Source: Leptonemataceae bacterium (GTDB lineage Bacteria > Spirochaetota > Leptospiria > Leptospirales > Leptonemataceae). Taken from it: DNA of 64,000 nucleotides. The position numbers and the translations under genes are program-made. Below, one piece after another: positions 1 to 64,000 of the stretch. How positions within the stretch are numbered: the stretch's first letter is position 1; each line of letters begins with the position of its first letter. Location: contig OZ245742.1 of the NCBI GenBank assembly GCA_965227295.1, positions 672,001 to 736,000 on the forward strand, written 5' to 3'. The notes below the pieces were generated by a model. The model worked only from the letters and a program-made list of their open reading frames with translations, had not been told where the DNA came from and did not search any database.

Positions 1-1
1 A

Positions 2-307
2 ATCAATGTCATTAACAATTCGCCCATGAGCGTAGTGGACAAGAACCGCGTCGAGTACAACCTGGACAAAATCAAAGAAGACCTCATCAACGCCACCCGC
101 AATCCTTACGAAGCCGCCGTGCAACTCTACGACAAAATGGACGACCACGCCGGCGGCGGCTTCGGCGCCGGTCTGCGCAGTATCGTACTTTTCTTAAAAG
201 AAGGTTACCGCCCCTTTGAGAGCATCGAGATCATTTTCTCGCGGCTCATCCAGTATCGTTCCGCCGGCAACTCCACGATCTTCTCCATTGAACTTCCGGT
301 CCCCTGA
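2..307 (+). CDS. C-terminal part of a hypothetical protein, possibly HATPase-like; gene starts before the window
   Basis: Frame is open from base 2 (INVINNSPM...). Contains a Gly-rich GGGFGAGL motif and ends TIFSIELP, resembling GHKL G-box/terminal strand. Confidence 0.45.
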   Translation: MNVINNSPMSVVDKNRVEYNLDKIKEDLINATRNPYEAAVQLYDKMDDHAGGGFGAGLRSIVLFLKEGYRPFESIEIIFSRLIQYRSAGNSTIFSIELPVP

Positions 308-328
308 GACCGAGGCGCATCCGCGCAT

Positions 329-2131
329 ATGTCCACCGCCACTACGCTGACACTTGTTGTTCTCCTGGGTGTCCTGGCCCAATGGGCCGCCGCACGGTTG
401 CGCACGCCGTCGATCCTGGTCCTGTTGATGGCCGGCTTCCTGGCCGGCCCCATCAGCGGTTTCCTGAATCCCGACGAACTCCTCGGCGATCTGCTCTTCC
501 CGGTGGTGTCTTTGTCCGTGGCCATCATTCTGTTCGAGGGCGCCTTAAGTCTCGGCATGGGCGAGTTGCAAAAAGTCGGTAGCGTTGTCCGCAATCTGCT
601 CACCGTCGGCGTCGTGATTACCTGGGGCCTGTCGGCGTTGTGCGCATACTATGTACTTCAATTCGATGCGCCCATGTCCGCATTGCTCGGCGCGATCTTA
701 ACGGTTACCGGGCCGACGGTGATCCTGCCCATGCTGCGCCACATCCGGCTGAACGGCCAGAGCGGTTCCATATTAAAATGGGAAGGCATCGTGGTGGACC
801 CGATCGGCGCGGTGCTCGCGATTCTGGTGTTCGAGGCCATCGTCGCCGGGCCGGAGGGTACCGTGGGGCACACGGCGCTCGGGATCCTCAAAACGGTGCT
901 GATCGGCGGCGGCTTCGGGGCCGCGGCGGCTCTGCTCTTAACCCTGGCTCTGCGCCGGGACTGGGTTCCCGAGACGTTGCACAACCCGCTGTCGCTCATG
1001 ACGTTGCTTACGGCCTTCGCCCTCTCCAACGAAATCCAGCACGAGAGCGGCTTACTCGCCGTAACCGTCATGGGTTTTATGTTAGCGAACCAAACGCGCG
1101 TACCGGTGCGGCACATCGTGGAATTCAAGGAGACCCTCGGGACGCTGCTCATCGCCACGCTGTTTATCGTGCTCGCGGCGCGCATTGAAATCGCCACGCT
1201 CATGCGCATCGACTGGCGTATGTTCGTCTTTCTGGGCGCGCTGCTCTTCGTTGTTCGACCGACAGCCGTATTTCTGAGTACCATCGCGCAGGATGTCAGT
1301 TGGAAGGAACGGCTCTTTCTTTCCTGGATGGCGCCCCGGGGCATCGTCGCCGCCGCGGTAAGTTCGATCCTGGCGCTGGACCTGGTGCGCAAGGGTTACC
1401 CGAAAGAGGACGGCCAGTTGTTCGTTGCCACGGTCTTTTTCGTGATCGTGGGCACTGTAGCGGTCTACGGCATAACGGCGCGGCCCCTGGCGCAATTGCT
1501 GGGCCTGGCCGGAGGAGAACGCCGGGGCATCCTCATCGTAGGAGCGCATGACTGGGCCCGGGAAATCGCGGCGGTGGTGCAGGAAAAGGGCATTCCCGTT
1601 CAGCTCATCGACACGAACACGCAGAACGTAAGCACCGCGCGACTCCAGGGACTCGAAGCAACAACCGGCAACGTGCTCAACGCCGACGACGTCGCGGAAC
1701 TGGACCTCACCGATACCGGTCGGCTCTTCGCGCTGACGTCCAACGACGAGGTAAACTCACTGGCTGCCCTGAATCTGATTCCGTTCTTCGGACGCGCTAA
1801 CATCTATCAAATCTCACCTTACCAGGAAGCGGACCAGCGCAGCAGTTCGGTGCCCCGGGACCTCCGCGGACGATCGCTGTTCAACCGTGACCTGACGTTC
1901 CGCAAGTTCAGCGAACTCTACGTGAAGGGCTGGCGCATGCGTGCAACGCGGCTGACCAAAGAATTCGGTTACGAACAGTTAAAAGAACATTATCACGGAC
2001 GCATCCATCCTCTGCTCAGCATTGCCGACGGGGTGGTGACGGTCTTCTCCACGGAGCGACGGATCGATCCGCGCACGGGACAATTGCTGATCAGCCTGGC
2101 GGCGCCGGAAGAAAAGGGCGAGCGCGGCTGA
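329..2131 (+). CDS. CPA1/NhaP-family cation:proton antiporter with C-terminal TrkA-N-like domain
   Basis: About 12 hydrophobic segments, ILFEGAL, TGPTV, KWEGIVVDPIG and APRGIVAAA motifs; C-terminal IVGAH Rossmann-like region. Confidence 0.9.
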   Translation: MSTATTLTLVVLLGVLAQWAAARLRTPSILVLLMAGFLAGPISGFLNPDELLGDLLFPVVSLSVAIILFEGALSLGMGELQKVGSVVRNLLTVGVVITWGLSALCAYYVLQFDAPMSALLGAILTVTGPTVILPMLRHIRLNGQSGSILKWEGIVVDPIGAVLAILVFEAIVAGPEGTVGHTALGILKTVLIGGGFGAAAALLLTLALRRDWVPETLHNPLSLMTLLTAFALSNEIQHESGLLAVTVMGFMLANQTRVPVRHIVEFKETLGTLLIATLFIVLAARIEIATLMRIDWRMFVFLGALLFVVRPTAVFLSTIAQDVSWKERLFLSWMAPRGIVAAAVSSILALDLVRKGYPKEDGQLFVATVFFVIVGTVAVYGITARPLAQLLGLAGGERRGILIVGAHDWAREIAAVVQEKGIPVQLIDTNTQNVSTARLQGLEATTGNVLNADDVAELDLTDTGRLFALTSNDEVNSLAALNLIPFFGRANIYQISPYQEADQRSSSVPRDLRGRSLFNRDLTFRKFSELYVKGWRMRATRLTKEFGYEQLKEHYHGRIHPLLSIADGVVTVFSTERRIDPRTGQLLISLAAPEEKGERG

Positions 2132-2134
2132 CTT

Positions 2135-2314
2135 TCAGGCCACGCCGGCGGCGGCCAATTGCTCCTGAACCTCGGTGTACGGGGACGCGGTGAGGATCGT
2201 GGCCACGACCTGGCCGCTCTCTTTTTTGGCAACGATCCAGAAGTCCGGCTCTTCTTCGATTACGTAACTTCCGGCCAGTTTCGATTTGAGTTCTGATTTT
2301 TCCGTATCTTCCAT
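2135..2314 (-). CDS. Small 59-aa hypothetical protein (below the ORF-track cutoff)
   Basis: MEDTEKSELKSKLAGSYVIEEEPDFWIVAKKESGQVVATILTASPYTEVQEQLAAAGVA*, preceded by AGGAG 8 nt upstream; it fills the gap and its stop lies 3 bp from the antiporter stop. Confidence 0.7.
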   Translation of the reverse strand: MEDTEKSELKSKLAGSYVIEEEPDFWIVAKKESGQVVATILTASPYTEVQEQLAAAGVA

Positions 2315-2423
2315 AAAGAAATGCTCCTGGCTGAGCTCGTTTTTATTGGACGAGATCTCGCCAGGGATTCTTCTAGAAAAATCGGCGGCGGCTGTGTAAG
2401 TTTCTTTCAGGGAAGATCAGGGC

Positions 2424-3371
2424 TCAGTCTTCGCCGATCACCACGATGCTCTCCGGTCCCGTCCGGGAATCCCGGACGCCGCGGATGGCGGCCGTGACCA
2501 GGGCCTCTCCGGGAAACCCCTGCTTCTGAGCCCGGGAGCGCCCCATACGACGGTAAAACTCTTTCGGAATTTCCGTTACGACGCCCGCGGAAACCGTTGT
2601 CCGTCCGGCATCGCGCACTGCCGCCTGGATCCGCCCGGCAACGTGGCGGGCTCCGGCTTCGGGTGTCTCGGAAAGCACGGCGACGAAGAGGCCTTCTTGA
2701 TCGTAGCGACCCGCGGCGTCGCCGGGCCGGCGCAGGCTTTCCTGAAGCGCTGCCGCGGAACGCTGCACGTTCGCGGCATCGAGAAACGCCTGGCCGTCCA
2801 TCTGCACGGCGATCACCGAAAGCGGCCAGTCGTAACGCATGCAACGCCGCCACTCGGTTTCGTGGAATCGCTCCAGGCCGTAACGATTGAATAGACCGGT
2901 TGCGCTGTCGTGAAGCTCGGGGGCCGAGGCATCCTCCACCCGGCCGGTCAATCGGCGCACGTGCCGTTCGAGGCGGCCGTGCTCCATGCGACAGGTTGCC
3001 AGACGACCGAGGTTGCGCAGCCGTAAATGAAACTCCGCCTCGGACGGCGCCCGGGATACCAGATCCCCGCTCAAGTCTTCGTCGGCCATGATGCCCTGGA
3101 TCAACGCAAAGTACTCCGGCTCCGCGATCCATAGATAGACCGCTTCGTTCGGCATGTTCGCCGCTACGGATCGATAGTCCCCGGCTGTTTCTTCGGAGTC
3201 CACGTCGAAGACCGTAAGGATCGGCTCGGCCGCGTCTTCCTCGCGCACCGAGACCATATCCTGGAGATCGGCGACGGAGTTGCAGGGTATGCATCGATAG
3301 CCGTCGTCGAGGGCGGTCTTTACAGATGATTGAAAGGCGCGGTTGGATGAGACGATGTAGGCGGCAATCAC
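2424..3371 (-). CDS. Degenerate PleD-like protein: pseudo-receiver, coiled coil and degenerate GGDEF domain
   Basis: DSATGLFNR, EWRRCMR..PLSVI, RPGD I-site; active site reads RYDQEGLF instead of RYGGEEF; TVSAGV. Confidence 0.8.
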   Translation of the reverse strand: MIAAYIVSSNRAFQSSVKTALDDGYRCIPCNSVADLQDMVSVREEDAAEPILTVFDVDSEETAGDYRSVAANMPNEAVYLWIAEPEYFALIQGIMADEDLSGDLVSRAPSEAEFHLRLRNLGRLATCRMEHGRLERHVRRLTGRVEDASAPELHDSATGLFNRYGLERFHETEWRRCMRYDWPLSVIAVQMDGQAFLDAANVQRSAAALQESLRRPGDAAGRYDQEGLFVAVLSETPEAGARHVAGRIQAAVRDAGRTTVSAGVVTEIPKEFYRRMGRSRAQKQGFPGEALVTAAIRGVRDSRTGPESIVVIGED

Positions 3372-3411
3372 CCGAATGATTGGCCGCGGATTTCGATGGT
3401 GGTCAAGAATT

Positions 3412-3642
3412 TTAAGGCGTGGAATCCAGGCGGGCTTGCATGATTTCGTGGAGTTTCTGGAAGTCGGCGGGTTGGTCGGTGAGATTAAGCCCTGGATCGA
3501 ATCGTGGTCATTTCATAATGTCCGAACTGTATTGTTTCTGGCCGCCGCTTTGTATGGAGCTTTTTATGGGTACGGCACCTGAAGAGTTGCGGATTGTTAT
3601 GGGGTGGTGAACGGCGCCTTCGGCCTGGAACGTCGGAGTCAC
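3412..3642 (-). pseudogene. Possible decayed partner gene of the AAA ATPase
   Basis: GTG overlaps the ATPase stop (GTGA). The 77-codon frame has one internal TGA (3508-3510) and ends ...LNLTDQPADFQKLHEIMQARLDSTP*. Confidence 0.25.
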
Positions 3643-4700
3643 TGTACCGGCTGGTTTTCGAGGATTACGCGGCGGTCGGCGTCCACCGATCCGAAGACCG
3701 CCTCGGAGTGCGTCGAGATGATGTATTGATTCCACGGGGCGAGTTCGTGCAGCGTGCGGATGAACGTTTGCTGCCATTCGTAGTTGAGGTGCAGTTCCGG
3801 TTCGTCGATGAGCACAAGGCCGGGTTGATCCTTCGTGTGGTTCCAGATGAGGAACATGGTGCTGATGATTTCTTTTTGGCCGGAGCTGAGGCTATCGAAG
3901 GGGATCGAGCCTGAGCCGTCGTTGAGGGTGACTCGGAGTTGTATGCGGTTCTCATTGCCGGCGCGTAATTTCTCGAATGTTCCATTAGCGTACCGGTCTA
4001 CCAAATCATTGAGTAATTCCAGTCGCCCTTTAGAGTAAGCTGAATCAACATCTTCAAAAACTCCGCTCTTTCCAAAGAGCAGTTGGAGGACCTGCAACTT
4101 AAATACAGCCAGGATCGCATCATATCTTCTAGGATATTCCCTCAGATCAAAATACTTTTTCCGAGCACCTCGCATGATTTCCGAAAACTCTCCATCACCT
4201 TCGGATATTTTACGATAACTGTGTAGATAGAGTAGGTCTCTTGTGACCAGAGGATTGGGCTCCCATCCCAAAAGGTTTACAATGTCACCCTCGACCTCGC
4301 GTCGACGATAGCGCCTGAGATCATCGCGCTTAGAGCGACCTTCAATGCTACCGGACAGATTGACCTCATTTGATGTGAAAGTCACCTTAAAGTTTCCGGA
4401 TGAACTCTGACCCTGGATCTCAGAATCAACGCTGGCCACTCGCTCGTTGGCTCTGAGAAACAACTCTCCGATCCGATTCTCACGATCAAACATGAGAGAT
4501 CGCTCACGCTTATCCATAGGAAGTACGTAATAAACCAGAGCACACGCCTCAAGAATCGACGTCTTCCCGATCCCATTGCGACTCCCGATGACCGTCACAT
4601 CCGGATCGCCCTCCATGCGCGGAGGCGGGAACTCCAGCTCGAATTCTTCGAAGGCCTTGAAGTTTTCCAGGCGGATCTTGTTGATACGAAGCGGCGGCAC
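3639..4700 (-). CDS. ABC-type AAA ATPase (AAA_15/AAA_21, OLD/PtuA-like)
   Basis: LENFKAF N-terminus, Walker A SRNGIGKT, signature LSSGQK, Walker B VLIDEPELHL, H-loop STHS. Confidence 0.85.
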   Translation of the reverse strand: MPPLRINKIRLENFKAFEEFELEFPPPRMEGDPDVTVIGSRNGIGKTSILEACALVYYVLPMDKRERSLMFDRENRIGELFLRANERVASVDSEIQGQSSSGNFKVTFTSNEVNLSGSIEGRSKRDDLRRYRRREVEGDIVNLLGWEPNPLVTRDLLYLHSYRKISEGDGEFSEIMRGARKKYFDLREYPRRYDAILAVFKLQVLQLLFGKSGVFEDVDSAYSKGRLELLNDLVDRYANGTFEKLRAGNENRIQLRVTLNDGSGSIPFDSLSSGQKEIISTMFLIWNHTKDQPGLVLIDEPELHLNYEWQQTFIRTLHELAPWNQYIISTHSEAVFGSVDADRRVILENQPVQ

Positions 4701-4776
4701 AATCTTACCCGGGCAGTTTCATCATACTATATCGACCACCGAACTCGCCCACTCCCGCTGCCGGCGGCGTGTTTTC

Positions 4777-6342
4777 TTACTCCGCCGCGGCCAGGATGGC
4801 CGCCGGTAACAACAGGCGATTCAACATCTTCTCGGTCGCCTTGATCGCCGCGACGACCTGGTCGGGATCGACGCCCACCGTGCGGATGTGCCGGCCGTCC
4901 GCCGTCTCCCAGGTGATGACCGTTTCGACGAGGGCGTCGGTCTTGCCGCCGGGAGGAATGCGCACCTCGTAGTCCGTGAGACGCGGGATTTGCAATTCGA
5001 TTTTCTCCGCGATGCCGCGCAGAGCGTTCATGAAGGCGTCGTAACCACCGTCGCCCTTCGACTCGGCGGTGTAAGATTCGCCGCGGTACTCCAGTTCGAT
5101 GCGCGCCGACGGCGAGGCGCCGAGGTGCGTCGTAACAATCGCTTCGCGAATCTTAAGAAAATCGATGCTTTCCTGTTCGCTCTTGCTGCCGAAGAGATCC
5201 ACGATCAGGAACGGCAGGTCGTCGATGGTGACGGTCTTCTTCTGTTCGCCGAGTTGTTTGATGCGATCCAGCAACTTCTGCTCACGCTCGGGGCTCAGTT
5301 CCATGCCCAGGTACTTCAGGTTGTTCGAGATGGATGCCCGCCCCGCGAGTTTGCCCAGGGCGTAGACGCGCTGGCGACCGAAACGCTCCGGCAAAATGGG
5401 ATTCGCGTAGAGGTTGTTCTTTTTGTCGCCGTCGGCGTGAATGCCGGCGGTCTGGGTGTAGACGTCGGCGCCGACCACGGGGCGGTTGGACTGAATGCGT
5501 TTGCCGCTGAACGTTTCGACCAGGCGCGAGGCGGCGGTAATTTCTTTTTCGACAATGTTAGTGCGCGCGCCGAGCTTGTCGTGCAGGGCCGTGACCACGC
5601 TCTCCAACGGTGAGTTCCCCGCGCGTTCGCCCAGACCGTTGACCGCCACGTGCAGTCCGTAGACGCCGGCCTTCGCGGCGCTCAGGCAGTTCGCCACGGC
5701 CAGGCCGTAGTCGTTGTGCCCGTGGAAATCGACGGCCAGCCCATCATGCCGATCCAGCAAATCACGTATGCCGTCGTTGACTTCGTACGGCGACATAACT
5801 CCGAGCGTGTCGGGTAAGAGCAGACGATGCACCGGCATTTCGCGCAGCACGGCCACCATCTCGCGGACATAATTCGGGGAATGCAGATATCCGTTGGACC
5901 AGTCTTCGAGGTACACGTTCACCCGGACGTTGTTTGCGTGCGCGTACTCGACGGTGCGACGGATGTCGTCCAGGTGTTCGGAGAGAGTCTTGCCGAGTTG
6001 CTGCTCGCAGTGGCGTTGCGAACCCTTGGTGAGCAGGTTGATGACACTGCCGCCGGCTTCCAGGATCCAGTCCACGGACTTGCCGTGGTCGGTAAAGCCC
6101 AGGATCTCGATGCGATGATCGACGCCGACGGACCGCGCCCACTGGAAGACCTCGCGCACGCTGTCGAGTTCGCCCGCCGACACCCGGGCACTGGCGATCT
6201 CAATGCGATCCACGCCGAGTTTTTCGAGGAGAAAGCGGGAGAGCTGGAGCTTTTCGAACGTGGAAAAGGACACGCCGTCGGTCTGCTCCCCGTCCCGCAG
6301 GGTGGTGTCCATGATTTCGATGGAATCTCGTAAGTAGTCCAT
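4777..6342 (-). CDS. cimA: (R)-citramalate synthase, Leptospira type (DRE-TIM family with C-terminal regulatory domain)
   Basis: DTTLRDGEQ, IEIASARVS, YLEDWSNG, HGHNDYG, GLGERAGN, TQTAGIHADGDKK and LYANPILPERFG match Leptospira CimA. Confidence 0.9.
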   Translation of the reverse strand: MDYLRDSIEIMDTTLRDGEQTDGVSFSTFEKLQLSRFLLEKLGVDRIEIASARVSAGELDSVREVFQWARSVGVDHRIEILGFTDHGKSVDWILEAGGSVINLLTKGSQRHCEQQLGKTLSEHLDDIRRTVEYAHANNVRVNVYLEDWSNGYLHSPNYVREMVAVLREMPVHRLLLPDTLGVMSPYEVNDGIRDLLDRHDGLAVDFHGHNDYGLAVANCLSAAKAGVYGLHVAVNGLGERAGNSPLESVVTALHDKLGARTNIVEKEITAASRLVETFSGKRIQSNRPVVGADVYTQTAGIHADGDKKNNLYANPILPERFGRQRVYALGKLAGRASISNNLKYLGMELSPEREQKLLDRIKQLGEQKKTVTIDDLPFLIVDLFGSKSEQESIDFLKIREAIVTTHLGASPSARIELEYRGESYTAESKGDGGYDAFMNALRGIAEKIELQIPRLTDYEVRIPPGGKTDALVETVITWETADGRHIRTVGVDPDQVVAAIKATEKMLNRLLLPAAILAAAE

Positions 6343-6558
6343 AATTCCCGCCGTCACGGCTCCGGGCCGTGCTCAGGTCATCTCACGACGACATTATCAT
6401 AAGAAAATAAAAAATCCCGCGGAATTCACCACGGACGCGCGGATTTTTCTTTATCCGTGTCGCGCGGAGTGCAATCCTGCATCGTGCCGTTCGATATTGA
6501 TAATGACGCCGCGGGTTTCCCGGAATCCGCCGGGGCCGGCTTCAGGGAATTCTTCGAC

Positions 6559-7467
6559 GTGCACTTCAGCAAGTTCATCTACTCGGCTGCTGTCTTGATC
6601 ATCGGCATCTGCGCGAGCCTGTATTATCTGGCGTCGCGAACACCGGAATCTTCCGGGCGACCTCTCGTCGCGGAATCAGCGGCTTTGCCCGAGGGTGCGC
6701 GGTATCATCTCGTGCCGATCCTGTGTTTTCACAACGTGGATGGATCCGGGCCCTACGCTGTGACCCGGGAGAAGTTCCGGCAGTACATGGAAGCCATCCG
6801 CCGGAGCGGCGTGCGCGTCATTTCCCTGCGCGAACTCTACGAGGCGGCCAAACGCAACGAACTTATGTCGCAACCGTCCATCGTGCTGACGGTCGACGAC
6901 GACTACAAAAACATCGTCCGCGTGGCGGCGCCCATCTTGCGCGAGTACAACTACCCCGCGACGTTTTTCTTTTATACGCGCGGCATTTTGCCGGATCCAC
7001 GCTGGGGCACTTCCTGGCAGGACCTGCGCCGCCTGCATCGCGAAGGCTTCGATATTCAGAACCACAGCTACAGTCACACGAAGTTTCACGAAAAGCGCGC
7101 GAACGAAGACGACGACGCCTACGCGCATCGCGTGCGCCGCGAGATCATCACATCACGAGAAATCTTGCAGAAGAACCTGCCGGACGCCGACCTCTATGCG
7201 TTCGCGTATCCCATGGGCTTTTACAGCGACTACCTGCGCGAACGCCTGCTCGCCGCCGGTTACGATCTTTTGCTCACCACGGACTCGCGGCCGGTGGATC
7301 TTTCGAAGCCGTTCGATCCCACGTTCGATCGCTACACGATTCAAAAGTTTCTCGTGAAGAATCCCGAGGCGATGTTTCGCAAGCAACTGCAGTATGCGCG
7401 GAGTCCGTTTGATGCGGAGGTGGTGGCGCAGTCAGATGCGGTTGAGGATGATGAAGTGGGGAATTGA
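6559..7467 (+). CDS. Membrane-anchored polysaccharide deacetylase (CE4)
   Basis: N-terminal TM segment, PILCFH, LTVDDD, ATFFF, QNHSYSH, FAYPMG. GTG start follows AGGGA. Confidence 0.85.
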   Translation: MHFSKFIYSAAVLIIGICASLYYLASRTPESSGRPLVAESAALPEGARYHLVPILCFHNVDGSGPYAVTREKFRQYMEAIRRSGVRVISLRELYEAAKRNELMSQPSIVLTVDDDYKNIVRVAAPILREYNYPATFFFYTRGILPDPRWGTSWQDLRRLHREGFDIQNHSYSHTKFHEKRANEDDDAYAHRVRREIITSREILQKNLPDADLYAFAYPMGFYSDYLRERLLAAGYDLLLTTDSRPVDLSKPFDPTFDRYTIQKFLVKNPEAMFRKQLQYARSPFDAEVVAQSDAVEDDEVGN

Positions 7468-7473
7468 ATCCGT

Positions 7474-8343
7474 ATGCGGTCTGATTCTTCCGAGCCGTCC
7501 GAACCAGTCATTACACCGATTGATTTTGCACGTCCGGCGTCGCTCGACGACGGACAAATCAATAGCGTGCGCAAGATGCACGAGGGCTTCGCGTATCTTA
7601 CCAAACAAAGGATTCAGTCTCTCTATTGCATAGACCAGGTTGAATGCCGACTCACGAACGTGGAGCAGATACTGTTTCGCGAGTATCGCGCAGGACGACA
7701 AGAACCCGGCATTTTCTCGTTCATCCAGATGAACCCGATACCTGCCGGGGCCGTTTTCGAACTGGAACCTTCCCTCGCGTTCATATTTCTGGATCTCGAC
7801 CTCGGCGGGACCGGTGATGTAGAAATTCCGAAGCGCGAGCTTTCCGATTTCGAAATGCCCCTCCTCGAAAGGCTCGTCCTGTATCTCCTGGGAAATCTAC
7901 GCGAAGTCTGGTCGTCGGTGATCGATTTACGCCCCAGGCTCGGTAATCTGGGAACAGAACTCGATTGGATTCCGATCGCGCCGGATGACGACATGACCAC
8001 GGTCGCATCGTTTGAGCTCCGCATCAACGACCTCCGGGGCACTATGAGCTTTGCTTATCCGTACGCGTGCTTCCAGGACCTGGAACTGAGCCCGCGGGAG
8101 CACTACTACAACCGGCCCACCGATCATGAAAGTTTCGGAGGCGACATTGCACGCGGCGCGAGCGTGCGGACGTTCCGTGAATTTCGAGTCGCCCGGAACA
8201 CGACTTACGCCGCCGTCAAAAAGTTACAACCCGGCCAAACCGTTTCGATCGATACGGACAACGCGAGCCGAACACTGTACACCGCGCGACTTGAGTCATA
8301 CGACGCATTGAGCGAGCACCACTCTGCGGAAGACCTTTCATGA
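7474..8343 (+). CDS. Divergent FliM paralogue lacking the N-terminal CheY-binding peptide
   Basis: DFARP, MHEGFA, LGGTG (GGxG), RELSDFE, LLGNLREVWSSVIDLRPRLGN follow the spirochaete FliM middle domain; degenerate SpoA tail (KLQPGQTVSID); no LSQxEIDxLL. Confidence 0.8.
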   Translation: MRSDSSEPSEPVITPIDFARPASLDDGQINSVRKMHEGFAYLTKQRIQSLYCIDQVECRLTNVEQILFREYRAGRQEPGIFSFIQMNPIPAGAVFELEPSLAFIFLDLDLGGTGDVEIPKRELSDFEMPLLERLVLYLLGNLREVWSSVIDLRPRLGNLGTELDWIPIAPDDDMTTVASFELRINDLRGTMSFAYPYACFQDLELSPREHYYNRPTDHESFGGDIARGASVRTFREFRVARNTTYAAVKKLQPGQTVSIDTDNASRTLYTARLESYDALSEHHSAEDLS

Positions 8344-9572
8344 ACGAGGCAGAGAAAAATCCCCCGAATACCATTGCGACCTTAGCAGACCTCCTTCCGG
8401 GAGACCTGTGTGTTCGGCTCGGCGATGGTACATTTTCGTATCAGGAATTCCTGGACGGAGCACATCGTCCCGCATCTGTTCCAGCGCAATGCCGGGAAAA
8501 ACGTGGAAGCCTTAACTTTCAGGGAGTTGACATTTGTTCCATTGAACTGTCTCCGGACGGGCAGAACCTAACCATCCAGAGCAGACCCGTTTCCGTCGAA
8601 ACGATTCGAGCCGATGCTGTCGTTGAACTGAGCGCTGAAGTCGGCCGAACGTGGCTCGACCTGGGAGACGTGGCCGCTCTAAACAGCGGAACCGTGATCG
8701 AAGTAAACCGCCACCCCGATGAACCCATAACGCTCTTCATAGCCGGCCATGCCGTGGGTACGGCGCGACCGGTCCGCATCGACGACTTCTACGGGATTCG
8801 TGTGGAATCGCTATTTGAAATGGATGCGCTGGCAGCACGGCTGAATCAGGCCGGGCCGCTTGAGGACCGCATTCATCAAGCCTCGGTGATGGCAACAGAA
8901 CGTCCCGGAATCGAGAGCCGGCTCCTCTTCGGTCGAACACGCCTGAGGTATTCCGAACTGGCCGAACTCCACGTCGGTCAATTGCTCGCGTTAGATCGCA
9001 TCGTCGGCCTGCCCGCCGAGTTCGTACTGGACTCCGGGTTGCGTTTGCCGGCAGAAGTGTGTACGTCCGCCGACTTTCTCGCGGCCCGAATCATCGGCCG
9101 GCCTCTAAACCTGCTGCCCGAAATTGACACAGGCCGACGCATCGAATCGGATGATGAGCCTGAAGTGCCCGTTGCTGTTTCGGAACCAGGCGAAGGACGT
9201 TCGGAAACCGACGCATCGTCGCCGGTACCGGATCTGCAACTACCGGACGAGCCGACTGTGTTTGACGCCGCACAACTCGTGGATCCCGCCCTCGTTGCCG
9301 GAGTGCTGATCCCGGAACTCGATCAACTCATCGCCTTCGTGCTCGTTCACTTCACATCGGATCGGGCGGCGGAGGTGTTACGCAGGTTCCCGGAATCGCG
9401 ACAGGATAAAATCTTGCGGCGCATGTCAAAGATTGAATCAACCCGGGTCGACATCGACTACGAAGTAAACCGGGTCCTGATACGAAAGCTATACTATCGG
9501 CCTACTTCGAAGGAACACGACGGCCGCGCCACCGCCGATGAAATTCGCGCGGAACTGGAAAAACCCGGGTGA
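8340..9572 (+). CDS. Fusion of tandem FliN/SpoA domains with a FliG middle domain
   Basis: Two clear FliN-like units (LSAEVGRTWLDLGDVAALNSGTVIEV...GIRV; LLFGRTRLRYSELAELHVGQLLALDR), a possible third degenerate N-terminal unit, then FliG-M-like DPALVAGVLIPELDQLIAFVL...AAEVLRRFP...ILRRM...EVNRVLIRKL. ATGA overlap with the upstream gene. Confidence 0.75.
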   Translation: MNEAEKNPPNTIATLADLLPGDLCVRLGDGTFSYQEFLDGAHRPASVPAQCREKRGSLNFQGVDICSIELSPDGQNLTIQSRPVSVETIRADAVVELSAEVGRTWLDLGDVAALNSGTVIEVNRHPDEPITLFIAGHAVGTARPVRIDDFYGIRVESLFEMDALAARLNQAGPLEDRIHQASVMATERPGIESRLLFGRTRLRYSELAELHVGQLLALDRIVGLPAEFVLDSGLRLPAEVCTSADFLAARIIGRPLNLLPEIDTGRRIESDDEPEVPVAVSEPGEGRSETDASSPVPDLQLPDEPTVFDAAQLVDPALVAGVLIPELDQLIAFVLVHFTSDRAAEVLRRFPESRQDKILRRMSKIESTRVDIDYEVNRVLIRKLYYRPTSKEHDGRATADEIRAELEKPG

Positions 9573-9600
9573 TAAAACCTTCCAGCCGGGCAGCTCCGGC

Positions 9601-9844
9601 CCCCGTCCCCGTGCAATTCCGCGAGCAGAAAGTACAACCGGTGTTCCGGATCATCGATGACAAAATCCAGTGGCAATTCAAACGTCCGCAACCGCGGCGA
9701 ACCGATCGAAACCATCAACGCGGCAATCTTGCCATCGGTGTCAGCCGCCTCGAAACCATCGGCTCCATCCGCCAACACCGCAAGCCCGCGCTCAATCCAC
9801 TCAGCGCCGGGAAGATCCGCAGGAACAAGACCGCCCTCACTCAC
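9601..9844 (-). pseudogene. 3'-truncated small conserved hypothetical protein
   Basis: LPGAEWIERGL...LMVSIGSPRLR...DPEHRLYFLL resembles a small protein family whose usual tail (recalled as AHSxYNALIRRLVSFE) is missing; the frame runs on into the convergent FliN-FliG gene. Confidence 0.45.
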
Positions 9845-9907
9845 CCGACACTCTCACTCACCCACCAACCCGATCACACAAAACTCTGTGCCTCTGTGGC
9901 CAGAGGA

Positions 9908-11620
9908 TCACTGCCCACGCTTCTGATTCACCAATCGCTGCAAATCACTGAACTGCAACAGATCCCGCTGATCCTTGCCGGCGGCGATCATCGGAAAGAC
10001 CTTCTCATCCGCGGGGATCACCACTTCGAGAAACGCCGGCTCGTTCGGATCTTTCAGAAAAAACTCCACGCCGTCTTCGATCTCGTCCGGCTTCACGATG
10101 CGTTTGCCGGGGATGTCGAAGGACTCGGCAAGCTTGACGAAGTTCGGATTGTACTGCCACTCGGATTCCGAGAAGCGCTCTTCGAAGAACAGCTCCTGCC
10201 ACTGGCGGACCATGCCCAGAAAATCGTTGTTTAACAGTAAGATCTTCACGCCCAGGTTGTACTGGCGGATCGTCGCGAGTTCTTGAATGCACATCTGGTA
10301 CGAGCCGTCGCCGGTGACGCAGATCACCAGGTCGTCGGGCTTCGCAAATTTTGCGCCGATGGCCGCGGGCAGGCCGTAGCCCATGGTGCCCAGGCCGCCG
10401 GACGTGAGCCAGCGATTCGGTTCGTCGAAGAGATAGTACTGCGCCGCCCACATCTGGTGTTGACCCACGTCCGTCGAAACGATGGCCTTGCCCTGCGTGA
10501 CCTCGTAGATTCTCTCCAGCATGCGCTGCGGTTTGATGACTTCGCTGCTGTCTTCGTACGCGAGCGGAAACTTCTGTTTGTACGCATCTAAGTGATTCAC
10601 CCACTCCGATCGATCTTTCTTTTCAACGTACGGCAGGAGCGCCTGGAGCACGTCTTTGAGATCGCCGGAAACGTAATGATCCACCGTAACGCGCTTGTTG
10701 ATTTCGGCGGGGTCGATGTCGATGTGCGCACGCACGGCCTGTTCAGCAAACTGATCGGCACGTCCCGCAACGCGATCGTCGAAGCGCGCGCCGAGGGAAA
10801 AAATAAAATCACATTCGAGGATGGCCTTGTTCGCGTACGCCGTGCCGTGCATGCCGGGCATGCCCACGGACAAAATGTGCGATCCCGGAAACGCGCCGAG
10901 GCCCATCAACGTACACGTGACCGGCGCCATGGCTTTTTCGGCCAGCGAACGCACCTCGTGCGCCGCGTTGGCGTTGATGGCGCCGCCGCCGACATACAAC
11001 AACGGTCGCTCCGCGTTATTCAGCGCTTCGGCCAGCGCTTCGACATCGCCCTGTACCGGCGGATGCTTCAGGAAACGTTTGCTTAACTTCGGCTCGCTGC
11101 TGAACACAGACGTCGGCGCATTCTGCACGTCTTTCGGAAGATCGATCAACACCGGACCCGGGCGGCCCGTCGTGCACATGGTCCACGCCTCGGCGAAGAT
11201 CTGCGCGAGTTCGTCCACGTCTTTGATGAGCGCGTTGTATTTCGTAACCGGCAGGGTAATGCCGAAGATGTCCGCCTCCTGGAAGGCGTCCGAGCCGATG
11301 GCGGCCGTGGGAACCTGGCCGGTAATGACGAACAACGGGATACTGTCCATCTTCGCGTCGCAGAGGCCGGTGATGGTGTTCGTCGCACCGGGGCCGCTGG
11401 TGACGATGGCGACGCCGGGCCGGCCGGTGGCACGAGCGTAGCCCTCGGCCATGTGCACGGCACCCTGCTCGTGTCGCACGAGGATGTGTTTGATGTTGGA
11501 ATGATACAGTTCGTCGTAGAACGGAAGAATCGCGCCGCCGGGATAGCCGAAGACGAGGTCCACCCCGTGCGATTCGAGGAGTTCCACAAGCAGGCGCGCG
11601 CCGGTTTTCGTAGCAGTCAT
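9908..11620 (-). CDS. ilvB: Acetolactate synthase large subunit
   Basis: [43 protein letters not shown] motif GDGS...NN. Confidence 0.95.
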
Positions 11621-11737
11621 GGTCGAGTATCCTGAAACAGTTTCTCAGATGACAGGATCGCCGGAATAGCCCAGAAAGGCAAGTACTCGCAGGGCCGGAG
11701 CCCGCATCATCTTGAAAGTCCGGAGGATTTCTCTCAT

Positions 11738-12166
11738 ATGATTACACAAAACAACCTGTCCCGCAAAGCATTACTCGGCCGCGCCGGTGCCCTCCTGGCC
11801 GCCGTCGCCGTGGTACCCTACTGCAGCCGCACGGCCCACGCAGCCGATCCGCTCACGGCGTCAGCCCTGGACTGCGTCGGCATCGGGGAAGAGTGTCTCA
11901 CCCACTGCCTCGAAAGTCTGAGCAAGGGCGACGACTCCCTCAAACGCTGCGCCGTCACGGTCCGCGACACGATCACGGCCTGCGAGGCCCTGGCCGGTTT
12001 CTCCGCCGCGAAGTCCGAACACCTCGCCGCGTACATCCCCGTGTGCAAAAAGATCTGCGAGGACTGCCGCGACGAATGTGAAAAGCACGCGAAGCACCAC
12101 GACATCTGCAAACGCTGTGCGGATGCCTGCGCCGCATGCATCGATGCAATGAACGCAGTGGCGTAA
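11738..12166 (+). CDS. Four-helix-bundle copper storage protein (Csp1/2-like), probably Tat-exported
   Basis: LSRKALL Tat-like signal ending AHA; 13 Cys in the mature part arranged as CxxxC/CxxC (CKKICEDCRDEC, HHDICKRCADACAAC); GGAGG RBS. Confidence 0.85.
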   Translation: MITQNNLSRKALLGRAGALLAAVAVVPYCSRTAHAADPLTASALDCVGIGEECLTHCLESLSKGDDSLKRCAVTVRDTITACEALAGFSAAKSEHLAAYIPVCKKICEDCRDECEKHAKHHDICKRCADACAACIDAMNAVA

Positions 12167-12261
12167 TGGATTATGAATTCTTGCGCCAGGACATACAGGT
12201 TTGAAGAGGTCGCGCGGACATTCTGATCCTTGAGAATAGTCTGTGTATCAGGTAAGATTCA

Positions 12262-12374
12262 TTTGGGCGCATCGCCGCTGCGCGGCGACCGGGCTTTCCA
12301 GGGCTCCGCTATCGCTTCGGTCTTTGCTGCGCAAAGACTCGCTTCGCGACCCTTCCAATCCCTTGCGCGAAGAA
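12262..12374 (+). repeat. Multi-hairpin dispersed repeat, copy 1
   Basis: TTTGGGCG..TCGCCGC-TGC-GCGGCGA..GGGCTTTCCAGGG...GTCTTTGC-TGC-GCAAAGAC-TCGC-TTC-GCGA-CCCTTCCAATCCC..GCGCGAAGAA; homologous to 24453-24572 and to the reverse complement of 24264-24383. Confidence 0.85.
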
Positions 12375-12391
12375 ACAAAAAGAACCGCAAA

Positions 12392-13474
12392 ATGGAACTG
12401 AAGGACATCGCATCTTACCAGAAGAGTCTCGATAAACTCGATCTGGAAAACCCGCCGGTCCTCATGGTCTCCGGCACGGACCCCGGTGCGGCCGAGCGCC
12501 TCACCGAACGGCTGCGCGGACGGCTGCGCAAAGAGGTCGGCCAGTACGAGACGCTGATCTTCTCCGGCGAGCAAGGTGACGATGAACGCTTCTTAGAAGA
12601 GATCGCCAACGTGCCGCTGTTCTCCCCGTACCGGCTCATCCTCATTCGCCAGGCCGAGGAGTTGTTCAAAGGCGCGTTGCAATCGAAAGCGCAGCAGTCC
12701 GCGTTCGAGCAGGCCTTTTCCCAGGCGGCCGCGCGCACGCTGGTCTTCCTCGTCTACGAAGGCAGTCCGCCGCAGAAGTTAGTGAAGATCCTGCACGGCG
12801 CCGACAAAGAGCGCGACGGGCTGCTGCATCTCGTAACGCGGGATCTGTTTTCGAATCAGATCCTGGATCAAATCCGTCACGCTGCGAAACGCTCGCAGCT
12901 CAACCTCAGCGAAGAAGCGGTGCACCTCATGCGCGAACACCTGGAACCGCGCGCCGGGGTCATCGAACGCACTCTGCAACGATTGAACGACATGCTCAGC
13001 GAGCAGCAACGCGCGAACGTGATCGGCGTGGACGAGGTTCGCGAGGTCTTGTTTCCGGGACAGGGCGCGAACTCGTTCGCCCTCGTCGATGCCCTCTTCG
13101 CGTTGGACCAGCCCACCGTGCAGCGCGAGCTGGTTCGCTGGAATCCGAACCACGACTCGTTCTTCAGCGTGTTGAAGCTCATGCTCATGCGCGCGGATGA
13201 AATCCGCAAGGCTCGCATCGGCATCGGCATGTCCATGAACGACGCCGAGTTGATCGACTTCCTGGGCCTCAAGTCCCGCCACCCATACGTTCAAAAGAAG
13301 GTCCTCAGCCGCGTCAAAATGGAAGTGAACACGTTCACGCCGCAACGCCTCACGGATATCTACGAATTCCTGATCCAGATCCAGCACGACTTTCGCAGCA
13401 ACGTCTCCGTGCACCGGCACAACCTCATCTTTCAAGAACGCATCAGCCGCGTGTTTTTTCAAACAACGCATTGA
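12392..13474 (+). CDS. holA: DNA polymerase III delta subunit
   Basis: PLFSPYRLILIRQAE motif, EEAVHLM clamp-loader region, FALVDAL collar; ~360 aa. The upstream ORF-track extension is just the repeat. Confidence 0.75.
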   Translation: MELKDIASYQKSLDKLDLENPPVLMVSGTDPGAAERLTERLRGRLRKEVGQYETLIFSGEQGDDERFLEEIANVPLFSPYRLILIRQAEELFKGALQSKAQQSAFEQAFSQAAARTLVFLVYEGSPPQKLVKILHGADKERDGLLHLVTRDLFSNQILDQIRHAAKRSQLNLSEEAVHLMREHLEPRAGVIERTLQRLNDMLSEQQRANVIGVDEVREVLFPGQGANSFALVDALFALDQPTVQRELVRWNPNHDSFFSVLKLMLMRADEIRKARIGIGMSMNDAELIDFLGLKSRHPYVQKKVLSRVKMEVNTFTPQRLTDIYEFLIQIQHDFRSNVSVHRHNLIFQERISRVFFQTTH

Positions 13475-13546
13475 TGATCCGCACTTCTGACACGCCCCGA
13501 ATCTAAGTGTAAGTGCCCTGAAGTTAGTCCGGGCGTCCGGAACAGG

Positions 13547-14263
13547 TCAATCCGCATAGATATACTGCGCCGGCGCGAGATTCCCGCCGTCGTCGTACTC
13601 GACCTGGCCGGAACCGGTTGCATCGTCGAGCCGATAGATCATCGGTATGTTCGAATCCGCCAGGACAATGCGATCGTTCCCGTCGACCCACAAACCACGT
13701 ATGCCCTGGAACGGCGTGCCGTTGGAACCGTCGTACTCGCTCTGGTTCGTCCCGGACATGTCGTCGAAGCGGTATAACAGGCCGTGGATCAGGTCCGCCA
13801 CCAGGATGCGCCCGCTCGCATCCAGACCGACGCCGAAGGGCCGGTTGAACGTTGTGCCGTTGCTGCCGTCGTACACAACTTCGCCGGCGCCGCTGATGTC
13901 ATCGTAACGATAGAGCTCCCCGCTGAACGTCGAAGTAACGTAAATGCGACCGCTACCATCGACGGTGATGCCCTGCACGTTATTCCAGCCCGGCCGGCTC
14001 AGCTCCGCCTGGTTCGTACCGCTCATATCTTCAAAGCGATACACGAGCGCATCACTGTTATCGTTGACGAAAATCCGCAACGGTTCCGATGCCTCTTCCG
14101 TGATCGGTGCCGGCACTCGCTGTAGTGCCAGTGTTTGCAGCAGGATCGCTCCGGCCGGCCCGCAGGTGATATCCGATGAGTTGCACAATTGCGCCGGCAG
14201 ACAGGCTCCACACAGGGCGGTGAGGATTGCAGCCGGCAGGATCAGCAGTCGCAAAACCGTCAT
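13547..14263 (-). CDS. Lipoprotein with about 4 NHL-like beta-propeller repeats
   Basis: Lipobox LCGAC; repeats of L/IYRF(Y)DD(M/I)SG...YDGSNGT.F..(P).G..VD..GRI.V.D. Confidence 0.75.
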   Translation of the reverse strand: MTVLRLLILPAAILTALCGACLPAQLCNSSDITCGPAGAILLQTLALQRVPAPITEEASEPLRIFVNDNSDALVYRFEDMSGTNQAELSRPGWNNVQGITVDGSGRIYVTSTFSGELYRYDDISGAGEVVYDGSNGTTFNRPFGVGLDASGRILVADLIHGLLYRFDDMSGTNQSEYDGSNGTPFQGIRGLWVDGNDRIVLADSNIPMIYRLDDATGSGQVEYDDGGNLAPAQYIYAD

Positions 14264-14335
14264 GGGCCGATCCTACTTGATCATGCCGGGCGAGTCGTCT
14301 CGCTCGGCCGAAAGTTACCACTACGGGACTAAGGG

Positions 14336-15055
14336 TTGACGCGAAATGCGGAGACCGGCGTGCTTCGCATCGTGGCTCATCTGGCCGGGAACATAACGCT
14401 GGTGGTCGGCGGCCTGAGCGCGTTCACCGCGGCGCTGTTTTTGTTTTCGCCGAAGGGCCGCCCGGCCTCCCTCTACGTGGGTTACCTGTTGCTGCTCGTC
14501 TTTCTCATCTACGCCACGCGCTTCAGCATTCAGCAGGGCCTGGCGTTTGCGCCGTACCTGGCTTTACTCGCGTTTCCCCTGGCGCCGCTTCACGGCCCGC
14601 TCGTCGAAGCCTATCTGCGCAAATCCTTTTTCGAGAAGCCGAATACTCCGCCGGCTTACACGCCGGCCGCAACAGCGGCGCTGCGGGAATCCGCATCGCG
14701 CACCGTGGAGGAAATCGAAGCACACCGGCGCATCGCCGACGCCGTTCGCGAGGTTTTCAAGGACGATCGCCTGCATTTGAACGAGGAGCTGTCGTTAATG
14801 GATCTTGCGCGCGAGTTAGGAGAGTCGCGGCATACGATGTCCGCTGTGATCAGCGCGGAGTTCGATACGAATTTCTACGGCCTGGTGAATCGCTATCGCG
14901 TGAACGAGGCCCGGGAGCTGCTGCGCGACCCGGACCTCGCCGACGAAACGATTCTGAACATTGCGTATCGCTCCGGCTTTCGCAGCAAGGCCGTGTTCAA
15001 TCGCGTATTCAAAGAATTCACCGGACAAACGCCGGGGGAGTTTCGTGGTTCGTAG
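14336..15055 (+). CDS. AraC-family regulator with N-terminal membrane segments
   Basis: LSLMDLARELG, NFYGLVNRYRV, IAYRSGFRSKAVFNRVFKEFTGQTPGEFR; about 3 N-terminal TM segments. Confidence 0.85.
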   Translation: MTRNAETGVLRIVAHLAGNITLVVGGLSAFTAALFLFSPKGRPASLYVGYLLLLVFLIYATRFSIQQGLAFAPYLALLAFPLAPLHGPLVEAYLRKSFFEKPNTPPAYTPAATAALRESASRTVEEIEAHRRIADAVREVFKDDRLHLNEELSLMDLARELGESRHTMSAVISAEFDTNFYGLVNRYRVNEARELLRDPDLADETILNIAYRSGFRSKAVFNRVFKEFTGQTPGEFRGS

Positions 15056-15069
15056 GCGCACTACCGCCG

Positions 15070-15255
15070 TCAAGAATCCGACAGCAACTTGCCTTTCTTC
15101 GCCCAGTTATCCCGCGATACTTCATCAATGACGATGTACGTGGCTTCCGGCGGTTTGCCGGCGACGTCCTGCATCACCTTCGTGATGCCCGCGACGATGT
15201 CCTTTTTCTGATCGGTCGAGAGTTCGCCCGCGACCTTTACGTTGATGTACGGCAT
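15070..15255 (-). CDS. 4-oxalocrotonate tautomerase family protein
   Basis: 61 aa, catalytic Pro1 (MPYINV), IVIDEVSRDNWAKKG. Confidence 0.9.
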   Translation of the reverse strand: MPYINVKVAGELSTDQKKDIVAGITKVMQDVAGKPPEATYIVIDEVSRDNWAKKGKLLSDS

Positions 15256-15332
15256 TCACGCAAAACGCGCTCTGAAGGCCAGCGGTCAATCTTTTCAGTT
15301 GTCCCCAGACCCGCCCGCCGGATCGTCGTATC

Positions 15333-16655
15333 ATGCGCCCCGCGGTCTACGTCCTCTCCACCGGCACCGAACTCAGCACCGGCCGATCCATCGATACCAA
15401 CGCCCCGTTCATCGCCCGCATGCTCGCCGAGCGCGGCTTTGCCGTCGCCGGCCTGGGCACCCTGCCCGACGACTACGACATCCTCAAAAAAGAAGTCACC
15501 CACGTCCTGGAACGACCCGACGTCGAGATCGTCATCATGACCGGCGGCCTGGGCCCCACCGACGACGACCTCACCGTCGACGTGCTCGCGGAGATCGCCG
15601 GCTCGGAACCCATGGAAGATCCCGATCATCTGCGCAAGCTGGAAGTCCTCGCGAAACGATTCTCGCGTCGCCTGGACCTGGCAAGTACGCGTCGCCAGGT
15701 CCGCATCGTCAAAGGGGCGCGCACCCTGCGGAATGAACGCGGCCTCGCGCCCGGCATGGCCCTCGAAGTACACAGTGCCGGCAAAACAAAGATTGTCGCC
15801 GCCATGCCCGGTGTGCCGCAGGAAATGGAGCAGATGATGCGCACCGACCTCGTGCCGTTCCTGGAAGAACGTTACGCGGACAGCGAGCGCGGGCGTTCCG
15901 TCTTCTACATCTACAACATGGGCGAGTCGGAGTTCCAGGCCCGCTTCTTCGGTACCGGCCGGGACGCCGCGCGCATGAAAACCGAAGCGGTCTTCGAGGA
16001 ACACGACTTCCCGCCTGGTTTTCGCTGGGGGGTGACCGCGGCCGCCGGACATCTAAAAGTTTTTTTCGAAGCGGAAAGCGCGAGCGCCATCGAGGCGATG
16101 CAGCAGCGCGTCGAGTCCGAACTGCAAAGCCAGTTTCTCACCGACACCGTGGAAGATGCGCTGCACGAGTACTGCCTGGACGCAAACGTTACCATCGCCG
16201 TGGCGGAGTCCTGCACCGGCGGACTCATCGGCAAGATTCTGACCGACCGCCCCGGGAGCTCCGGCTACTTTCTCGGCAGCCTCGCCACCTACGCCAACGC
16301 CGCAAAGGCAAACGTCTTAGGTGTTCCTGAGAGTATTTTAGTCGAGCACGGCGCCGTGAGCGCGGCCTGCGCCCGGGCCATGGCCGAGGGTGCCCTGCGC
16401 GTCCTCGGGGCCGACTACGCCGCCGCGGTCACGGGCATCGCCGGGCCGGGCGGCGGCAGCGACGAAAAACCGGTGGGCACGGTGTTCGTCGCCCTCGCCG
16501 GCAAAGACCGGGCGACCATCGTAGACCATCTCATGATCCCCCTCGACCGCGACCGCATGCGCAACTATACCGCGCGCATTGCACTCTTCGATCTTTACCG
16601 TTACATGCGCGGAACCTACGTGGAGGTCGGGCGTTTCCGTCCGCCCCGATCCTGA
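15333..16655 (+). CDS. cinA: CinA: molybdopterin-binding-like domain fused to PncC NMN deamidase
   Basis: GTELSTG..DTN, TGGLGPTDDDLT, PGVPQEM, AESCTGG, HGAVS, TGIAGPGGG..KPVGTV. Confidence 0.92.
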   Translation: MRPAVYVLSTGTELSTGRSIDTNAPFIARMLAERGFAVAGLGTLPDDYDILKKEVTHVLERPDVEIVIMTGGLGPTDDDLTVDVLAEIAGSEPMEDPDHLRKLEVLAKRFSRRLDLASTRRQVRIVKGARTLRNERGLAPGMALEVHSAGKTKIVAAMPGVPQEMEQMMRTDLVPFLEERYADSERGRSVFYIYNMGESEFQARFFGTGRDAARMKTEAVFEEHDFPPGFRWGVTAAAGHLKVFFEAESASAIEAMQQRVESELQSQFLTDTVEDALHEYCLDANVTIAVAESCTGGLIGKILTDRPGSSGYFLGSLATYANAAKANVLGVPESILVEHGAVSAACARAMAEGALRVLGADYAAAVTGIAGPGGGSDEKPVGTVFVALAGKDRATIVDHLMIPLDRDRMRNYTARIALFDLYRYMRGTYVEVGRFRPPRS

Positions 16656-17197
16656 TGCCGTTGGATCTTACCGACTACTACGCATTGCTCACGTTGCCGG
16701 ACGACGAACTATTGCAGCAATGCAAACGCAGCAACCACCAGGCCTCCGGCCCCGGCGGCCAAAAGCGCAACCGGGTCTACAGCGCGGTGCGCCTGGAACA
16801 TGCGGCGGCGGACCTCCGCGCGGAAGCGTCCGAGTACCGCGAAGCCGGGCGCAACTTAACAGACGCTCTGCAAAAGTTACGCCTGGCCGCGGCCTTCCAG
16901 GGGGCGGCCCTGGTTCCGTTTGTTCCGGCCGAAGATGCGCCGCCGGCGGAAATCCCCGAAGCGCCGCCGGAGTATCCGGCGTTCCGTGCGAAGATCAATC
17001 CCGGCCACCGGGACTTCCCCGCCGTAGTTCTGCTCGCACTGATCGCCCTGCGCCTGGGCCGGTCGGAACCCCGGCCGGCCGCCGAACGCCTCGGCGTGAC
17101 CACGTCGCAACTCGTCAAGTTCCTGAAGATCGACAAGGCCGTGCTCGCCCGGGCCAACGAACTCCGCACGCGCGCCGGCCGACCACGACTCCAGTAG
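16655..17197 (+). CDS. Peptide chain release factor-like (RF-1/GGQ domain) protein with C-terminal HTH-like region
   Basis: ASGPGGQKRNRVYSAVRLEH; AAERLGVTTSQLVKFL; TGATG overlap with cinA. Confidence 0.8.
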   Translation: MPLDLTDYYALLTLPDDELLQQCKRSNHQASGPGGQKRNRVYSAVRLEHAAADLRAEASEYREAGRNLTDALQKLRLAAAFQGAALVPFVPAEDAPPAEIPEAPPEYPAFRAKINPGHRDFPAVVLLALIALRLGRSEPRPAAERLGVTTSQLVKFLKIDKAVLARANELRTRAGRPRLQ

Positions 17198-17335
17198 CGC
17201 CCCGCAACAATCCCGTGGCGATTCAATACCGCCGGACGTCGCCCCGGGATACGTGTCTATTTTATCCACGTCGCAGTTTTTCCTAATGCGACATAAAATC
17301 TTGCCGCCATTTCGCGGCGTGTAACACTGGTACAC

Positions 17336-18466
17336 ATGCTGCGCCTTCTGCATTGCTCCGACTTACATCTCAGCGCCCGGGACTCCGACTCCAACGAACG
17401 TGAGTACAGCCTTGATGTCCTCCGGGAAATCGTCACGCATGCCGAACGCGAGGAGGCCGCCGCCATCCTCATCGCCGGGGATCTCTTCAACACCTTCTCC
17501 GACGCCGAGGCCCTGCGCGCCCCGGTGCGGGACATCCTCGCTCAGTACTCCGGCGAGGTGTTTTACGTACCCGGCAACCACGAGGAACTGGAGCGGGGCC
17601 GCAAAAGTCTGGCCCGCCTCGACCTGGCGCCCCTCCAGGTTCTGCAGGAGCTGCCGGCTTCCCTGCTGCGCCGCGAGTACAACGGACTTACGCTGGAGAT
17701 CGTAAGCATCCCGCACCAGAAAGAGTACGGCGACGCACCGTCCCTCGGACTCCCGGCGAAGGACGCAGATCTGCGCATCGTCATGGCCCACGGCATTGTC
17801 GCCGACCTCGCTTACTCCGGGCCGGCGGGCGCCGAGGAAAACGAAGCCGGCATCCTCGACCCGCGACTCTTCGTCGGTCTGGAAGCAGACTACGCCGCCC
17901 TGGGTCACATCCACGCGCGGCGCCTGGAAAGCCGCAACGGAGTTACGTTCTGTTATCCCGGTTCGCCCCGGGTCTGGCGGCGCGGCGAAAGCGGTGAGCG
18001 CACGGTGGCCCTGCTGGATGTTAACGCCGGTGGCTCCTTCCACGTTCGCTTCGTACCGATCCAGACGGCCGGAACCTACCGGCGCGTGGAGTTGCCGCTC
18101 TCGCTACAGGGCGAGGCCCCGGAGCTCTACGACGCCGACCTGTGGCAACCCCAGGACTACGTGGACCTGCGCCTCAGCGGGCTCGTGGAAGATGAAAACA
18201 CCGTCGTCAACCTCGAAGGTGAACTGCGGCGACAGCACGGGCAACGCGTACGGCGCTTCGAAGTCCGCCGGGACGATGTGGAAGTCCTGGAAGGCGTCTC
18301 CGGCGAACCGGTGGCCCGCAAGTTCCTGGAACTCTGGAAACAGCGGGAACCCGTAGTGGCCCCGGGCAAAACCGACGACGAACGCGAATCGTACAACGTC
18401 TACCTGCGCGCCCGGGAACTGGCCCTGCACGAAATCAAACGCGCCCTGGAAGGCCGCATACGCTAA
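17336..18466 (+). CDS. SbcD/Mre11/YhaO-family metallophosphoesterase nuclease
   Basis: HCSDLHL, AGDLF, PGNHE, MAHG, DYAALGHIH, YPGSP. Confidence 0.9.
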   Translation: MLRLLHCSDLHLSARDSDSNEREYSLDVLREIVTHAEREEAAAILIAGDLFNTFSDAEALRAPVRDILAQYSGEVFYVPGNHEELERGRKSLARLDLAPLQVLQELPASLLRREYNGLTLEIVSIPHQKEYGDAPSLGLPAKDADLRIVMAHGIVADLAYSGPAGAEENEAGILDPRLFVGLEADYAALGHIHARRLESRNGVTFCYPGSPRVWRRGESGERTVALLDVNAGGSFHVRFVPIQTAGTYRRVELPLSLQGEAPELYDADLWQPQDYVDLRLSGLVEDENTVVNLEGELRRQHGQRVRRFEVRRDDVEVLEGVSGEPVARKFLELWKQREPVVAPGKTDDERESYNVYLRARELALHEIKRALEGRIR

Positions 18467-18502
18467 CATCCCAACACAAACTTTTAGCCAGGATCGATCA
18501 AC

Positions 18503-20908
18503 GTGAGCACCCAATCCAACGACCTCTTCGCCCCGACCGCCGTCACTCCCGACGACGCTCCGGAAAATCAACTGCGCCGCCTGGAACTGCGCCGTTTCGG
18601 AAAGTTCCAGGATCGCAGCTTCGACCTGGGCCCGTCGCTCACCATCTTCCACGGAAAGAACGAGGCCGGTAAAACGACCCTCTTCGACGCCCTGTCCGAG
18701 GCGTTGTGTCGCCCCAAGGGCTCGCACCGCATGGGTAAGGCCATTCGCGAACGTTACGGGGACGAGTACGAAGTCGGCCTCATCGACGAACACGGCGAAG
18801 ATCTGCGCGCCGGGAAAAACGGCGCCGTCTTTTCCGAGGACGAGTTTCAGAACCTCTACGCCGTGCGTGCCGGAGAAAACGAGATCCGCCTGGACGCGGG
18901 CGGCAAGTGGGTGGAGCGTCTGAAGGCCCGTCTGTTTTCGGCGGACGTGGACCCGGCCGTCATTGCAAAGAACCTCGGAGAAATCGTGAGCGAGGACAAA
19001 CGTCGCTCGCATCAGAAAGGGCTCATCGCCGCGCAAAAAGAGTACGACGATCTCTCGGCACAGCTGGATCAGAAACGCAGCGAGTACGACGGCATCGTCG
19101 CACGGGAACAGAACATTGAACGTTTGAATGCGGCCCTCGCGGAGAATCAACAAAAGATCACGGCTTTGCAAGAACGCTTAAGTACCGGCGAACAAGAGTT
19201 AGTCCGCGAAGACCGCATTCGCGAGCGCGCCGGTTGGGCCCGGCGCTGGAAGGACCTCGTCGATCTACAGAAAGCCGAGCAGCGCGCCCGGGATCTGAGC
19301 CGCTATCGCACGGACGAACACGCGGACCTGGATCGCATCGAACAGAGCATCGCCGATGTACGCACGCAAGCCGGCTCGGTCCAGGCCGGTCTGGAGCACA
19401 AGAACGGCGACCTGGAACGCCTGCGCAAAGACCTGAGCGCCCTGGAAGAACTTTCGCCGGCCTTGAAAGCCCGGAGCGAGACCGCGGCGCTCTGCCTGGA
19501 TCGCATTCAACAGAACGTACACAATCGCTACAGCCGCCAGGTGGTGCGCTGGAACAAATGGATGCTCGGCGCCGCTACGCTCTTGACCGCGATCGGAGCG
19601 GGGCTGGGGTTCACGCTGTCCGGAGAAGTTGCTTACATCGGTATCGGCGTGGCCCTGGTCGCGGCGAGTGCCCTGGTTTCGTTTGCGCGCAGCAAAGAAC
19701 TCGTCACCGACGACGGCCCGCATCGGGAACTGCTGGCAACGTTGCAGGACGAATGGCGGTCTCGTTTTGACGAAGATCTCAGCGCGACCAACAGCCTGGA
19801 CGCTCTGCGCGAAGAACTTGTTCGCCGCCGCCATCGCTATGAGAGCGAACACCTCCGCGAAATGGATCGGCTGGCCGCTGAAATCCGCAGCCTGGAAGAA
19901 AACGTGCGTACCCTGGAGCAACAGCGCGACGACCTCGGCCGGCGCATGACGGAGCTGGAGGAACAGCGCAATGCCTGGCTGCGCGAACACGATGTCCGCG
20001 ACCGCGATGAATACCTGGAACGTTGCCGGGCTTTCGCGGCGGCACGATCCTCCGCGACGGAACTGGAACAGCGAGTGCTGCGTGAGTTAAACAAACTGCA
20101 CGCGTCCGCGAGAGACGGAGAGGCCCCGGCTTCGGGCGATCCGGAATCTCTCCGCGAGGAATGCGAACGCCGGCTGCGCGACTTTGATCGGGAAGGCGTA
20201 CCCGAAAGCGGTCGGAGCGATGCGGAGTACCGTCGCCTCAAGAACGAAACGGAAGCAGCCCGGAGCGATCTGGCAGCCTTGCAGCAGGAGAATCGCAGTC
20301 TCGCCGAACGCCGCGCCGGGGACGCCGGAGAACTACGTGGCGCCACCGCGCGGCTCAGCCGGGAAATCGGCGAGCTGGAACAACGGCTCCTGTATGTGGA
20401 GCAGGACATCGCAAAGAAGAAACTGGATCGCAAGGCGGCGGGCCTGGCGCTGGAAATCTTTGAAACACTGCAACAGGACAATCATCTCATGCTGGAAGAA
20501 CTCGCGCGGGATCTCCAGGGTTCCGTGGCAAACATCCTTCCGGAACGCGACGTGCGCTTTGCCGAGCCGTCGTTGAACATGCAGACCTTCTCGATGCAGG
20601 ACGCCGGCGGCACCGAACGTCCGGTGGCCCAACTATCCCGAAGTACGGCGGACTCATTCTTGTTCGCGGCGCGGGCGGCCCTGGCCCGTCGCAGCCACGA
20701 CGATGGGCGCCCCGGCATTCTGGTTTTCGACGAGCCCTTCGCGTCCTTCGACGACGAGCGAGACGTACGCTGTCTGGAGTTTCTACGAAAGTTTCAGAAC
20801 GAAACCGGCTGGCAGATCATCCTCTTCACGAAAGACCGCCGCTTTTTCGAAGAAGCGCGCACTATGTTCCACGACGCGGTCGCACACGAACTGGAAGCCG
20901 CCCGGTGA
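18503..20908 (+). CDS. YhaN/SbcC-like SMC-type ATPase with internal hydrophobic hairpin
   Basis: FGKFQD, Walker A GKNEAGKTT, long coiled coils, two TM-like segments, LSRST signature, VFDEPFASFDDER, ILFT. Confidence 0.85.
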   Translation: MSTQSNDLFAPTAVTPDDAPENQLRRLELRRFGKFQDRSFDLGPSLTIFHGKNEAGKTTLFDALSEALCRPKGSHRMGKAIRERYGDEYEVGLIDEHGEDLRAGKNGAVFSEDEFQNLYAVRAGENEIRLDAGGKWVERLKARLFSADVDPAVIAKNLGEIVSEDKRRSHQKGLIAAQKEYDDLSAQLDQKRSEYDGIVAREQNIERLNAALAENQQKITALQERLSTGEQELVREDRIRERAGWARRWKDLVDLQKAEQRARDLSRYRTDEHADLDRIEQSIADVRTQAGSVQAGLEHKNGDLERLRKDLSALEELSPALKARSETAALCLDRIQQNVHNRYSRQVVRWNKWMLGAATLLTAIGAGLGFTLSGEVAYIGIGVALVAASALVSFARSKELVTDDGPHRELLATLQDEWRSRFDEDLSATNSLDALREELVRRRHRYESEHLREMDRLAAEIRSLEENVRTLEQQRDDLGRRMTELEEQRNAWLREHDVRDRDEYLERCRAFAAARSSATELEQRVLRELNKLHASARDGEAPASGDPESLREECERRLRDFDREGVPESGRSDAEYRRLKNETEAARSDLAALQQENRSLAERRAGDAGELRGATARLSREIGELEQRLLYVEQDIAKKKLDRKAAGLALEIFETLQQDNHLMLEELARDLQGSVANILPERDVRFAEPSLNMQTFSMQDAGGTERPVAQLSRSTADSFLFAARAALARRSHDDGRPGILVFDEPFASFDDERDVRCLEFLRKFQNETGWQIILFTKDRRFFEEARTMFHDAVAHELEAAR

Positions 20909-20916
20909 TCGAAGCC

Positions 20917-20973
20917 GCAAATCCGCACCCCGGAGCCCCGCGGATAGAGCGGGGCTCCGGGGTGCGGATTTGC
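20917..20973. terminator. Perfect 25-bp inverted repeat between convergent genes
   Basis: GCAAATCCGCACCCCGGAGCCCCGC-GGATAGA-GCGGGGCTCCGGGGTGCGGATTTGC, starting 9 bp after the ATPase stop. Confidence 0.7.
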
Positions 20974-21167
20974 TTGATGGATTTTTGATTTTCCAGGCGA
21001 GGACGCCGTTCCGGTCCGCCTTACGACGTTCCCCGGCATGTCCTCCGTCCGTCGGCTGGAACCAGCTGTACCCATACAACCCTTACCAGAATCCAGGCAC
21101 AACTTACCCTGCGATTCGGGGCGTCTAAGAATTACGAACGGGATTTCCAGCAACAGCGACACGAACC

Positions 21168-22277
21168 TCAGTTCCCGCCGCCACCGCCACCGCCGCCTTG
21201 ATCGTTGTTACCACCGCCGTCCTGCTGGTTGAACGACTCCGGCTTCTTCTCGTAGTACTTCATTCGCACGAGGACGTTCACTTCTTCTTCATAGATTTCG
21301 TCACGAGAATCGGTGAGGTCACGACGATACATGGCCGGCACGCGTAGATCGAAGACCGGGTGCAGCTTCTTCGGCAGCACGTACGGGTTTTCCGTCCAGT
21401 TCATGGTAATGTCTTCGAGCGACGGAGTCTTCGGTTCTTCGAACAGGCCCTCTTCGGTAAGGCCGTGCACGTTGTGAAGCGCGTAATTGTCGAACGGGTA
21501 TTTCAGCGCGTAGATGAACGCGGCGTTGATCTTTGCCAGGCGCGCCATGCGAATGCTCGCAATGTAGTACTCGATGCGCTTCTTGCGATGGCCCGGCTGG
21601 ATCTTCTGGTTCTTCGTAAGATTGCGGTCAACGTTCAGAGCCAGGTAACGCACCTTCTTCGCGATGCCCAGGTGTTCGTAACCTTTCTCCACGTTCTTTT
21701 CCATGCGATACTTGTTCTTCGCCCAGTGCACCTCGCGCGGATCGTAACGACGCGCGGTGAGCGGGGCGTCACGGTCGTAGTTGAAGTCCCGCCGCTTGCG
21801 ACTGCCCGGCCCGTACTCCACTCCGACATCCACAACGGTCATGTCCTCGGGATTGTCCGGGTTCTTCTTTTCGATGGAGTCGCGGAGCATCTGCTCGGTA
21901 CGGTCCAGGTAAAACTGGGACAGATCTTCCAGCAAACGCTCGGAGCGAACCTGGGCATCGAGGAAACGATTGTACGCGTTGATGTAGTTGCCCTCGAAGT
22001 AGTAGATCATGCCTTCCTGGTAGATGCGCTTGATCTCCTTAAAAAGGTCTACGCGCTCCCCTTCCTGGTAGAGCGAGTCCCCTTCCCGGGGAGGCTGGTA
22101 GCAAGTCGGCCAGGGCTCGCAGGGGAAATTGTACACGATCGGCTTCATGACCCGGAGGTAGCCCATGAGCTCGATGCGTTTGTCCTGGGCCTTTTCGGCG
22201 ACGGAGTAGGCTCCGGCGGAGGCCGGCAGCAGCCACAGCCCGACGAGAAGGATGGCGATCATTTTCTTCGATTGCAT
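21168..22277 (-). CDS. Conserved exported hypothetical protein (Leptospiraceae type)
   Basis: Signal peptide ending AGA, strongly biased codons, helical body, Gly-rich tail. Confidence 0.8.
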   Translation of the reverse strand: MQSKKMIAILLVGLWLLPASAGAYSVAEKAQDKRIELMGYLRVMKPIVYNFPCEPWPTCYQPPREGDSLYQEGERVDLFKEIKRIYQEGMIYYFEGNYINAYNRFLDAQVRSERLLEDLSQFYLDRTEQMLRDSIEKKNPDNPEDMTVVDVGVEYGPGSRKRRDFNYDRDAPLTARRYDPREVHWAKNKYRMEKNVEKGYEHLGIAKKVRYLALNVDRNLTKNQKIQPGHRKKRIEYYIASIRMARLAKINAAFIYALKYPFDNYALHNVHGLTEEGLFEEPKTPSLEDITMNWTENPYVLPKKLHPVFDLRVPAMYRRDLTDSRDEIYEEEVNVLVRMKYYEKKPESFNQQDGGGNNDQGGGGGGGGN

Positions 22278-22425
22278 AACGATATCCGAAATTCGTGGAT
22301 TTCTACTACTGTAAGCTCCAGGCGGTCGGCACCGCCGGAGCGGGCGCAGAGACAGCCCGCGCTAAGTTTCCTATCGGAAATTCAAGACAGAAACCTGATT
22401 GCCTGCAACGGAAATTTCGGGCATT

Positions 22426-23325
22426 ATGGCAACTATGGCAGCAGCGAAGACCAAGGCGATTTCGTACCGTTCCAAGAAAGAGACCCGGTGTCCGGTCTGT
22501 AACTACGAATTCGCCCAGGAAAACATGCACTCCGGCGGCGGCCGGCTCATTGCCGGAAAGCTCACCGAGGAACTTCGCCGCCTGTACGAGGTCAGCAAGA
22601 AGTACGGCCGCGTCTATCCCCTGGCCTACGAAATCGTCACCTGCCCGCAGTGTCTCTATTCCAGCTTTCCGAAAGACTTTGAAAAGCTTGAGCCCGCGGA
22701 GGCCGCCGAGCTCAAGAACGCCGGCCAGGAACGACGTACCGGCATTGAACGCATCATCGGCCCGGTGGACTTCAACGAGGACCGCCACCTGGTGCTGGGG
22801 GCGGCCTCCTACATCCTGGCCATCGATTGCTACCAGAAGCGCGACACCGGCGTGGCCCCGACGCCGAAAAAGGCCATCTGCTCCCTGCGCGGGGCCTGGC
22901 TCTTCGGCGATCTACACGAAGAGTTCCCGGACATCGGCTTCAACAAAATCTCGGATTTCCTCTATATGAAAGCCGTGACCTACTACCAGCCGACCCTGGA
23001 TATTATGAGCACCGGCCGAGAACCCCACGATCAGTTTCTGTCGCTGCTGGGTCCGGACACGGACAAGAACTGGGGCTTCGACGGCGTCATCTACATCAAC
23101 GGTTATCTCACGAAGAAGTACCTGGACCGCCTGGCGCCCACGAAAGAGAAAAAGATCGAAATGCTCGACCTCTGCAAACGCCACCTGGGCAAGTTGTACG
23201 GCATGGGCCGGGCCTCATCTTCCAAGCCGTCGGTAATCATCGACCTCGCCAAGGATTGCTACGAGGCGATTTCCGAGGAACTGGATGAACTCACCGGCGC
23301 CAACGCCGAGGCCGCCGCGGGTTAA
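22426..23325 (+). CDS. DUF2225-like zinc-binding protein
   Basis: CPVC...GRLIAG.LT.ELRR.Y...YPLAY..TCPQCLY..F..DF; LRGAWLF. Confidence 0.8.
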   Translation: MATMAAAKTKAISYRSKKETRCPVCNYEFAQENMHSGGGRLIAGKLTEELRRLYEVSKKYGRVYPLAYEIVTCPQCLYSSFPKDFEKLEPAEAAELKNAGQERRTGIERIIGPVDFNEDRHLVLGAASYILAIDCYQKRDTGVAPTPKKAICSLRGAWLFGDLHEEFPDIGFNKISDFLYMKAVTYYQPTLDIMSTGREPHDQFLSLLGPDTDKNWGFDGVIYINGYLTKKYLDRLAPTKEKKIEMLDLCKRHLGKLYGMGRASSSKPSVIIDLAKDCYEAISEELDELTGANAEAAAG

Positions 23326-23348
23326 ACGCAATCCCGGCTCGCTGAAGC

Positions 23349-24185
23349 ATGTCCCGGTACGCTCTGGTCCTGGAGTACGACGGCGGCGGTTATGCCGGTT
23401 TTCAGTTCCAGGCCGGCCGCGATACCGTCCAGGAGCGTTTGCAAAGCGCGCTGAGCACGTATCTGCGTGAGCACATCACCATCCACTGCGCGGGGCGAAC
23501 GGACGCCGGAGTGCACGCCACCGGCCAGGTCATCTCCTTCGATTCGCAACACGAGGATCTTTCGCAAGACCGGCGTTTCCTGAAAAGCGTCAACGCCATT
23601 TTGCCCGCGGACATCGCCGTGCATTCGGTGGACGCCGTGCCGGCGGATTTCCACGCGCGTTTCTCCTGCATTGCCCGCAGCTACGAGTACTTCATCTGGA
23701 ACGATCCCATCAAACCCGCGCTGGGCAAGGACCGCGCCGTGTGGATTCGTTCACCGATCTTCGACGATACGATGATCGAGCGCACGAACGCGGAGTGCCG
23801 GGAACTCCTCGGCAGCCAGGACTTTGCCGCGTTCACCCGCGCCGAGTACCGCGACGAGGTCACCATTCGTTATCTCGATACCCTGCGCCTGGATCGTCTC
23901 CACGATCCCGCCTCGGACCGCGCTTCGCTGCTGCGCCTGTCCATTCGCGGGAACGCCTTCTTGCACAACATGATTCGCATCCTCGCGGGCACTATCGTGG
24001 ACCGCGCCCAGAACAAAATCACCGCGCCCCTGGTGGAAATACTCCACGGCCGGGAGCGCACGGCAGCGGGTCGCACCGCTCCTCCCGGCGGGCTGTATTT
24101 TCGCGCCGCGTTTTACGACCCCGCGGACGTCGGCGACGCAAGGTCCCTGCGCACACTGGAAAAATATCCGCGCTTTCGGACATAA
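23349..24185 (+). CDS. truA: tRNA pseudouridine(38-40) synthase
   Basis: LEYDG..Y.GFQ.Q, AGRTDAGVHATGQ, FHARF, GNAFLHNMIR, TAPPGGLY. Confidence 0.95.
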   Translation: MSRYALVLEYDGGGYAGFQFQAGRDTVQERLQSALSTYLREHITIHCAGRTDAGVHATGQVISFDSQHEDLSQDRRFLKSVNAILPADIAVHSVDAVPADFHARFSCIARSYEYFIWNDPIKPALGKDRAVWIRSPIFDDTMIERTNAECRELLGSQDFAAFTRAEYRDEVTIRYLDTLRLDRLHDPASDRASLLRLSIRGNAFLHNMIRILAGTIVDRAQNKITAPLVEILHGRERTAAGRTAPPGGLYFRAAFYDPADVGDARSLRTLEKYPRFRT

Positions 24186-24263
24186 GTCGCGGTTTTGGGT
24201 GAACAGAAAACAACATGCGGCCCTCTAACTCTGCGGGTGCTATCGCCGCTGCCTGTGCTCAGG

Positions 24264-24383
24264 TCTTGCGTTAGCGATTGGAGGGGTGCGCGTTAGCGCA
24301 GTCCGGAGGGCGAAGCCCGGAGGACCGGAGCGAAGCGGAGCCCCGGAAAGCGCGCCCCGAGCGCAGCGAGGGAAACGCCCAGA
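24264..24383 (-). repeat. Multi-hairpin dispersed repeat, copy 3 (inverted)
   Basis: Minus strand GGGCG...GCGCTTTCCGGGGCTCCGC-TTC-GCTCCG-GTCC..GGGC-TTC-GCCC..GGAC-TGCGC-TAAC-GCGCA-CCCCTCCAATCGC: same architecture as copies 1 and 2. Confidence 0.75.
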
Positions 24384-24452
24384 CTAACATTATTTGAATA
24401 CACATTAGTAATTTCGATTTACTGCAATAAATCCAGTGATTCTTGAGATTTT

Positions 24453-24572
24453 TTTGGGCGCCTCGCCGCTACGCGGCGACCGGGCTGCTACAGGCTCCGC
24501 CTTCGGCTTCGGTCCTCCGCGCTTCGCGCTACGGACTCGCTACGCGACCTTCCGCATCCCTGGCGCGAAGAA
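24453..24572 (+). repeat. Multi-hairpin dispersed repeat, copy 2
   Basis: TTTGGGCG..TCGCCGC-TAC-GCGGCGA-CCGGGC...AGG...GTCC..GCGC-TTC-GCGC..GGAC-TCGC-TAC-GCGA-CCT..CCC..GCGCGAAGAA. Confidence 0.85.
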
Positions 24573-24720
24573 TTGTCTGTTCGAACATGAGCCGGCATGC
24601 CGGGGCACGTTGCTCTTTCATCCATTCGACCGCCTTTCCCGATTTCGGTGGTTCGTTAATTTCTTGAAGGCGCGGGGCGTTCCGAATCTCTATCCAAATT
24701 CCACCGCGATCCGCGTGCTC

Positions 24721-25368
24721 ATGAAGTTTTCCGCTTTCAGTTTCCCTGGTTTGTCCCTCGCCGCCCTGGTGCTCGGCATCCTGCTGGCCGTTCCCTCCGA
24801 ACTCGCCGCCCAGGATCGCCCGTCGCGGCTGCGTCATGAGTTCGGTATCTGGGTGGGCGCCTCCAATCCCGTGCCGGGCACGGCCGTGGACGAAATCCTG
24901 GACGCGAACGTCGGCGGCGGCGGCTTTTATCGTGTCAACTGGCCGTGGGTCCTGTACACGGAGTTCGGTTTCTCGTGGAGCCAGTACTTTTCCCGGACGA
25001 CGCAGACGCTCACCGCGGCCCCGGTCTACGGCGCCATCAGCTACCAGTTGCCCATCGAGTTCAAAGTGCAGACCTTTTTGAAAATCGGGGGTGGTGCGGC
25101 CTGGCTGGAAGTCCGACCGGCGAACCGCAGCGGTTGGGAGCCGCTCTTTTATTCGGGCGTGGAGTTCTCGATTCCCGCCAGCCGGCGTCTGCGCGTGGGC
25201 CTGCGCCTGGACTACAATCTCATCTACGAAAAACACCTGGATCCGCCGGAACAAAATCTGCTGCTGCTCCTGGGCAACGACGATCCGCGCTTCCAGGAAG
25301 CCGAAGTCTACGAAATCAACAACGGCCACTTCTTCCACTTCGGCCTCTTCGTCTCGTATGCGTTCTAG
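24721..25368 (+). CDS. Putative outer-membrane beta-barrel protein
   Basis: Signal peptide ending LAA-Q, alternating amphipathic strands, C-terminal FVSYAF aromatic beta-signal. Confidence 0.75.
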   Translation: MKFSAFSFPGLSLAALVLGILLAVPSELAAQDRPSRLRHEFGIWVGASNPVPGTAVDEILDANVGGGGFYRVNWPWVLYTEFGFSWSQYFSRTTQTLTAAPVYGAISYQLPIEFKVQTFLKIGGGAAWLEVRPANRSGWEPLFYSGVEFSIPASRRLRVGLRLDYNLIYEKHLDPPEQNLLLLLGNDDPRFQEAEVYEINNGHFFHFGLFVSYAF

Positions 25369-25395
25369 TCCGCTAAGTGTCGGCCGATAAATATT

Positions 25396-26730
25396 ATGAA
25401 ATTTTCTCGCAGCATTCTTACTCTCTTCACCGCGGCCCTGCTGGGCGGTTCGCTCGCGCATTGCAACGCCTTCGACGGCGACGACGGTCTGCCGTTGATC
25501 TCGACGCTCATCAACAGCCGCATGGTGGTGATCCTTAAGGGAACCTACGCTACGGATGCCCCGCTCAACTTTAATCAAATCAACGGTGACACGATTTTCC
25601 GCGACTCCGACGACGCGATTGGAAACATCGGCGACCCGGTAACGACCGGCTGTCTGCCCTTCGCGGATCCGGCGTGCATGCCGCGTTACTCGCAGTTGCC
25701 CATTTACATCGACATCGGAGAGATCCGCCTGTCTTCGCGGAACCCTTTAGACGAGGATCTCACCCAGGTTCAAAACCAGGAACAGTCCGAGGAGTTCTGG
25801 GACGTCGTTTCCACGGAACGCCAGGTCTACTGTTCGCAACTCTACTCCATCGACTTCGGTGAGGACGCGTGTTTCCAGACCGGCGGCCTGATCAACTTCC
25901 AGGAATTCATGAACGGACGCGGTGCCGTGTATCCCAGCCGCGACATCGGCTCCGAAGTTTACCTGCACGCCGGCGTCTTCGTGCGCGCCTTCGCCACGGG
26001 CTGGGGTTTCGTGAACGGGGCCCTGGCGGAGGACCGGTTCGATAACCGCGACATCATCGGCTCGAACGTCATTCCCCTTTTGAACTACGATCCCAACGAA
26101 GACGAGGTCATCCAGTCACTGATCGCCCCGGATTGGTTTCCGTTGCACCATACGATCCAGCTCGGCCAGGAGCCGACGCTCTACAAGGATTTCGCCAACA
26201 ACGCCCTGGTGCTTGAAATTCGCTCGAACATCAAAGAGAACATGATGCTGCATTCGTTCCAGAACGCGAACGACGAAACTCAGTCCGTCGTTACCATGAG
26301 CGATTGGCGACGCAATCACGACGACAGCTTCGACGATCGCGGCATCAACATGGGCGGCAGCGTACTGACCCGGGCACGCATGTTCTATCCCGCCGTTACG
26401 AATACGATGATCATTGACGGCGGCGTGGAAAGCACGCGGCACTACTACGCGGTCTACATTACGAACGAACAGGATCAGGGCGACCAGCTCCCCTACGCCG
26501 CGACCCCGGTGCGCAGCGGCAGCAATAACTCGCTTGCGAATCTAATGCCGCTGCCGTATACCGTCCAGTGCCGCTACGACTGCCGCCACGACGGGTACCC
26601 CGAAGTGGTCCTGAGTTCCAGCGAGACCATCTTTACAAACAACGGCCCCGGTGTGGTCTACATCAATCTGCCCTGCGGCTGCGGCATCGACCCGCCCGCA
26701 GGTTGTGATGCGGACCCGGGCTGCTATTGA
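25396..26730 (+). CDS. Cys-containing surface lipoprotein (Leptospiraceae type)
   Basis: Spirochaetal lipobox LAHC; ILKGTYATD.P; C-terminal CRYDC..DGYPE and further Cys. Confidence 0.75.
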   Translation: MKFSRSILTLFTAALLGGSLAHCNAFDGDDGLPLISTLINSRMVVILKGTYATDAPLNFNQINGDTIFRDSDDAIGNIGDPVTTGCLPFADPACMPRYSQLPIYIDIGEIRLSSRNPLDEDLTQVQNQEQSEEFWDVVSTERQVYCSQLYSIDFGEDACFQTGGLINFQEFMNGRGAVYPSRDIGSEVYLHAGVFVRAFATGWGFVNGALAEDRFDNRDIIGSNVIPLLNYDPNEDEVIQSLIAPDWFPLHHTIQLGQEPTLYKDFANNALVLEIRSNIKENMMLHSFQNANDETQSVVTMSDWRRNHDDSFDDRGINMGGSVLTRARMFYPAVTNTMIIDGGVESTRHYYAVYITNEQDQGDQLPYAATPVRSGSNNSLANLMPLPYTVQCRYDCRHDGYPEVVLSSSETIFTNNGPGVVYINLPCGCGIDPPAGCDADPGCY

Positions 26731-26742
26731 ACCGGAGGGTTT

Positions 26743-27273
26743 ATGTCCTCGAACCGTCAACCAATCGCAATCACTGTGATTGCACTGTTCATATTCTGCG
26801 TCGGCTGCCTGCCTTCCGAGTACAAAGTCGAGCGCAGTACCGTTATTGAAGCACCCGCCGCGGTGATCTTCGATTACGTGAACGACCTAGAAAAGAACGA
26901 GCTGTGGTCCCCCTGGGTGGCCGAAGACCCCACCATCAATACCACCCTCGGCGAGAAGACCGAAGGCGTCGGTGCCACTTACTCGTGGACCAGTGAGAAC
27001 TCCGGCGACGGAACCCTGGAAATCGTCGAGAGCGTACCGCATCGTCTCATTCGTACGAAGCTGGATTTCGGCGATCAAGGCACGGCCGAAGCGGTCTGGA
27101 ATTTCGAAGAAAGTTCGGAAGGCGTGAAGACCACCTGGGGTTTCTCGGGCAAGGTCGAAGGCATCGGCGAAGGAATCTTTGCGCTGTTCATCGACGGCAT
27201 GGTCGGCCCGTACTACGAACAGGGACTGAGCAGACTCAAAGAACTCTCCGAAGCACAAGACGCCGGTCGTTAA
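26743..27273 (+). CDS. SRPBCC/polyketide cyclase family protein
   Basis: YKVERSTVIEAP, WSPW..DP, GVGATYSW, YEQGLSRLKEL; GGAGG RBS. Confidence 0.88.
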   Translation: MSSNRQPIAITVIALFIFCVGCLPSEYKVERSTVIEAPAAVIFDYVNDLEKNELWSPWVAEDPTINTTLGEKTEGVGATYSWTSENSGDGTLEIVESVPHRLIRTKLDFGDQGTAEAVWNFEESSEGVKTTWGFSGKVEGIGEGIFALFIDGMVGPYYEQGLSRLKELSEAQDAGR

Positions 27274-27456
27274 GTGCTGCGCGCAACTTGAGTTTGTTCG
27301 CACGTTTTTTTAGCGTTCCGTAAAACTTCTTGCGACTGTAAAATCCTCCGTTCCGGAAAAATATACTTGTGTCGCTCCGCCGCGGAGTTACAGGTTAAGA
27401 CTCGTCTTCTTGGTACGAAGACGTTATGTCTCATCCTTTGCAACCCAGGTTTCGCC

Positions 27457-28764
27457 ATGCAAGTCATTCGTTTTATTCCGCGACTCTTAGCTCCGGCACT
27501 CTTTATCTTCGTATTCACGGCGCCGTTGTCCGCGGAGAGCGAAGGCCGACGCATCTTTACCACCAACGAGGCGCGAGTCCTGGTGTTGCGCACGCACTTT
27601 GAACAAGAGACCACGGGCAACGGTTCGGCCTTCATCGTAAGTTACAAAGACCGCAACTTTCTCATTACAAATTACCACGTCATTTCCGCCGGGCACATCT
27701 TCCTCGAAATTGAGGGAGAGAAAGTCGCGAACCTTCAGGTTCTGCGCGTCAACGACACCGGCGACATCGCCATCTTAACCTTTCCGAAAATCGACGACCA
27801 CCAGGCGGTTCCGTTGCAGGCCTACGAACCCTTACGCGGTGAAAAGGTCTACGCCCTCGGTTTTCCCGGTGTGCCGGGCAACAAGGACGTAAGCCTTACC
27901 ATTACCGACGGGCTCGTAAGCAACAACAACCTGGTCATCCCGGAAGAGGGGCCGCAACGCCGTCGTTTTATTCAGGTTTCCGCGGCACTCAATCCCGGCA
28001 ACAGCGGCGGCCCCATCTTTTCCGGCGAGGGGCGGTTGATCGGCATGGCCACCGGCGGCATCATGAATCGCCAGAGTATGAACCTGGCCATCCCGACCGA
28101 AGACATCATGCGGGAGATCGATCTCATTGATCGTCGACCGGAACGCAAGGATGCGGAGCAGGAACTACGAGCGCGCTTTGATCTGATCTCGGAGTCGGTC
28201 AAGGCCAAAGATTTTCTGAGATTCGGTTACTACTACTCGCCGGAGTACAAACTCAAACTCTTCGACGACGTGCGGCGCATCAACGAACGTGTCTACAGCG
28301 CTTACCGGCTCACCGCGTCTCGCGGGCCGCAGTCTCCGGAGCAGGCCATGGCCGTAACCCAGCAGTACCTGGAGCCGGACGAGTTCATGTACTACCTCAT
28401 GCTCATGCACTACTACCAGGGGCATCCGTCGGACAATTTCGGCGATGTGATCTTCGAGGTGAGCCTGAATCCCTTCCTGGCTTCTCAGTTGTATCTTTCC
28501 GGGCGTTTTCTGTATCTCATGCATCACCTGGCGGACCTGGACGATCGTAAGTTCGAGTACCGCGGACACACGATCGAGAAAATCACGTTCGATGAAAGTT
28601 ACAAAAACGCCGATGTCGAGATCACGGTGAACCTGGAGCACAAGTCCTTCCCGGCAAAGCTGAAGTTCGTGCGCGAGTGGGGCAACTGGTTCCTCGTCCC
28701 GGCCTACGACTACCAGGCCATCCTGAAGGAGGACGCCGAGAGCGTTCAGGAGAACGCCGAATGA
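27457..28764 (+). CDS. Exported trypsin-like (S1C/HtrA-type) serine protease without PDZ domain
   Basis: Signal peptide; triad TNYHV, GDIAIL, NPGNSGGP; unrelated C-terminal half. Confidence 0.85.
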   Translation: MQVIRFIPRLLAPALFIFVFTAPLSAESEGRRIFTTNEARVLVLRTHFEQETTGNGSAFIVSYKDRNFLITNYHVISAGHIFLEIEGEKVANLQVLRVNDTGDIAILTFPKIDDHQAVPLQAYEPLRGEKVYALGFPGVPGNKDVSLTITDGLVSNNNLVIPEEGPQRRRFIQVSAALNPGNSGGPIFSGEGRLIGMATGGIMNRQSMNLAIPTEDIMREIDLIDRRPERKDAEQELRARFDLISESVKAKDFLRFGYYYSPEYKLKLFDDVRRINERVYSAYRLTASRGPQSPEQAMAVTQQYLEPDEFMYYLMLMHYYQGHPSDNFGDVIFEVSLNPFLASQLYLSGRFLYLMHHLADLDDRKFEYRGHTIEKITFDESYKNADVEITVNLEHKSFPAKLKFVREWGNWFLVPAYDYQAILKEDAESVQENAE

Positions 28765-29840
28765 TCTCCGGCCGAAACGCCCCGCTCCGTTTTCTTACAG
28801 CCCTGCTCCTTACCGCCGGCACCCTCTACGGGGATTCGTCGCCGGCCGACGGTGAATCCTTCTTTGCGAAAGACGGCGAACCGCTGCGACTCATGCTCCT
28901 GCCCTTCGTGAAGGACGACGTCATCACGGACTTCGAGTATGAGCAGGTGTCTTCGGCCTTTCACCTGGCCGTATCCCGACGCCGGGAGTTCGACGTGGTG
29001 TCGCGGCTGGAACTCATTCGCATCTTACAAAAGACCGAGGACGAGGAAGGCCCCTCCCTCGACAAACCCGACAGCCTCTACGATCTCGCCGAAGAACACG
29101 ACGTGGATCTGTTGATCTTCGGCGCCGTGGGCGCGCTTCAAAACTTTGAGCTGCGCGGTATGAGCCTGCGCACGGTGGGCATCAAGGTTGAGATTGCGAG
29201 CGTCGAGCGACGCCAGGTGTTCAATCAGGTAGCGTGGTCGACGTCCCACGTCACCGGCGGCGGGACGCAGCAGGGGGATCGCATTGCGCTGTTGTCCGGC
29301 CTGGCCGCAAACAAACTCATGTGGCTCGCACCGGATTTTTATCCGGTAAACGTAAGTTTTGATTCATTCGTGCAGCACAAACCCGAGGACTACGAACTCT
29401 ACAAGAACCGTGTGCGCGGAAAGTTGAACGAACTCAAACTGCCGCCGGGCTCCGAGATCGACCTTGTGGAAGTTCAGGTGCGCGAGCGCCAGGAACTGGC
29501 TCCCACCGGCGTCGTCGGTTGCCTCACGCTGGTGGGCTGGCTCTTCTTGCCGTACTACGAAGTCAGCCACGACGTCAATCTACAGATCCGACTCAAGACC
29601 GTCAGCGCGAACGGCGTCCAGTTCGACGAATTCAACTCCGTCGCCAATTCCAGCGAGCTGTATCACATCTCCGCTTCGGACGAAAAGAAGAGCCGACCGT
29701 CCATCGGTCTTCTCGACAATACGCTTCAGGACTCCGTGGCGCGAGTGCGTAAAAACCGCGGCGCGTTTGAAGACCGCTCGGCCATCCTGCGAAAGTTTTA
29801 TCGGAAACCGGAAAACGAAGACGCCCCGGACACTAACTAA
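28761..29840 (+). CDS. Exported hypothetical protein (CsgG/TolB-N-like N-terminal alpha/beta region)
   Basis: ATGA overlap with the protease, signal peptide, LMLLPF...VDLLIFGAV pattern, hydrophobic CLTLVGWLFLP segment. Confidence 0.65.
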   Translation: MISGRNAPLRFLTALLLTAGTLYGDSSPADGESFFAKDGEPLRLMLLPFVKDDVITDFEYEQVSSAFHLAVSRRREFDVVSRLELIRILQKTEDEEGPSLDKPDSLYDLAEEHDVDLLIFGAVGALQNFELRGMSLRTVGIKVEIASVERRQVFNQVAWSTSHVTGGGTQQGDRIALLSGLAANKLMWLAPDFYPVNVSFDSFVQHKPEDYELYKNRVRGKLNELKLPPGSEIDLVEVQVRERQELAPTGVVGCLTLVGWLFLPYYEVSHDVNLQIRLKTVSANGVQFDEFNSVANSSELYHISASDEKKSRPSIGLLDNTLQDSVARVRKNRGAFEDRSAILRKFYRKPENEDAPDTN

Positions 29841-29853
29841 CGTTAATCACAAC

Positions 29854-30834
29854 TTACGGTTCGGTGACGATCATTTGATCGCGGATTGCCCGCGGTGAGG
29901 CGCCCGCATCCACTTCGGCGAACGTCCAGATCTGTTCAAAACTCACGGAACCGCCCGGCGGAATCTCACGCAGGGGCGCGTGGACTTCCACTTCGAGATA
30001 GTCCATGGTGGGCGAGTTGTATACTTCGAAGATAGCGTCGTGAGCGTAAGCGCCGGACGTTTCCACGGCGAACGAACGATGCATTGCCACGGCAGTTTTT
30101 GTCACCGGATCGATCTGTACGGAAAGGAGTTCGCCGTTTTCCGGAAGACCGGCCGCGGCAGTATTCCGCAACCGCCCGCCGTACTTGAAGTGCGACGGCT
30201 CCAGACAATCAATGCGCGTCCAATCGCCGGCCGTGGACACGACGCTCTCCCGAAGCCCGACGGCATTGCCTTCGTTCTCGTAAGCCCGAACGCGCTCGCG
30301 TTCCACAGCGGCGTAGACGCGCGCGGGTCGCAACAACTGCGTAACGTTCCAGATGCCGCGGCGAATCGTCTCGCTTTCGCCGGGATTGCGGAATTCTTCC
30401 ACGACGCGCACGCGGCCGTCCGCCCGGAGTTCGAACGTGCGCGCAATGCGTAATCCCGTCTCACGATCCACCGGGCTGAGCATGAAGACGTGATTGTCTT
30501 TCATCTCCGCGGCGTAACGACAGGCGTCCAGGTCCAGGGGCGGAATCGCTCTCTGCCAATCGCTCTGCGGTGCCACCCAGGTCTTGTCACCGCCCCACAA
30601 TCGAAAGCCGAGGGCCTGCTTCATGGAGTCGATGTCGGCAAAGGCATTCGGATCAAAGCTTTCCCCGGCGTGTTCTTGCTGATGAAACAACAGCTCACGC
30701 CCGCGATACTTCAGGGAGATGAGACGGCCTCCGATGTCCGGAGCAAAGCCGAGTTCGAGACGATCGTTCGACATTCGGTACCCGCTCCATCCGTAGAATT
30801 CGGCAGGTTCCAATTCGGGTTCGGCGTCGGACAT
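29854..30834 (-). CDS. DUF4380-like hypothetical protein
   Basis: PDIGGRLISL, WGGDKTWVAPQSDW, IWNVTQ, YLEVEVHAP. Confidence 0.7.
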   Translation of the reverse strand: MSDAEPELEPAEFYGWSGYRMSNDRLELGFAPDIGGRLISLKYRGRELLFHQQEHAGESFDPNAFADIDSMKQALGFRLWGGDKTWVAPQSDWQRAIPPLDLDACRYAAEMKDNHVFMLSPVDRETGLRIARTFELRADGRVRVVEEFRNPGESETIRRGIWNVTQLLRPARVYAAVERERVRAYENEGNAVGLRESVVSTAGDWTRIDCLEPSHFKYGGRLRNTAAAGLPENGELLSVQIDPVTKTAVAMHRSFAVETSGAYAHDAIFEVYNSPTMDYLEVEVHAPLREIPPGGSVSFEQIWTFAEVDAGASPRAIRDQMIVTEP

Positions 30835-30927
30835 GGCAGGGGGCCCGACATTCGGGCCCACCCGGAAGAAAAATCAGGGCGCCCGGAGTTTCAAGCGGGA
30901 TTTTTACGGTTTCCGTGCTTGCGTCGC

Positions 30928-31314
30928 TTAGATCAGGAAACGACGCACGGTCGCGAGGAGATTGTCCGCATCGAAGGGTTTCTGAATCCAGGCCCGGATT
31001 CCAGCCGCCCGCGCCTCGGTTTCGAATCTCTCGCAGCGTTCCGTGGTGAGCATCACCACCGGCGTAAAACGATGATGGCCTTCCGCGCGCAGTCGCTTTA
31101 CGAATCCCATACCGTCCACGTTCGGCATGTTTACATCGCACAGAATAAGATCGACGTCCTTGCGTTCTTCGAGTTGCACGAGTGCGTCGGCTCCGTCGGT
31201 GCCTTCGAGAATTGTGTAGCCCACTCCGGATAAAGCGATTCCCACCACCTTCCGAATGGAGGGGGAGTCATCTACGATCATGATCGTATGGGTTTTCTGT
31301 GCTACGGTGGTCAT
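30928..31314 (-). CDS. Single-domain CheY-like response regulator
   Basis: IVDDS, CDVNMPNVDG, MLTTE, WIQKPF; GGAG RBS. Confidence 0.9.
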   Translation of the reverse strand: MTTVAQKTHTIMIVDDSPSIRKVVGIALSGVGYTILEGTDGADALVQLEERKDVDLILCDVNMPNVDGMGFVKRLRAEGHHRFTPVVMLTTERCERFETEARAAGIRAWIQKPFDADNLLATVRRFLI

Positions 31315-31457
31315 ATGTTTTTACTCCGAATATTACGCCGGAACAAGTCCGGGACGCATTTCTGGATTATGCATGAATAGCGACCCTTCGTCAATAGTTT
31401 ATAATAGATTTGTTGCGAATAGTTGAGAAAATTTACTAAACCTTCCTGGACGCGAAT

Positions 31458-31489
31458 CCCTATCCCTTCCCTAACCCTTTCTTAACCCC
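31458..31489 (-). other. G-quadruplex-forming motif in a divergent promoter region
   Basis: Minus strand GGGG-TTAAGAAA-GGG-TTA-GGG-AA-GGG-ATA-GGG inside an AT-rich spacer. Confidence 0.55.
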
Positions 31490-31610
31490 TACGCTGTCAT
31501 TTTGGATATCTCAAATCGTAAACACAACAATAAATAATGATATCAACCGAGGTCCTGTAGCACGACAAAATGAGAACGTATCCCATGACTTGCCGGCGGG
31601 ATCGCAAGAC

Positions 31611-31639
31611 TTGACAGGCCTCTCACACGAACCGACGCT
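31611..31639 (+). promoter_or_regulatory. Putative sigma70 promoter (near-leaderless) of the MoxR-like gene
   Basis: TTGACA-17nt-GACGCT, with the ATG 8 nt downstream and no SD. Confidence 0.5.
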
Positions 31640-31647
31640 GGCGACAC

Positions 31648-32502
31648 ATGAAGACCGTGACCATAGACGGTGTGGCCATCGAACTTGTTCCCCCGGACGA
31701 CCTGGACATGCAGTGGGTCGGCAACCTGGACGTGTTGCATCAGCTCCAGGCCTGCTGGATGATCGTCCATCCTGACGATATTCCCCTGAACCCCCGACTC
31801 ATCGGCCGACCGGGCGTCGGAAAAACAACGTTGGCCTGCGCCGCCGCCCGAGAAATTGACCGTCCAGTGTATATTTTTCAGGCGACCATGGATACGCGGC
31901 CGGAGGATCTGTTAATCACGCCGGTGCTTGGTGAAAGCGGACGCATCAAATACGTGGCGTCGGCTCTGGTCAGCGCCATGATCGAAGGCGGCGTGGCGAT
32001 TCTCGACGAAGGCAATCGCATGGGCGAAAAGTCCTGGGCCTCTCTCGCTCCGCTGCTGGACCATCGTCGCTACGTCGAGTCCATCGTTGCCGGCGTAAAG
32101 CTCAAGGCCCACCCGGACTTTCGCTTTTGTACGACGATGAACGAGGACGCCTCAACGTACGAAATCCCGGAGTACATCCAGTCCCGCCTCCAGCCGCAGA
32201 TCTACATCGACTTTGCCGACGCCGACGAAGAAAGCGAGATCCTGCGCGCGAACATGCCCTTCGCCCCGGAAGAGATCATCGCCTACGTAGTGGAGTTTTT
32301 ACAACGCGCCCACGAAGCGGACGAGCCCTATTCCGTGCGGGACGGCATTAACATTACTCGAATGGTACTTAAGCTCGGCGCCGGCCGCAAAGGCGAGACG
32401 GACTTCCGGCAACTCGGCGCCGATCCGGGCAAACTGCGCGGGCTCATGCACGACGCCGTCATGGGCATCCTGGGCGACGACGCCCTGCGTTACCTGGGCT
32501 GA
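31648..32502 (+). CDS. MoxR-like AAA+ ATPase (AAA_5)
   Basis: GRPGVGKT, QATMDTRPEDL, ILDEGNR, AHPDFRFCTTMN, IQSRL. Confidence 0.88.
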   Translation: MKTVTIDGVAIELVPPDDLDMQWVGNLDVLHQLQACWMIVHPDDIPLNPRLIGRPGVGKTTLACAAAREIDRPVYIFQATMDTRPEDLLITPVLGESGRIKYVASALVSAMIEGGVAILDEGNRMGEKSWASLAPLLDHRRYVESIVAGVKLKAHPDFRFCTTMNEDASTYEIPEYIQSRLQPQIYIDFADADEESEILRANMPFAPEEIIAYVVEFLQRAHEADEPYSVRDGINITRMVLKLGAGRKGETDFRQLGADPGKLRGLMHDAVMGILGDDALRYLG

Positions 32503-32505
32503 ACG

Positions 32506-34467
32506 GTGAAGAACGCTCGCGACACTTACGCTGCTCTTACGATCGAACTCGCGCCCCGGGTACGCGCGCTGCCCATAGTACACGGCTCCCTCGAATTCAC
32601 CGCCGCAGTTCGGCGATTATTTCTCAGCGCCCCCCCGGCCCTGTGTGCCCTGGAATTGCCGGTGGTCTTCGCGTCGTCCCTGCAACGCGCTCTGCGCTAC
32701 GCGGACCAGGTACCCGTGCTGACAGCACCGGAAAACGAACAACGAGCGGCACTGCACTTCGTCCTGGAACCGCTCGAACCCCTCGTCGAAGCGGCCCGTT
32801 CGTCCCTGGAAGCGAACATTCCGTTTCACTGCATCGACGGATTGGAAGCAGGACCGGGCCTGGTCTGGGAAGCGGAAGATTTTCCGGATACGTTTTGCCT
32901 GACGGCCATGTCCGTATCGACGCTCTACGCGGCATACAGAAACAGCACCGGTCCTGCACCGACGCCTGCCGGCGATCGCCGAAGGGAAATCTTCATGGCC
33001 CGGGAACTGCGCAATCTTACGCACGTGGTCAGCGGCAGCCTGCTTTCGGAGGAGCGACCGCTGCTGGTGGTTTGCGGCATCCGCCACGTAGAATCTCTGG
33101 CGCGCCTCTTAAGTTTGTCTGAATCGTCATTTAGACGCTACACCGAGCAGGAGAGCGCGAACGTCGACGGCGGCGAAGAATCCGAAGATGACGACGCCGA
33201 ACCTCTGGAAGCCCTGCTGGAACGGCACGAGCGCCGGGAGGAGCACGCCGACGACGATCCCATTGAAATTACGACGCTGTCCCGGGAAACCGCCGAGGTT
33301 CTCGTGCAGCCCGGTTACTATAACACCGCGTGGTTGTATGCCCGGCGCGGCCTCGCGGCGGTGGATCGTTTCCAGCGGGTCTTTTTGCAACGCCAGGTCT
33401 ACCGGGATACCGTGGAACGCTACGAACGCGAAAGCGGGGAACTGGTGCCGCCCCAACGGGAAAAGCTGTTCTTTCAATTTACGCGCAACTGGAGCTGGCT
33501 GCGCGGTAAGTTACTTCCGGATACGTACCGCCTGGTGATGGCCGCCCGGGCCTTCGGCAACGACAACTTCGCGCGCATCTTCTTCGATCTGCTGGCCTTC
33601 CTTCCGCCGCTGAACGCGCCGCCCTTTCCCGAACGCAAACTCAGCCTCGATGACCTCTACCGTGACAAACGCTTAATTCGTTTTCGGTTGCAGTTAAACC
33701 GCCCCCGTCGTAAAACGCCCGGTTCCATCTCCCGGCGCTTCCAGCGGGAAAAGTATCCGGGCGAGTGGGCTGAACAATGGCAGGGCGGCGGCATCTGTTC
33801 GTATCCGCCGGAAGATCTCATCATCGAAAACTTCGGCCGGGATTTACAAAAGTCCGCGACGGCCATTCTCCGCGGCAGCGGGGAACGCACCGTACCGTTT
33901 ACCTCCAGCATGCTCGACGGCATCGACTATCGCGAGACGATTCGCAATTATCATCTCGGTCGCATTTACGTGAAGGACTTGCAGATTCGCGGCATCGACG
34001 CGGGCAGCGTGGTCATCATCTTCAGCGAGAACCATGACGAACACGCCTGGCGCGTAGTGTGGTGGGGCGAACACGCCGGCGAAAGCGACATGGCCTTTTA
34101 CGCTACGAATCCCGCCGAACGGTTGCGCGGTCCCGGCATCTGCCAGAGTCGCTACGGCGGACTAATGATGACGTATCCCCCCGGGCGGTTGCACGACATC
34201 TGGAACGACGAGGACTACGCCGACTTTCCGGGCCCCGGCGATCGCCTGGTGGCCGCGGCCATAGAGTACAATGAAAAACGCGCGGTCGTCCATCTGGCCC
34301 ATCGCCCGCCGTCACCGCGCATGTACAATCTCGCCGCTCGTTACGGACAGAAGATCGTGCACATCCCGCTCTCGACGATCAGTCCGGTGATGCTGGCCCG
34401 GGTGCGACGCTTTCACGTTCTTGACAGCCGGGATCGACGGAACGATGCAGATGATTATATTTGGTAA
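32506..34467 (+). CDS. Conserved hypothetical partner of the AAA ATPase (TraB/YehM-like N-terminus)
   Basis: 3 bp after the ATPase; LPIVHGS, ALELP, RREIFMA, VVCGIRH; CSYPPED, DGIDYRETIRN. Confidence 0.7.
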   Translation: MKNARDTYAALTIELAPRVRALPIVHGSLEFTAAVRRLFLSAPPALCALELPVVFASSLQRALRYADQVPVLTAPENEQRAALHFVLEPLEPLVEAARSSLEANIPFHCIDGLEAGPGLVWEAEDFPDTFCLTAMSVSTLYAAYRNSTGPAPTPAGDRRREIFMARELRNLTHVVSGSLLSEERPLLVVCGIRHVESLARLLSLSESSFRRYTEQESANVDGGEESEDDDAEPLEALLERHERREEHADDDPIEITTLSRETAEVLVQPGYYNTAWLYARRGLAAVDRFQRVFLQRQVYRDTVERYERESGELVPPQREKLFFQFTRNWSWLRGKLLPDTYRLVMAARAFGNDNFARIFFDLLAFLPPLNAPPFPERKLSLDDLYRDKRLIRFRLQLNRPRRKTPGSISRRFQREKYPGEWAEQWQGGGICSYPPEDLIIENFGRDLQKSATAILRGSGERTVPFTSSMLDGIDYRETIRNYHLGRIYVKDLQIRGIDAGSVVIIFSENHDEHAWRVVWWGEHAGESDMAFYATNPAERLRGPGICQSRYGGLMMTYPPGRLHDIWNDEDYADFPGPGDRLVAAAIEYNEKRAVVHLAHRPPSPRMYNLAARYGQKIVHIPLSTISPVMLARVRRFHVLDSRDRRNDADDYIW

Positions 34468-35219
34468 TGATGAAGTCATCCCCCGCCGACCCATTGCGCG
34501 CCGCCGTGATTGAAGCTTATCGCGGAGAACTGAAGCATCGCTACAGCTCTGAGAACGTGCGACGTTTCTCGCAGTTCGAACACCTCGATCAAAAGCTCAT
34601 CGACGACATCCGTAACTTCTTCCTGGAGTATATTTACCCGCCCTACGCAAAGCGCGGCGCCCGCGACAACTCCTTCGAAGAAATGGGCAACGTGCTCAAG
34701 TCCCCTCGCAAACTGCTGCCCCTTTTCGGGACGGCCCTTACCTCCGTGTGGAAACTCGGCGGCCACCTGGGTCAGGCCATGAAGGCCGGCTTTCGCACTC
34801 TGGAGACCTACATCGAAAGCAAACGCCTGGAAGAACAAATGATTCAGCTCGCCCAGGAGCGCGGCCTGGAGGCGGAACACGTTGCGGACCGCGAATCCAT
34901 CACGACTCTGGTGCGCGGCATTCCCGAAAAGAAAGTCCGCCGTTTTCAGAAAGATATGGTCCGCCTCTTCGAGTCCCTGGCAAACGTCGAGCTCCTGGAA
35001 CGCACGCTGGAAATCATGGCGGACTCGCGCAAGATCATGGAAGAACGCCCGGACGTCTACACGGACAGCGAACGTGCCGGCTTAGGGTACGGCTACGAAC
35101 TCTTAGAGGGCGGCTTTGAGTTGTTCCGGGAGATGAACGACCAGGAAGTCGAGGCCGTGCTCTCGGGCGTGGAAGTCGTGGAAAAGGATTGGTACAAACA
35201 GGTGATGCAGAGAACTTAG
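34467..35219 (+). CDS. Hypothetical all-helical protein
   Basis: TAATG overlap with the upstream gene; host-like codon usage. Confidence 0.7.
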   Translation: MMKSSPADPLRAAVIEAYRGELKHRYSSENVRRFSQFEHLDQKLIDDIRNFFLEYIYPPYAKRGARDNSFEEMGNVLKSPRKLLPLFGTALTSVWKLGGHLGQAMKAGFRTLETYIESKRLEEQMIQLAQERGLEAEHVADRESITTLVRGIPEKKVRRFQKDMVRLFESLANVELLERTLEIMADSRKIMEERPDVYTDSERAGLGYGYELLEGGFELFREMNDQEVEAVLSGVEVVEKDWYKQVMQRT

Positions 35220-35596
35220 TGCCCCTCCGCCGCCAGGGGATGCGGAAAGTTGTCCGACTCGTCCTCGCCGGGCCGTTCCGTCAGGCATTGAAAATCTTTC
35301 TCAATCAAGATCCGTAACTCCGCGCCCGATTCCAGGGGCTGCCGCTGCTCGAATCCTACGCGTTCGGTACTGCTCCACTCATCGGCAAGGGCCGGCGGAA
35401 CCCGGACCATAATCCCTTCACCGGCAAACTCGGCACGCACCTCGCCGACCTCCTCATCCCGCTGAAGGGCATAAGTCAGTCGGCCGCTACCGGGAAAACG
35501 AACAGAGTCGGCGACCCGACCGCTTTCCGCGAAACTTTGCAGTTCCGTCTGTGACAGGCGCAATCGCAGGCTATCGCCCTTAATACGCAGCTTCAT
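35216..35596 (-). CDS. Conserved hypothetical protein (MKLRI...LRLRL, DUF7009-like)
   Basis: MKLRIKGDSLRLRLSQTE...LIEKDFQCL...DNFPHP; ATGA-coupled to mobA. Confidence 0.75.
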   Translation of the reverse strand: MKLRIKGDSLRLRLSQTELQSFAESGRVADSVRFPGSGRLTYALQRDEEVGEVRAEFAGEGIMVRVPPALADEWSSTERVGFEQRQPLESGAELRILIEKDFQCLTERPGEDESDNFPHPLAAEGH

Positions 35597-36279
35597 GATG
35601 ATTGCTCCGCGGCCGCCTGTAGATCGGCCTGGTTGTTAAAATTTCTGAGCGCTCGTCGCGCATCTTCCTCCGCGTGCAGCAGCATGGTCAGCCCGGTGGA
35701 GAGCAGCTTGCGCGGGCAGTGAATGAAGTGATCGTGTTCGTCGTTCGCTCCGCCGGCATACCTTTCACGCAATCGCTGTAGGGCCCGCGCCGTGTAAACG
35801 GCACACAGTGGTTCGATCCCCCCGCGTTCGCCCACGGGGTTGTTGTACGCGAAATACTCATATTCACCGGGCGCGTGATAGGCATCAACCACACGACGCA
35901 TGACGTCGATGGTCATGCAGGGAAGATCACAGGCAAGCACGAAGAGATCGCGTTCCGGAAAACGATCGGCAACGCTCAGGATTCCGCGGAGGGGGCCGTG
36001 AGCGCTCGCGAATTGATCGTCGTCCTCGATAAGAACGTCCGCATCGAAACGATGCGCGTACTCCTCGTGCTGCTCCGCGTTTACGGAAAGGACGAACGAC
36101 AGTCCGAGCTCCTCGAACAGAGCACCGGCGCGCTCACTCCAGGTTTCGCCGACGGAGATTCCCGTCTCCGCCTCTCCATCGCGGAGTGCGCTCAGTGGGA
36201 GCAGACCCTTGTCCCGCCCCATTCGCGTGCTGCGCCCCCCGGTGAGCACCACGCCCAGAATGTCCGCCGCATTCTTCAC
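35593..36279 (-). CDS. mobA: Molybdenum cofactor guanylyltransferase
   Basis: VLTGGRSTRMGRDKG, GPLRGI, LACDLP, EPLCAVY, NFN. Confidence 0.88.
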   Translation of the reverse strand: MKNAADILGVVLTGGRSTRMGRDKGLLPLSALRDGEAETGISVGETWSERAGALFEELGLSFVLSVNAEQHEEYAHRFDADVLIEDDDQFASAHGPLRGILSVADRFPERDLFVLACDLPCMTIDVMRRVVDAYHAPGEYEYFAYNNPVGERGGIEPLCAVYTARALQRLRERYAGGANDEHDHFIHCPRKLLSTGLTMLLHAEEDARRALRNFNNQADLQAAAEQSS

Positions 36280-36304
36280 AATACTAACTGAACCTTGGAT
36301 AACA

Positions 36305-36748
36305 TTAATGATCGCATGCGGCCGTCCATTGGGCGCTGCCGTCGGCGAAGTGCTCGCGCTTCCAGATCGGCGCACGGCGTTTGACCTCATCAATGACGTA
36401 ACGATTCGCCGCGTAAGCCTCGTCACGGTGCGAGGCGGCGCTCACGACGGCCACCGCCGCCTCGCCGATTTCCAGCCGCCCCACGCGATGGACGCACAAC
36501 ACGGCGTGCAACGACCAACGCTCCCGCGCTTCGGCAAGAATCGTGCGGATCGTTTTCGCGGCCATGCTTTCGTGCGCCTCGTACTCGAGATACAGGACGT
36601 CCTTGCCGTGACTGTGGTTTCGAACGTTACCGGTGAATACCAGAACGGCCCCCGCTTCCGGCCGGTTGCAGGCTTCGCTCAATGTCTGCATGTCGAGGAC
36701 GTCCGCGCTGATTTCGGGGTAGGCCGTGGTACCGCGCTGCATGATCAT
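36305..36748 (-). CDS. moaE: Molybdopterin synthase catalytic subunit
   Basis: GAVLVFTGNVR, LEYEAH, HRVG.L.IGE, HRDEA, PIWKRE. Confidence 0.95.
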   Translation of the reverse strand: MIMQRGTTAYPEISADVLDMQTLSEACNRPEAGAVLVFTGNVRNHSHGKDVLYLEYEAHESMAAKTIRTILAEARERWSLHAVLCVHRVGRLEIGEAAVAVVSAASHRDEAYAANRYVIDEVKRRAPIWKREHFADGSAQWTAACDH

Positions 36749-36996
36749 CCTCCTCCGAACGGCGGGAACACATGGACATGCGTTCCGTCTTCGAGAAGAT
36801 AATCATTCTCCACCATCTCGTCGTCCACCGCAAATCGACAGATCGCAATCAACTGCGCACTGGCCGGCCGTAGTTCCACGAGTGCCCGACTTAGATCTTC
36901 GAGACGGGCAGTGTCCCCGCCGACCTCGATCTCCAGGCTGGCCGGAAAAAAATCCTTCCACCCACCGTATCCGCTCACGACGATCCGGCGCTTCAT
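36745..36996 (-). CDS. moaD: Molybdopterin synthase sulfur carrier
   Basis: 83-aa ubiquitin-like protein, FAVDDE, ends PPFGGG; located in the moa operon. Confidence 0.85.
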   Translation of the reverse strand: MKRRIVVSGYGGWKDFFPASLEIEVGGDTARLEDLSRALVELRPASAQLIAICRFAVDDEMVENDYLLEDGTHVHVFPPFGGG

Positions 36997-37970
36997 CCAC
37001 CGATCTCCTTCATGCTCAGTTCGCTTCCGGTGAAACCGTCGCGGCGTTTGTCGGCGAGCGCCGCGCGCAGAACCGTGCGAATGTCCGCATCATCTTGCGG
37101 CAGGGCGTGGCCCCGGGCCGAACTCAAACAGCCGTAAACGTTGCCTGCGGCGTCCAGGCGCAGGCGATCGCAGTCGCCGCAAAACGGTCGCGAGTGATTC
37201 GCGATGATGCCGAAGATCGCACCGGCGTGCGGTCCGCCGCGCATGCGCCAGTAGCGTGCGGTGGCATGGCTCTCCCGCTGCAGTTCTTCGGCGGCGTCAC
37301 CGTTCAGGACCTCGGCGAGGATTTCCGCTTCGGACAGGAACAACTCCTCGTGATCCTCGCGAACCGGCCCCATGCGCATGAACTCCAGGTAACGAATCGT
37401 TAACTTACGCTCGGCAGAAGCTTCGAAGAGGGGCCGCAGTTCGTGATCGTTGTAGCCGCGCAGCGCCGTGCAGTTCAATTTCACCGCAAGGCCCAAATCC
37501 GCGGCCCGATCTACGGCGGCGAGAACGTCCCGCGGTTCGCCGCGGCCGCCGAGATCCTGGTGGCTTTCCACGCTCAGCGCATCGAGGGAAACGTTGAGGT
37601 CATCCAGGCCGGCCGCCCGCAGTTCGCCGAGGAGCGGCCCGAGGCGGAGACCGTTCGAAGTCAGCGCCACTCTTTCGATACCCAGATCTTTCAGGCCACG
37701 GCAGAGTTCCGCGAGATGCGGATACAGCGTCGGCTCACCGCCGGTGATGCGCACCGTATGAAAGGCATTGGCCCGATGCAGGCGACGAACCGAATCCAGC
37801 AGGGCGCCGGGCTCTGGAAAACGAGCGCGGCTTTCCCCGCTACTCTGCGGGGCGCAGTATCGGCACGCGAAGTTGCACAATGCCGTGACACTAATACGCA
37901 GTGAGCGAAAGTTACGGCCGAGATCGTCCGTTACGTCGACGTCCTGCTCTGTCTTCCAGACGGTATTCAA
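36993..37970 (-). CDS. moaA: GTP 3',8-cyclase
   Basis: LRISVTALCNFACRYC, TGGEP, NVSLD, FCGDCDRLRL...C, C-terminal IGG; TTG start overlaps the moeA stop. Confidence 0.92.
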   Translation of the reverse strand: MNTVWKTEQDVDVTDDLGRNFRSLRISVTALCNFACRYCAPQSSGESRARFPEPGALLDSVRRLHRANAFHTVRITGGEPTLYPHLAELCRGLKDLGIERVALTSNGLRLGPLLGELRAAGLDDLNVSLDALSVESHQDLGGRGEPRDVLAAVDRAADLGLAVKLNCTALRGYNDHELRPLFEASAERKLTIRYLEFMRMGPVREDHEELFLSEAEILAEVLNGDAAEELQRESHATARYWRMRGGPHAGAIFGIIANHSRPFCGDCDRLRLDAAGNVYGCLSSARGHALPQDDADIRTVLRAALADKRRDGFTGSELSMKEIGG

Positions 37971-39193
37971 AACTGCTCCCAGGGAAAATAGCGCACAACG
38001 GCGCCCGCGGCCAGTTCCGATTGCTCCGCCGGATGCAGGGCCAGGCCCGTGGAGCCCAGGCCGGCCCGCACATCCCCGCTGCCGTTGAACGTAACTTCCA
38101 TGAGTTGCATCGCCCCGCTCCCGGTGGGAACCGGGCGGCACGGGAAGAACTCGTGACGCTCTCCTTTCTTGCGACGCCCGCCGGCCAGCGGGAACCGCTG
38201 TACGGGCTCCTCGGGGAAACGGAGCGCGGAACGAAGATAACTTTCCACAAAAATTCGACAGCACGCCTGAACGGAAAACGGATTTCCCGGCAGGCCGAAG
38301 ACCGCCGTGCGTTCGCCCGTTCCAAACCACAGGGGCTTGCCCGGTTTGACGTTGATGCGATGAAAGACGTTACGAATTCCCGCCGACGCCAGGGCCGCCG
38401 GAACAAAGTCTCGATCCCCCATAGAAACACCGCCGGTGAGCAGCAGAAGTTCGGCGGCATAACCTCGCGGGTCCAGGAGTTCACGCAATGCCTCTTCGAT
38501 GGCGCCGCGATCATCGCCGCGGTGTTCCATGCGCGCGTCGACGCCGTAGCGCCGCAATTGCGCGGCAAGCACGAACCCGTTGGACGCACGGATCTGATGC
38601 GCCGCCGGAGTCTGCGCCGGATCCACCAGTTCGTCTCCGGTGGTCAGGATCGCCGTGCGCGGCGGACGGTACACCGTGGGACGCACGGTACCGGTCGTTG
38701 CCAGTACTCCCGTTACCGCGTGATCCACCCGACTGCCTTGCGCGGCCATCACTTCGCGGGCGCGCAGATCTTCGCCGCGGCGAGCGATGTTCCGCCCGGG
38801 TTCCGGCGCATCACACACAAAACGCACGCGTTGATTTTGCTCCGTGCTGTCTTCAATGCGAATCACGGCGTCGAAGCCGGCAGGAACCGGCGCCCCCGTC
38901 ATGATGCGCACGCAGTGGCCCGGCGCGGCCGTGTTTTCCGGTGCCGCCTCGCCGGCGTTCACCACGGCCGCCACGATCAGCTCCCTTCCCGGATCCGCGG
39001 CGAGGTCCGCGCTGCGTACGGCGAAGCCGTCCATCATGGAACGATCAAAGGGCGGGTAATCGCGATCGGCACGCACGTCCGCGGCCAGAACACGACCGAA
39101 AGCGGCATCGTACTTCAGCTCTTCGACATCGGCTAACTTAATGTGATCTTGTACCAAGCGGAGCGCCGCGTGTAGATCCAGGAGTGAACTCAC
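37967..39193 (-). CDS. moeA: Molybdopterin molybdotransferase
   Basis: PPFDRSMMDGFA, RIMTGAPVP, TGDEL, TGGVSMGDRD, KPGKP, GLPGNP. Confidence 0.95.
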   Translation of the reverse strand: MSSLLDLHAALRLVQDHIKLADVEELKYDAAFGRVLAADVRADRDYPPFDRSMMDGFAVRSADLAADPGRELIVAAVVNAGEAAPENTAAPGHCVRIMTGAPVPAGFDAVIRIEDSTEQNQRVRFVCDAPEPGRNIARRGEDLRAREVMAAQGSRVDHAVTGVLATTGTVRPTVYRPPRTAILTTGDELVDPAQTPAAHQIRASNGFVLAAQLRRYGVDARMEHRGDDRGAIEEALRELLDPRGYAAELLLLTGGVSMGDRDFVPAALASAGIRNVFHRINVKPGKPLWFGTGERTAVFGLPGNPFSVQACCRIFVESYLRSALRFPEEPVQRFPLAGGRRKKGERHEFFPCRPVPTGSGAMQLMEVTFNGSGDVRAGLGSTGLALHPAEQSELAAGAVVRYFPWEQF

Positions 39194-39633
39194 CGGCGAT
39201 CGATCTCCGGATGATGAAAGTCCCCGCTCTTGCCGCCGGTCTTGCTTTCGAGTAAAAGGCCTTCGACGACCATGGTTTTGTCGACGGGCTTGAGCAGATC
39301 GTAGACCGTCAGCAGGGCCACACTGACGGCGGTCATCGCTTCCATCTCCGGACCGGTCCGCGCCAGGCAACGCACGGTCACGCGACACAGAACGCCGTCG
39401 CCCTCCGTTTCGAAGTTCACGGCGGTTTCTTCGATGGGTACCGGATGGCAGTGCGGAATCAGGGCCGGCGTTTGTTTCGCGGCCAGAAGCGCGGCCGCCC
39501 GGGCCACGTCGAAGAGATTGCCCTTGGGCAGGCGTCCCTCACGAATGCGGGCAACCGTTTCCGGCAGACACTGTAACCGGCCGCGGGCAACAGCGGTACG
39601 CAGCGTTACGGTTTTTTCGCTGATGTCGATCAT
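39190..39633 (-). CDS. moaC: Cyclic pyranopterin monophosphate synthase
   Basis: MIDISEK..TLRTA, LIPHCHP, TGPEMEA, YDLLK, KTGGKSG. Confidence 0.95.
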   Translation of the reverse strand: MIDISEKTVTLRTAVARGRLQCLPETVARIREGRLPKGNLFDVARAAALLAAKQTPALIPHCHPVPIEETAVNFETEGDGVLCRVTVRCLARTGPEMEAMTAVSVALLTVYDLLKPVDKTMVVEGLLLESKTGGKSGDFHHPEIDRR

Positions 39634-39769
39634 GCTGCTACAGAATCCAGGCGCAGCATCTTCCACGCAAGCAGAAGATGAGACCGTGTCTGAGAGTACG
39701 TCTCAGCTCCGCCTCACCTTAACAGCGAGTACCGGCTTGCCATCCCAACGCGGCGCAAAACGATCCACC

Positions 39770-41194
39770 ATGCTCTCGTCCGTGGATCTGGCCTCCCTGC
39801 TGCGTAAGTACGATGCTCCGGCGCCGCGCTATACCAGCTATCCCCCCGCCCCGGCCTTCCGAAACGACTTCGACGCCGTCGACTACGCCACGCTTCTCCG
39901 CGAGGCATCGCATCATAAAAATCCACTGTCACTCTACGTGCACATTCCCTTCTGCCGGAATGTTTGTTGGTTCTGCGCATGCAACGTCGTCTATACGGCC
40001 AATCGCAAACGTTGCAGCCCGTATCTCGATCTTGTACGCCGGGAGATGCAACTCGCAGCGGAACACCTGCACGGCGGATCACGCCAGGTCCGGCAGTTGC
40101 ACTGGGGCGGAGGCACGCCGACCTTTCTCGCACCGGAAGAAATTCTTCGTTTGTTCGCGGACATCGAGGCGTTCTTCGAGACGGCGCCCCGGGCCGACCG
40201 GGAATTCAGCGTAGAACTGGATCCGCGCGAAACTACGGCCGAACACGTAGCCGCTCTACGAAAATGCGGCTTTACCCGGGCATCTCTGGGCATTCAGGAT
40301 TTCGATCCGGACGTGCAGTCGGCGGTGCATCGCGTTCAGCCTTTCGAACAAACGGCGGAACTTGCGGACACGTTGCGCAATAGTGGTTTTCGCAGCATCA
40401 ACGCCGACCTCATCTACGGCCTGCCCCTCCAGGAGTTAAGTCGTTTTGAACGCACATTAAGAAAAGTAACGCAAATCCGGCCCGATCGCGTGTCCCTGTT
40501 TCACTTTGCGTATCTGCCGGAGCTCAAGAAACACCAGAAGAACATCCGCGCCGACGACATCCCGACCCCCGGAACGCGCCTCCGACTCTTTGAGCTGGCC
40601 GTAGAGATTCTTACCGCCGAGGGTTATGTGCACATCGGCATGGACCACTTCGCGCTGCCCGGCGACGAACTCGCCGTAGCCCAACGCGAGCGCCGGCTGC
40701 ACCGCAACTTTCAGGGCTACACGACCATGCCGGACGCGGACCTGCTCGGTTTCGGCGTATCATCCATAGGCGCCCTGGCAGGAAACGACGGGAGCCGGGC
40801 GGCCTACATTCAGAACGCGAAAGATCTAAGTGACTACGAGCAGCGATTAATCCGCGGAGCACTGCCCGTAATGCGGGGCCTGATTCTGAGCGATGCCGAT
40901 CGCTTGCGCCGGCATATCATCAACGAATTGATCTGCCACTTTGAATTGCACTTCCGCGCGGTAGAATCGCGTTTCGGCGACGTGCTGCATGACGATTTCG
41001 TGCGGTGTTTCGCGGGTGAACTCAACGCCCTGGAAGATTTCGAACGCGACGGCCTCGTGCACGTGGATCGCACGGGCGGGCGCATCGAAGTCACCCGCGC
41101 CGGCCGCTTCGTGGTACGTCACATTTGCGCCGTATTCGATGCGTACGCGCAGCAACTCGCGGAAGCCGGGCAGCGGTTCAGCAAGGTTTTGTGA
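39770..41194 (+). CDS. hemN: Oxygen-independent coproporphyrinogen III oxidase
   Basis: PRYTSYP, YVHIPFCRNVCWFCAC, HWGGGTPT, GMDHFA, RNFQGYT, C-terminal FSKVL. Confidence 0.95.
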   Translation: MLSSVDLASLLRKYDAPAPRYTSYPPAPAFRNDFDAVDYATLLREASHHKNPLSLYVHIPFCRNVCWFCACNVVYTANRKRCSPYLDLVRREMQLAAEHLHGGSRQVRQLHWGGGTPTFLAPEEILRLFADIEAFFETAPRADREFSVELDPRETTAEHVAALRKCGFTRASLGIQDFDPDVQSAVHRVQPFEQTAELADTLRNSGFRSINADLIYGLPLQELSRFERTLRKVTQIRPDRVSLFHFAYLPELKKHQKNIRADDIPTPGTRLRLFELAVEILTAEGYVHIGMDHFALPGDELAVAQRERRLHRNFQGYTTMPDADLLGFGVSSIGALAGNDGSRAAYIQNAKDLSDYEQRLIRGALPVMRGLILSDADRLRRHIINELICHFELHFRAVESRFGDVLHDDFVRCFAGELNALEDFERDGLVHVDRTGGRIEVTRAGRFVVRHICAVFDAYAQQLAEAGQRFSKVL

Positions 41195-41195
41195 T

Positions 41196-41762
41196 TCAAT
41201 CGCGCTTGCGAAACATTTCCTGCCAGTAGGCGACCTCGTCTGCACCGAGTTCGACGTCGACGTCTTTGTCAGCATCCTCGTCTTTGCGTTTGCGATTCTT
41301 GCGCAGCTCGCTGCGCCCCGGACGATCATCCAGCAATCCGCCGCCCAGGAAATCATCCACCCACAACGCAAACTCGTCCGAAGTCTTGCGATGGCAGCGA
41401 TGCTTGCGCGCGTAGTCGAGGACCTCTTTGTCACTGGAAACCACCGTCACCTCTCCCGGCGACGCTACGGACTTCAGAAACTCGCGGATCAGATGATCGG
41501 CGCTGAGATCGTGGGAATAGTAGAGTTGCAATCCGCCGAGCTGCAGGCGCCTGGTTTCGTCACCGGCCTTGCGTTTGCCGTCAAAGAATACGTGCAGTTC
41601 CGGGAGGCGTTTGCCGCGCTTCACCTTGCCGTGCTCGCTGCGCAGACGAGTGAGGACATCGGTAAGACCGCGCATGGCCTGTTCCAGTTGCCCGCGATAC
41701 ATGTGCTCTTCGAGTTCGGGGAACTTATAGATCAAATTAAACGCGTCGATAACGTAGATCAT
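41196..41762 (-). CDS. YacP-like NYN-domain ribonuclease
   Basis: VIDAFNLI, VFFDG, SADHLI, VVSSDKE. Confidence 0.85.
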   Translation of the reverse strand: MIYVIDAFNLIYKFPELEEHMYRGQLEQAMRGLTDVLTRLRSEHGKVKRGKRLPELHVFFDGKRKAGDETRRLQLGGLQLYYSHDLSADHLIREFLKSVASPGEVTVVSSDKEVLDYARKHRCHRKTSDEFALWVDDFLGGGLLDDRPGRSELRKNRKRKDEDADKDVDVELGADEVAYWQEMFRKRD

Positions 41763-42199
41763 GATTCCCGCCGCCAGGTTTCTTTGTACCCGAACTTCAC
41801 CGCGTTGTCGGTAAATTTTATGAAGTCCGGCACAAACTTCCAGAACGTGGCGCCAGGGACATTCCGCGCGTACGGAAAGGCATCGTAGTAGGCCGCCCGA
41901 TCCTGATCCGCGCCTTCGTCAAGTTCCTGGATCAATCCGGTGCACTGCACGCCGCGAATCTCCGCCACGTTCGCCGCATCCGAGGGCTCCGCGTAAATCG
42001 TCACCGCCGCGCGCGGGTCGGACGTCATTTCCTGAGCATGCCTGGTTTTTTTATCCGACAGAAATACGAGCGCCGGCTCGTTTGCCCGGAAGACGTAATA
42101 GACGTTACAGGCATACGGCCCGGCCACGGAGAGAGTGGACAGCGAAAGCACAAAACGAGATTCAAGAAATGCGCTGATACCGGACGGGAGGGCGGACAC
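41759..42199 (-). CDS. Pyridoxamine 5'-phosphate oxidase-like (YhbP-type) protein
   Basis: VLSLST, PYACNVYY, SDKKTRH, IRGVQ, IKFTDN..FGYKETW. Confidence 0.85.
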   Translation of the reverse strand: MSALPSGISAFLESRFVLSLSTLSVAGPYACNVYYVFRANEPALVFLSDKKTRHAQEMTSDPRAAVTIYAEPSDAANVAEIRGVQCTGLIQELDEGADQDRAAYYDAFPYARNVPGATFWKFVPDFIKFTDNAVKFGYKETWRRES

Positions 42200-42207
42200 G
42201 TGGCCGG

Positions 42208-42236
42208 ATAGTAAGAGTTGCTGCGTGGATTGTCAA
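42208..42236 (-). promoter_or_regulatory. sigma70 promoter, near-leaderless
   Basis: TTGACA-17nt-TACTAT, 8 nt upstream of the GTG start at 42199. Confidence 0.7.
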
Positions 42237-42246
42237 CTGTAATGAC

Positions 42247-44040
42247 TCAGCCGTCCAACGGCTGACCGCTCTTCGAGAAGTACCCCGCCGGTTTGTCCAC
42301 GGACCACATGTGAAAGTACGTGCCGTCCGGCATCGTGAAACGCCGTTGCCCGCTCGCCCAATTGATGATTACATAGCCGCCCCTGTGCATGGACGTTTCC
42401 TCGGGTCGCACATAGACCTTGAAATCCTTTCCGTAGACCATATAGATCGATTTGTCCTTCCACACGAACACGCCGTGACCCTCACCCGTTCGCATCGTAA
42501 GATCAGACGCACCGTAGAAATTTTCGATGCCGGCGATTTCGAAGGGCGTCTGGATGTCGGGCACCATCGTAATCGAACGCAGGTCTTTCGGCAACAGCGG
42601 CGGAGTGCGATCGGCGGACGGCCAGGCGAAGGCAAGCTCGTGCAACCCGTCAATGCTCCAATCGTGAAACCGCGCTTCCAGGCGCGGTCGTTGTTCCTGA
42701 AAGTACCGCAAGGATTCGGCGTAGACCTCCGCCGGCGAAAGTCCCGTGAGTCCGCGCATGGCCTGGCGCGCCCGGGTTCCCAGGCACGTGGCGTCATAGT
42801 ACTTGCGGACGTTATCCCCCCCGTACCGTTCGACGAGAAAATAGATCATCATGCGCCCGAAGATGTAAGCCCGGCGATTGCCGTAGTCCAGTTGCTCGAA
42901 AGAAGGCGGGCCCCCGCGATCCGTGCGCTCGTAGAACTCACGCATCATGGCCGTCCGCTGCCGTGCGTCGGAACGCATGACCGCGTAGTCCGCAATGCCT
43001 TCAATGAACCAGTGTCCCGGATGTTCCTCCGGCGGCAGATCGCCGCGGCCGTCCCGACGGGCGTAACAGTAGTTCTGCTGAAGATTGTGCGTAACTTCAT
43101 GTAGAATGACATTAAAGTTATCCGCCCGGCGCAGGGCCTCGGCGCGTGCCGGATTCGACTCCGGCGGCGGCTGTAAATCGCCGCAGCACATGACGACGCC
43201 GAACATTCCGCCGTAACCACCGGGACCGGCGGAACGATTGTTGGCATGCGTGCGAAACGAACCCAGCTCGGGAAACATGCGCACGGGAACACGGCCGGGG
43301 TGTCGAAAGCCAAAGCTTTCTTCCATGTACCTTAAGAAATCGTCGAAGCGATCGTAGCGCGCGAAGTGTTCGACGTGCCGGGCCCAGGGCTGCGAGTATT
43401 GCAAGCGGAGGATGCCCACGTCCCGCTGAAGCGGATACAGCTTCGCATCCGGAGCGGTCATCTGAAAGGCCTGGCTCCGGCCGTCGCTCACACGCGTGTA
43501 AAAAAACTCGAAGTTACCCGTGCGCGGGTGCCGGGACTTACGGATCTGCGCCCTGTCGGGGAACGTCCAGTACCACCAGCCCTGCGCCGCGCCGTCGCCG
43601 TACTGTACAATCTGGTGGCCGGCCTGCTGATCCTCAACGGTCCAGGTTCCGTTGGGGTACTGAATAAAACGAGCGCCGGTCTGCATATCCCAGGCATAAT
43701 GTGACCGGCTCCACTGATACACCCGCCCGCCGTCCGGCCCGGAATAGGCGCCGGCTTTGTCGCGGTAGCGGCCGAAGTCCAGGGCGAAGTGACGCTGCTC
43801 CGGAAAAACCAGAGCCGCGGCGTCGCCTGGCTCGGTGGGAGCTTGCGCCGGTAGTTTCTTGAAGTCAAAATCAAGGCGGCCGCTACCCGCGTCGGCGAAG
43901 TCGAGGGCCGGTCCCAGGTCCCCACGCGCCGTAGTCGGTACGGGACTCTGCGGCGCGGAGAACCGCGGGACCGGAACGCTTTCCGCGAATAGCGGGATGG
44001 CTACGCAGATAGCAGCCGACAGGGCCAGGCGTTTCCTCAT
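42247..44040 (-). CDS. Exported gluzincin-type zinc metallopeptidase (peptidase MA-like)
   Basis: Signal peptide; HEVTH...WFIEGIADY; Y..G.MMIYFL.E.YG. Confidence 0.8.
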   Translation of the reverse strand: MRKRLALSAAICVAIPLFAESVPVPRFSAPQSPVPTTARGDLGPALDFADAGSGRLDFDFKKLPAQAPTEPGDAAALVFPEQRHFALDFGRYRDKAGAYSGPDGGRVYQWSRSHYAWDMQTGARFIQYPNGTWTVEDQQAGHQIVQYGDGAAQGWWYWTFPDRAQIRKSRHPRTGNFEFFYTRVSDGRSQAFQMTAPDAKLYPLQRDVGILRLQYSQPWARHVEHFARYDRFDDFLRYMEESFGFRHPGRVPVRMFPELGSFRTHANNRSAGPGGYGGMFGVVMCCGDLQPPPESNPARAEALRRADNFNVILHEVTHNLQQNYCYARRDGRGDLPPEEHPGHWFIEGIADYAVMRSDARQRTAMMREFYERTDRGGPPSFEQLDYGNRRAYIFGRMMIYFLVERYGGDNVRKYYDATCLGTRARQAMRGLTGLSPAEVYAESLRYFQEQRPRLEARFHDWSIDGLHELAFAWPSADRTPPLLPKDLRSITMVPDIQTPFEIAGIENFYGASDLTMRTGEGHGVFVWKDKSIYMVYGKDFKVYVRPEETSMHRGGYVIINWASGQRRFTMPDGTYFHMWSVDKPAGYFSKSGQPLDG

Positions 44041-44082
44041 GCCGTATTGGACGCCAGGGCCGTTCGAACGGCAATGAATAAA

Positions 44083-44793
44083 TCACTCCTTCGGGCTGAA
44101 CTGCGCGATCTTTAGATCGAGTACGTACAGAATGTCCCGAAGATAGCCCAGCACCCGCCGCATGGCCCGCAAACGAACCGGGCCGTCCATATCGTTCAGG
44201 CTCACCGCATGCTTGCGGCCCGGCACCACGGTTTCAAAAACAATGTCGAATTCATCGCCGGCCGCGGCGTTTTCCGCATGGGCCATCGTCGCCTGCACCC
44301 GGGCAATGCGGCGGGTCCACTGCTCCGGCCGCTCATCGTGGCGCACAAACGAATCGACGATGACACAACGCAACGGGCCGGGGCCCGCCTCCGTGGCGGC
44401 ACTGTAGCGTACCGCCGCCGTACGGCGCTCGTGGAACAAACCCAGGTTACTGCGCTGAAAGGCCAGGTCTTCCAGCACGACGATGTGCCGTTCCGGCGTT
44501 AGATTTCGCTGAAGTAACATTAAGCGCCGGTGCTTCGCTTCCAGCTCACGGAGTAACGTGCGGCCTTCGTTCTCCAGGGAACGCAGTTGCCGTTGCTCGT
44601 GCGGCTCGTACTCGTGGCGTACGCGAGGAGATTCAAACGGGGCTTCCGTCGCGCAGACGTGCAGCGGATCCGGACCGCTGGTCAGAACAATGTCACCGTT
44701 GCGGCCGGAAGTCGGCGTCGCGCGATCCGTACCGGGCCGCAGCGCGGCGAAAACCAGCACGACGGCACCCAGGAATCCGACGAACGTCCTCAT
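44083..44793 (-). CDS. Hypothetical protein with N-terminal membrane anchor
   Basis: ATGA-coupled to the desaturase; hydrophobic N-terminus followed by a coiled coil. Confidence 0.55.
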   Translation of the reverse strand: MRTFVGFLGAVVLVFAALRPGTDRATPTSGRNGDIVLTSGPDPLHVCATEAPFESPRVRHEYEPHEQRQLRSLENEGRTLLRELEAKHRRLMLLQRNLTPERHIVVLEDLAFQRSNLGLFHERRTAAVRYSAATEAGPGPLRCVIVDSFVRHDERPEQWTRRIARVQATMAHAENAAAGDEFDIVFETVVPGRKHAVSLNDMDGPVRLRAMRRVLGYLRDILYVLDLKIAQFSPKE

Positions 44794-45899
44794 GACGCGT
44801 CTTTGTTCAGAGCCTGGCCGGCGCTCTGATAATAGACCGTATGCGCATTGCCGTCCACGTAGTGACACGTGCGCATGGAATGAAACCAACCTTTCCAGAA
44901 CGAACCCTTCGCCTCGCGATAAAACTCACCGAGCACCGGCTTCAGCGCTTCGGTGGCCCGGCGCAGGTTGTAGTGCGGAACGTTGATGAAGAGATGATGC
45001 ACGATGTGTGTGCCGATGTTATGATGGATCTCGTTCAACACGCCGTAGTCCCGGTCCACCGTGGACAGCGCGCCTTTTACAAAGTTCCATTCTCCGTTTC
45101 GGTACCAGGGGACGTCCGGATCGGTATGATGCAGGTACGTCACGAGGTCCAGCCAGGAGATGAACACGAGGTACGGGCCGATGTAGTACTTCAGCAAGGC
45201 CATCGCGCCGAACTCATACGTAAACCAGCCGAGGCCGCCCAAAAACGCAAAGTACCAGAGCGAACTCGTTAACACGTCCCACTTCTCCGACGCCTTAAAC
45301 AGATCACTTCCCGGCCAGAAATGCGAGCCGTCCAGGCGCGGCGACCTTCGCCACAGATAAAACGGAAAGAGAAGCAACATCAGCGGAGAGAAGCGCAAGA
45401 TGCGAATAACGAACGGCGTATCACGATACTCGTTCTCCGTCAGCGGATACCAGGCTTCCTCGCGATCGGCGTTGCCGGTCAGTGAATGATGCGTGCGATG
45501 CGAAATGCGCCAGCCGTGATACGGCACGAGCAACGGTGAATGACAGATGTGACCGATGATGCTGTTCAACAGACGACTGCGAGAAAACGAACCGTGGCCG
45601 GCGTCATGGCCGACGACGAAGAGCGCCCAGAACATGGTGCCCTGTAACAACCAGAAAGCCGGCCAGAAATACCAGGAATCCAATCGCCAGGCGACCCAGT
45701 AGAGCACGGCCACGACGGCCCAGTCGAAGAAAAAGAAGTACAGGGATTTCCATACCACCGGCCGGAAACAGTCGGCGGGGATGGCGGACTTGAGTTGCAG
45801 TAGAGTGAACGGTATTTGAACGGTTTCGTTATCGGCGCGCGGAGGCAGTTGCGGTGATGAATAGCTCTGTGCCGGCGCGGGAGCGAGAGTCGGTTGCAT
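44790..45899 (-). CDS. Omega-3 (delta15)/delta12-type membrane fatty acid desaturase, DesB/FAD3-like
   Basis: PFTL..LK.AIP..CF, QGTMFWALFVVGHDAGHGSFS, WRISHRTHH, WLDLVTYLHH, DRDYG, HHNIGTHIVHH. Confidence 0.9.
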   Translation of the reverse strand: MQPTLAPAPAQSYSSPQLPPRADNETVQIPFTLLQLKSAIPADCFRPVVWKSLYFFFFDWAVVAVLYWVAWRLDSWYFWPAFWLLQGTMFWALFVVGHDAGHGSFSRSRLLNSIIGHICHSPLLVPYHGWRISHRTHHSLTGNADREEAWYPLTENEYRDTPFVIRILRFSPLMLLLFPFYLWRRSPRLDGSHFWPGSDLFKASEKWDVLTSSLWYFAFLGGLGWFTYEFGAMALLKYYIGPYLVFISWLDLVTYLHHTDPDVPWYRNGEWNFVKGALSTVDRDYGVLNEIHHNIGTHIVHHLFINVPHYNLRRATEALKPVLGEFYREAKGSFWKGWFHSMRTCHYVDGNAHTVYYQSAGQALNKDAS

Positions 45900-45980
45900 T
45901 CGGCGGCCCCGTAGAGAATGAGATTGGGAATCTATTTGTATTGGAGGAGCAAGCCTCGAATTTCGGCGACAGAGCGCAAG

Positions 45981-46721
45981 TCATTCCCGGGGACCGGTAC
46001 CCATGCGGGCTTCGTACTCGGCACGGTACCGCGGATGGTAGAGCAACAATTCCTCGTGGAGTTTCGCGGCGGAGAGCTGGCCCGGAGCGTTCGGTTGATC
46101 CAGGAAACCATAGGTCAGCACCGATCCGGAGAAGGGCGCCGCGATACGAGACAACAGGCCCTCGGGCCCCATCGCGATCGTAACGAGCTGCGGGAAATCG
46201 CATTCCCGTGTGAAGGCTAGCAAGTCGAGGAGATCCACCCGGCTGCCGGCAAAAACTGCCAGCTTGATGATGTCCGCGCCGAGGTCACGGCTCTCCCCGA
46301 CGATGGCCTCCAGTTCCGAACGAGACGGCGTCCGTTCGAAGTCGTGCACCGATACAATGACCAGGCGCTCCTTGCTTCTGGCCGTATCGATCAAGGACTG
46401 GCGCAACGGGGACTCGAATTCGACATCGATGCAATGGACGAAGTCCAGCAGGCGCTCAAAGATTGCAAGGCGGCGGTCGCGGTTGGCATCGTTTTCCCGC
46501 ACGGTGCCGATCAAAGCAAAGTCCGCCAGGTCCGGCCGGCGACTGTCTTCCTCGAGGCGGTCAAGAAGCTGCGGATCCTCCGGAAAGGCGTCCACGCGAA
46601 ACTCCAGTGCGGTGGCACCGTTCCGCCGCACACCCACGAGCTCTTCCGGAGACAACAGCCGCTCGACGATGGCGACGATGTGTGGAATCTCTTCTCCCAG
46701 AACGATCGGACCGAGCTGCAT
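45981..46721 (-). CDS. aroD: Type I 3-dehydroquinate dehydratase
   Basis: LEFRVD, IDVE, SVHDFERTP, ADIIKLAV, IAMG..G.LSR, NAPGQL. Confidence 0.92.
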   Translation of the reverse strand: MQLGPIVLGEEIPHIVAIVERLLSPEELVGVRRNGATALEFRVDAFPEDPQLLDRLEEDSRRPDLADFALIGTVRENDANRDRRLAIFERLLDFVHCIDVEFESPLRQSLIDTARSKERLVIVSVHDFERTPSRSELEAIVGESRDLGADIIKLAVFAGSRVDLLDLLAFTRECDFPQLVTIAMGPEGLLSRIAAPFSGSVLTYGFLDQPNAPGQLSAAKLHEELLLYHPRYRAEYEARMGTGPRE

Positions 46722-46837
46722 AGGAACGATGTGCGGAGACGGGGCCGGGGCGTCACGAAAAAAGGGACGACGCAAAGCATCGTCCCTTTTCGCGTTCACC
46801 CCTTCCGCAGAAGAGGCGAAACAGTTTCGGTTCCGAA

Positions 46838-47368
46838 TTAGCTGTTCGGAGCCTTTACAACCTGAAAGGTTACACGGCGCTGCTTTTGATCCTTCGGATC
46901 GACGCCGGGCAGCAGTTGGGTGTCAGCAACACCTTTGTAGGTCATCTGGTTGGCCGGGATGCCGGCGCGGCGGAGGCCGTCGTAGACGCCTTTTGCACGC
47001 TGCTCGGACCAGTGGTAGTTGCCTTTCTTCCCGCCGGTCGCGTTACGCGGGCCGATGGTGCAGGTGTGGCCGGTTACCTGGATGACGTAGCCGGTTCCGA
47101 CTTGCGAAAGAGCCTGCTCGATTTGCGGTTTTGCGGCGCTGGCCCAGGTCGGGAAGTCCGAACCGGTAGCGGTGGCTTTGTAGCCGTAGCCGTTGTTGCG
47201 GGGGGAATAGCTGACAGACTGAAGTGCACGGTTTGCTACCGCCACACCGCCGGTTTCAACATTGCCGCCACGCTCCGTCGAATCGCTGGAGGAACATGCT
47301 GCGAAAAGAATGGAAGCCGCGAAAACGGCACCAACTGCGGTAATTTTTTTGCCAATTTTGAAATCCAT
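46838..47368 (-). CDS. loa22: Loa22-like OmpA-domain lipoprotein
   Basis: Lipobox FAAC; GYGYK...DF..W, TGHT..GP...KKGN..SE.RA, GIPAN, RRVTF as in Leptospira Loa22; strong AAGGAG RBS. Confidence 0.8.
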   Translation of the reverse strand: MDFKIGKKITAVGAVFAASILFAACSSSDSTERGGNVETGGVAVANRALQSVSYSPRNNGYGYKATATGSDFPTWASAAKPQIEQALSQVGTGYVIQVTGHTCTIGPRNATGGKKGNYHWSEQRAKGVYDGLRRAGIPANQMTYKGVADTQLLPGVDPKDQKQRRVTFQVVKAPNS

Positions 47369-47568
47369 GAGATTAAAAACTCCTTATCTCTCTACCTCGA
47401 CGCAGACGCTTCCGTTCTGGTTCGAACTCTTAAAGCGAGGAAGACACCGGATCGACGTCGATACTGCGAGAGGTACCCGGGTGAGTATCCTGTGTAAATA
47501 AAAAATCGCAGGCCTTTCCTTTGAAAAGGATTTTTTCGAAGATCGAGACGGCCGATAGACGGGAAAAC

Positions 47569-48531
47569 GTGAGTACGAAGCATACATTCCAGGTCCCTCC
47601 GGATTCCGAAGAAGAACGCCTCGACCAATGGCTGACGGCGCAATTGGGCGCGGAAGCCAGCCGCAGTCTTGTGCAAAAAGCCATCAAATCCGGTCGCGTA
47701 ACCGGAGAGGGGATCATCAACGCCCGGCGCAAAATCCAGCCGGGAGAAACGTACACGATCACCCTGGCGGAACCGGAGTCGTCTACGCGCATCGAACCGC
47801 GGCCGCTGGACTTGAACATGGTCTATGAAGACGCGGACCTGGCCGTATTGCACAAGCCGCCCGGCATTGCGGTCCATCCCGGGCCCGGGGATGATCGAAC
47901 CAGCATTGCCCACGGCATACTGCATCGGTGGGCGACTCTACAGAGCGAGTATGACGCTGCCGGAGACAGCGCGGGCAGTGAAGACTCACTGCGTCCGGGC
48001 ATCGTCCATCGCCTGGACCGGGATACAGAGGGTTTGCTCATCGTTGCGAAACATGCGAAGGCGCAGCGCCTGCTCTCGGAACAGTTTGCACGCCGGGAGG
48101 TGCGCAAAGAGTACACGGCCTGGCTGCACGGCGCCCCGCCGGCCGGCCGCGGTCGTTTTGAAGACCCCATCGCCCGCCATCCGAAGCATCGCCGGCGCAT
48201 GCGCATAGACCCGGCCGGTCGCTCCGCACTGACGGAGTACGAGGTCCGCGAGGCAGTCAACACCAGCCGCGGCCGAAAGTTCTGCCGGGTGGACATAAGA
48301 TTGCATACCGGTCGCACCCATCAGATCCGCGTGCACTTCAGCCACGCCGGCGCCCCGGTGGTCGGCGATCCACTGTACTCCCGGAGTCATCAGGACTACG
48401 CGGATTTCGGCATGCTTCTACTCGCACAACGCCTGGGCTTCACGCAACCTCTGACCGGGGCGGCCCTGGAATTTGCGCTGGAACTGCCGCCGCGCTTCCA
48501 GGATTTCGCCGGGCGCTGCCGGAACTTCTAG
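47569..48531 (+). CDS. RluA/RluD-family pseudouridine synthase with S4 domain
   Basis: RLDQWL..SRS, KPPGIAVHP, RPGIVHRLDRDTEG, TGRTHQIRVH, GDPLY. Confidence 0.92.
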   Translation: MSTKHTFQVPPDSEEERLDQWLTAQLGAEASRSLVQKAIKSGRVTGEGIINARRKIQPGETYTITLAEPESSTRIEPRPLDLNMVYEDADLAVLHKPPGIAVHPGPGDDRTSIAHGILHRWATLQSEYDAAGDSAGSEDSLRPGIVHRLDRDTEGLLIVAKHAKAQRLLSEQFARREVRKEYTAWLHGAPPAGRGRFEDPIARHPKHRRRMRIDPAGRSALTEYEVREAVNTSRGRKFCRVDIRLHTGRTHQIRVHFSHAGAPVVGDPLYSRSHQDYADFGMLLLAQRLGFTQPLTGAALEFALELPPRFQDFAGRCRNF

Positions 48532-50060
48532 AACGCCTCGCCCCGGGGATTCGGATGCGCCCGCGCGATCGTTTCCGATTCACGAGTGAGCAGTTGCGCC
48601 TCGCGCTGTTGTGCCGCCGCGGCCAGGTCGGCATCGAGGATGACGAACGTAACGTCGTCCTCAAAGTCGGCGCGGGGAGTGATCCAGTCACGCAGCCCTT
48701 CTTCCAGGCGGGCGGCGAAGGCGTCGGCATCGAGGTCGCGGTGACGGGCGGCAAAATCCCGCAAACGCTCCTCGCCCCAGATATCGCCCTTGCGATTGCG
48801 CGCCTCGGTGACACCGTCGGTGTAGAGGATGATGCGATCGCGCTCGTGCAACGGATCCTCAAAGGTCTCGACCTCGATGTCGGGACGCATGCCGAGGATC
48901 GTGCCGCGCCCGCGGCGAGCCTCCAGGACCGCGCCGCTGTCCCGATCGATGCGCAGTAGCGAAGGATGGCCGGCATGGGCGTAGACCAGCCGGCCGCTTT
49001 CGGGATCCACGCAAACCGCCGCCGCCGTAATGAACTGCTTGCGAAACTTACCGTAGAGCTCGCGGTTCATGGTCTCCAGCAGACGACCGGGCTCCGGCAT
49101 CAGATTCTGCCACTGACTCAACGAGACCTTGAGCATGCTGGCCACGAGCGCGGCTGCCACGCCATGGCCGGAGACATCGGCCAGCAGGACGCCGGTCCGA
49201 CCGGGCTCGAACGAAACGAAGTCGTAGAAGTCCCCGCCCACGGCCGCCATCGGCAGAAAGCTGCCATGAACCCGCAGGCCGTTGCACGACGGCGGGGCCC
49301 CGGGCAGAATGGAGAGCTGAATCTGCCGGGCGAATTCCAGTTCTCGCTGAAGGGCTTCCAGTTCCATTCGGCGACGGAGGGCGTGTTCCTCGCTGCGGCG
49401 CCGGGCGTCGGCGGATTCCACCAGGCGATGGATCATGTGGCGGGAGGTGGCCCCGATGTATCCAGAAATGATACCCAGCGCCAGGAAATAGGTGCAGAGG
49501 TTGAGCAGGCTAGCCAGGGTAAAGAATGGATACTCGTCCTGAATACCGGCCGGGGCAGTCAGGTATGCGTAGTAGAACAACAGGGCATACTGGATCGATG
49601 CCAGGCTGCCGGCGACGACTCCGATACTCATGGACTGCCCCAGCCCCGTGGCCGCGACCACCAGCATGGAAATGCCGGTGAACGCACCGGTGGTGATGCG
49701 CGGGTAGATCCACTCGCCGGGATTGTAGAGCCACTGACCGACGAAGAGCGTGAGCGGCAATGTGACCGGGAGCAGGTAGATTACGTAGAGCATGTAGGGA
49801 GAGATCCGCTCTTTGCCTTCGACGGCACGCTTGAGCATGTGAGAATCCCAGCCCAGCAGCAAACAATAGAGCGCGATGGTCGCTGTATTGATCTTTATAT
49901 TGAAGAAAGTCAGTTCTAATAGGGCGCCGACGTAGATCGTCAGAATCGACGCAACGCCCATGGCAATGACGAAACGCACGTAACGGAGAGCAGAGCGGGC
50001 GGACTCGCGCTGAAAGTCTGCATCCATCGCAGCGACATCGTTTCGCGCCCTACTGTTCAC
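48528..50060 (-). CDS. Membrane-bound SpoIIE/PP2C-type phosphatase
   Basis: About 6 TM segments; ELEFARQIQ, VGGDFYD, ADVSGHG, AGHP, YTDGVTE, DDVT. Confidence 0.9.
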   Translation of the reverse strand: MNSRARNDVAAMDADFQRESARSALRYVRFVIAMGVASILTIYVGALLELTFFNIKINTATIALYCLLLGWDSHMLKRAVEGKERISPYMLYVIYLLPVTLPLTLFVGQWLYNPGEWIYPRITTGAFTGISMLVVAATGLGQSMSIGVVAGSLASIQYALLFYYAYLTAPAGIQDEYPFFTLASLLNLCTYFLALGIISGYIGATSRHMIHRLVESADARRRSEEHALRRRMELEALQRELEFARQIQLSILPGAPPSCNGLRVHGSFLPMAAVGGDFYDFVSFEPGRTGVLLADVSGHGVAAALVASMLKVSLSQWQNLMPEPGRLLETMNRELYGKFRKQFITAAAVCVDPESGRLVYAHAGHPSLLRIDRDSGAVLEARRGRGTILGMRPDIEVETFEDPLHERDRIILYTDGVTEARNRKGDIWGEERLRDFAARHRDLDADAFAARLEEGLRDWITPRADFEDDVTFVILDADLAAAAQQREAQLLTRESETIARAHPNPRGEAF

Positions 50061-50114
50061 AGGTCACAAGTTAAGGTCGGCGCATCTCTTTTCAACTGCG
50101 TTCACTTAAATGCA

Positions 50115-50180
50115 TCGAATCCGCGGCAAGGCGCACCGTATCGATTCTGCAACAGGAGTGTCGAATCTGCAACAGATTCG
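50115..50180. promoter_or_regulatory. Direct repeats plus palindrome (possible activator/enhancer site)
   Basis: TCGATTCTGCAACAG (50141) and TCGAATCTGCAACAG (50161) at a 20-bp period, a weaker TCGAATCCGC at 50115, and palindrome CGAATCTG-CAA-CAGATTCG (50162-50180). Confidence 0.5.
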
Positions 50181-50222
50181 GCCATCCGGGCCCGTCGGAC
50201 ACGAGCATCGATCGCAAAAAAG

Positions 50223-50231
50223 TTATCCACA
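50223..50231 (+). promoter_or_regulatory. Single consensus DnaA box
   Basis: TTATCCACA in intergenic DNA. Confidence 0.3.
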
Positions 50232-50327
50232 CCCCCTTCGTGGCCTGCGCCCTGTAATCGGTGCCAGGCCCCCATTTGTGGCACTCCGTGGTTAAAAACT
50301 CCCGGCCAGGCAAGGTCGGACAACGGG

Positions 50328-50344
50328 TTGGTACGCTTGTTGCT
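50328..50344 (+). promoter_or_regulatory. sigma54 (-24/-12) promoter upstream of lpxC
   Basis: TTGGTACG-CTTG-TTGCT: GG-N10-GC spacing, one mismatch to TGGCACG-N4-TTGCW. Confidence 0.65.
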
Positions 50345-50422
50345 TTACGCAGTGCAGAAAAGAAATGTAGCAGCGCGTCACACTGGCGTCACGCGCAGCA
50401 CTTTACGCGATACGGTATCATT

Positions 50423-51361
50423 ATGAATTATTCCAGACGCACGGATCTCTCGAATGCACGCAGCAACAGCAGCTCTGCTCTGATGGAGGCTCCGGCGGCT
50501 CTCTTCCGTCGCACGGTCCAGGATGAGCTCACGGTCGCCGGCATCGGCCTCCACTCCGGCGAGACCGTCAGCATGCGACTCATTCCCGCGCCCGCTGGAA
50601 CCGGCCTCATCTTCCGCAACAAAGACGCCTCCCTCGGCGAGATTGAAGTCAATCCCTTCAAGGTCGTAAACACGCTGAACGCCGTCACCGTTTCCAACGG
50701 CAAATGGCACGTGCAAACCATCGAGCACCTGCTGGCGGGCCTGGCCACGGCGGGCATTACGGATCTTTACATCGAACTGGATAGCTCCGAAATCCCGATC
50801 ATGGACGGTTCGTCGCAGAAATTCTACGAGGCTGTGCTGGAGGCCGGAGTCCGAGAATTCGAGGACGTCCTTGAACCGATCCGCCTGACCAATGCCGTGT
50901 GGGTCGTCGAAGGCGACAAATACCTGGTAGCCCTCCCCCACGATTCCTTCCGCGTTTCTTACAATATCGATTACAACCACCCGCTGCTCCGCGGCAAAAG
51001 CATCACCATCGACCTGGACGAGTCCGTCCTGGCCGACGAAATCCTGCCCGCACGGACCTTCGGCTTTCTGCGGGACGTCGAGATGCTGAAATCCAAAGGC
51101 CTCATCAAAGGCGGTTCCATCGACAACGCGATCGTGCTCACCGAGGACGGCGTGCTGAATGAGGACCTGCGCTACCCGGAAGAATGCATCCGGCACAAGG
51201 TCCTGGACCTGGTCGGGGACCTGTATCTCCTGGGTCGTCCGATCCACGCCCACGTCATTGCTTCGAAGGCCGGCCACGGCCTGGATGTGGCCCTGGCACG
51301 GCGCATCCTCACGCAGGTTTCCGTCGATGAGCTCGCCCGGAAGCGCGCCGAACGCGGCTGA
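50423..51361 (+). CDS. lpxC: UDP-3-O-acyl-N-acetylglucosamine deacetylase
   Basis: GIGLHSG, TIEHLLA, EIPIMDGS, ARTFGF, GGS.DNA, RHKVLDLVGDL, GH. Confidence 0.95.
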   Translation: MNYSRRTDLSNARSNSSSALMEAPAALFRRTVQDELTVAGIGLHSGETVSMRLIPAPAGTGLIFRNKDASLGEIEVNPFKVVNTLNAVTVSNGKWHVQTIEHLLAGLATAGITDLYIELDSSEIPIMDGSSQKFYEAVLEAGVREFEDVLEPIRLTNAVWVVEGDKYLVALPHDSFRVSYNIDYNHPLLRGKSITIDLDESVLADEILPARTFGFLRDVEMLKSKGLIKGGSIDNAIVLTEDGVLNEDLRYPEECIRHKVLDLVGDLYLLGRPIHAHVIASKAGHGLDVALARRILTQVSVDELARKRAERG

Positions 51362-51562
51362 ATCCTGAGGCGCGTCGGACGGCGCGCGTCTCCGTTTCTC
51401 ATTGCAGGCGTAACGAAACGGAAATAAATTACTATTGACACTCCCCGATTGCCGATGATTGTACCAAAGTACGCAGGTACACACCGGTAGCGTATGTACG
51501 CCCGGTGACTCCGCTGCTTAAATATAAAACATACAGCAGTATGCGTCGGCGGGGAGGGTTCT

Positions 51563-54500
51563 GTGGAAGCGATCAGCCGGTTTCTCACCGATCACAACGT
51601 CTACTTTAACTACTTTTCGTTCGCCAATCTCCTGGGATTCGTCTTCACGTTTTTCCTGGGCCTCTTCCTGGTAACACTGCCGAACCGTTCGAAGAGTACG
51701 AACCACCTGGGCATCTCGTTTCTGTTTCTGGCGCCCTTCTACCTGGCGTATGTCTTCGCCCACGCGTACTACGGCCCCGCGGCCGCCTACCACCGCTGGG
51801 TGACCGTCGGTGTCATTCTCATTCCGTTCATCCATTTTGTACAGTGGGCCCTCAAGTACCCGCGCAACGACTACCCCGTTGCCGGCTGGCTGTTCGCCGT
51901 CATGCAGTACCTCATTCTCCTGGCGAGTCTCGTGCTGTTCATCGGCATTACCAATAGTTCCGGGGTGAAGTTCCTCTTTACGGCACATCACTGGGACTTT
52001 GACGCGGACTTCTTCAGTGAACGCTACGGCGCCGTCATTTTATTGTACATCGTAATCTTCCTCGCCGTCGGAGTCTTTCGCACCATCTCCGTAAAAACGA
52101 AGGAGCGCTGGACCATTCTGGCCATCGTAATCGCCATTATGATCGCGGCGATCCTTCCGGCACCGCTCAACATCATGAGTCGCGGCGGTTACGTACCGCG
52201 CGGATTCTTCGTCACGGTTTTCGTGATCATGACGGTCCTCGGTTACTTCCTGGTCACGGTGATCTACATCAACCGTACCGAAGACCGCACCACCTTCATG
52301 GTGAAGATCGTCGGAATCTCTCTCGTAACGTTTCTGTTGATGATGCAGGCCATCAGCCTTGTTTCTCTTGAGGACCGCGAAGACGAGTACGACGCCCTGC
52401 ACGTGGAGTACACTCAGCGCGTCCTGGAAGGCGGCTCTCGCAATCCGGACATTCAGTACATTATCCGCTACGACTTACAGACCGGCCAGGCCGAACAAAG
52501 ATTTCCCGCAGCACCGATGCCGGTATCCTTCGAAGAGAACAAAGAAGACCTGGCAAACACCGCCGTCTACGAAGACCTGAAACGACTGCCCGAGGTCGGC
52601 TTCGGCGAGCAAGTGCAGTCCTACTTCGCGGAAAATTCTACGCATCCGTTCTTCGCCGGCTATCGCACCGCGATTCTGAATTTCATCGAAAGCTCCGAGG
52701 CCGAAGACGACGCCCTGGCGGACGCCACGGAGGCGTTCTTCAAGGACGTGAACATCACGACCCGGGTGAATCGCATTAAGATCAACAAGCTGCCCGACGA
52801 CGGCTTTCGCGCGCACCTGAACCGCCACCTTACGGAAGCCGAAGCGGAGTTCGCCCCCTTCGCGGCGGAGATCGATCGATTCCAGAAGAACCGCGAGGAA
52901 CTAAAAGACGCCGCGCTGAAACGCGAAGTTGTGCGCTTCCTCGCTCCGCTCAAACCCGAGTACGCCCGACACTTCCGTAAAGCCGATATCGAAAACTACG
53001 AAGAATTCCGGCACTTTACCGCCTTCACGCAGTACGATCGCAAACAGAACGCGGTCTACGAGGTCGGCTATTCGTACATCAACTATCGCAAGTACATTCA
53101 CGAGTCGGCCTTTACGCAGAAGATTATTCTGCTCGGCGTGCTCTTCGTACTGCTCGTCATTTTTCCGCTGTTCTTTCGCGGTTCGTTGATCAACCCGCTC
53201 AACAATCTGCTCTCCGGCGTGAAGCAGGTGAACGACGGCGACCTCTCGGTTCAGGTGCCCATCAAAGTCCAGGACGAGATCGGCTTTCTGGCCGGCTCGT
53301 TCAACAGCATGGTGGTTTCCATCCGTGACGCCCGGGAGAAACTCCAGGACTACGCTAACAATCTCGAAGAGAAAGTTAAGGAACGCACCGCTGAGTTGAA
53401 CCAGACCCTGGAAGAAGTGCGGGCCCTGAAGACCCAGCAGGACGGCGACTATTATCTCACGTCTCTGCTACAAAAGCCGCTGAACTACGATGCCAACAAG
53501 TCCGACCGCATCACGACGGACTTCTACATCAAACAGAAGAAGCGCTTCGAATTCCGCAGCAAACCGGGCGATCTCGGCGGCGACATCTGCGTTACCGGCA
53601 ACCTGCGCCTGGGAACGCCGGACAACTATCGACGCTATGTCGTCGCGGTGAACGGCGACGCCATGGGTAAGTCCATGCAGGGCGCCGGTGGTTCTCTGGT
53701 GATGGGTGTTGTAATGAACTCCATCCTGGCCCGCTCGGCGAAGGGCGACCGCATTCTCGACAGCACGCCGCAGCAATGGTTGACGGACGTTTACGACGAG
53801 GTCCACGGCGTGTTCACGGCCTTCAACGGCTCCATGGTCATCTCCGCGGTCATCGCGGTGGTCGACGAAGAGAGCGGTGAGATGTGGTACTTCAACGCCG
53901 AGCACCCGTATTCGGTAATCTATCGCAACGGCAAGGCTTCGTTCGTAGAAGAGGAACTACAGTTACGCAAGCTCGGCCTGGAATCCGAGATTCCCTTCGC
54001 GGTGCATTACTTCAAACTGGAACCCGGCGACATTCTGTACATGGGATCGGACGGTCGCGACGACCTGGATCTTACGCCGGACCAACCGGTCCGCACGATC
54101 AACGAGGACGAGTTCCTGTTTCTCAAACGCGTCGAAGAGGCCGACGGCGACATCGATCTCCTGGTGGAAGGCCTCTCCAGTCACGGCGGATTCACGGACG
54201 ACCTCTCGCTCTTACGCATCGCCTTCACCAACGTGCCGGCGCGCTCCCTCGATGACGACATCCCCGACGTGACCGAAGAAGGCGCCGACAACGAAGTCCG
54301 CCCGCCGGTCATCGACATCGACGTGCTCGACGAAGAGGAGCGCGCGTTCGAGGCGAGCATCTCCGGACGCGACGCCTCCGGCGACGATGAAGCTTTCAGC
54401 GGACTCGGCGCAGAGTTCGACGCGCTCTTAAGTGAAGGACGCGCCCTGGCCCGGGACGGCAAACACGCCGAGGCCCTGAACGTGCTGGATCGCGCCTACG

Positions 54501-54859
54501 CCATGCGCCAGGATGTACCCGCGCTGAACAAGATTCTTGCGGTGCTCACATTCAAAGAACGCGACTACGAAAAGGCCATCGAGATCCTCGACCAATACCT
54601 GGAGCACGATCCCGGCATTGTCGACTTCTGGCTGTATCTGTCCATTTCACTGAAGCGCACGGGCGAACTCCAGCGCGCGCTGCGTGCCGGCGAGAAGGTC
54701 CACAGCCTGGACTCCGAACGCGTGGTGAACTTGATCAACCTGGCCGACATCCATCAGAAACTCGGCAACGGCGAACGCGCCCGGGAATTTCTTGATCGCG
54801 CTCTCGAACTGGACCCGCAGAATCGCCAGGCACGCACTCTGAGTTCAGCCATTTCTTAA
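51563..54859 (+). CDS. Large membrane SpoIIE phosphatase (multi-TM, HAMP, PP2C, C-terminal TPR), Leptospira type
   Basis: About 8 N-terminal TM segments, HAMP (DEIGFLAGSFN), QDGDYYLTSLL, LGGDIC, GDAMGKSMQGAGG, NAEHP, GSDGRDD, TDDLS, TPRs. Confidence 0.9.
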   Translation: MEAISRFLTDHNVYFNYFSFANLLGFVFTFFLGLFLVTLPNRSKSTNHLGISFLFLAPFYLAYVFAHAYYGPAAAYHRWVTVGVILIPFIHFVQWALKYPRNDYPVAGWLFAVMQYLILLASLVLFIGITNSSGVKFLFTAHHWDFDADFFSERYGAVILLYIVIFLAVGVFRTISVKTKERWTILAIVIAIMIAAILPAPLNIMSRGGYVPRGFFVTVFVIMTVLGYFLVTVIYINRTEDRTTFMVKIVGISLVTFLLMMQAISLVSLEDREDEYDALHVEYTQRVLEGGSRNPDIQYIIRYDLQTGQAEQRFPAAPMPVSFEENKEDLANTAVYEDLKRLPEVGFGEQVQSYFAENSTHPFFAGYRTAILNFIESSEAEDDALADATEAFFKDVNITTRVNRIKINKLPDDGFRAHLNRHLTEAEAEFAPFAAEIDRFQKNREELKDAALKREVVRFLAPLKPEYARHFRKADIENYEEFRHFTAFTQYDRKQNAVYEVGYSYINYRKYIHESAFTQKIILLGVLFVLLVIFPLFFRGSLINPLNNLLSGVKQVNDGDLSVQVPIKVQDEIGFLAGSFNSMVVSIRDAREKLQDYANNLEEKVKERTAELNQTLEEVRALKTQQDGDYYLTSLLQKPLNYDANKSDRITTDFYIKQKKRFEFRSKPGDLGGDICVTGNLRLGTPDNYRRYVVAVNGDAMGKSMQGAGGSLVMGVVMNSILARSAKGDRILDSTPQQWLTDVYDEVHGVFTAFNGSMVISAVIAVVDEESGEMWYFNAEHPYSVIYRNGKASFVEEELQLRKLGLESEIPFAVHYFKLEPGDILYMGSDGRDDLDLTPDQPVRTINEDEFLFLKRVEEADGDIDLLVEGLSSHGGFTDDLSLLRIAFTNVPARSLDDDIPDVTEEGADNEVRPPVIDIDVLDEEERAFEASISGRDASGDDEAFSGLGAEFDALLSEGRALARDGKHAEALNVLDRAYAMRQDVPALNKILAVLTFKERDYEKAIEILDQYLEHDPGIVDFWLYLSISLKRTGELQRALRAGEKVHSLDSERVVNLINLADIHQKLGNGERAREFLDRALELDPQNRQARTLSSAIS

Positions 54860-54868
54860 TATTCACGC

Positions 54869-56197
54869 ATGATCGTCCGCTTTGAACACGTTTATGAACG
54901 CATTCGTTCCATTGATCGCGACATCGCGGAACTGAAACGCCTGAAGGCCCGGCTGCCCGAGGCCCGCAGCTTCACCGTGGCCATGCAGGTGGCCTTCGAC
55001 AAACAGATCAGCCGCCTCCTCGAAGAAAAGATCGCGCTCCAGGATCTTGAAATCGAAAGTCCGTCCGAGGATTTACTCAGTACCATCTTCCAGGCCGACA
55101 TGGTCACCGCCTCGCAAATCCGCGGGGACCGCGCGGAACTGGAAGCCCTGGCCGCCGAGGAGATCTCGAAGAGCGACCAGAACGTACTCGCCTTCATCCG
55201 CGAGATGCCGAAAACCGAGATCCATCTGCACATGGAAGCGTGCATCTCCAAAGAGACCCTGGCCGGCATGTTCGAAAAGAACAAGATCGACTACAGCATG
55301 GAAGAACTGGAAAAGATGTACCAGTTCACCGACCTCAGCGGCTTCATTAAGCTCTTTCTGTTCATCCTCGACGCCATCAAAACCCCCGACGACTTCGAGT
55401 TGATCTTCCTGAACCTGCGCAACTACTGCGAGGCCAACAACATCCGTTACGCCGAGGTGTTTCTCGCACCGTCGCGCATGATTCAAAACGGCCTCGACTT
55501 CAACGAGATTGCCCAGACCCTCGATCGCGTCGCCAACGAGTGCCGCCGCGACGGCGGCCCCGAGGTCAAGTACCTCATCGATGTGTCGCGGACCTTCGGC
55601 GCCGAGAACGCGAGCAAAAACCTGCAACGCATTATCCGCGCGAAGGCGACGAACATCATCGGCATCGGCCTCGGCGGAGCGGAGTTGATGGGACCGGCCA
55701 GATTGTTCGGCGACGTCTTCGCCCAGGCGCGCGCCCACGGTTTGCGCGCGGTGTGTCACGCCGGCGAAGACGACGGCCCCTGGTCGGTCCGCGACTCGGT
55801 GGAGATTCTCAAGGCCGAACGCATCGGCCACGCCACGTCGGCGATCCAGGATCCCGATCTCATCGAACTCCTCAAGGATACCGAAACGCCCATCGAAGCC
55901 TGCCTCACCTCGAATCTCTTTACCGGCAAGTACGTGCGCCGCCCCGAGGATCATCCCGTCCGTCGTTACTACGACGAGGGCCTGGTCTGCACGGTGAACA
56001 CCGACGATCCGGAAATCTTCAACGTGAACTTAAGCGACGAGTTCTTTAAGTACTACAAGCACCTGGACTTCACGGTTAGCGAGATCATCGATCTGAATCG
56101 CCAGGGTGTGGCTTCCACCTTTCACGACGGCCGCGCAAAGATGTGGAAGGACTTCAGCAAAGAAATCCAGAAGCTTCGCAAGAAATACGCGGTGTAA
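54869..56197 (+). CDS. add: Adenosine/adenine deaminase with ~110-aa N-terminal helical extension
   Basis: PKTEIHLHME, YAEVF, HAGE, RIGHA, C.TSN, NTDDP. Confidence 0.88.
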   Translation: MIVRFEHVYERIRSIDRDIAELKRLKARLPEARSFTVAMQVAFDKQISRLLEEKIALQDLEIESPSEDLLSTIFQADMVTASQIRGDRAELEALAAEEISKSDQNVLAFIREMPKTEIHLHMEACISKETLAGMFEKNKIDYSMEELEKMYQFTDLSGFIKLFLFILDAIKTPDDFELIFLNLRNYCEANNIRYAEVFLAPSRMIQNGLDFNEIAQTLDRVANECRRDGGPEVKYLIDVSRTFGAENASKNLQRIIRAKATNIIGIGLGGAELMGPARLFGDVFAQARAHGLRAVCHAGEDDGPWSVRDSVEILKAERIGHATSAIQDPDLIELLKDTETPIEACLTSNLFTGKYVRRPEDHPVRRYYDEGLVCTVNTDDPEIFNVNLSDEFFKYYKHLDFTVSEIIDLNRQGVASTFHDGRAKMWKDFSKEIQKLRKKYAV

Positions 56198-56200
56198 GGC

Positions 56201-56674
56201 TCAGTATTCCTGCGGCAGGCACGGATACAGGACCACCACCCGACACCGCCCCGGCTCGTCGTAGAAGTGATTCCGCACCACGGCCCGATCCAGGCAACGC
56301 TTCCAGGGCCCGCCGGCGCTCATGCTCAGACGCAGGGCCCACTCGGCCTGGGGCTGCCAGTCTCGATCGGTAAGGCTGAGCCACTTGGTGTGGCTGTGGA
56401 TCAGGGCATCCTCGCGGCAGCGCTTCCGCCGCTCGCGTAAGGTCAGAAAGCGCAGCCCGGTTTTACTCTTGCCGTCCGCCGCAGCATTGTCGATGTACTC
56501 TTTAACGGGCGGCAGGTCCGCTTCGCCCTGGATCTGAACGTAGTTTCCGGTGAAGTAGTAGTCCTGGTCGATCAGCGCCGGCTCGATATTCGGCGGCGTG
56601 CCGCGCAGATAGGCGCACCGACCGGCCGCGGTCCACGTCAGAGTCAACAGTAGTAAGATGATGCAACGATTCAT
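56201..56674 (-). CDS. Putative lipoprotein, hypothetical
   Basis: MNRCIILLLLTLTWTAAGRC signal; several Cys; fills the gap between add and the vWA gene. Confidence 0.6.
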   Translation of the reverse strand: MNRCIILLLLTLTWTAAGRCAYLRGTPPNIEPALIDQDYYFTGNYVQIQGEADLPPVKEYIDNAAADGKSKTGLRFLTLRERRKRCREDALIHSHTKWLSLTDRDWQPQAEWALRLSMSAGGPWKRCLDRAVVRNHFYDEPGRCRVVVLYPCLPQEY

Positions 56675-58316
56675 TCGATCTTTGCCGGGCCCGGCGGCGC
56701 TGCTACTCCTCGCGACGGCGCTCTTTCCGGCGGCGTTGTTCGCCCGGGGCGGCCTGGCCGTGTTGCCGTTCCGTGTGGAGGGCGACCCCGCGCGCTCCGG
56801 TCTGAAGCTGCCAGCAATGTCGGAGCGCCTCCAGGAGGCCAGCGTCTTTCTCCTGAGCATTAGCCGGGAGTATCGCCTCCAGAGCACCACGGAAACCAAC
56901 GCCGCCCTGAAAGAGCTGGGCTGGCGACCGGAGCAACCGCTCACTCCGGACCGTGCCGAGGCCGTCTGTCTGCAGGCCGGGGCGGACTATCTGCTGGGCG
57001 GATCGGCGCGCTTCGTCTCTCGTGAGAGTATTTTCCTGAAGGCGACGGTCTACTTTTGCGGCCGCAATAAAACCGTCCAGTCCCAGGCGACGGCGAAACA
57101 CACGACGCTCCAGCAGAACATGCGTCGCATGCTGGACGAGGCCACACCGTTCCTCCAACCCCGCCCGCAGATCGGCGTGGAGAATCCGCAGACCGGCCGG
57201 GCCGTGGACCTGGCCGTCATCCTGGATTTCTCCGGTTCCATGTCGGAAGATCTGCCGGCTATCTTTCGCGGCCTGGACGCGCTCCAGCAACGCCTGCCGG
57301 ACGGCAGTCGCATCGGCGCGATTACGATCCAGGCCGGGAACAACGGCGATCGCCTGGATGCCATCCGCATGACCCGCGCCTGGTCTCCGGTGCTGCAGGA
57401 TTTACAACAACGTCGCGTGGACGGCACCGTAACGGCGAACGGCCTGGAAGAGGCCCTGGGCATTGTCTCGCGCTACCGGGGCTGGCAGGGGCAACGCAAG
57501 CTCCTCGTGTTCTCGGACGCCGCCCTGGGGGGGCGCCGGGCCGATCTGGAAAACTATCTGCGCCGCATCGCACGAAACGGGGTGGAGATCCGCCTCTTCT
57601 CGCTGCTCCGCCAGTCGTACGAGGACCGCGAAGAATGGCGGCGCCTGGCACGCACGTTGCGCCTGGAAGATCCGGGCGTGTTGTACGGGCGCGAGGTCTC
57701 CCTCCAGGACGGTGAAGAATTGTTCTTCGTGATGCAGGGACGGCGGTTCTTTCTGAGCGAACGCAATCTGAAAGGGGACGTGGTGCGCGGACGGCTTTCC
57801 GACGCCGAGATCCGCCCCATCGAAACAATTCACTTCCAGCGCGAGAAACTGAACTTAGAACACATCCCCGATGAGTACGCCCGCCTCCGCGACCGCCGGG
57901 TGAGCGCCATGGGGCCGGTGCATTCCAATCTGGAGCTACGCATTCTGGACGCGGCGGTGAGCGGCCTGCCCGAGGAACACTCCGCCCCGCGGGTGAGCGT
58001 GCGCAACGAGGGCACGGCGTTCTGGCTGCGCGTGAGCGATCGGGACGTCCGCCGGGAACTGGCCCGGGCCCGACAAACCGGGGATAAGATCTACATCGGC
58101 TTCCGTCCGGTACCGGCCTCCAGCCCGGGAGAACGCGTAGCGAATCTGGCCGAACCTGTGTATACTGGATCCCAGGGCGCGGTGCCGCTGCTCTTCGTTA
58201 CGACCTGGCGAGAGTTGAACCAACGGCCGGCGTCCGCGCTGAACGGCCAGGATACGGTCTTTGTCCTGGTGGAAGTCTTAGAGATCGGCGATGACGGATC
58301 AGACATCTTACAATAA
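56658..58316 (+). CDS. Exported vWA-domain protein
   Basis: Signal peptide, LAVLPF TolB-N-like start, MIDAS ILDFSGSM, LLVFSDA. Confidence 0.8.
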   Translation: MMQRFIRSLPGPAALLLLATALFPAALFARGGLAVLPFRVEGDPARSGLKLPAMSERLQEASVFLLSISREYRLQSTTETNAALKELGWRPEQPLTPDRAEAVCLQAGADYLLGGSARFVSRESIFLKATVYFCGRNKTVQSQATAKHTTLQQNMRRMLDEATPFLQPRPQIGVENPQTGRAVDLAVILDFSGSMSEDLPAIFRGLDALQQRLPDGSRIGAITIQAGNNGDRLDAIRMTRAWSPVLQDLQQRRVDGTVTANGLEEALGIVSRYRGWQGQRKLLVFSDAALGGRRADLENYLRRIARNGVEIRLFSLLRQSYEDREEWRRLARTLRLEDPGVLYGREVSLQDGEELFFVMQGRRFFLSERNLKGDVVRGRLSDAEIRPIETIHFQREKLNLEHIPDEYARLRDRRVSAMGPVHSNLELRILDAAVSGLPEEHSAPRVSVRNEGTAFWLRVSDRDVRRELARARQTGDKIYIGFRPVPASSPGERVANLAEPVYTGSQGAVPLLFVTTWRELNQRPASALNGQDTVFVLVEVLEIGDDGSDILQ

Positions 58317-59082
58317 CGACGCAACCGCGCTGTCACCGGCGAACCCCGGTGTGCCGGCGGAGTTGTTGGCGGAGGAACTGCCGGCCCTGGCCGCGGGTCT
58401 CGTGCATGAGGTGAAGAATCCCCTCGCGGCCATCCACATGCATCTGCAGTTGCTTGAGAATTACGTCGGCGACATCGACGAGGCGGAGCTGCGCGGCAAG
58501 ATCGGCGACAAGGTGCGTCTGATCAAAAACGAGATCCTGGGCCTCAACCGTACGTTGCACAACTTCCTGTCGATGATCCGCCCCGGCACGGGTCCGAAAG
58601 AACTCAGTGACGATTTGAACGGCCTCGTCGGCGAGGTGGTGGAACTGCTCGAGCCCCAGGCGCTGCGCGAGGGCATTGAGCTGACGTTTCGCCCCGGGAA
58701 TGTTGCCTCGTTCGAAGCCGCGGACGCTTCGTTCGTAAAGCAGATCGTGTTGAATCTGATTCTGAATTCGATCCAGGCCTTTCAGGGCAGCGAAGACTTC
58801 GACGACCGCCGCATCGAGGTGAGCACGGGCGAGAAGAAGTGTTATCCGTACATCGCCATCGCCGACAACGGGCCGGGCATCCCGGAGAACGTGCAGGAAC
58901 GCATCTTCGACGCGTTCTTTTCGACGAAGGGCGGCAAAGGCAGCGGCCTGGGGCTTACGTTAGTGCGCAAGATGGTGATAGCCCTGGGCGGGCGCATTGA
59001 ACTTCAGTCGACGCCCGGGGAGGGAACGAAGTTCTTGGTGTTACTGCGGGGCAAGGGCGCGCCGCCCGAGATTGAGGGGTGA
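58291..59082 (+). CDS. Sensor-less histidine kinase (HisKA plus HATPase)
   Basis: LVHEVKNPL, NLILNSIQA, DNGPGI, FFSTK, GSGLGL; only ~30 aa precede the H-box. Confidence 0.9.
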   Translation: MTDQTSYNNDATALSPANPGVPAELLAEELPALAAGLVHEVKNPLAAIHMHLQLLENYVGDIDEAELRGKIGDKVRLIKNEILGLNRTLHNFLSMIRPGTGPKELSDDLNGLVGEVVELLEPQALREGIELTFRPGNVASFEAADASFVKQIVLNLILNSIQAFQGSEDFDDRRIEVSTGEKKCYPYIAIADNGPGIPENVQERIFDAFFSTKGGKGSGLGLTLVRKMVIALGGRIELQSTPGEGTKFLVLLRGKGAPPEIEG

Positions 59083-59090
59083 AAGCCTGA

Positions 59091-59196
59091 AGTCCTTTGC
59101 ACAAACGCCACGCGTTTGTGGCGGCCCTGGACGCGGCGCGAAACGCGCAAAGGACTGAGCAAAGTGGGTATCAGCGCAACGCACGATGTGTTGCGC
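59091..59196. other. Highly structured HK-RR intergenic region
   Basis: AGTCCTTTGC/GCAAAGGACT stem enclosing ACAAACGC-CAC-GCGTTTGT, followed by a GCGCAAC...GTTGCGC hairpin. Confidence 0.5.
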
Positions 59197-59260
59197 GTTC
59201 GGATTTCTGTCATCGCCGTGCATGGGTGAGGGCAGGATGCCCGAGCACATGCGCAACTAT

Positions 59261-60631
59261 ATGGCAAACTTTTTGATCATTGAAGACAACGCGGCGCAGC
59301 GGGCGGCGTTGGAAGAGTATCTCGAAGGACTCTCTTCGAAAGAAGAGAAACACACCGTGTACACCGCCGCCGACGGTGAACTGGCCCAGGCCGTACTCAC
59401 CGAACGTCGGGTAGACGTAATCCTCAGTGATCTCATGTTACCGGATACCACCGGCATCGACATTGTCCGCGAAGTGCGCAAGGGCATGCCTGACGTGCCG
59501 TTTTTGATTCTTACCGGACAACCTTCGATCGAGACCGCGGTCGAAGCCATTCGCGAGGGGGCCACGGACTATCTGCTCAAGCCCGTCGATTTTACGCTGC
59601 TCAAGAAAAAGATCGACGGTTTTCTGGAAACGGCGCGCCTCAAAACCGAAAACAAACAACTGCGCGCACGCATTTCGGACCAGTTCCACACCGGCAACAT
59701 CATCGGCAACAGTGCGGCCTTAAGAGGAGTTCTGGAGAAGTTAAAGCAAGTCGCCCCGGCGGACGTGACCACGCTGATCGAAGGCGAAAGCGGCACCGGC
59801 AAAGAGCTGATTGCGAATCTCATTCACGAAAATTCCGGGCGCAAGGGCAAGCCGTTCATTAAAGTCAACTGCGGCGCACTTACGAAAAGCCTGCTGGAAT
59901 CGGAGCTCTTCGGCTCCGTAAAGGGGGCTTACACCGGCGCCGATCGTGATCGCGAGGGTTTCTTCGAAGCGGCGAACGGCGGGACCATTTTCCTCGACGA
60001 GATCGGCGAGATGGATCCGGAATCCCAGGTGCGCCTGTTGCGCGTGCTGGAAGAACGTGAGATTACCCGCGTGGGCTCGACGAAGTCGATTCCCGTGGAC
60101 GTGCGCGTCGTGGCCGCCACGAACCGCAACCTGCTGGACGCCGTGGAAGAGCAGGATTTCCGCGAAGACCTCTACTATCGCCTGGCCGTAATCAAACTGT
60201 ATCTACCGCCGCTACGGGAACGCACGAGCGACATCCCGCTGTTGTTCAATCATTTCGTCACCGAGTTCAACGATCGCTACGGCAAGTCGGTGCGCAGCCT
60301 TGCTCCGGATCTGCTGTCGTTCTTCGAGGCCTACGAGTGGCCGGGCAACATCCGCGAGTTCCGTAACGTGCTGGAGGGCATGGTGGTCCTGGCGCGGGAC
60401 GACATTTTACAGAAAGGCGAACTGCCCCAAGAACTGCAAAACGTTCCGCAGCGAAAATCCAACAAACGCCTGACCGACAGCGTGATGGCCGGCATCTCCT
60501 TACAGGACTACGAAAAGGCCATCATTGAACGCAATCTGAAACTGAACAACGGCAACCGCGAACGTACCGCGGAGACCCTGGGCATTTCCGAACGTACCCT
60601 CTACCGGAAGATCAAAGAATATAACATCTAA
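59261..60631 (+). CDS. NtrC-family sigma54-dependent response regulator (bEBP)
   Basis: Receiver (IIED, DLMLP, KP), GESGTGKE, ESELFG..KGAYTGA, FLDEIGE, FREDLYYRL, WPGNIRE, C-terminal HTH. Confidence 0.95.
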   Translation: MANFLIIEDNAAQRAALEEYLEGLSSKEEKHTVYTAADGELAQAVLTERRVDVILSDLMLPDTTGIDIVREVRKGMPDVPFLILTGQPSIETAVEAIREGATDYLLKPVDFTLLKKKIDGFLETARLKTENKQLRARISDQFHTGNIIGNSAALRGVLEKLKQVAPADVTTLIEGESGTGKELIANLIHENSGRKGKPFIKVNCGALTKSLLESELFGSVKGAYTGADRDREGFFEAANGGTIFLDEIGEMDPESQVRLLRVLEEREITRVGSTKSIPVDVRVVAATNRNLLDAVEEQDFREDLYYRLAVIKLYLPPLRERTSDIPLLFNHFVTEFNDRYGKSVRSLAPDLLSFFEAYEWPGNIREFRNVLEGMVVLARDDILQKGELPQELQNVPQRKSNKRLTDSVMAGISLQDYEKAIIERNLKLNNGNRERTAETLGISERTLYRKIKEYNI

Positions 60632-60704
60632 CGTGCAAAAAAAGATTGGCACGTCCCTCTCCGACATGTAATCATTACGCAGCTCTTGTTTGTTGAGGTA
60701 TTGC

Positions 60705-61241
60705 ATGCGTCGTATCATCCTGCTCACACTCCTGTGTTCCGTCCCGCTCTTGCTGAATGTTTGCCAGAGTACGGGCGAAGACGCGGAATCCGGACAGCCG
60801 ACCGCCGAAAAGAAACCCGCGGAGACCGGCACGGATCGCGGAAGCGCGACGGGCTGCGTCGCCGGGGATTGCCAGAACGGTACCGGCACCTACGTCTGGC
60901 CGAGCGGCAGTAAGTACGTCGGCCAATTCAGCCAGGGGCTGCGCAACGGAACCGGCACCTATACCTGGTCCGACGGCAGTGAGTATGTGGGCCAGTACGT
61001 CGACGGCAAACGCAACGGCAAAGGGGCTTACACCTGGCCCAACGGCGAATCCTACGTCGGTGAATTCGTGGACGATCGCAAACAGGGCAAGGGTGTTTAC
61101 ACCTGGCCCAACGGAACGATCTACGAAGGCACCTGGAAAGACGACAAGCCCGATGAAGGCGAGTGGATTCGCACGAGCAAGGCCGCCATGAAGGACAACG
61201 AGGCCGCGTCCACGGGAAACGACAGTGAGAACATGGAATAA
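60705..61241 (+). CDS. MORN-repeat lipoprotein
   Basis: Lipobox LNVC; GDCQNG then four GTYTW.NG..YVG.F..G.R.G repeats. Confidence 0.88.
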   Translation: MRRIILLTLLCSVPLLLNVCQSTGEDAESGQPTAEKKPAETGTDRGSATGCVAGDCQNGTGTYVWPSGSKYVGQFSQGLRNGTGTYTWSDGSEYVGQYVDGKRNGKGAYTWPNGESYVGEFVDDRKQGKGVYTWPNGTIYEGTWKDDKPDEGEWIRTSKAAMKDNEAASTGNDSENME

Positions 61242-61247
61242 TCGGCG

Positions 61248-62012
61248 ATGATCCAGGCGGCCACGGGCATAACACTCACCCGCCGCAAACTCGGCGAGGC
61301 GGATGTCATCGGCCGCTTTTTGTTGGAAGACGGACTGCTCATCGAAGTCAAAGCCCACGGCATCCGTAAATCGAAGTCTCGCAGCAATCTTCTGTTCGAA
61401 CCGGGCAGCCTGGTCCGACTTACCTACTACGCCAACGAACGCGACGCGGCGCTGCCCGCTTCGCTCAAAGAGGGCCACGTCGTCGATCGTTACGGCGAGA
61501 TCAAAGACGCCGGCTACGACGGCCTGGTGATCGTGTCGCAAATCCTGGAAACGATCGCCTTCGCGGCGCGCACCGGCGAAGGCGAGGCCTCCGAAGAAAC
61601 GGCCATGGCCTACACGTTGCTCAAGGGCGCCCTCGACGAACTGCGCGACTTCGATTTTCGGAAAGATCCGCTACGCCTGGCGATGCTGCTGCTCTTCGTT
61701 AAGGTGCGCGCACTGAAAGTTATGGGACTGCTGGGGGATCCGCGCTCCTGCGCCGAATGCGGGCGCGCGCTCGGAGGCGAGGTCTTCTGGCATCGACCGG
61801 AACTCTACTTCACCTGCGATCTCTGCGCCGTCGACGCGAACGAGGACGACGGCCGCTGGGCCCGGGTGATTGCCGGCGCGGCCGGCGCACGCTTCGCCAG
61901 GTTCGTCGAACATCTCGGTGACGCGAAGATCGAAGCGCTGAAGATGCTCGATGAGATTCTGGTACGGTGCATTGAGCATTTTCAGGGGGCGCCGTTAAAG
62001 TCCGTGCGGTGA
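61248..62012 (+). CDS. recO: DNA repair protein RecO
   Basis: GEAD, AHGIRKSKSR, FEPG, Zn-finger CAECG...CDLC. Confidence 0.85.
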   Translation: MIQAATGITLTRRKLGEADVIGRFLLEDGLLIEVKAHGIRKSKSRSNLLFEPGSLVRLTYYANERDAALPASLKEGHVVDRYGEIKDAGYDGLVIVSQILETIAFAARTGEGEASEETAMAYTLLKGALDELRDFDFRKDPLRLAMLLLFVKVRALKVMGLLGDPRSCAECGRALGGEVFWHRPELYFTCDLCAVDANEDDGRWARVIAGAAGARFARFVEHLGDAKIEALKMLDEILVRCIEHFQGAPLKSVR

Positions 62013-62057
62013 ACGGAAGGGGGACGAATCACAAAGCCGCGAACCACAGCTCTTGAT

Positions 62058-63374
62058 TTACCGCAACGTTTCCGTCAAAACCGGCGCGTGGTTACCGTAG
62101 ACCGGGCCGTCGTACGGAACATAGACGTCGTACGGAAACGTCGGTGTAAGCAGGACGATCCGCAAAAACACAAACGCACTCAGCAGTAACATCCCGGCAA
62201 AAAACGGGAGTACGAACGGCCGGCGTTCCCCGACAGGCGTTTCGGCGTACAACAAAATCACCAGTGGAACAACGAGCGTCAGCATGCGCGCCGTATTATC
62301 GAAGACCGACCAGAAGTAATAATAATCCGCAAAGATGACACTGGTAATGGTTAACAGAATCGCCAGCCGAAACGGAAGCACGCGGCGGCGGTCGCCGGTG
62401 AACGCGGCGAAGGCGGCGGCAATCAGCACGATCAACAAAAGAACGTAAGCGGATTGTTTGATGAGCGCAACCAACGTCCCGCCGCCAGGGGCGCGTAGAA
62501 ACGCAAGACTGAGCGTCAACGTTTCACCGAGCATGGCGAAGATGCCCGCGAAGGGCGCAAGGAAGATCGTAAGGATTCCCGCGGGCACCATGCCGTGGAC
62601 TTCGCGCAGGTACACCTGCCAGGCAGCGGCGGGCACCAGGATGGCGATCAAGAACACGGCCTGGATCCAGCGGCGACGCAACAGGGCATGCAATCCCAGG
62701 GGAAACAAGAAGAACAGCGCCGGCTCCTTGGTGAGGATCGCGAGGGCAAAGCAGGCGTAGGTCGCGGCGAGTTTGCGCAGGCTGATGGACTGATGCCGGT
62801 CCCACTCGCGATAGTACGAGTAACCGATCAGCACCAGCGAAACCATGACGGCGTCACTCACCATCAGCACGAAAGACAACAGCGCAAACGGCGAGAGAAT
62901 GTACACGGTCGCTAAGTGTTTTTGACCGTCGGCTAACATCTTGTGCAGGCGATAAATGGAAAACACGAAGAACCCGATCTGCACCAGGAACATGCCGATG
63001 AGCGTGCCCTGGTTGCCGAAAAACGCAAACGGAGCCACCAGTGCCGGATAACCGGCCCGCGGCGCCCGATAGGCGTGAGAGAATCCCCGCGGCCATTCTC
63101 CGGGAATCAACAACGTGCGCGCGTAATAGTAAAAGATCTGCCCGTCGTAGCCGTTGCCGCCGTGGGCCTCGTTGCCGGTGAGTCGTACCGCGCCCGCCGG
63201 AGTGTACTCCGGGTTCTGCGCCACGTAGTCGTGACCGAAGCGAATGAGCACGGACGGATTAAAATCGTAGCGGGCGAGGATCGCCAGACTGGCCAGGCCG
63301 TAGAACACGGCAAAGAGCACGAACTGCGCGCGCAGAGAGGCCGGCCGCTGAAATCTCGACAAACCTCCGCTCAT
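62058..63374 (-). CDS. Polytopic membrane protein, GT-C-like cell-surface glycopolymer formation protein
   Basis: GYDGQIFYY loop motif, YRAPRAGYP, LTKE, about 10 TM segments; follows a GT2 gene. Confidence 0.7.
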   Translation of the reverse strand: MSGGLSRFQRPASLRAQFVLFAVFYGLASLAILARYDFNPSVLIRFGHDYVAQNPEYTPAGAVRLTGNEAHGGNGYDGQIFYYYARTLLIPGEWPRGFSHAYRAPRAGYPALVAPFAFFGNQGTLIGMFLVQIGFFVFSIYRLHKMLADGQKHLATVYILSPFALLSFVLMVSDAVMVSLVLIGYSYYREWDRHQSISLRKLAATYACFALAILTKEPALFFLFPLGLHALLRRRWIQAVFLIAILVPAAAWQVYLREVHGMVPAGILTIFLAPFAGIFAMLGETLTLSLAFLRAPGGGTLVALIKQSAYVLLLIVLIAAAFAAFTGDRRRVLPFRLAILLTITSVIFADYYYFWSVFDNTARMLTLVVPLVILLYAETPVGERRPFVLPFFAGMLLLSAFVFLRIVLLTPTFPYDVYVPYDGPVYGNHAPVLTETLR

Positions 63375-63380
63375 TTCAAG

Positions 63381-63998
63381 TTAGCCTTTCGTGGCAATGA
63401 GATGCAGACCGAAACGCATGCCCTGCTTGAGCACCTTACTGTTAAACGACGAATTCGAGAATACGTAGTGGATGGGAATTTCCGTGACCTGCATGCCCGC
63501 GCGGTAACACAGGGCGAGGGCTTCCATGTGAAAGTCGAAGGCCTTCGATTCCAGTTCGTGCCCGGCGATTTTCTCGGCGGCGCGACGGGAATAACGACGG
63601 AACCCGCTGGTGGTATCGTGCAGGCCGGGGCCGAGAATGTTCAAGTACGACTTCGCAAGGGCGTAGTTCACCACCCGGGCCGCACTCCAGGAGACGAAGC
63701 GCCGGTAGAGCGGAACGTTTTCCGGTTTCTGGCGCATGCCGATGACCACGTCGAACTGCGGGTCGGCGTTGAAGAAGTCCGGCAGGGCGTCGGGATCGTG
63801 AGACAGGCCGGCGTCCATGGTGACGAACCAATCGTAACCGGCTTCCACACCGTAGCGCAAACCGTCCTGGAGTCCGCGGGGAATGTGGGTCGCCTGCTCG
63901 TGGACGACGATGTTCAGTTGATGCGGATGTTTGCCGGCCTTGACCTCGGCCTGGATTTCGCGCAGGATCTCCCCCGTGCGATCCTTGCTGCCGTCGTC
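63381..63998 (-). CDS. GT2 glycosyltransferase (polyprenol-phosphate mannose synthase-like); 5' end outside the window
   Basis: DDGSKDRT, TMDAGLSHDP, DTTSGFRRY, EIPIHY. Confidence 0.88.
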   Translation of the reverse strand, partial: DDGSKDRTGEILREIQAEVKAGKHPHQLNIVVHEQATHIPRGLQDGLRYGVEAGYDWFVTMDAGLSHDPDALPDFFNADPQFDVVIGMRQKPENVPLYRRFVSWSAARVVNYALAKSYLNILGPGLHDTTSGFRRYSRRAAEKIAGHELESKAFDFHMEALALCYRAGMQVTEIPIHYVFSNSSFNSKVLKQGMRFGLHLIATKG

Positions 63999-64000
63999 GG

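Follow-up and report, generated by a model that had tools for sequence, protein, structure and literature searches.

The C-ring has FliN at its bottom and FliG at its top. The canonical switch complex, as represented by the Salmonella C-ring protomers (8umd, 8umx, 8vib, 9n49), is composed of the same three domain families as the gene pair described here, and its number of SpoA domains (FliM_C plus three FliN) is near that of the pair. In contrast to the canonical switch, the FliN-type domains and the FliG middle domain (FliG_M) are here found in one chain, an N-domain has been added, and the SpoA domain of the FliM-like partner (FliM′) is shortened. The pair also lacks FliG_N, FliG_C and the CheY peptide, all its equivalog scores fall under the cut-off, and it is encoded apart from all flagellar genes. 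Because FliN is placed at the base of the ring and FliG at its top, a natural FliN-FliN-FliG chain is a topological surprise.

The best fold match of the fusion is provided by engineered FliM(SPOA)::FliN (4yxb, 4yxc; TMt 0.73-0.76 over 160-174 columns), where a single chain holds a pseudo-dimer of two SpoA domains. This construct is man-made, whereas the tandem described here is natural and is preceded by the N-domain and followed by FliG_M. Laboratory FliM-FliN fusions exist. FliF-FliG fusions made in the laboratory are also on record (PMC7355467). A further tandem, SpoA1-SpoA2 in one chain, occurs in SctQ/SctQ-C (YscQ, Spa33, SpaO), which has no direct torque role and gives weak sequence and fold matches; in contrast to SctQ, the fusion has FliG_M and a partner with a FliM middle domain, and no injectisome genes lie near (no type III secretion gene among 50 scanned ORFs). 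The FliY model (NF005995) scores 35 against 218 bits and matches the SpoA part only, and no CheC-like domain was detected in the pair by Pfam scan.

Resemblance to FliG-binding brakes and clutches, with which the pair may share non-torque contacts to the rotor, is hypothetical: there is no homology, and the pair has no PilZ or glycosyltransferase domain. EpsE is a clutch of this kind. YcgR and MotI are described as brakes or clutches that bind FliG (PMC11800159). Lineage-specific C-ring paralogues, as in Campylobacter/Helicobacter and spirochaetes, likewise stand beside a canonical set. Among the spirochaete paralogues, FliG1 of Borrelia has its own role. To our knowledge, neither FliY nor any of these extra paralogues is a FliN-FliG fusion. 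L. interrogans is reported to carry three FliG copies (PMC11800159).

Domain organization of the gene pair

Both genes are on the forward strand of the window, that is, the whole stretch of 64,000 nucleotides that was analysed. Gene 1 (P0001, FliM′) is an ORF of 289 aa at 7474-8343 encoding an accessory FliM-like protein, and gene 2 (P0002) is an ORF of 410 aa at 8340-9572 in which the N-domain, two SpoA domains, a linker and FliG_M follow one another. The original prediction had described two ATGA-coupled genes with no further flagellar gene in 64 kb. Both ORFs are indeed present, the start/stop overlap can be read at 8340-8343 (+), and the scan of all but four small ones of the other window ORFs (50 scanned) gave no match to flagellar Pfam families at the level of E≤1e-5. 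With no flagellar gene among the 50 scanned neighbours, the pair is without genomic link to the motor, a point against a motor role. Mobile-element genes were not found beside the pair in Pfam scans of the window ORFs, and PADLOC defence-system models gave no matches for the two products or the upstream deacetylase. A promoter scan of 6200-10000 returned no sigma-70-like site (shuffle mean 1.5), and the 7 terminator-like sites in the same interval (4.7 in shuffles) are all on the minus strand. Third-position GC content (GC3) is 0.60 in gene 2 and 0.64 in gene 1, the lowest and fifth-lowest values among 56 window ORFs.

The FliM middle domain of gene 1 spans residues 17-200 (7522-8073, +) and aligns with model positions 2-185 of 192 of Pfam FliM (PF02154, E 2.1e-32, 113.1 bits, cut-off 27); it also matches PDB chain 4fq0_B (E 5.1e-24). 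As had been stated, the domain retains the LGGTG stretch (residues 110-114), whose GGTG (GGXG) loop, read from the sequence, occupies residues 111-114 (7804-7815, +). The FliM equivalog model TIGR01397 gives 108.6 bits, under its cut-off of 219.6, and the alignment begins at model position 27. The absence of the N-terminal CheY-P-binding peptide (LSQxEIDxLL type) was borne out by alignment with the family FliM-likes. An N-terminal extension carrying it is ruled out, because an in-frame TGA (7465-7467), the stop codon of the upstream deacetylase gene, lies two codons 5′ of the ATG (7465-7476 for the whole feature, +). CheY blindness is, as judged from this alignment, a trait of this lineage's copy and not of the family: the peptide is kept in 6/6 other stand-alone family FliM-likes aligned and in the canonical FliM of the genome.

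The tail of gene 1 was described originally as a degenerate SpoA domain, which stands as far as profile comparison goes. A shortened SpoA-like tail at residues 226-270 (8149-8283, +) is recognized by hhalign to SpoA1, residues 225-275 giving 95% with all rows and 74.5% with accessory rows only (E 2.7e-5, 25 columns; controls 0.1-0.2%), in matches that span 25-37 columns only; on the other side, Pfam FliMN_C has no match in gene 1 at E≤1.

Gene 2 contains the two FliN-like domains that had been called clear. Pfam FliMN_C (PF01052) matches in two stretches (E 4.1e-22, 78.3 bits). SpoA1 (residues 89-160; 8604-8819, +; best stretch 92-158) reaches 61.8 bits when scored alone, with an AF2 pLDDT of about 90. 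SpoA2 (residues 186-255; 8895-9104, +) gives 22.5 bits alone, under the 23.8 cut-off, and is aligned to SpoA1 by hhalign at 99.3%. The AF2 model of gene 2 matches 4yxb with E 7.7e-12 over both SpoA domains, and further fold matches include FliN, FliM_C and SctQ-C structures. From these models, SpoA1 and SpoA2 would bind each other inside the chain in the manner of FliM_C:FliN. The FliN equivalog TIGR02480 scores 64.9 bits against a cut-off of 84.05, on a tandem inside a 410-aa fusion.

The second linker and the C-terminal part also agree with the earlier description. The acidic Pro-rich linker (residues 256-305; 9105-9254, +) counts 14 D/E, 3 K/R and 8 P among its 50 residues and is predicted to be disordered (pLDDT <50). 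It leads into the FliG middle (ARM_M) domain at residues 306-390 (9255-9509, +), where Pfam FliG_M matches residues 317-385 (E 9.8e-14, 51.8 bits, cut-off 25); the modelled domain superimposes on 4fq0_C with TMt 0.91 and rmsd 1.3. The motif of the FliG middle domain is EHPQ...R. Gene 2 reads ELDQ (residues 326-329; 9315-9326, +) followed by R361, so that E, Q and R are retained and H and P replaced. Of the other FliG domains neither is present: FliG_N gives 15.9 bits (<25) at a sole location, the FliG_M stretch itself, and FliG_C (PF01706) has no match at E≤1. TIGR00207 (FliG) scores 37 bits against a cut-off of 226.7. After FliG_M there remain a short C-terminal helix (AF2, residues 395-407) and the stop codon (9510-9572, +). 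When gene 2 is matched by BLASTP to the FliG of the same genome, some 26 residues of it follow the end of the match; its stop thus falls about 10 residues beyond the position of the Gly-Gly hinge, near which it had been predicted.

The family-specific N-domain occupies residues 12-88 (8373-8603, +). In 25/27 aligned family proteins, half or more of this slice is covered, and AF2 models it as beta-beta-alpha-beta-beta-beta (pLDDT about 70). The suggestion that it is a third, degenerate SpoA domain is weakly supported. hhalign places it on SpoA1 in register (43%, E 2.4e-4), but the fold searches score low: the first eight Foldseek matches are without exception SpoA chains, at E 0.4-1.2, VIA-align ranks small barrels of no relation first (best Z 3.9), above SpoA chains (Z 3.0-3.4), and a profile search of the PDB gave one chance-level match (E 1.5). 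The N-domain may thus be a third FliN-type domain, and the data lean only weakly that way.

A model of the two products in complex reached ipSAE 0.65 (runs 0.64-0.67), against 0.00 for the best of 3 controls; the mark used for ipSAE is reached by 58/80 solved complexes and 2/110 mismatched pairs. The runs share at least 42% of contacts, with partner pLDDT of at least 70, but the score could stem from solved FliM_M:FliG_M structures already known to the predictor (4fq0, 3soh, 4fhr, 4qrm). In the modelled interface, residues 325-333 and 361-383 of P0002 face residues 106-133 of P0001, and residues 106-113 of gene 1, the region of the GGXG loop, lie within the interface to FliG_M. The GGXG loop would accordingly be expected to lie against the side of the fused domain that bears ELDQ and R361. 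The pair had been proposed to encode one FliM-FliN3-FliG(M) unit. The modelled contact between GGXG loop and FliG_M and the SpoA pair agree with a unit; the exact count of three FliN depends on the weakly supported third SpoA and on the half-SpoA tail, whose pairing with the N-domain does not figure in the confident contacts of the top run.

Family distribution and selection

By domain content and alignment, the pair belongs to a rare spirochaete family consisting of FliM′ and an N-domain-SpoA-SpoA-FliG chain (M, MC or NMC). It was detected by a full HMMER scan, a word-index protein search having given the protein itself and two Leptospira proteins with the profile; ESM Atlas had no usable match. 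The architecture recurs with the same N-domain in 10/156 genomes of the order and in 3/401 sampled genomes of the phylum, and is thus no one-off. Within the order, carriers include 7/8 genomes of one genus (g35) and 1 genome of another (g24). A sister-genus genome (G008) has two fusions and three FliM-likes of the same architecture in tandem, and Pfam content matches in G008, G113, g35 and G462. A FliM-like gene lies directly upstream of the fusion in the window and in G008, G113, G151, G155 and G462, and FliM is fused into the same chain in four metagenome proteins (P0007, P0015, P0020, P0050). Among 19 distant metagenome matches scanned, FliMN_C and FliG_M occur together in 16, of which 7 also have FliG_C and 4 fused FliM. 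The forms are graded: the FliG part is full FliG, FliG_MC or just FliG_M, and fused FliM and the CheY peptide are each present in some forms and missing in others. In 2/2 g35 loci examined, a chemoreceptor gene is directly upstream.

Named members come from Leptospira, Leptospiraceae or Spirochaetota and are labelled in databases as 'FliM/FliN family' proteins only; the Leptospirales guessed at originally fit the names of these relatives, which belong to the same order. It had been said that no described system with this architecture was known. In the open full texts searched, no natural FliN-FliG or FliM-FliN-FliG fusion was found, but an unnamed family does exist in the databases. The tree of FliM middle domains leaves 12 of its 22 inner branches without resolution, and the accessory FliM-likes sit on long branches (0.18-2.4, against 0.005-0.035 for five of six primary canonical FliMs); a single origin is neither supported nor rejected. 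GC3 tracks the host genome, with 0.60-0.64 here and 0.18-0.21 in g35, and therefore indicates long residence in each host.

An orthologous locus, on a contig of 5,090 nt from run X3, keeps the gene order and the flanks at about 88-93% nucleotide identity. In contig run X4, 1 of 30 bins was covered. The orthologue of gene 2 (P0171) is 93% identical. Over 8162-9539 (1,378 nt) there are 100 nucleotide differences and no gaps; at least 50 of these must be non-synonymous, leaving about 50 as synonymous. The resulting omega of about 0.2-0.45 is a rough sign of purifying selection, as omega values here come from inferred minimum changes and not from a codon alignment, and the observed identity of 94% compares with 86-88% expected under neutrality. 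No residue has changed in SpoA2 (0/70), in linker 256-305 (0/50) or in residues 161-305 as a whole, which comprise SpoA2 and both linkers (0/145). The orthologue of gene 1 (P0172) has the same short N-terminus and is only 66% identical, with at least 120 non-synonymous changes and omega about 1, which fits relaxed constraint as far as such counts can tell. Both ORFs are nevertheless intact and of equal length in the two lineages, and the ATGA coupling is retained; under neutrality, 120-160 substitutions keep the frame of gene 1 open in only 1.3-3.8% of 20,000 trials. In g35, dN/dS is 0.04-0.11 for both genes, at saturated dS. Measured against the idea of decaying duplicates, gene 2 escapes (omega about 0.2-0.45) and gene 1 (omega about 1) is consistent with decay.

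The pair is absent from 2/2 congeneric genomes and sits at a synteny break, its flanks being 57 and 45 kb apart in the congeners G001 and G002. Canonical fliG, fliM and fliN/fliY occur elsewhere in the same genome, so that the pair does not represent the organism's only switch genes; the genome's own set includes three FliG copies and two of FliM. Another 5 carrier genomes contain a single high-scoring FliM apiece.

Proposed role and alternatives

The pair is tentatively regarded, at a little short of an even chance, as accessory switch (C-ring) paralogues that form a non-torque unit acting on the switch or the export apparatus. FliM′ and the fusion would form one closed unit, in which, judging from the models, the acidic linker of about 50 residues would run from the SpoA base past FliM′ to the FliG_M cap. 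Because FliG_N, FliG_C and the CheY peptide are missing, no usual contact with MS-ring, stator or CheY-P would be available. The unit would instead dock to canonical parts, or compete with them, through its SpoA and ARM_M surfaces, with the FliN/FliY base, FliH or the FliG ARM domains as candidate targets. The roles of clutch, decoy or scaffold suggested originally are candidates too. Members that retain FliG_C or the CheY peptide, or that adjoin a chemoreceptor gene, suggest that the family derives from an alternative switch unit that worked; the copy in this lineage seems to be a reduced version of it. A bolder version, rather unlikely in our estimate, holds that the family consists of natural covalently tethered C-ring protomers, here a self-capped 'dummy protomer' or clutch that docks on or inserts into periplasmic-flagellar motors and tunes the number of torque-bearing units or the asymmetry of the poles; the fast change of FliM′ would then be contact re-tuning and not decay.

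In a third account, the pair in this lineage is a decaying, reduced remnant of an alternative switch unit that once worked, and is being lost. The lost CheY peptide (kept in 6/6 other stand-alone family FliM-likes), ELDQ in place of EHPQ, the 66% identity and omega about 1 of gene 1, the accessory FliM branches of 0.18-2.4, the absence from 2/2 congeners and the lowest and fifth-lowest GC3 of 56 ORFs all agree with it. Such a remnant should hardly leave gene 2 at 93% identity with no gaps in 1,378 nt, omega about 0.2-0.45 and 0/145 amino-acid changes over residues 161-305, nor equal-length coupled ORFs in two lineages when drift keeps gene 1 open in only 1.3-3.8% of trials, and this account is considered unlikely. 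A recent foreign origin, without any role in the host, is highly improbable: the synteny break, with flanks 57 and 45 kb apart, and a GC3 below that of the neighbours could be read in this way, but GC3 is near the host range and follows the host in every carrier, the same locus and flanks recur in the relative at about 88-93% nucleotide identity, the fusion has its closest relatives within the host's own taxonomic family and order, and mobile-element genes are not found alongside.

The pair might also stay out of the flagellar C-ring and form a soluble or oligomeric cytoplasmic platform of its own, like the SctQ pods of injectisomes, a scaffold or sink for signalling or export proteins. Without FliG_N and FliG_C it has no MS-ring or stator contact, and the tandem SpoA resembles SctQ-type SpoA1-SpoA2, with YscQ-C and Spa33 among the fold matches; the score of the SctQ model (TIGR02551) is 57.4 bits but lies under the cut-off of 100.8. 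The chemoreceptor gene upstream in 2/2 g35 loci and the CheY peptides in most family FliM-likes fit a CheY-P-binding module, yet this copy has no such peptide. Moreover, no secretion-system genes are nearby, the named carriers are all flagellated spirochaetes with canonical switch genes, and relatives fused to full FliG point to a motor origin. A motor-independent platform is accordingly given a low probability.

A conserved fusion with a dedicated FliM partner amounts to a natural experiment on how a switch protomer can be constructed, and the graded family forms are ready variants for the contacts required in ring assembly, torque and switching. Even if only a decaying paralogue were present here, the generic database name 'FliM/FliN family flagellar motor switch protein' would be corrected. 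The two polar motor sets of spirochaetes need different control, and the asymmetry of the poles is a long-standing question, made more approachable by the fact that all named carriers are spirochaetes. Family members occur in saprophytic Leptospira, and one member of the family carries FapA.

Domain content and predicted contact of the two products

Gene 1 (7474..8343, plus strand; P0001, 289 aa, hereafter FliM′) and gene 2 (8340..9572, plus strand; P0002, 410 aa, the fusion) are open reading frames that overlap in the sequence ATGA. Pfam recognizes FliM in FliM′ (residues 17-200, E 2.1e-32), and two stretches of FliMN_C (the FliN-type or SpoA domain, E 4.1e-22) and the FliG middle domain, FliG_M (residues 317-385, E 9.8e-14), in the fusion. 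These matches are far beyond chance, and they agree with the domain content originally predicted. Scores against the NCBIfam equivalogs all fall below cut-off (FliM, 108.6 vs. 219.6; FliN, 64.9 vs. 84.05; FliG, 37 vs. 226.7; SctQ, 57.4 vs. 100.8; FliY, 35 vs. 218), so the products are relatives of switch proteins rather than switch proteins proper.

FliM′ carries GGTG at residues 111-114, within the FliM middle domain (FliM_M), and is devoid of the CheY-binding peptide. The predicted lack of an LSQxEIDxLL peptide is borne out by an alignment in which this type of motif occurs in the canonical FliM of the same genome and in 6/6 other stand-alone FliM-like proteins of the family but is absent from FliM′, and by the TGA stop of the upstream deacetylase gene, which lies in frame two codons 5′ of the gene 1 ATG. 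The last ~60 residues gave no Pfam match; hhalign pairs this tail with the first half of a SpoA domain (95% with all rows, 74.5% with accessory rows only; controls 0.1-0.3%).

The AlphaFold2 model of the fusion (27 aligned sequences as input, mean pLDDT 74.7) comprises a small β-rich N-domain (residues ~10-80, pLDDT ~70-84), two SpoA domains modeled with confidence (94-158 and 190-251), a linker that is disordered (257-304) and a helical domain, again confident (309-386). In Foldseek searches the modeled SpoA pair superposes on 4yxb, a FliM(SPOA)::FliN tandem that is an engineered construct (E 7.7e-12, TMt 0.73-0.76), and the match for the helical domain is FliG_M from the FliG-FliM complex of H. 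pylori (4fq0_C; TMt 0.91, rmsd 1.3). Comparison with the genome's own FliG upheld both the altered motif and the early stop that had been described: ELDQ (326-329) occupies the EHPQ position, R361 is kept and aligns with the arginine of the EHPQ...R motif of FliG_M, and the C-terminus lies ~26 residues beyond the end of the match, near the Gly-Gly hinge position. The N-domain, which occupies half or more of the slice in 25/27 aligned family proteins, is the signature of a spirochaete fusion family. Of the SpoA count first proposed, the two clear domains stand, and a third, degenerate copy in the N-domain is weakly suggested by hhalign (43%, E 2.4e-4, in register) and by Foldseek (ranks 1-8 all SpoA chains, E only 0.4-1.2); VIA-align found no fold above Z 3.9 and a search of PDB sequences found no match for this domain. 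The linker contains 14 acidic residues and 8 prolines per 50. The predicted disordered, acidic, Pro-rich stretch at 9105-9254 (residues 256-305) is 100% conserved in a 93%-identical orthologue, in contrast to the folded N-domain, with 10 changes in 88 residues; such conservation would be odd in a mere spacer.

Complex prediction for FliM′ and the fusion gave a median of 0.65 (runs 0.64-0.67; best of 3 controls, 0.00), with at least 42% contact agreement between runs and partner pLDDT of at least 70. The score mark was reached by 58/80 solved complexes and 2/110 mismatched pairs, a calibration that is only rough because our own alignments served as input. The EHPQR face of FliG_M against the GGXG loop of FliM_M is the textbook switch contact, and the confident modeled interface (fusion residues 325-333 and 361-383 against FliM′ 106-133) corresponds to it. 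A second modeled patch places FliM′ 11-19 against the SpoA pair. Several FliM_M:FliG_M complexes have been solved and both proteins match them, so the pass may reflect memory; the model is best taken as likeness to FliM_M:FliG_M, not as proof that the two proteins bind.

Accessory paralogues and their family in spirochaetes

The genome is a single 5.94-Mb contig, and its canonical switch genes lie outside the window, as foreseen: two FliM genes in tandem near 4.066 Mb, genes of the FliN/FliY type at 3.004 and 5.415 Mb and three genes with FliG_M. The pair represents accessory switch paralogues, with the canonical genes elsewhere. The tandem FliM genes (4065632-4068400) differ from each other: the first is almost identical to FliMs of other spirochaetes (branch 0.005, 275 bits), and the second, a divergent copy (branch 0.49, 219 bits), keeps a full SpoA domain; with FliM′, the genome has three FliM-type genes.

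FliM′ and N-domain-SpoA2-FliG fusions form a spirochaete family. No orthologue of the pair was found in two congeneric genomes, where the counterparts of the flanking genes are separated by 57 and 45 kb, which places the pair at a synteny break. In a sister-genus genome (G008), a 12.9-kb contig carries two fusions, of 412 and 392 aa, together with three FliM-like genes in a tandem array with the same Pfam content, a local amplification. This array runs head to tail (C120, 2794-8083); a further FliM-like match lies inside a 643-aa frame on a separate contig (C479:1736-2260). Full-length profile matches occur in 10/156 genomes of the order: the window's own, G008, 7/8 of genus g35 and one of genus g24. 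The g35 fusion is longer (~765 aa), with an extra unrecognized N-terminal region of ~340 aa. These fusions (e.g., L031, 472-2775) begin with an LSKKEIEALL-type motif, and residues 1-340, which have no Pfam match and are under purifying selection (dN/dS ~0.07), may be a second, unrecognizable FliM-like module.

An even phylum sample contained at least three carriers in 401 genomes, the window's included, a lower bound since four candidates were scored per genome. HMMER over 1.84 billion representatives returned 569 matches at E<=0.001, only 7 of them at E<=1e-10. FliMN_C and FliG_M occur together in 16/19 long matches scanned with Pfam, joined by FliG_C in 7 of the 16, by FliM fused in front in 4 and by a FapA domain in 1. 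Another spirochaete family contributes two carriers: one encodes an N-domain-SpoA2-FliG_M-FliG_C form (585 aa), preceded by a FliM-like gene, and the other a 1,106-aa form that includes FliG N, M and C. In the carrier G462, the stop codon of the fusion with FliG_C is overlapped by a 240-aa ORF (L057, 3114-3836; without a Pfam family at E<=0.01), which is thus probably co-translated. Named members come from Leptospira sp., L. levettii, Leptospiraceae bacterium and Spirochaetota bacterium, and all bear the label "FliM/FliN family flagellar motor switch protein" or "hypothetical". One high-scoring canonical FliM is also present in every one of five carrier genomes examined.

All component domains are known, as are extra switch paralogues in spirochaetes. 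No natural FliN-FliG or FliM-FliN-FliG fusion is described in the main text of the open-access literature covered. The passages on fusions in PMC7355467 include no natural switch-protein fusion, and those of PMC11800159, which report three FliG copies in L. interrogans, mention neither type.

Selection and possible roles

A relative's 5,090-nt contig preserves the gene order and aligns as three segments: 6400-7949 (192 differences, 12 gaps), 8162-9539 (100 differences, 0 gaps) and 9908-10456 (50 differences). Its equal size suggests that this is the record encoding the two orthologues, P0171, 93% identical to the fusion (380/408 aligned), and P0172, 66% identical to FliM′ (191/288) with an equally short N-terminus. 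Amino-acid differences require no fewer than 26 nucleotide changes within fusion residues 1-400 and no fewer than 24 within FliM′ residues 230-289, leaving ~50 synonymous changes over ~357 synonymous sites. The resulting omega, ~0.2 for the fusion and ~1 or more for FliM′, is rough because the minimum changes were deduced from the proteins.

That the pair is a decaying remnant in this lineage is improbable, but it draws on gene 1: FliM′ shows 66% identity where 140-160 neutral changes predict 65-69%. In neutral simulation, change of this extent leaves its frame open in only 1.3-3.8% of 20,000 trials; gene 1 is therefore not just a dead gene. The idea of decaying duplicates fails for gene 2, where 73-82 random changes predict 86-88% identity and 94% is observed; residues 161-305 (SpoA2 and both linkers) have 0/145 changes. 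This rough evidence indicates constraint on the fusion. In five g35 species, dN/dS of 0.04-0.11 for both genes (dS saturated) implies strong constraint there; the fast FliM′ is peculiar to the window's lineage, also the one in the compared set that lost the CheY peptide. Recent foreign DNA is very hard to credit: GC3 of the pair (0.60-0.64) is slightly below that of its neighbors (0.74-0.81) yet follows the host in every carrier, down to 0.18-0.21 in AT-rich g35, which points to a long residence with low expression.

We tentatively favor, at somewhat under even odds, an accessory unit without a torque role that acts on the switch or the export apparatus. The two products would form a closed unit through the canonical contact between FliM_M and FliG_M and through SpoA domains paired within one chain, with the acidic linker spanning the height of FliM′; judging from the missing parts, the unit would make no MS-ring, stator or CheY-peptide contacts. 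The lack of MS-ring and stator contacts could also suit a platform or signaling sink independent of the motor, a reading we consider unlikely, about on a par with decay. The pair is of real interest to flagellar-motor specialists, its function so far being hypothetical.

Gene neighborhood

The pair had been described as lacking flagellar neighbors, and no flagellar family was found in any of the 50 other ORFs scanned (of 56 candidate ORFs). The g35 order is ilvB-ilvN-chemoreceptor-FliM′-fusion in 2/2 loci examined; in both, the FliM-like gene is immediately preceded by a dCache-HAMP chemoreceptor gene (L046, 2068-9744, in G151; L048, 6728-12070, in G155). The window's ilvB (9908-11620, minus strand) likewise adjoins the pair, on the opposite strand; this may be coincidence or the trace of an old neighborhood. 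Signaling genes are abundant: a GGDEF-domain gene 4 kb upstream (2427-3371, minus strand), two SpoIIE/PP2C phosphatase genes (48531-50060, minus strand; 51563-54856, plus strand), one with HAMP and TPR domains, and a stand-alone CheY-like response-regulator receiver (128 aa; 30931-31314, minus strand), 21 kb from the pair and with no link shown. A Cys-rich 142-aa ORF (11738-12166, plus strand; no Pfam match at E<=1e-5) has a signal-like N-terminus.
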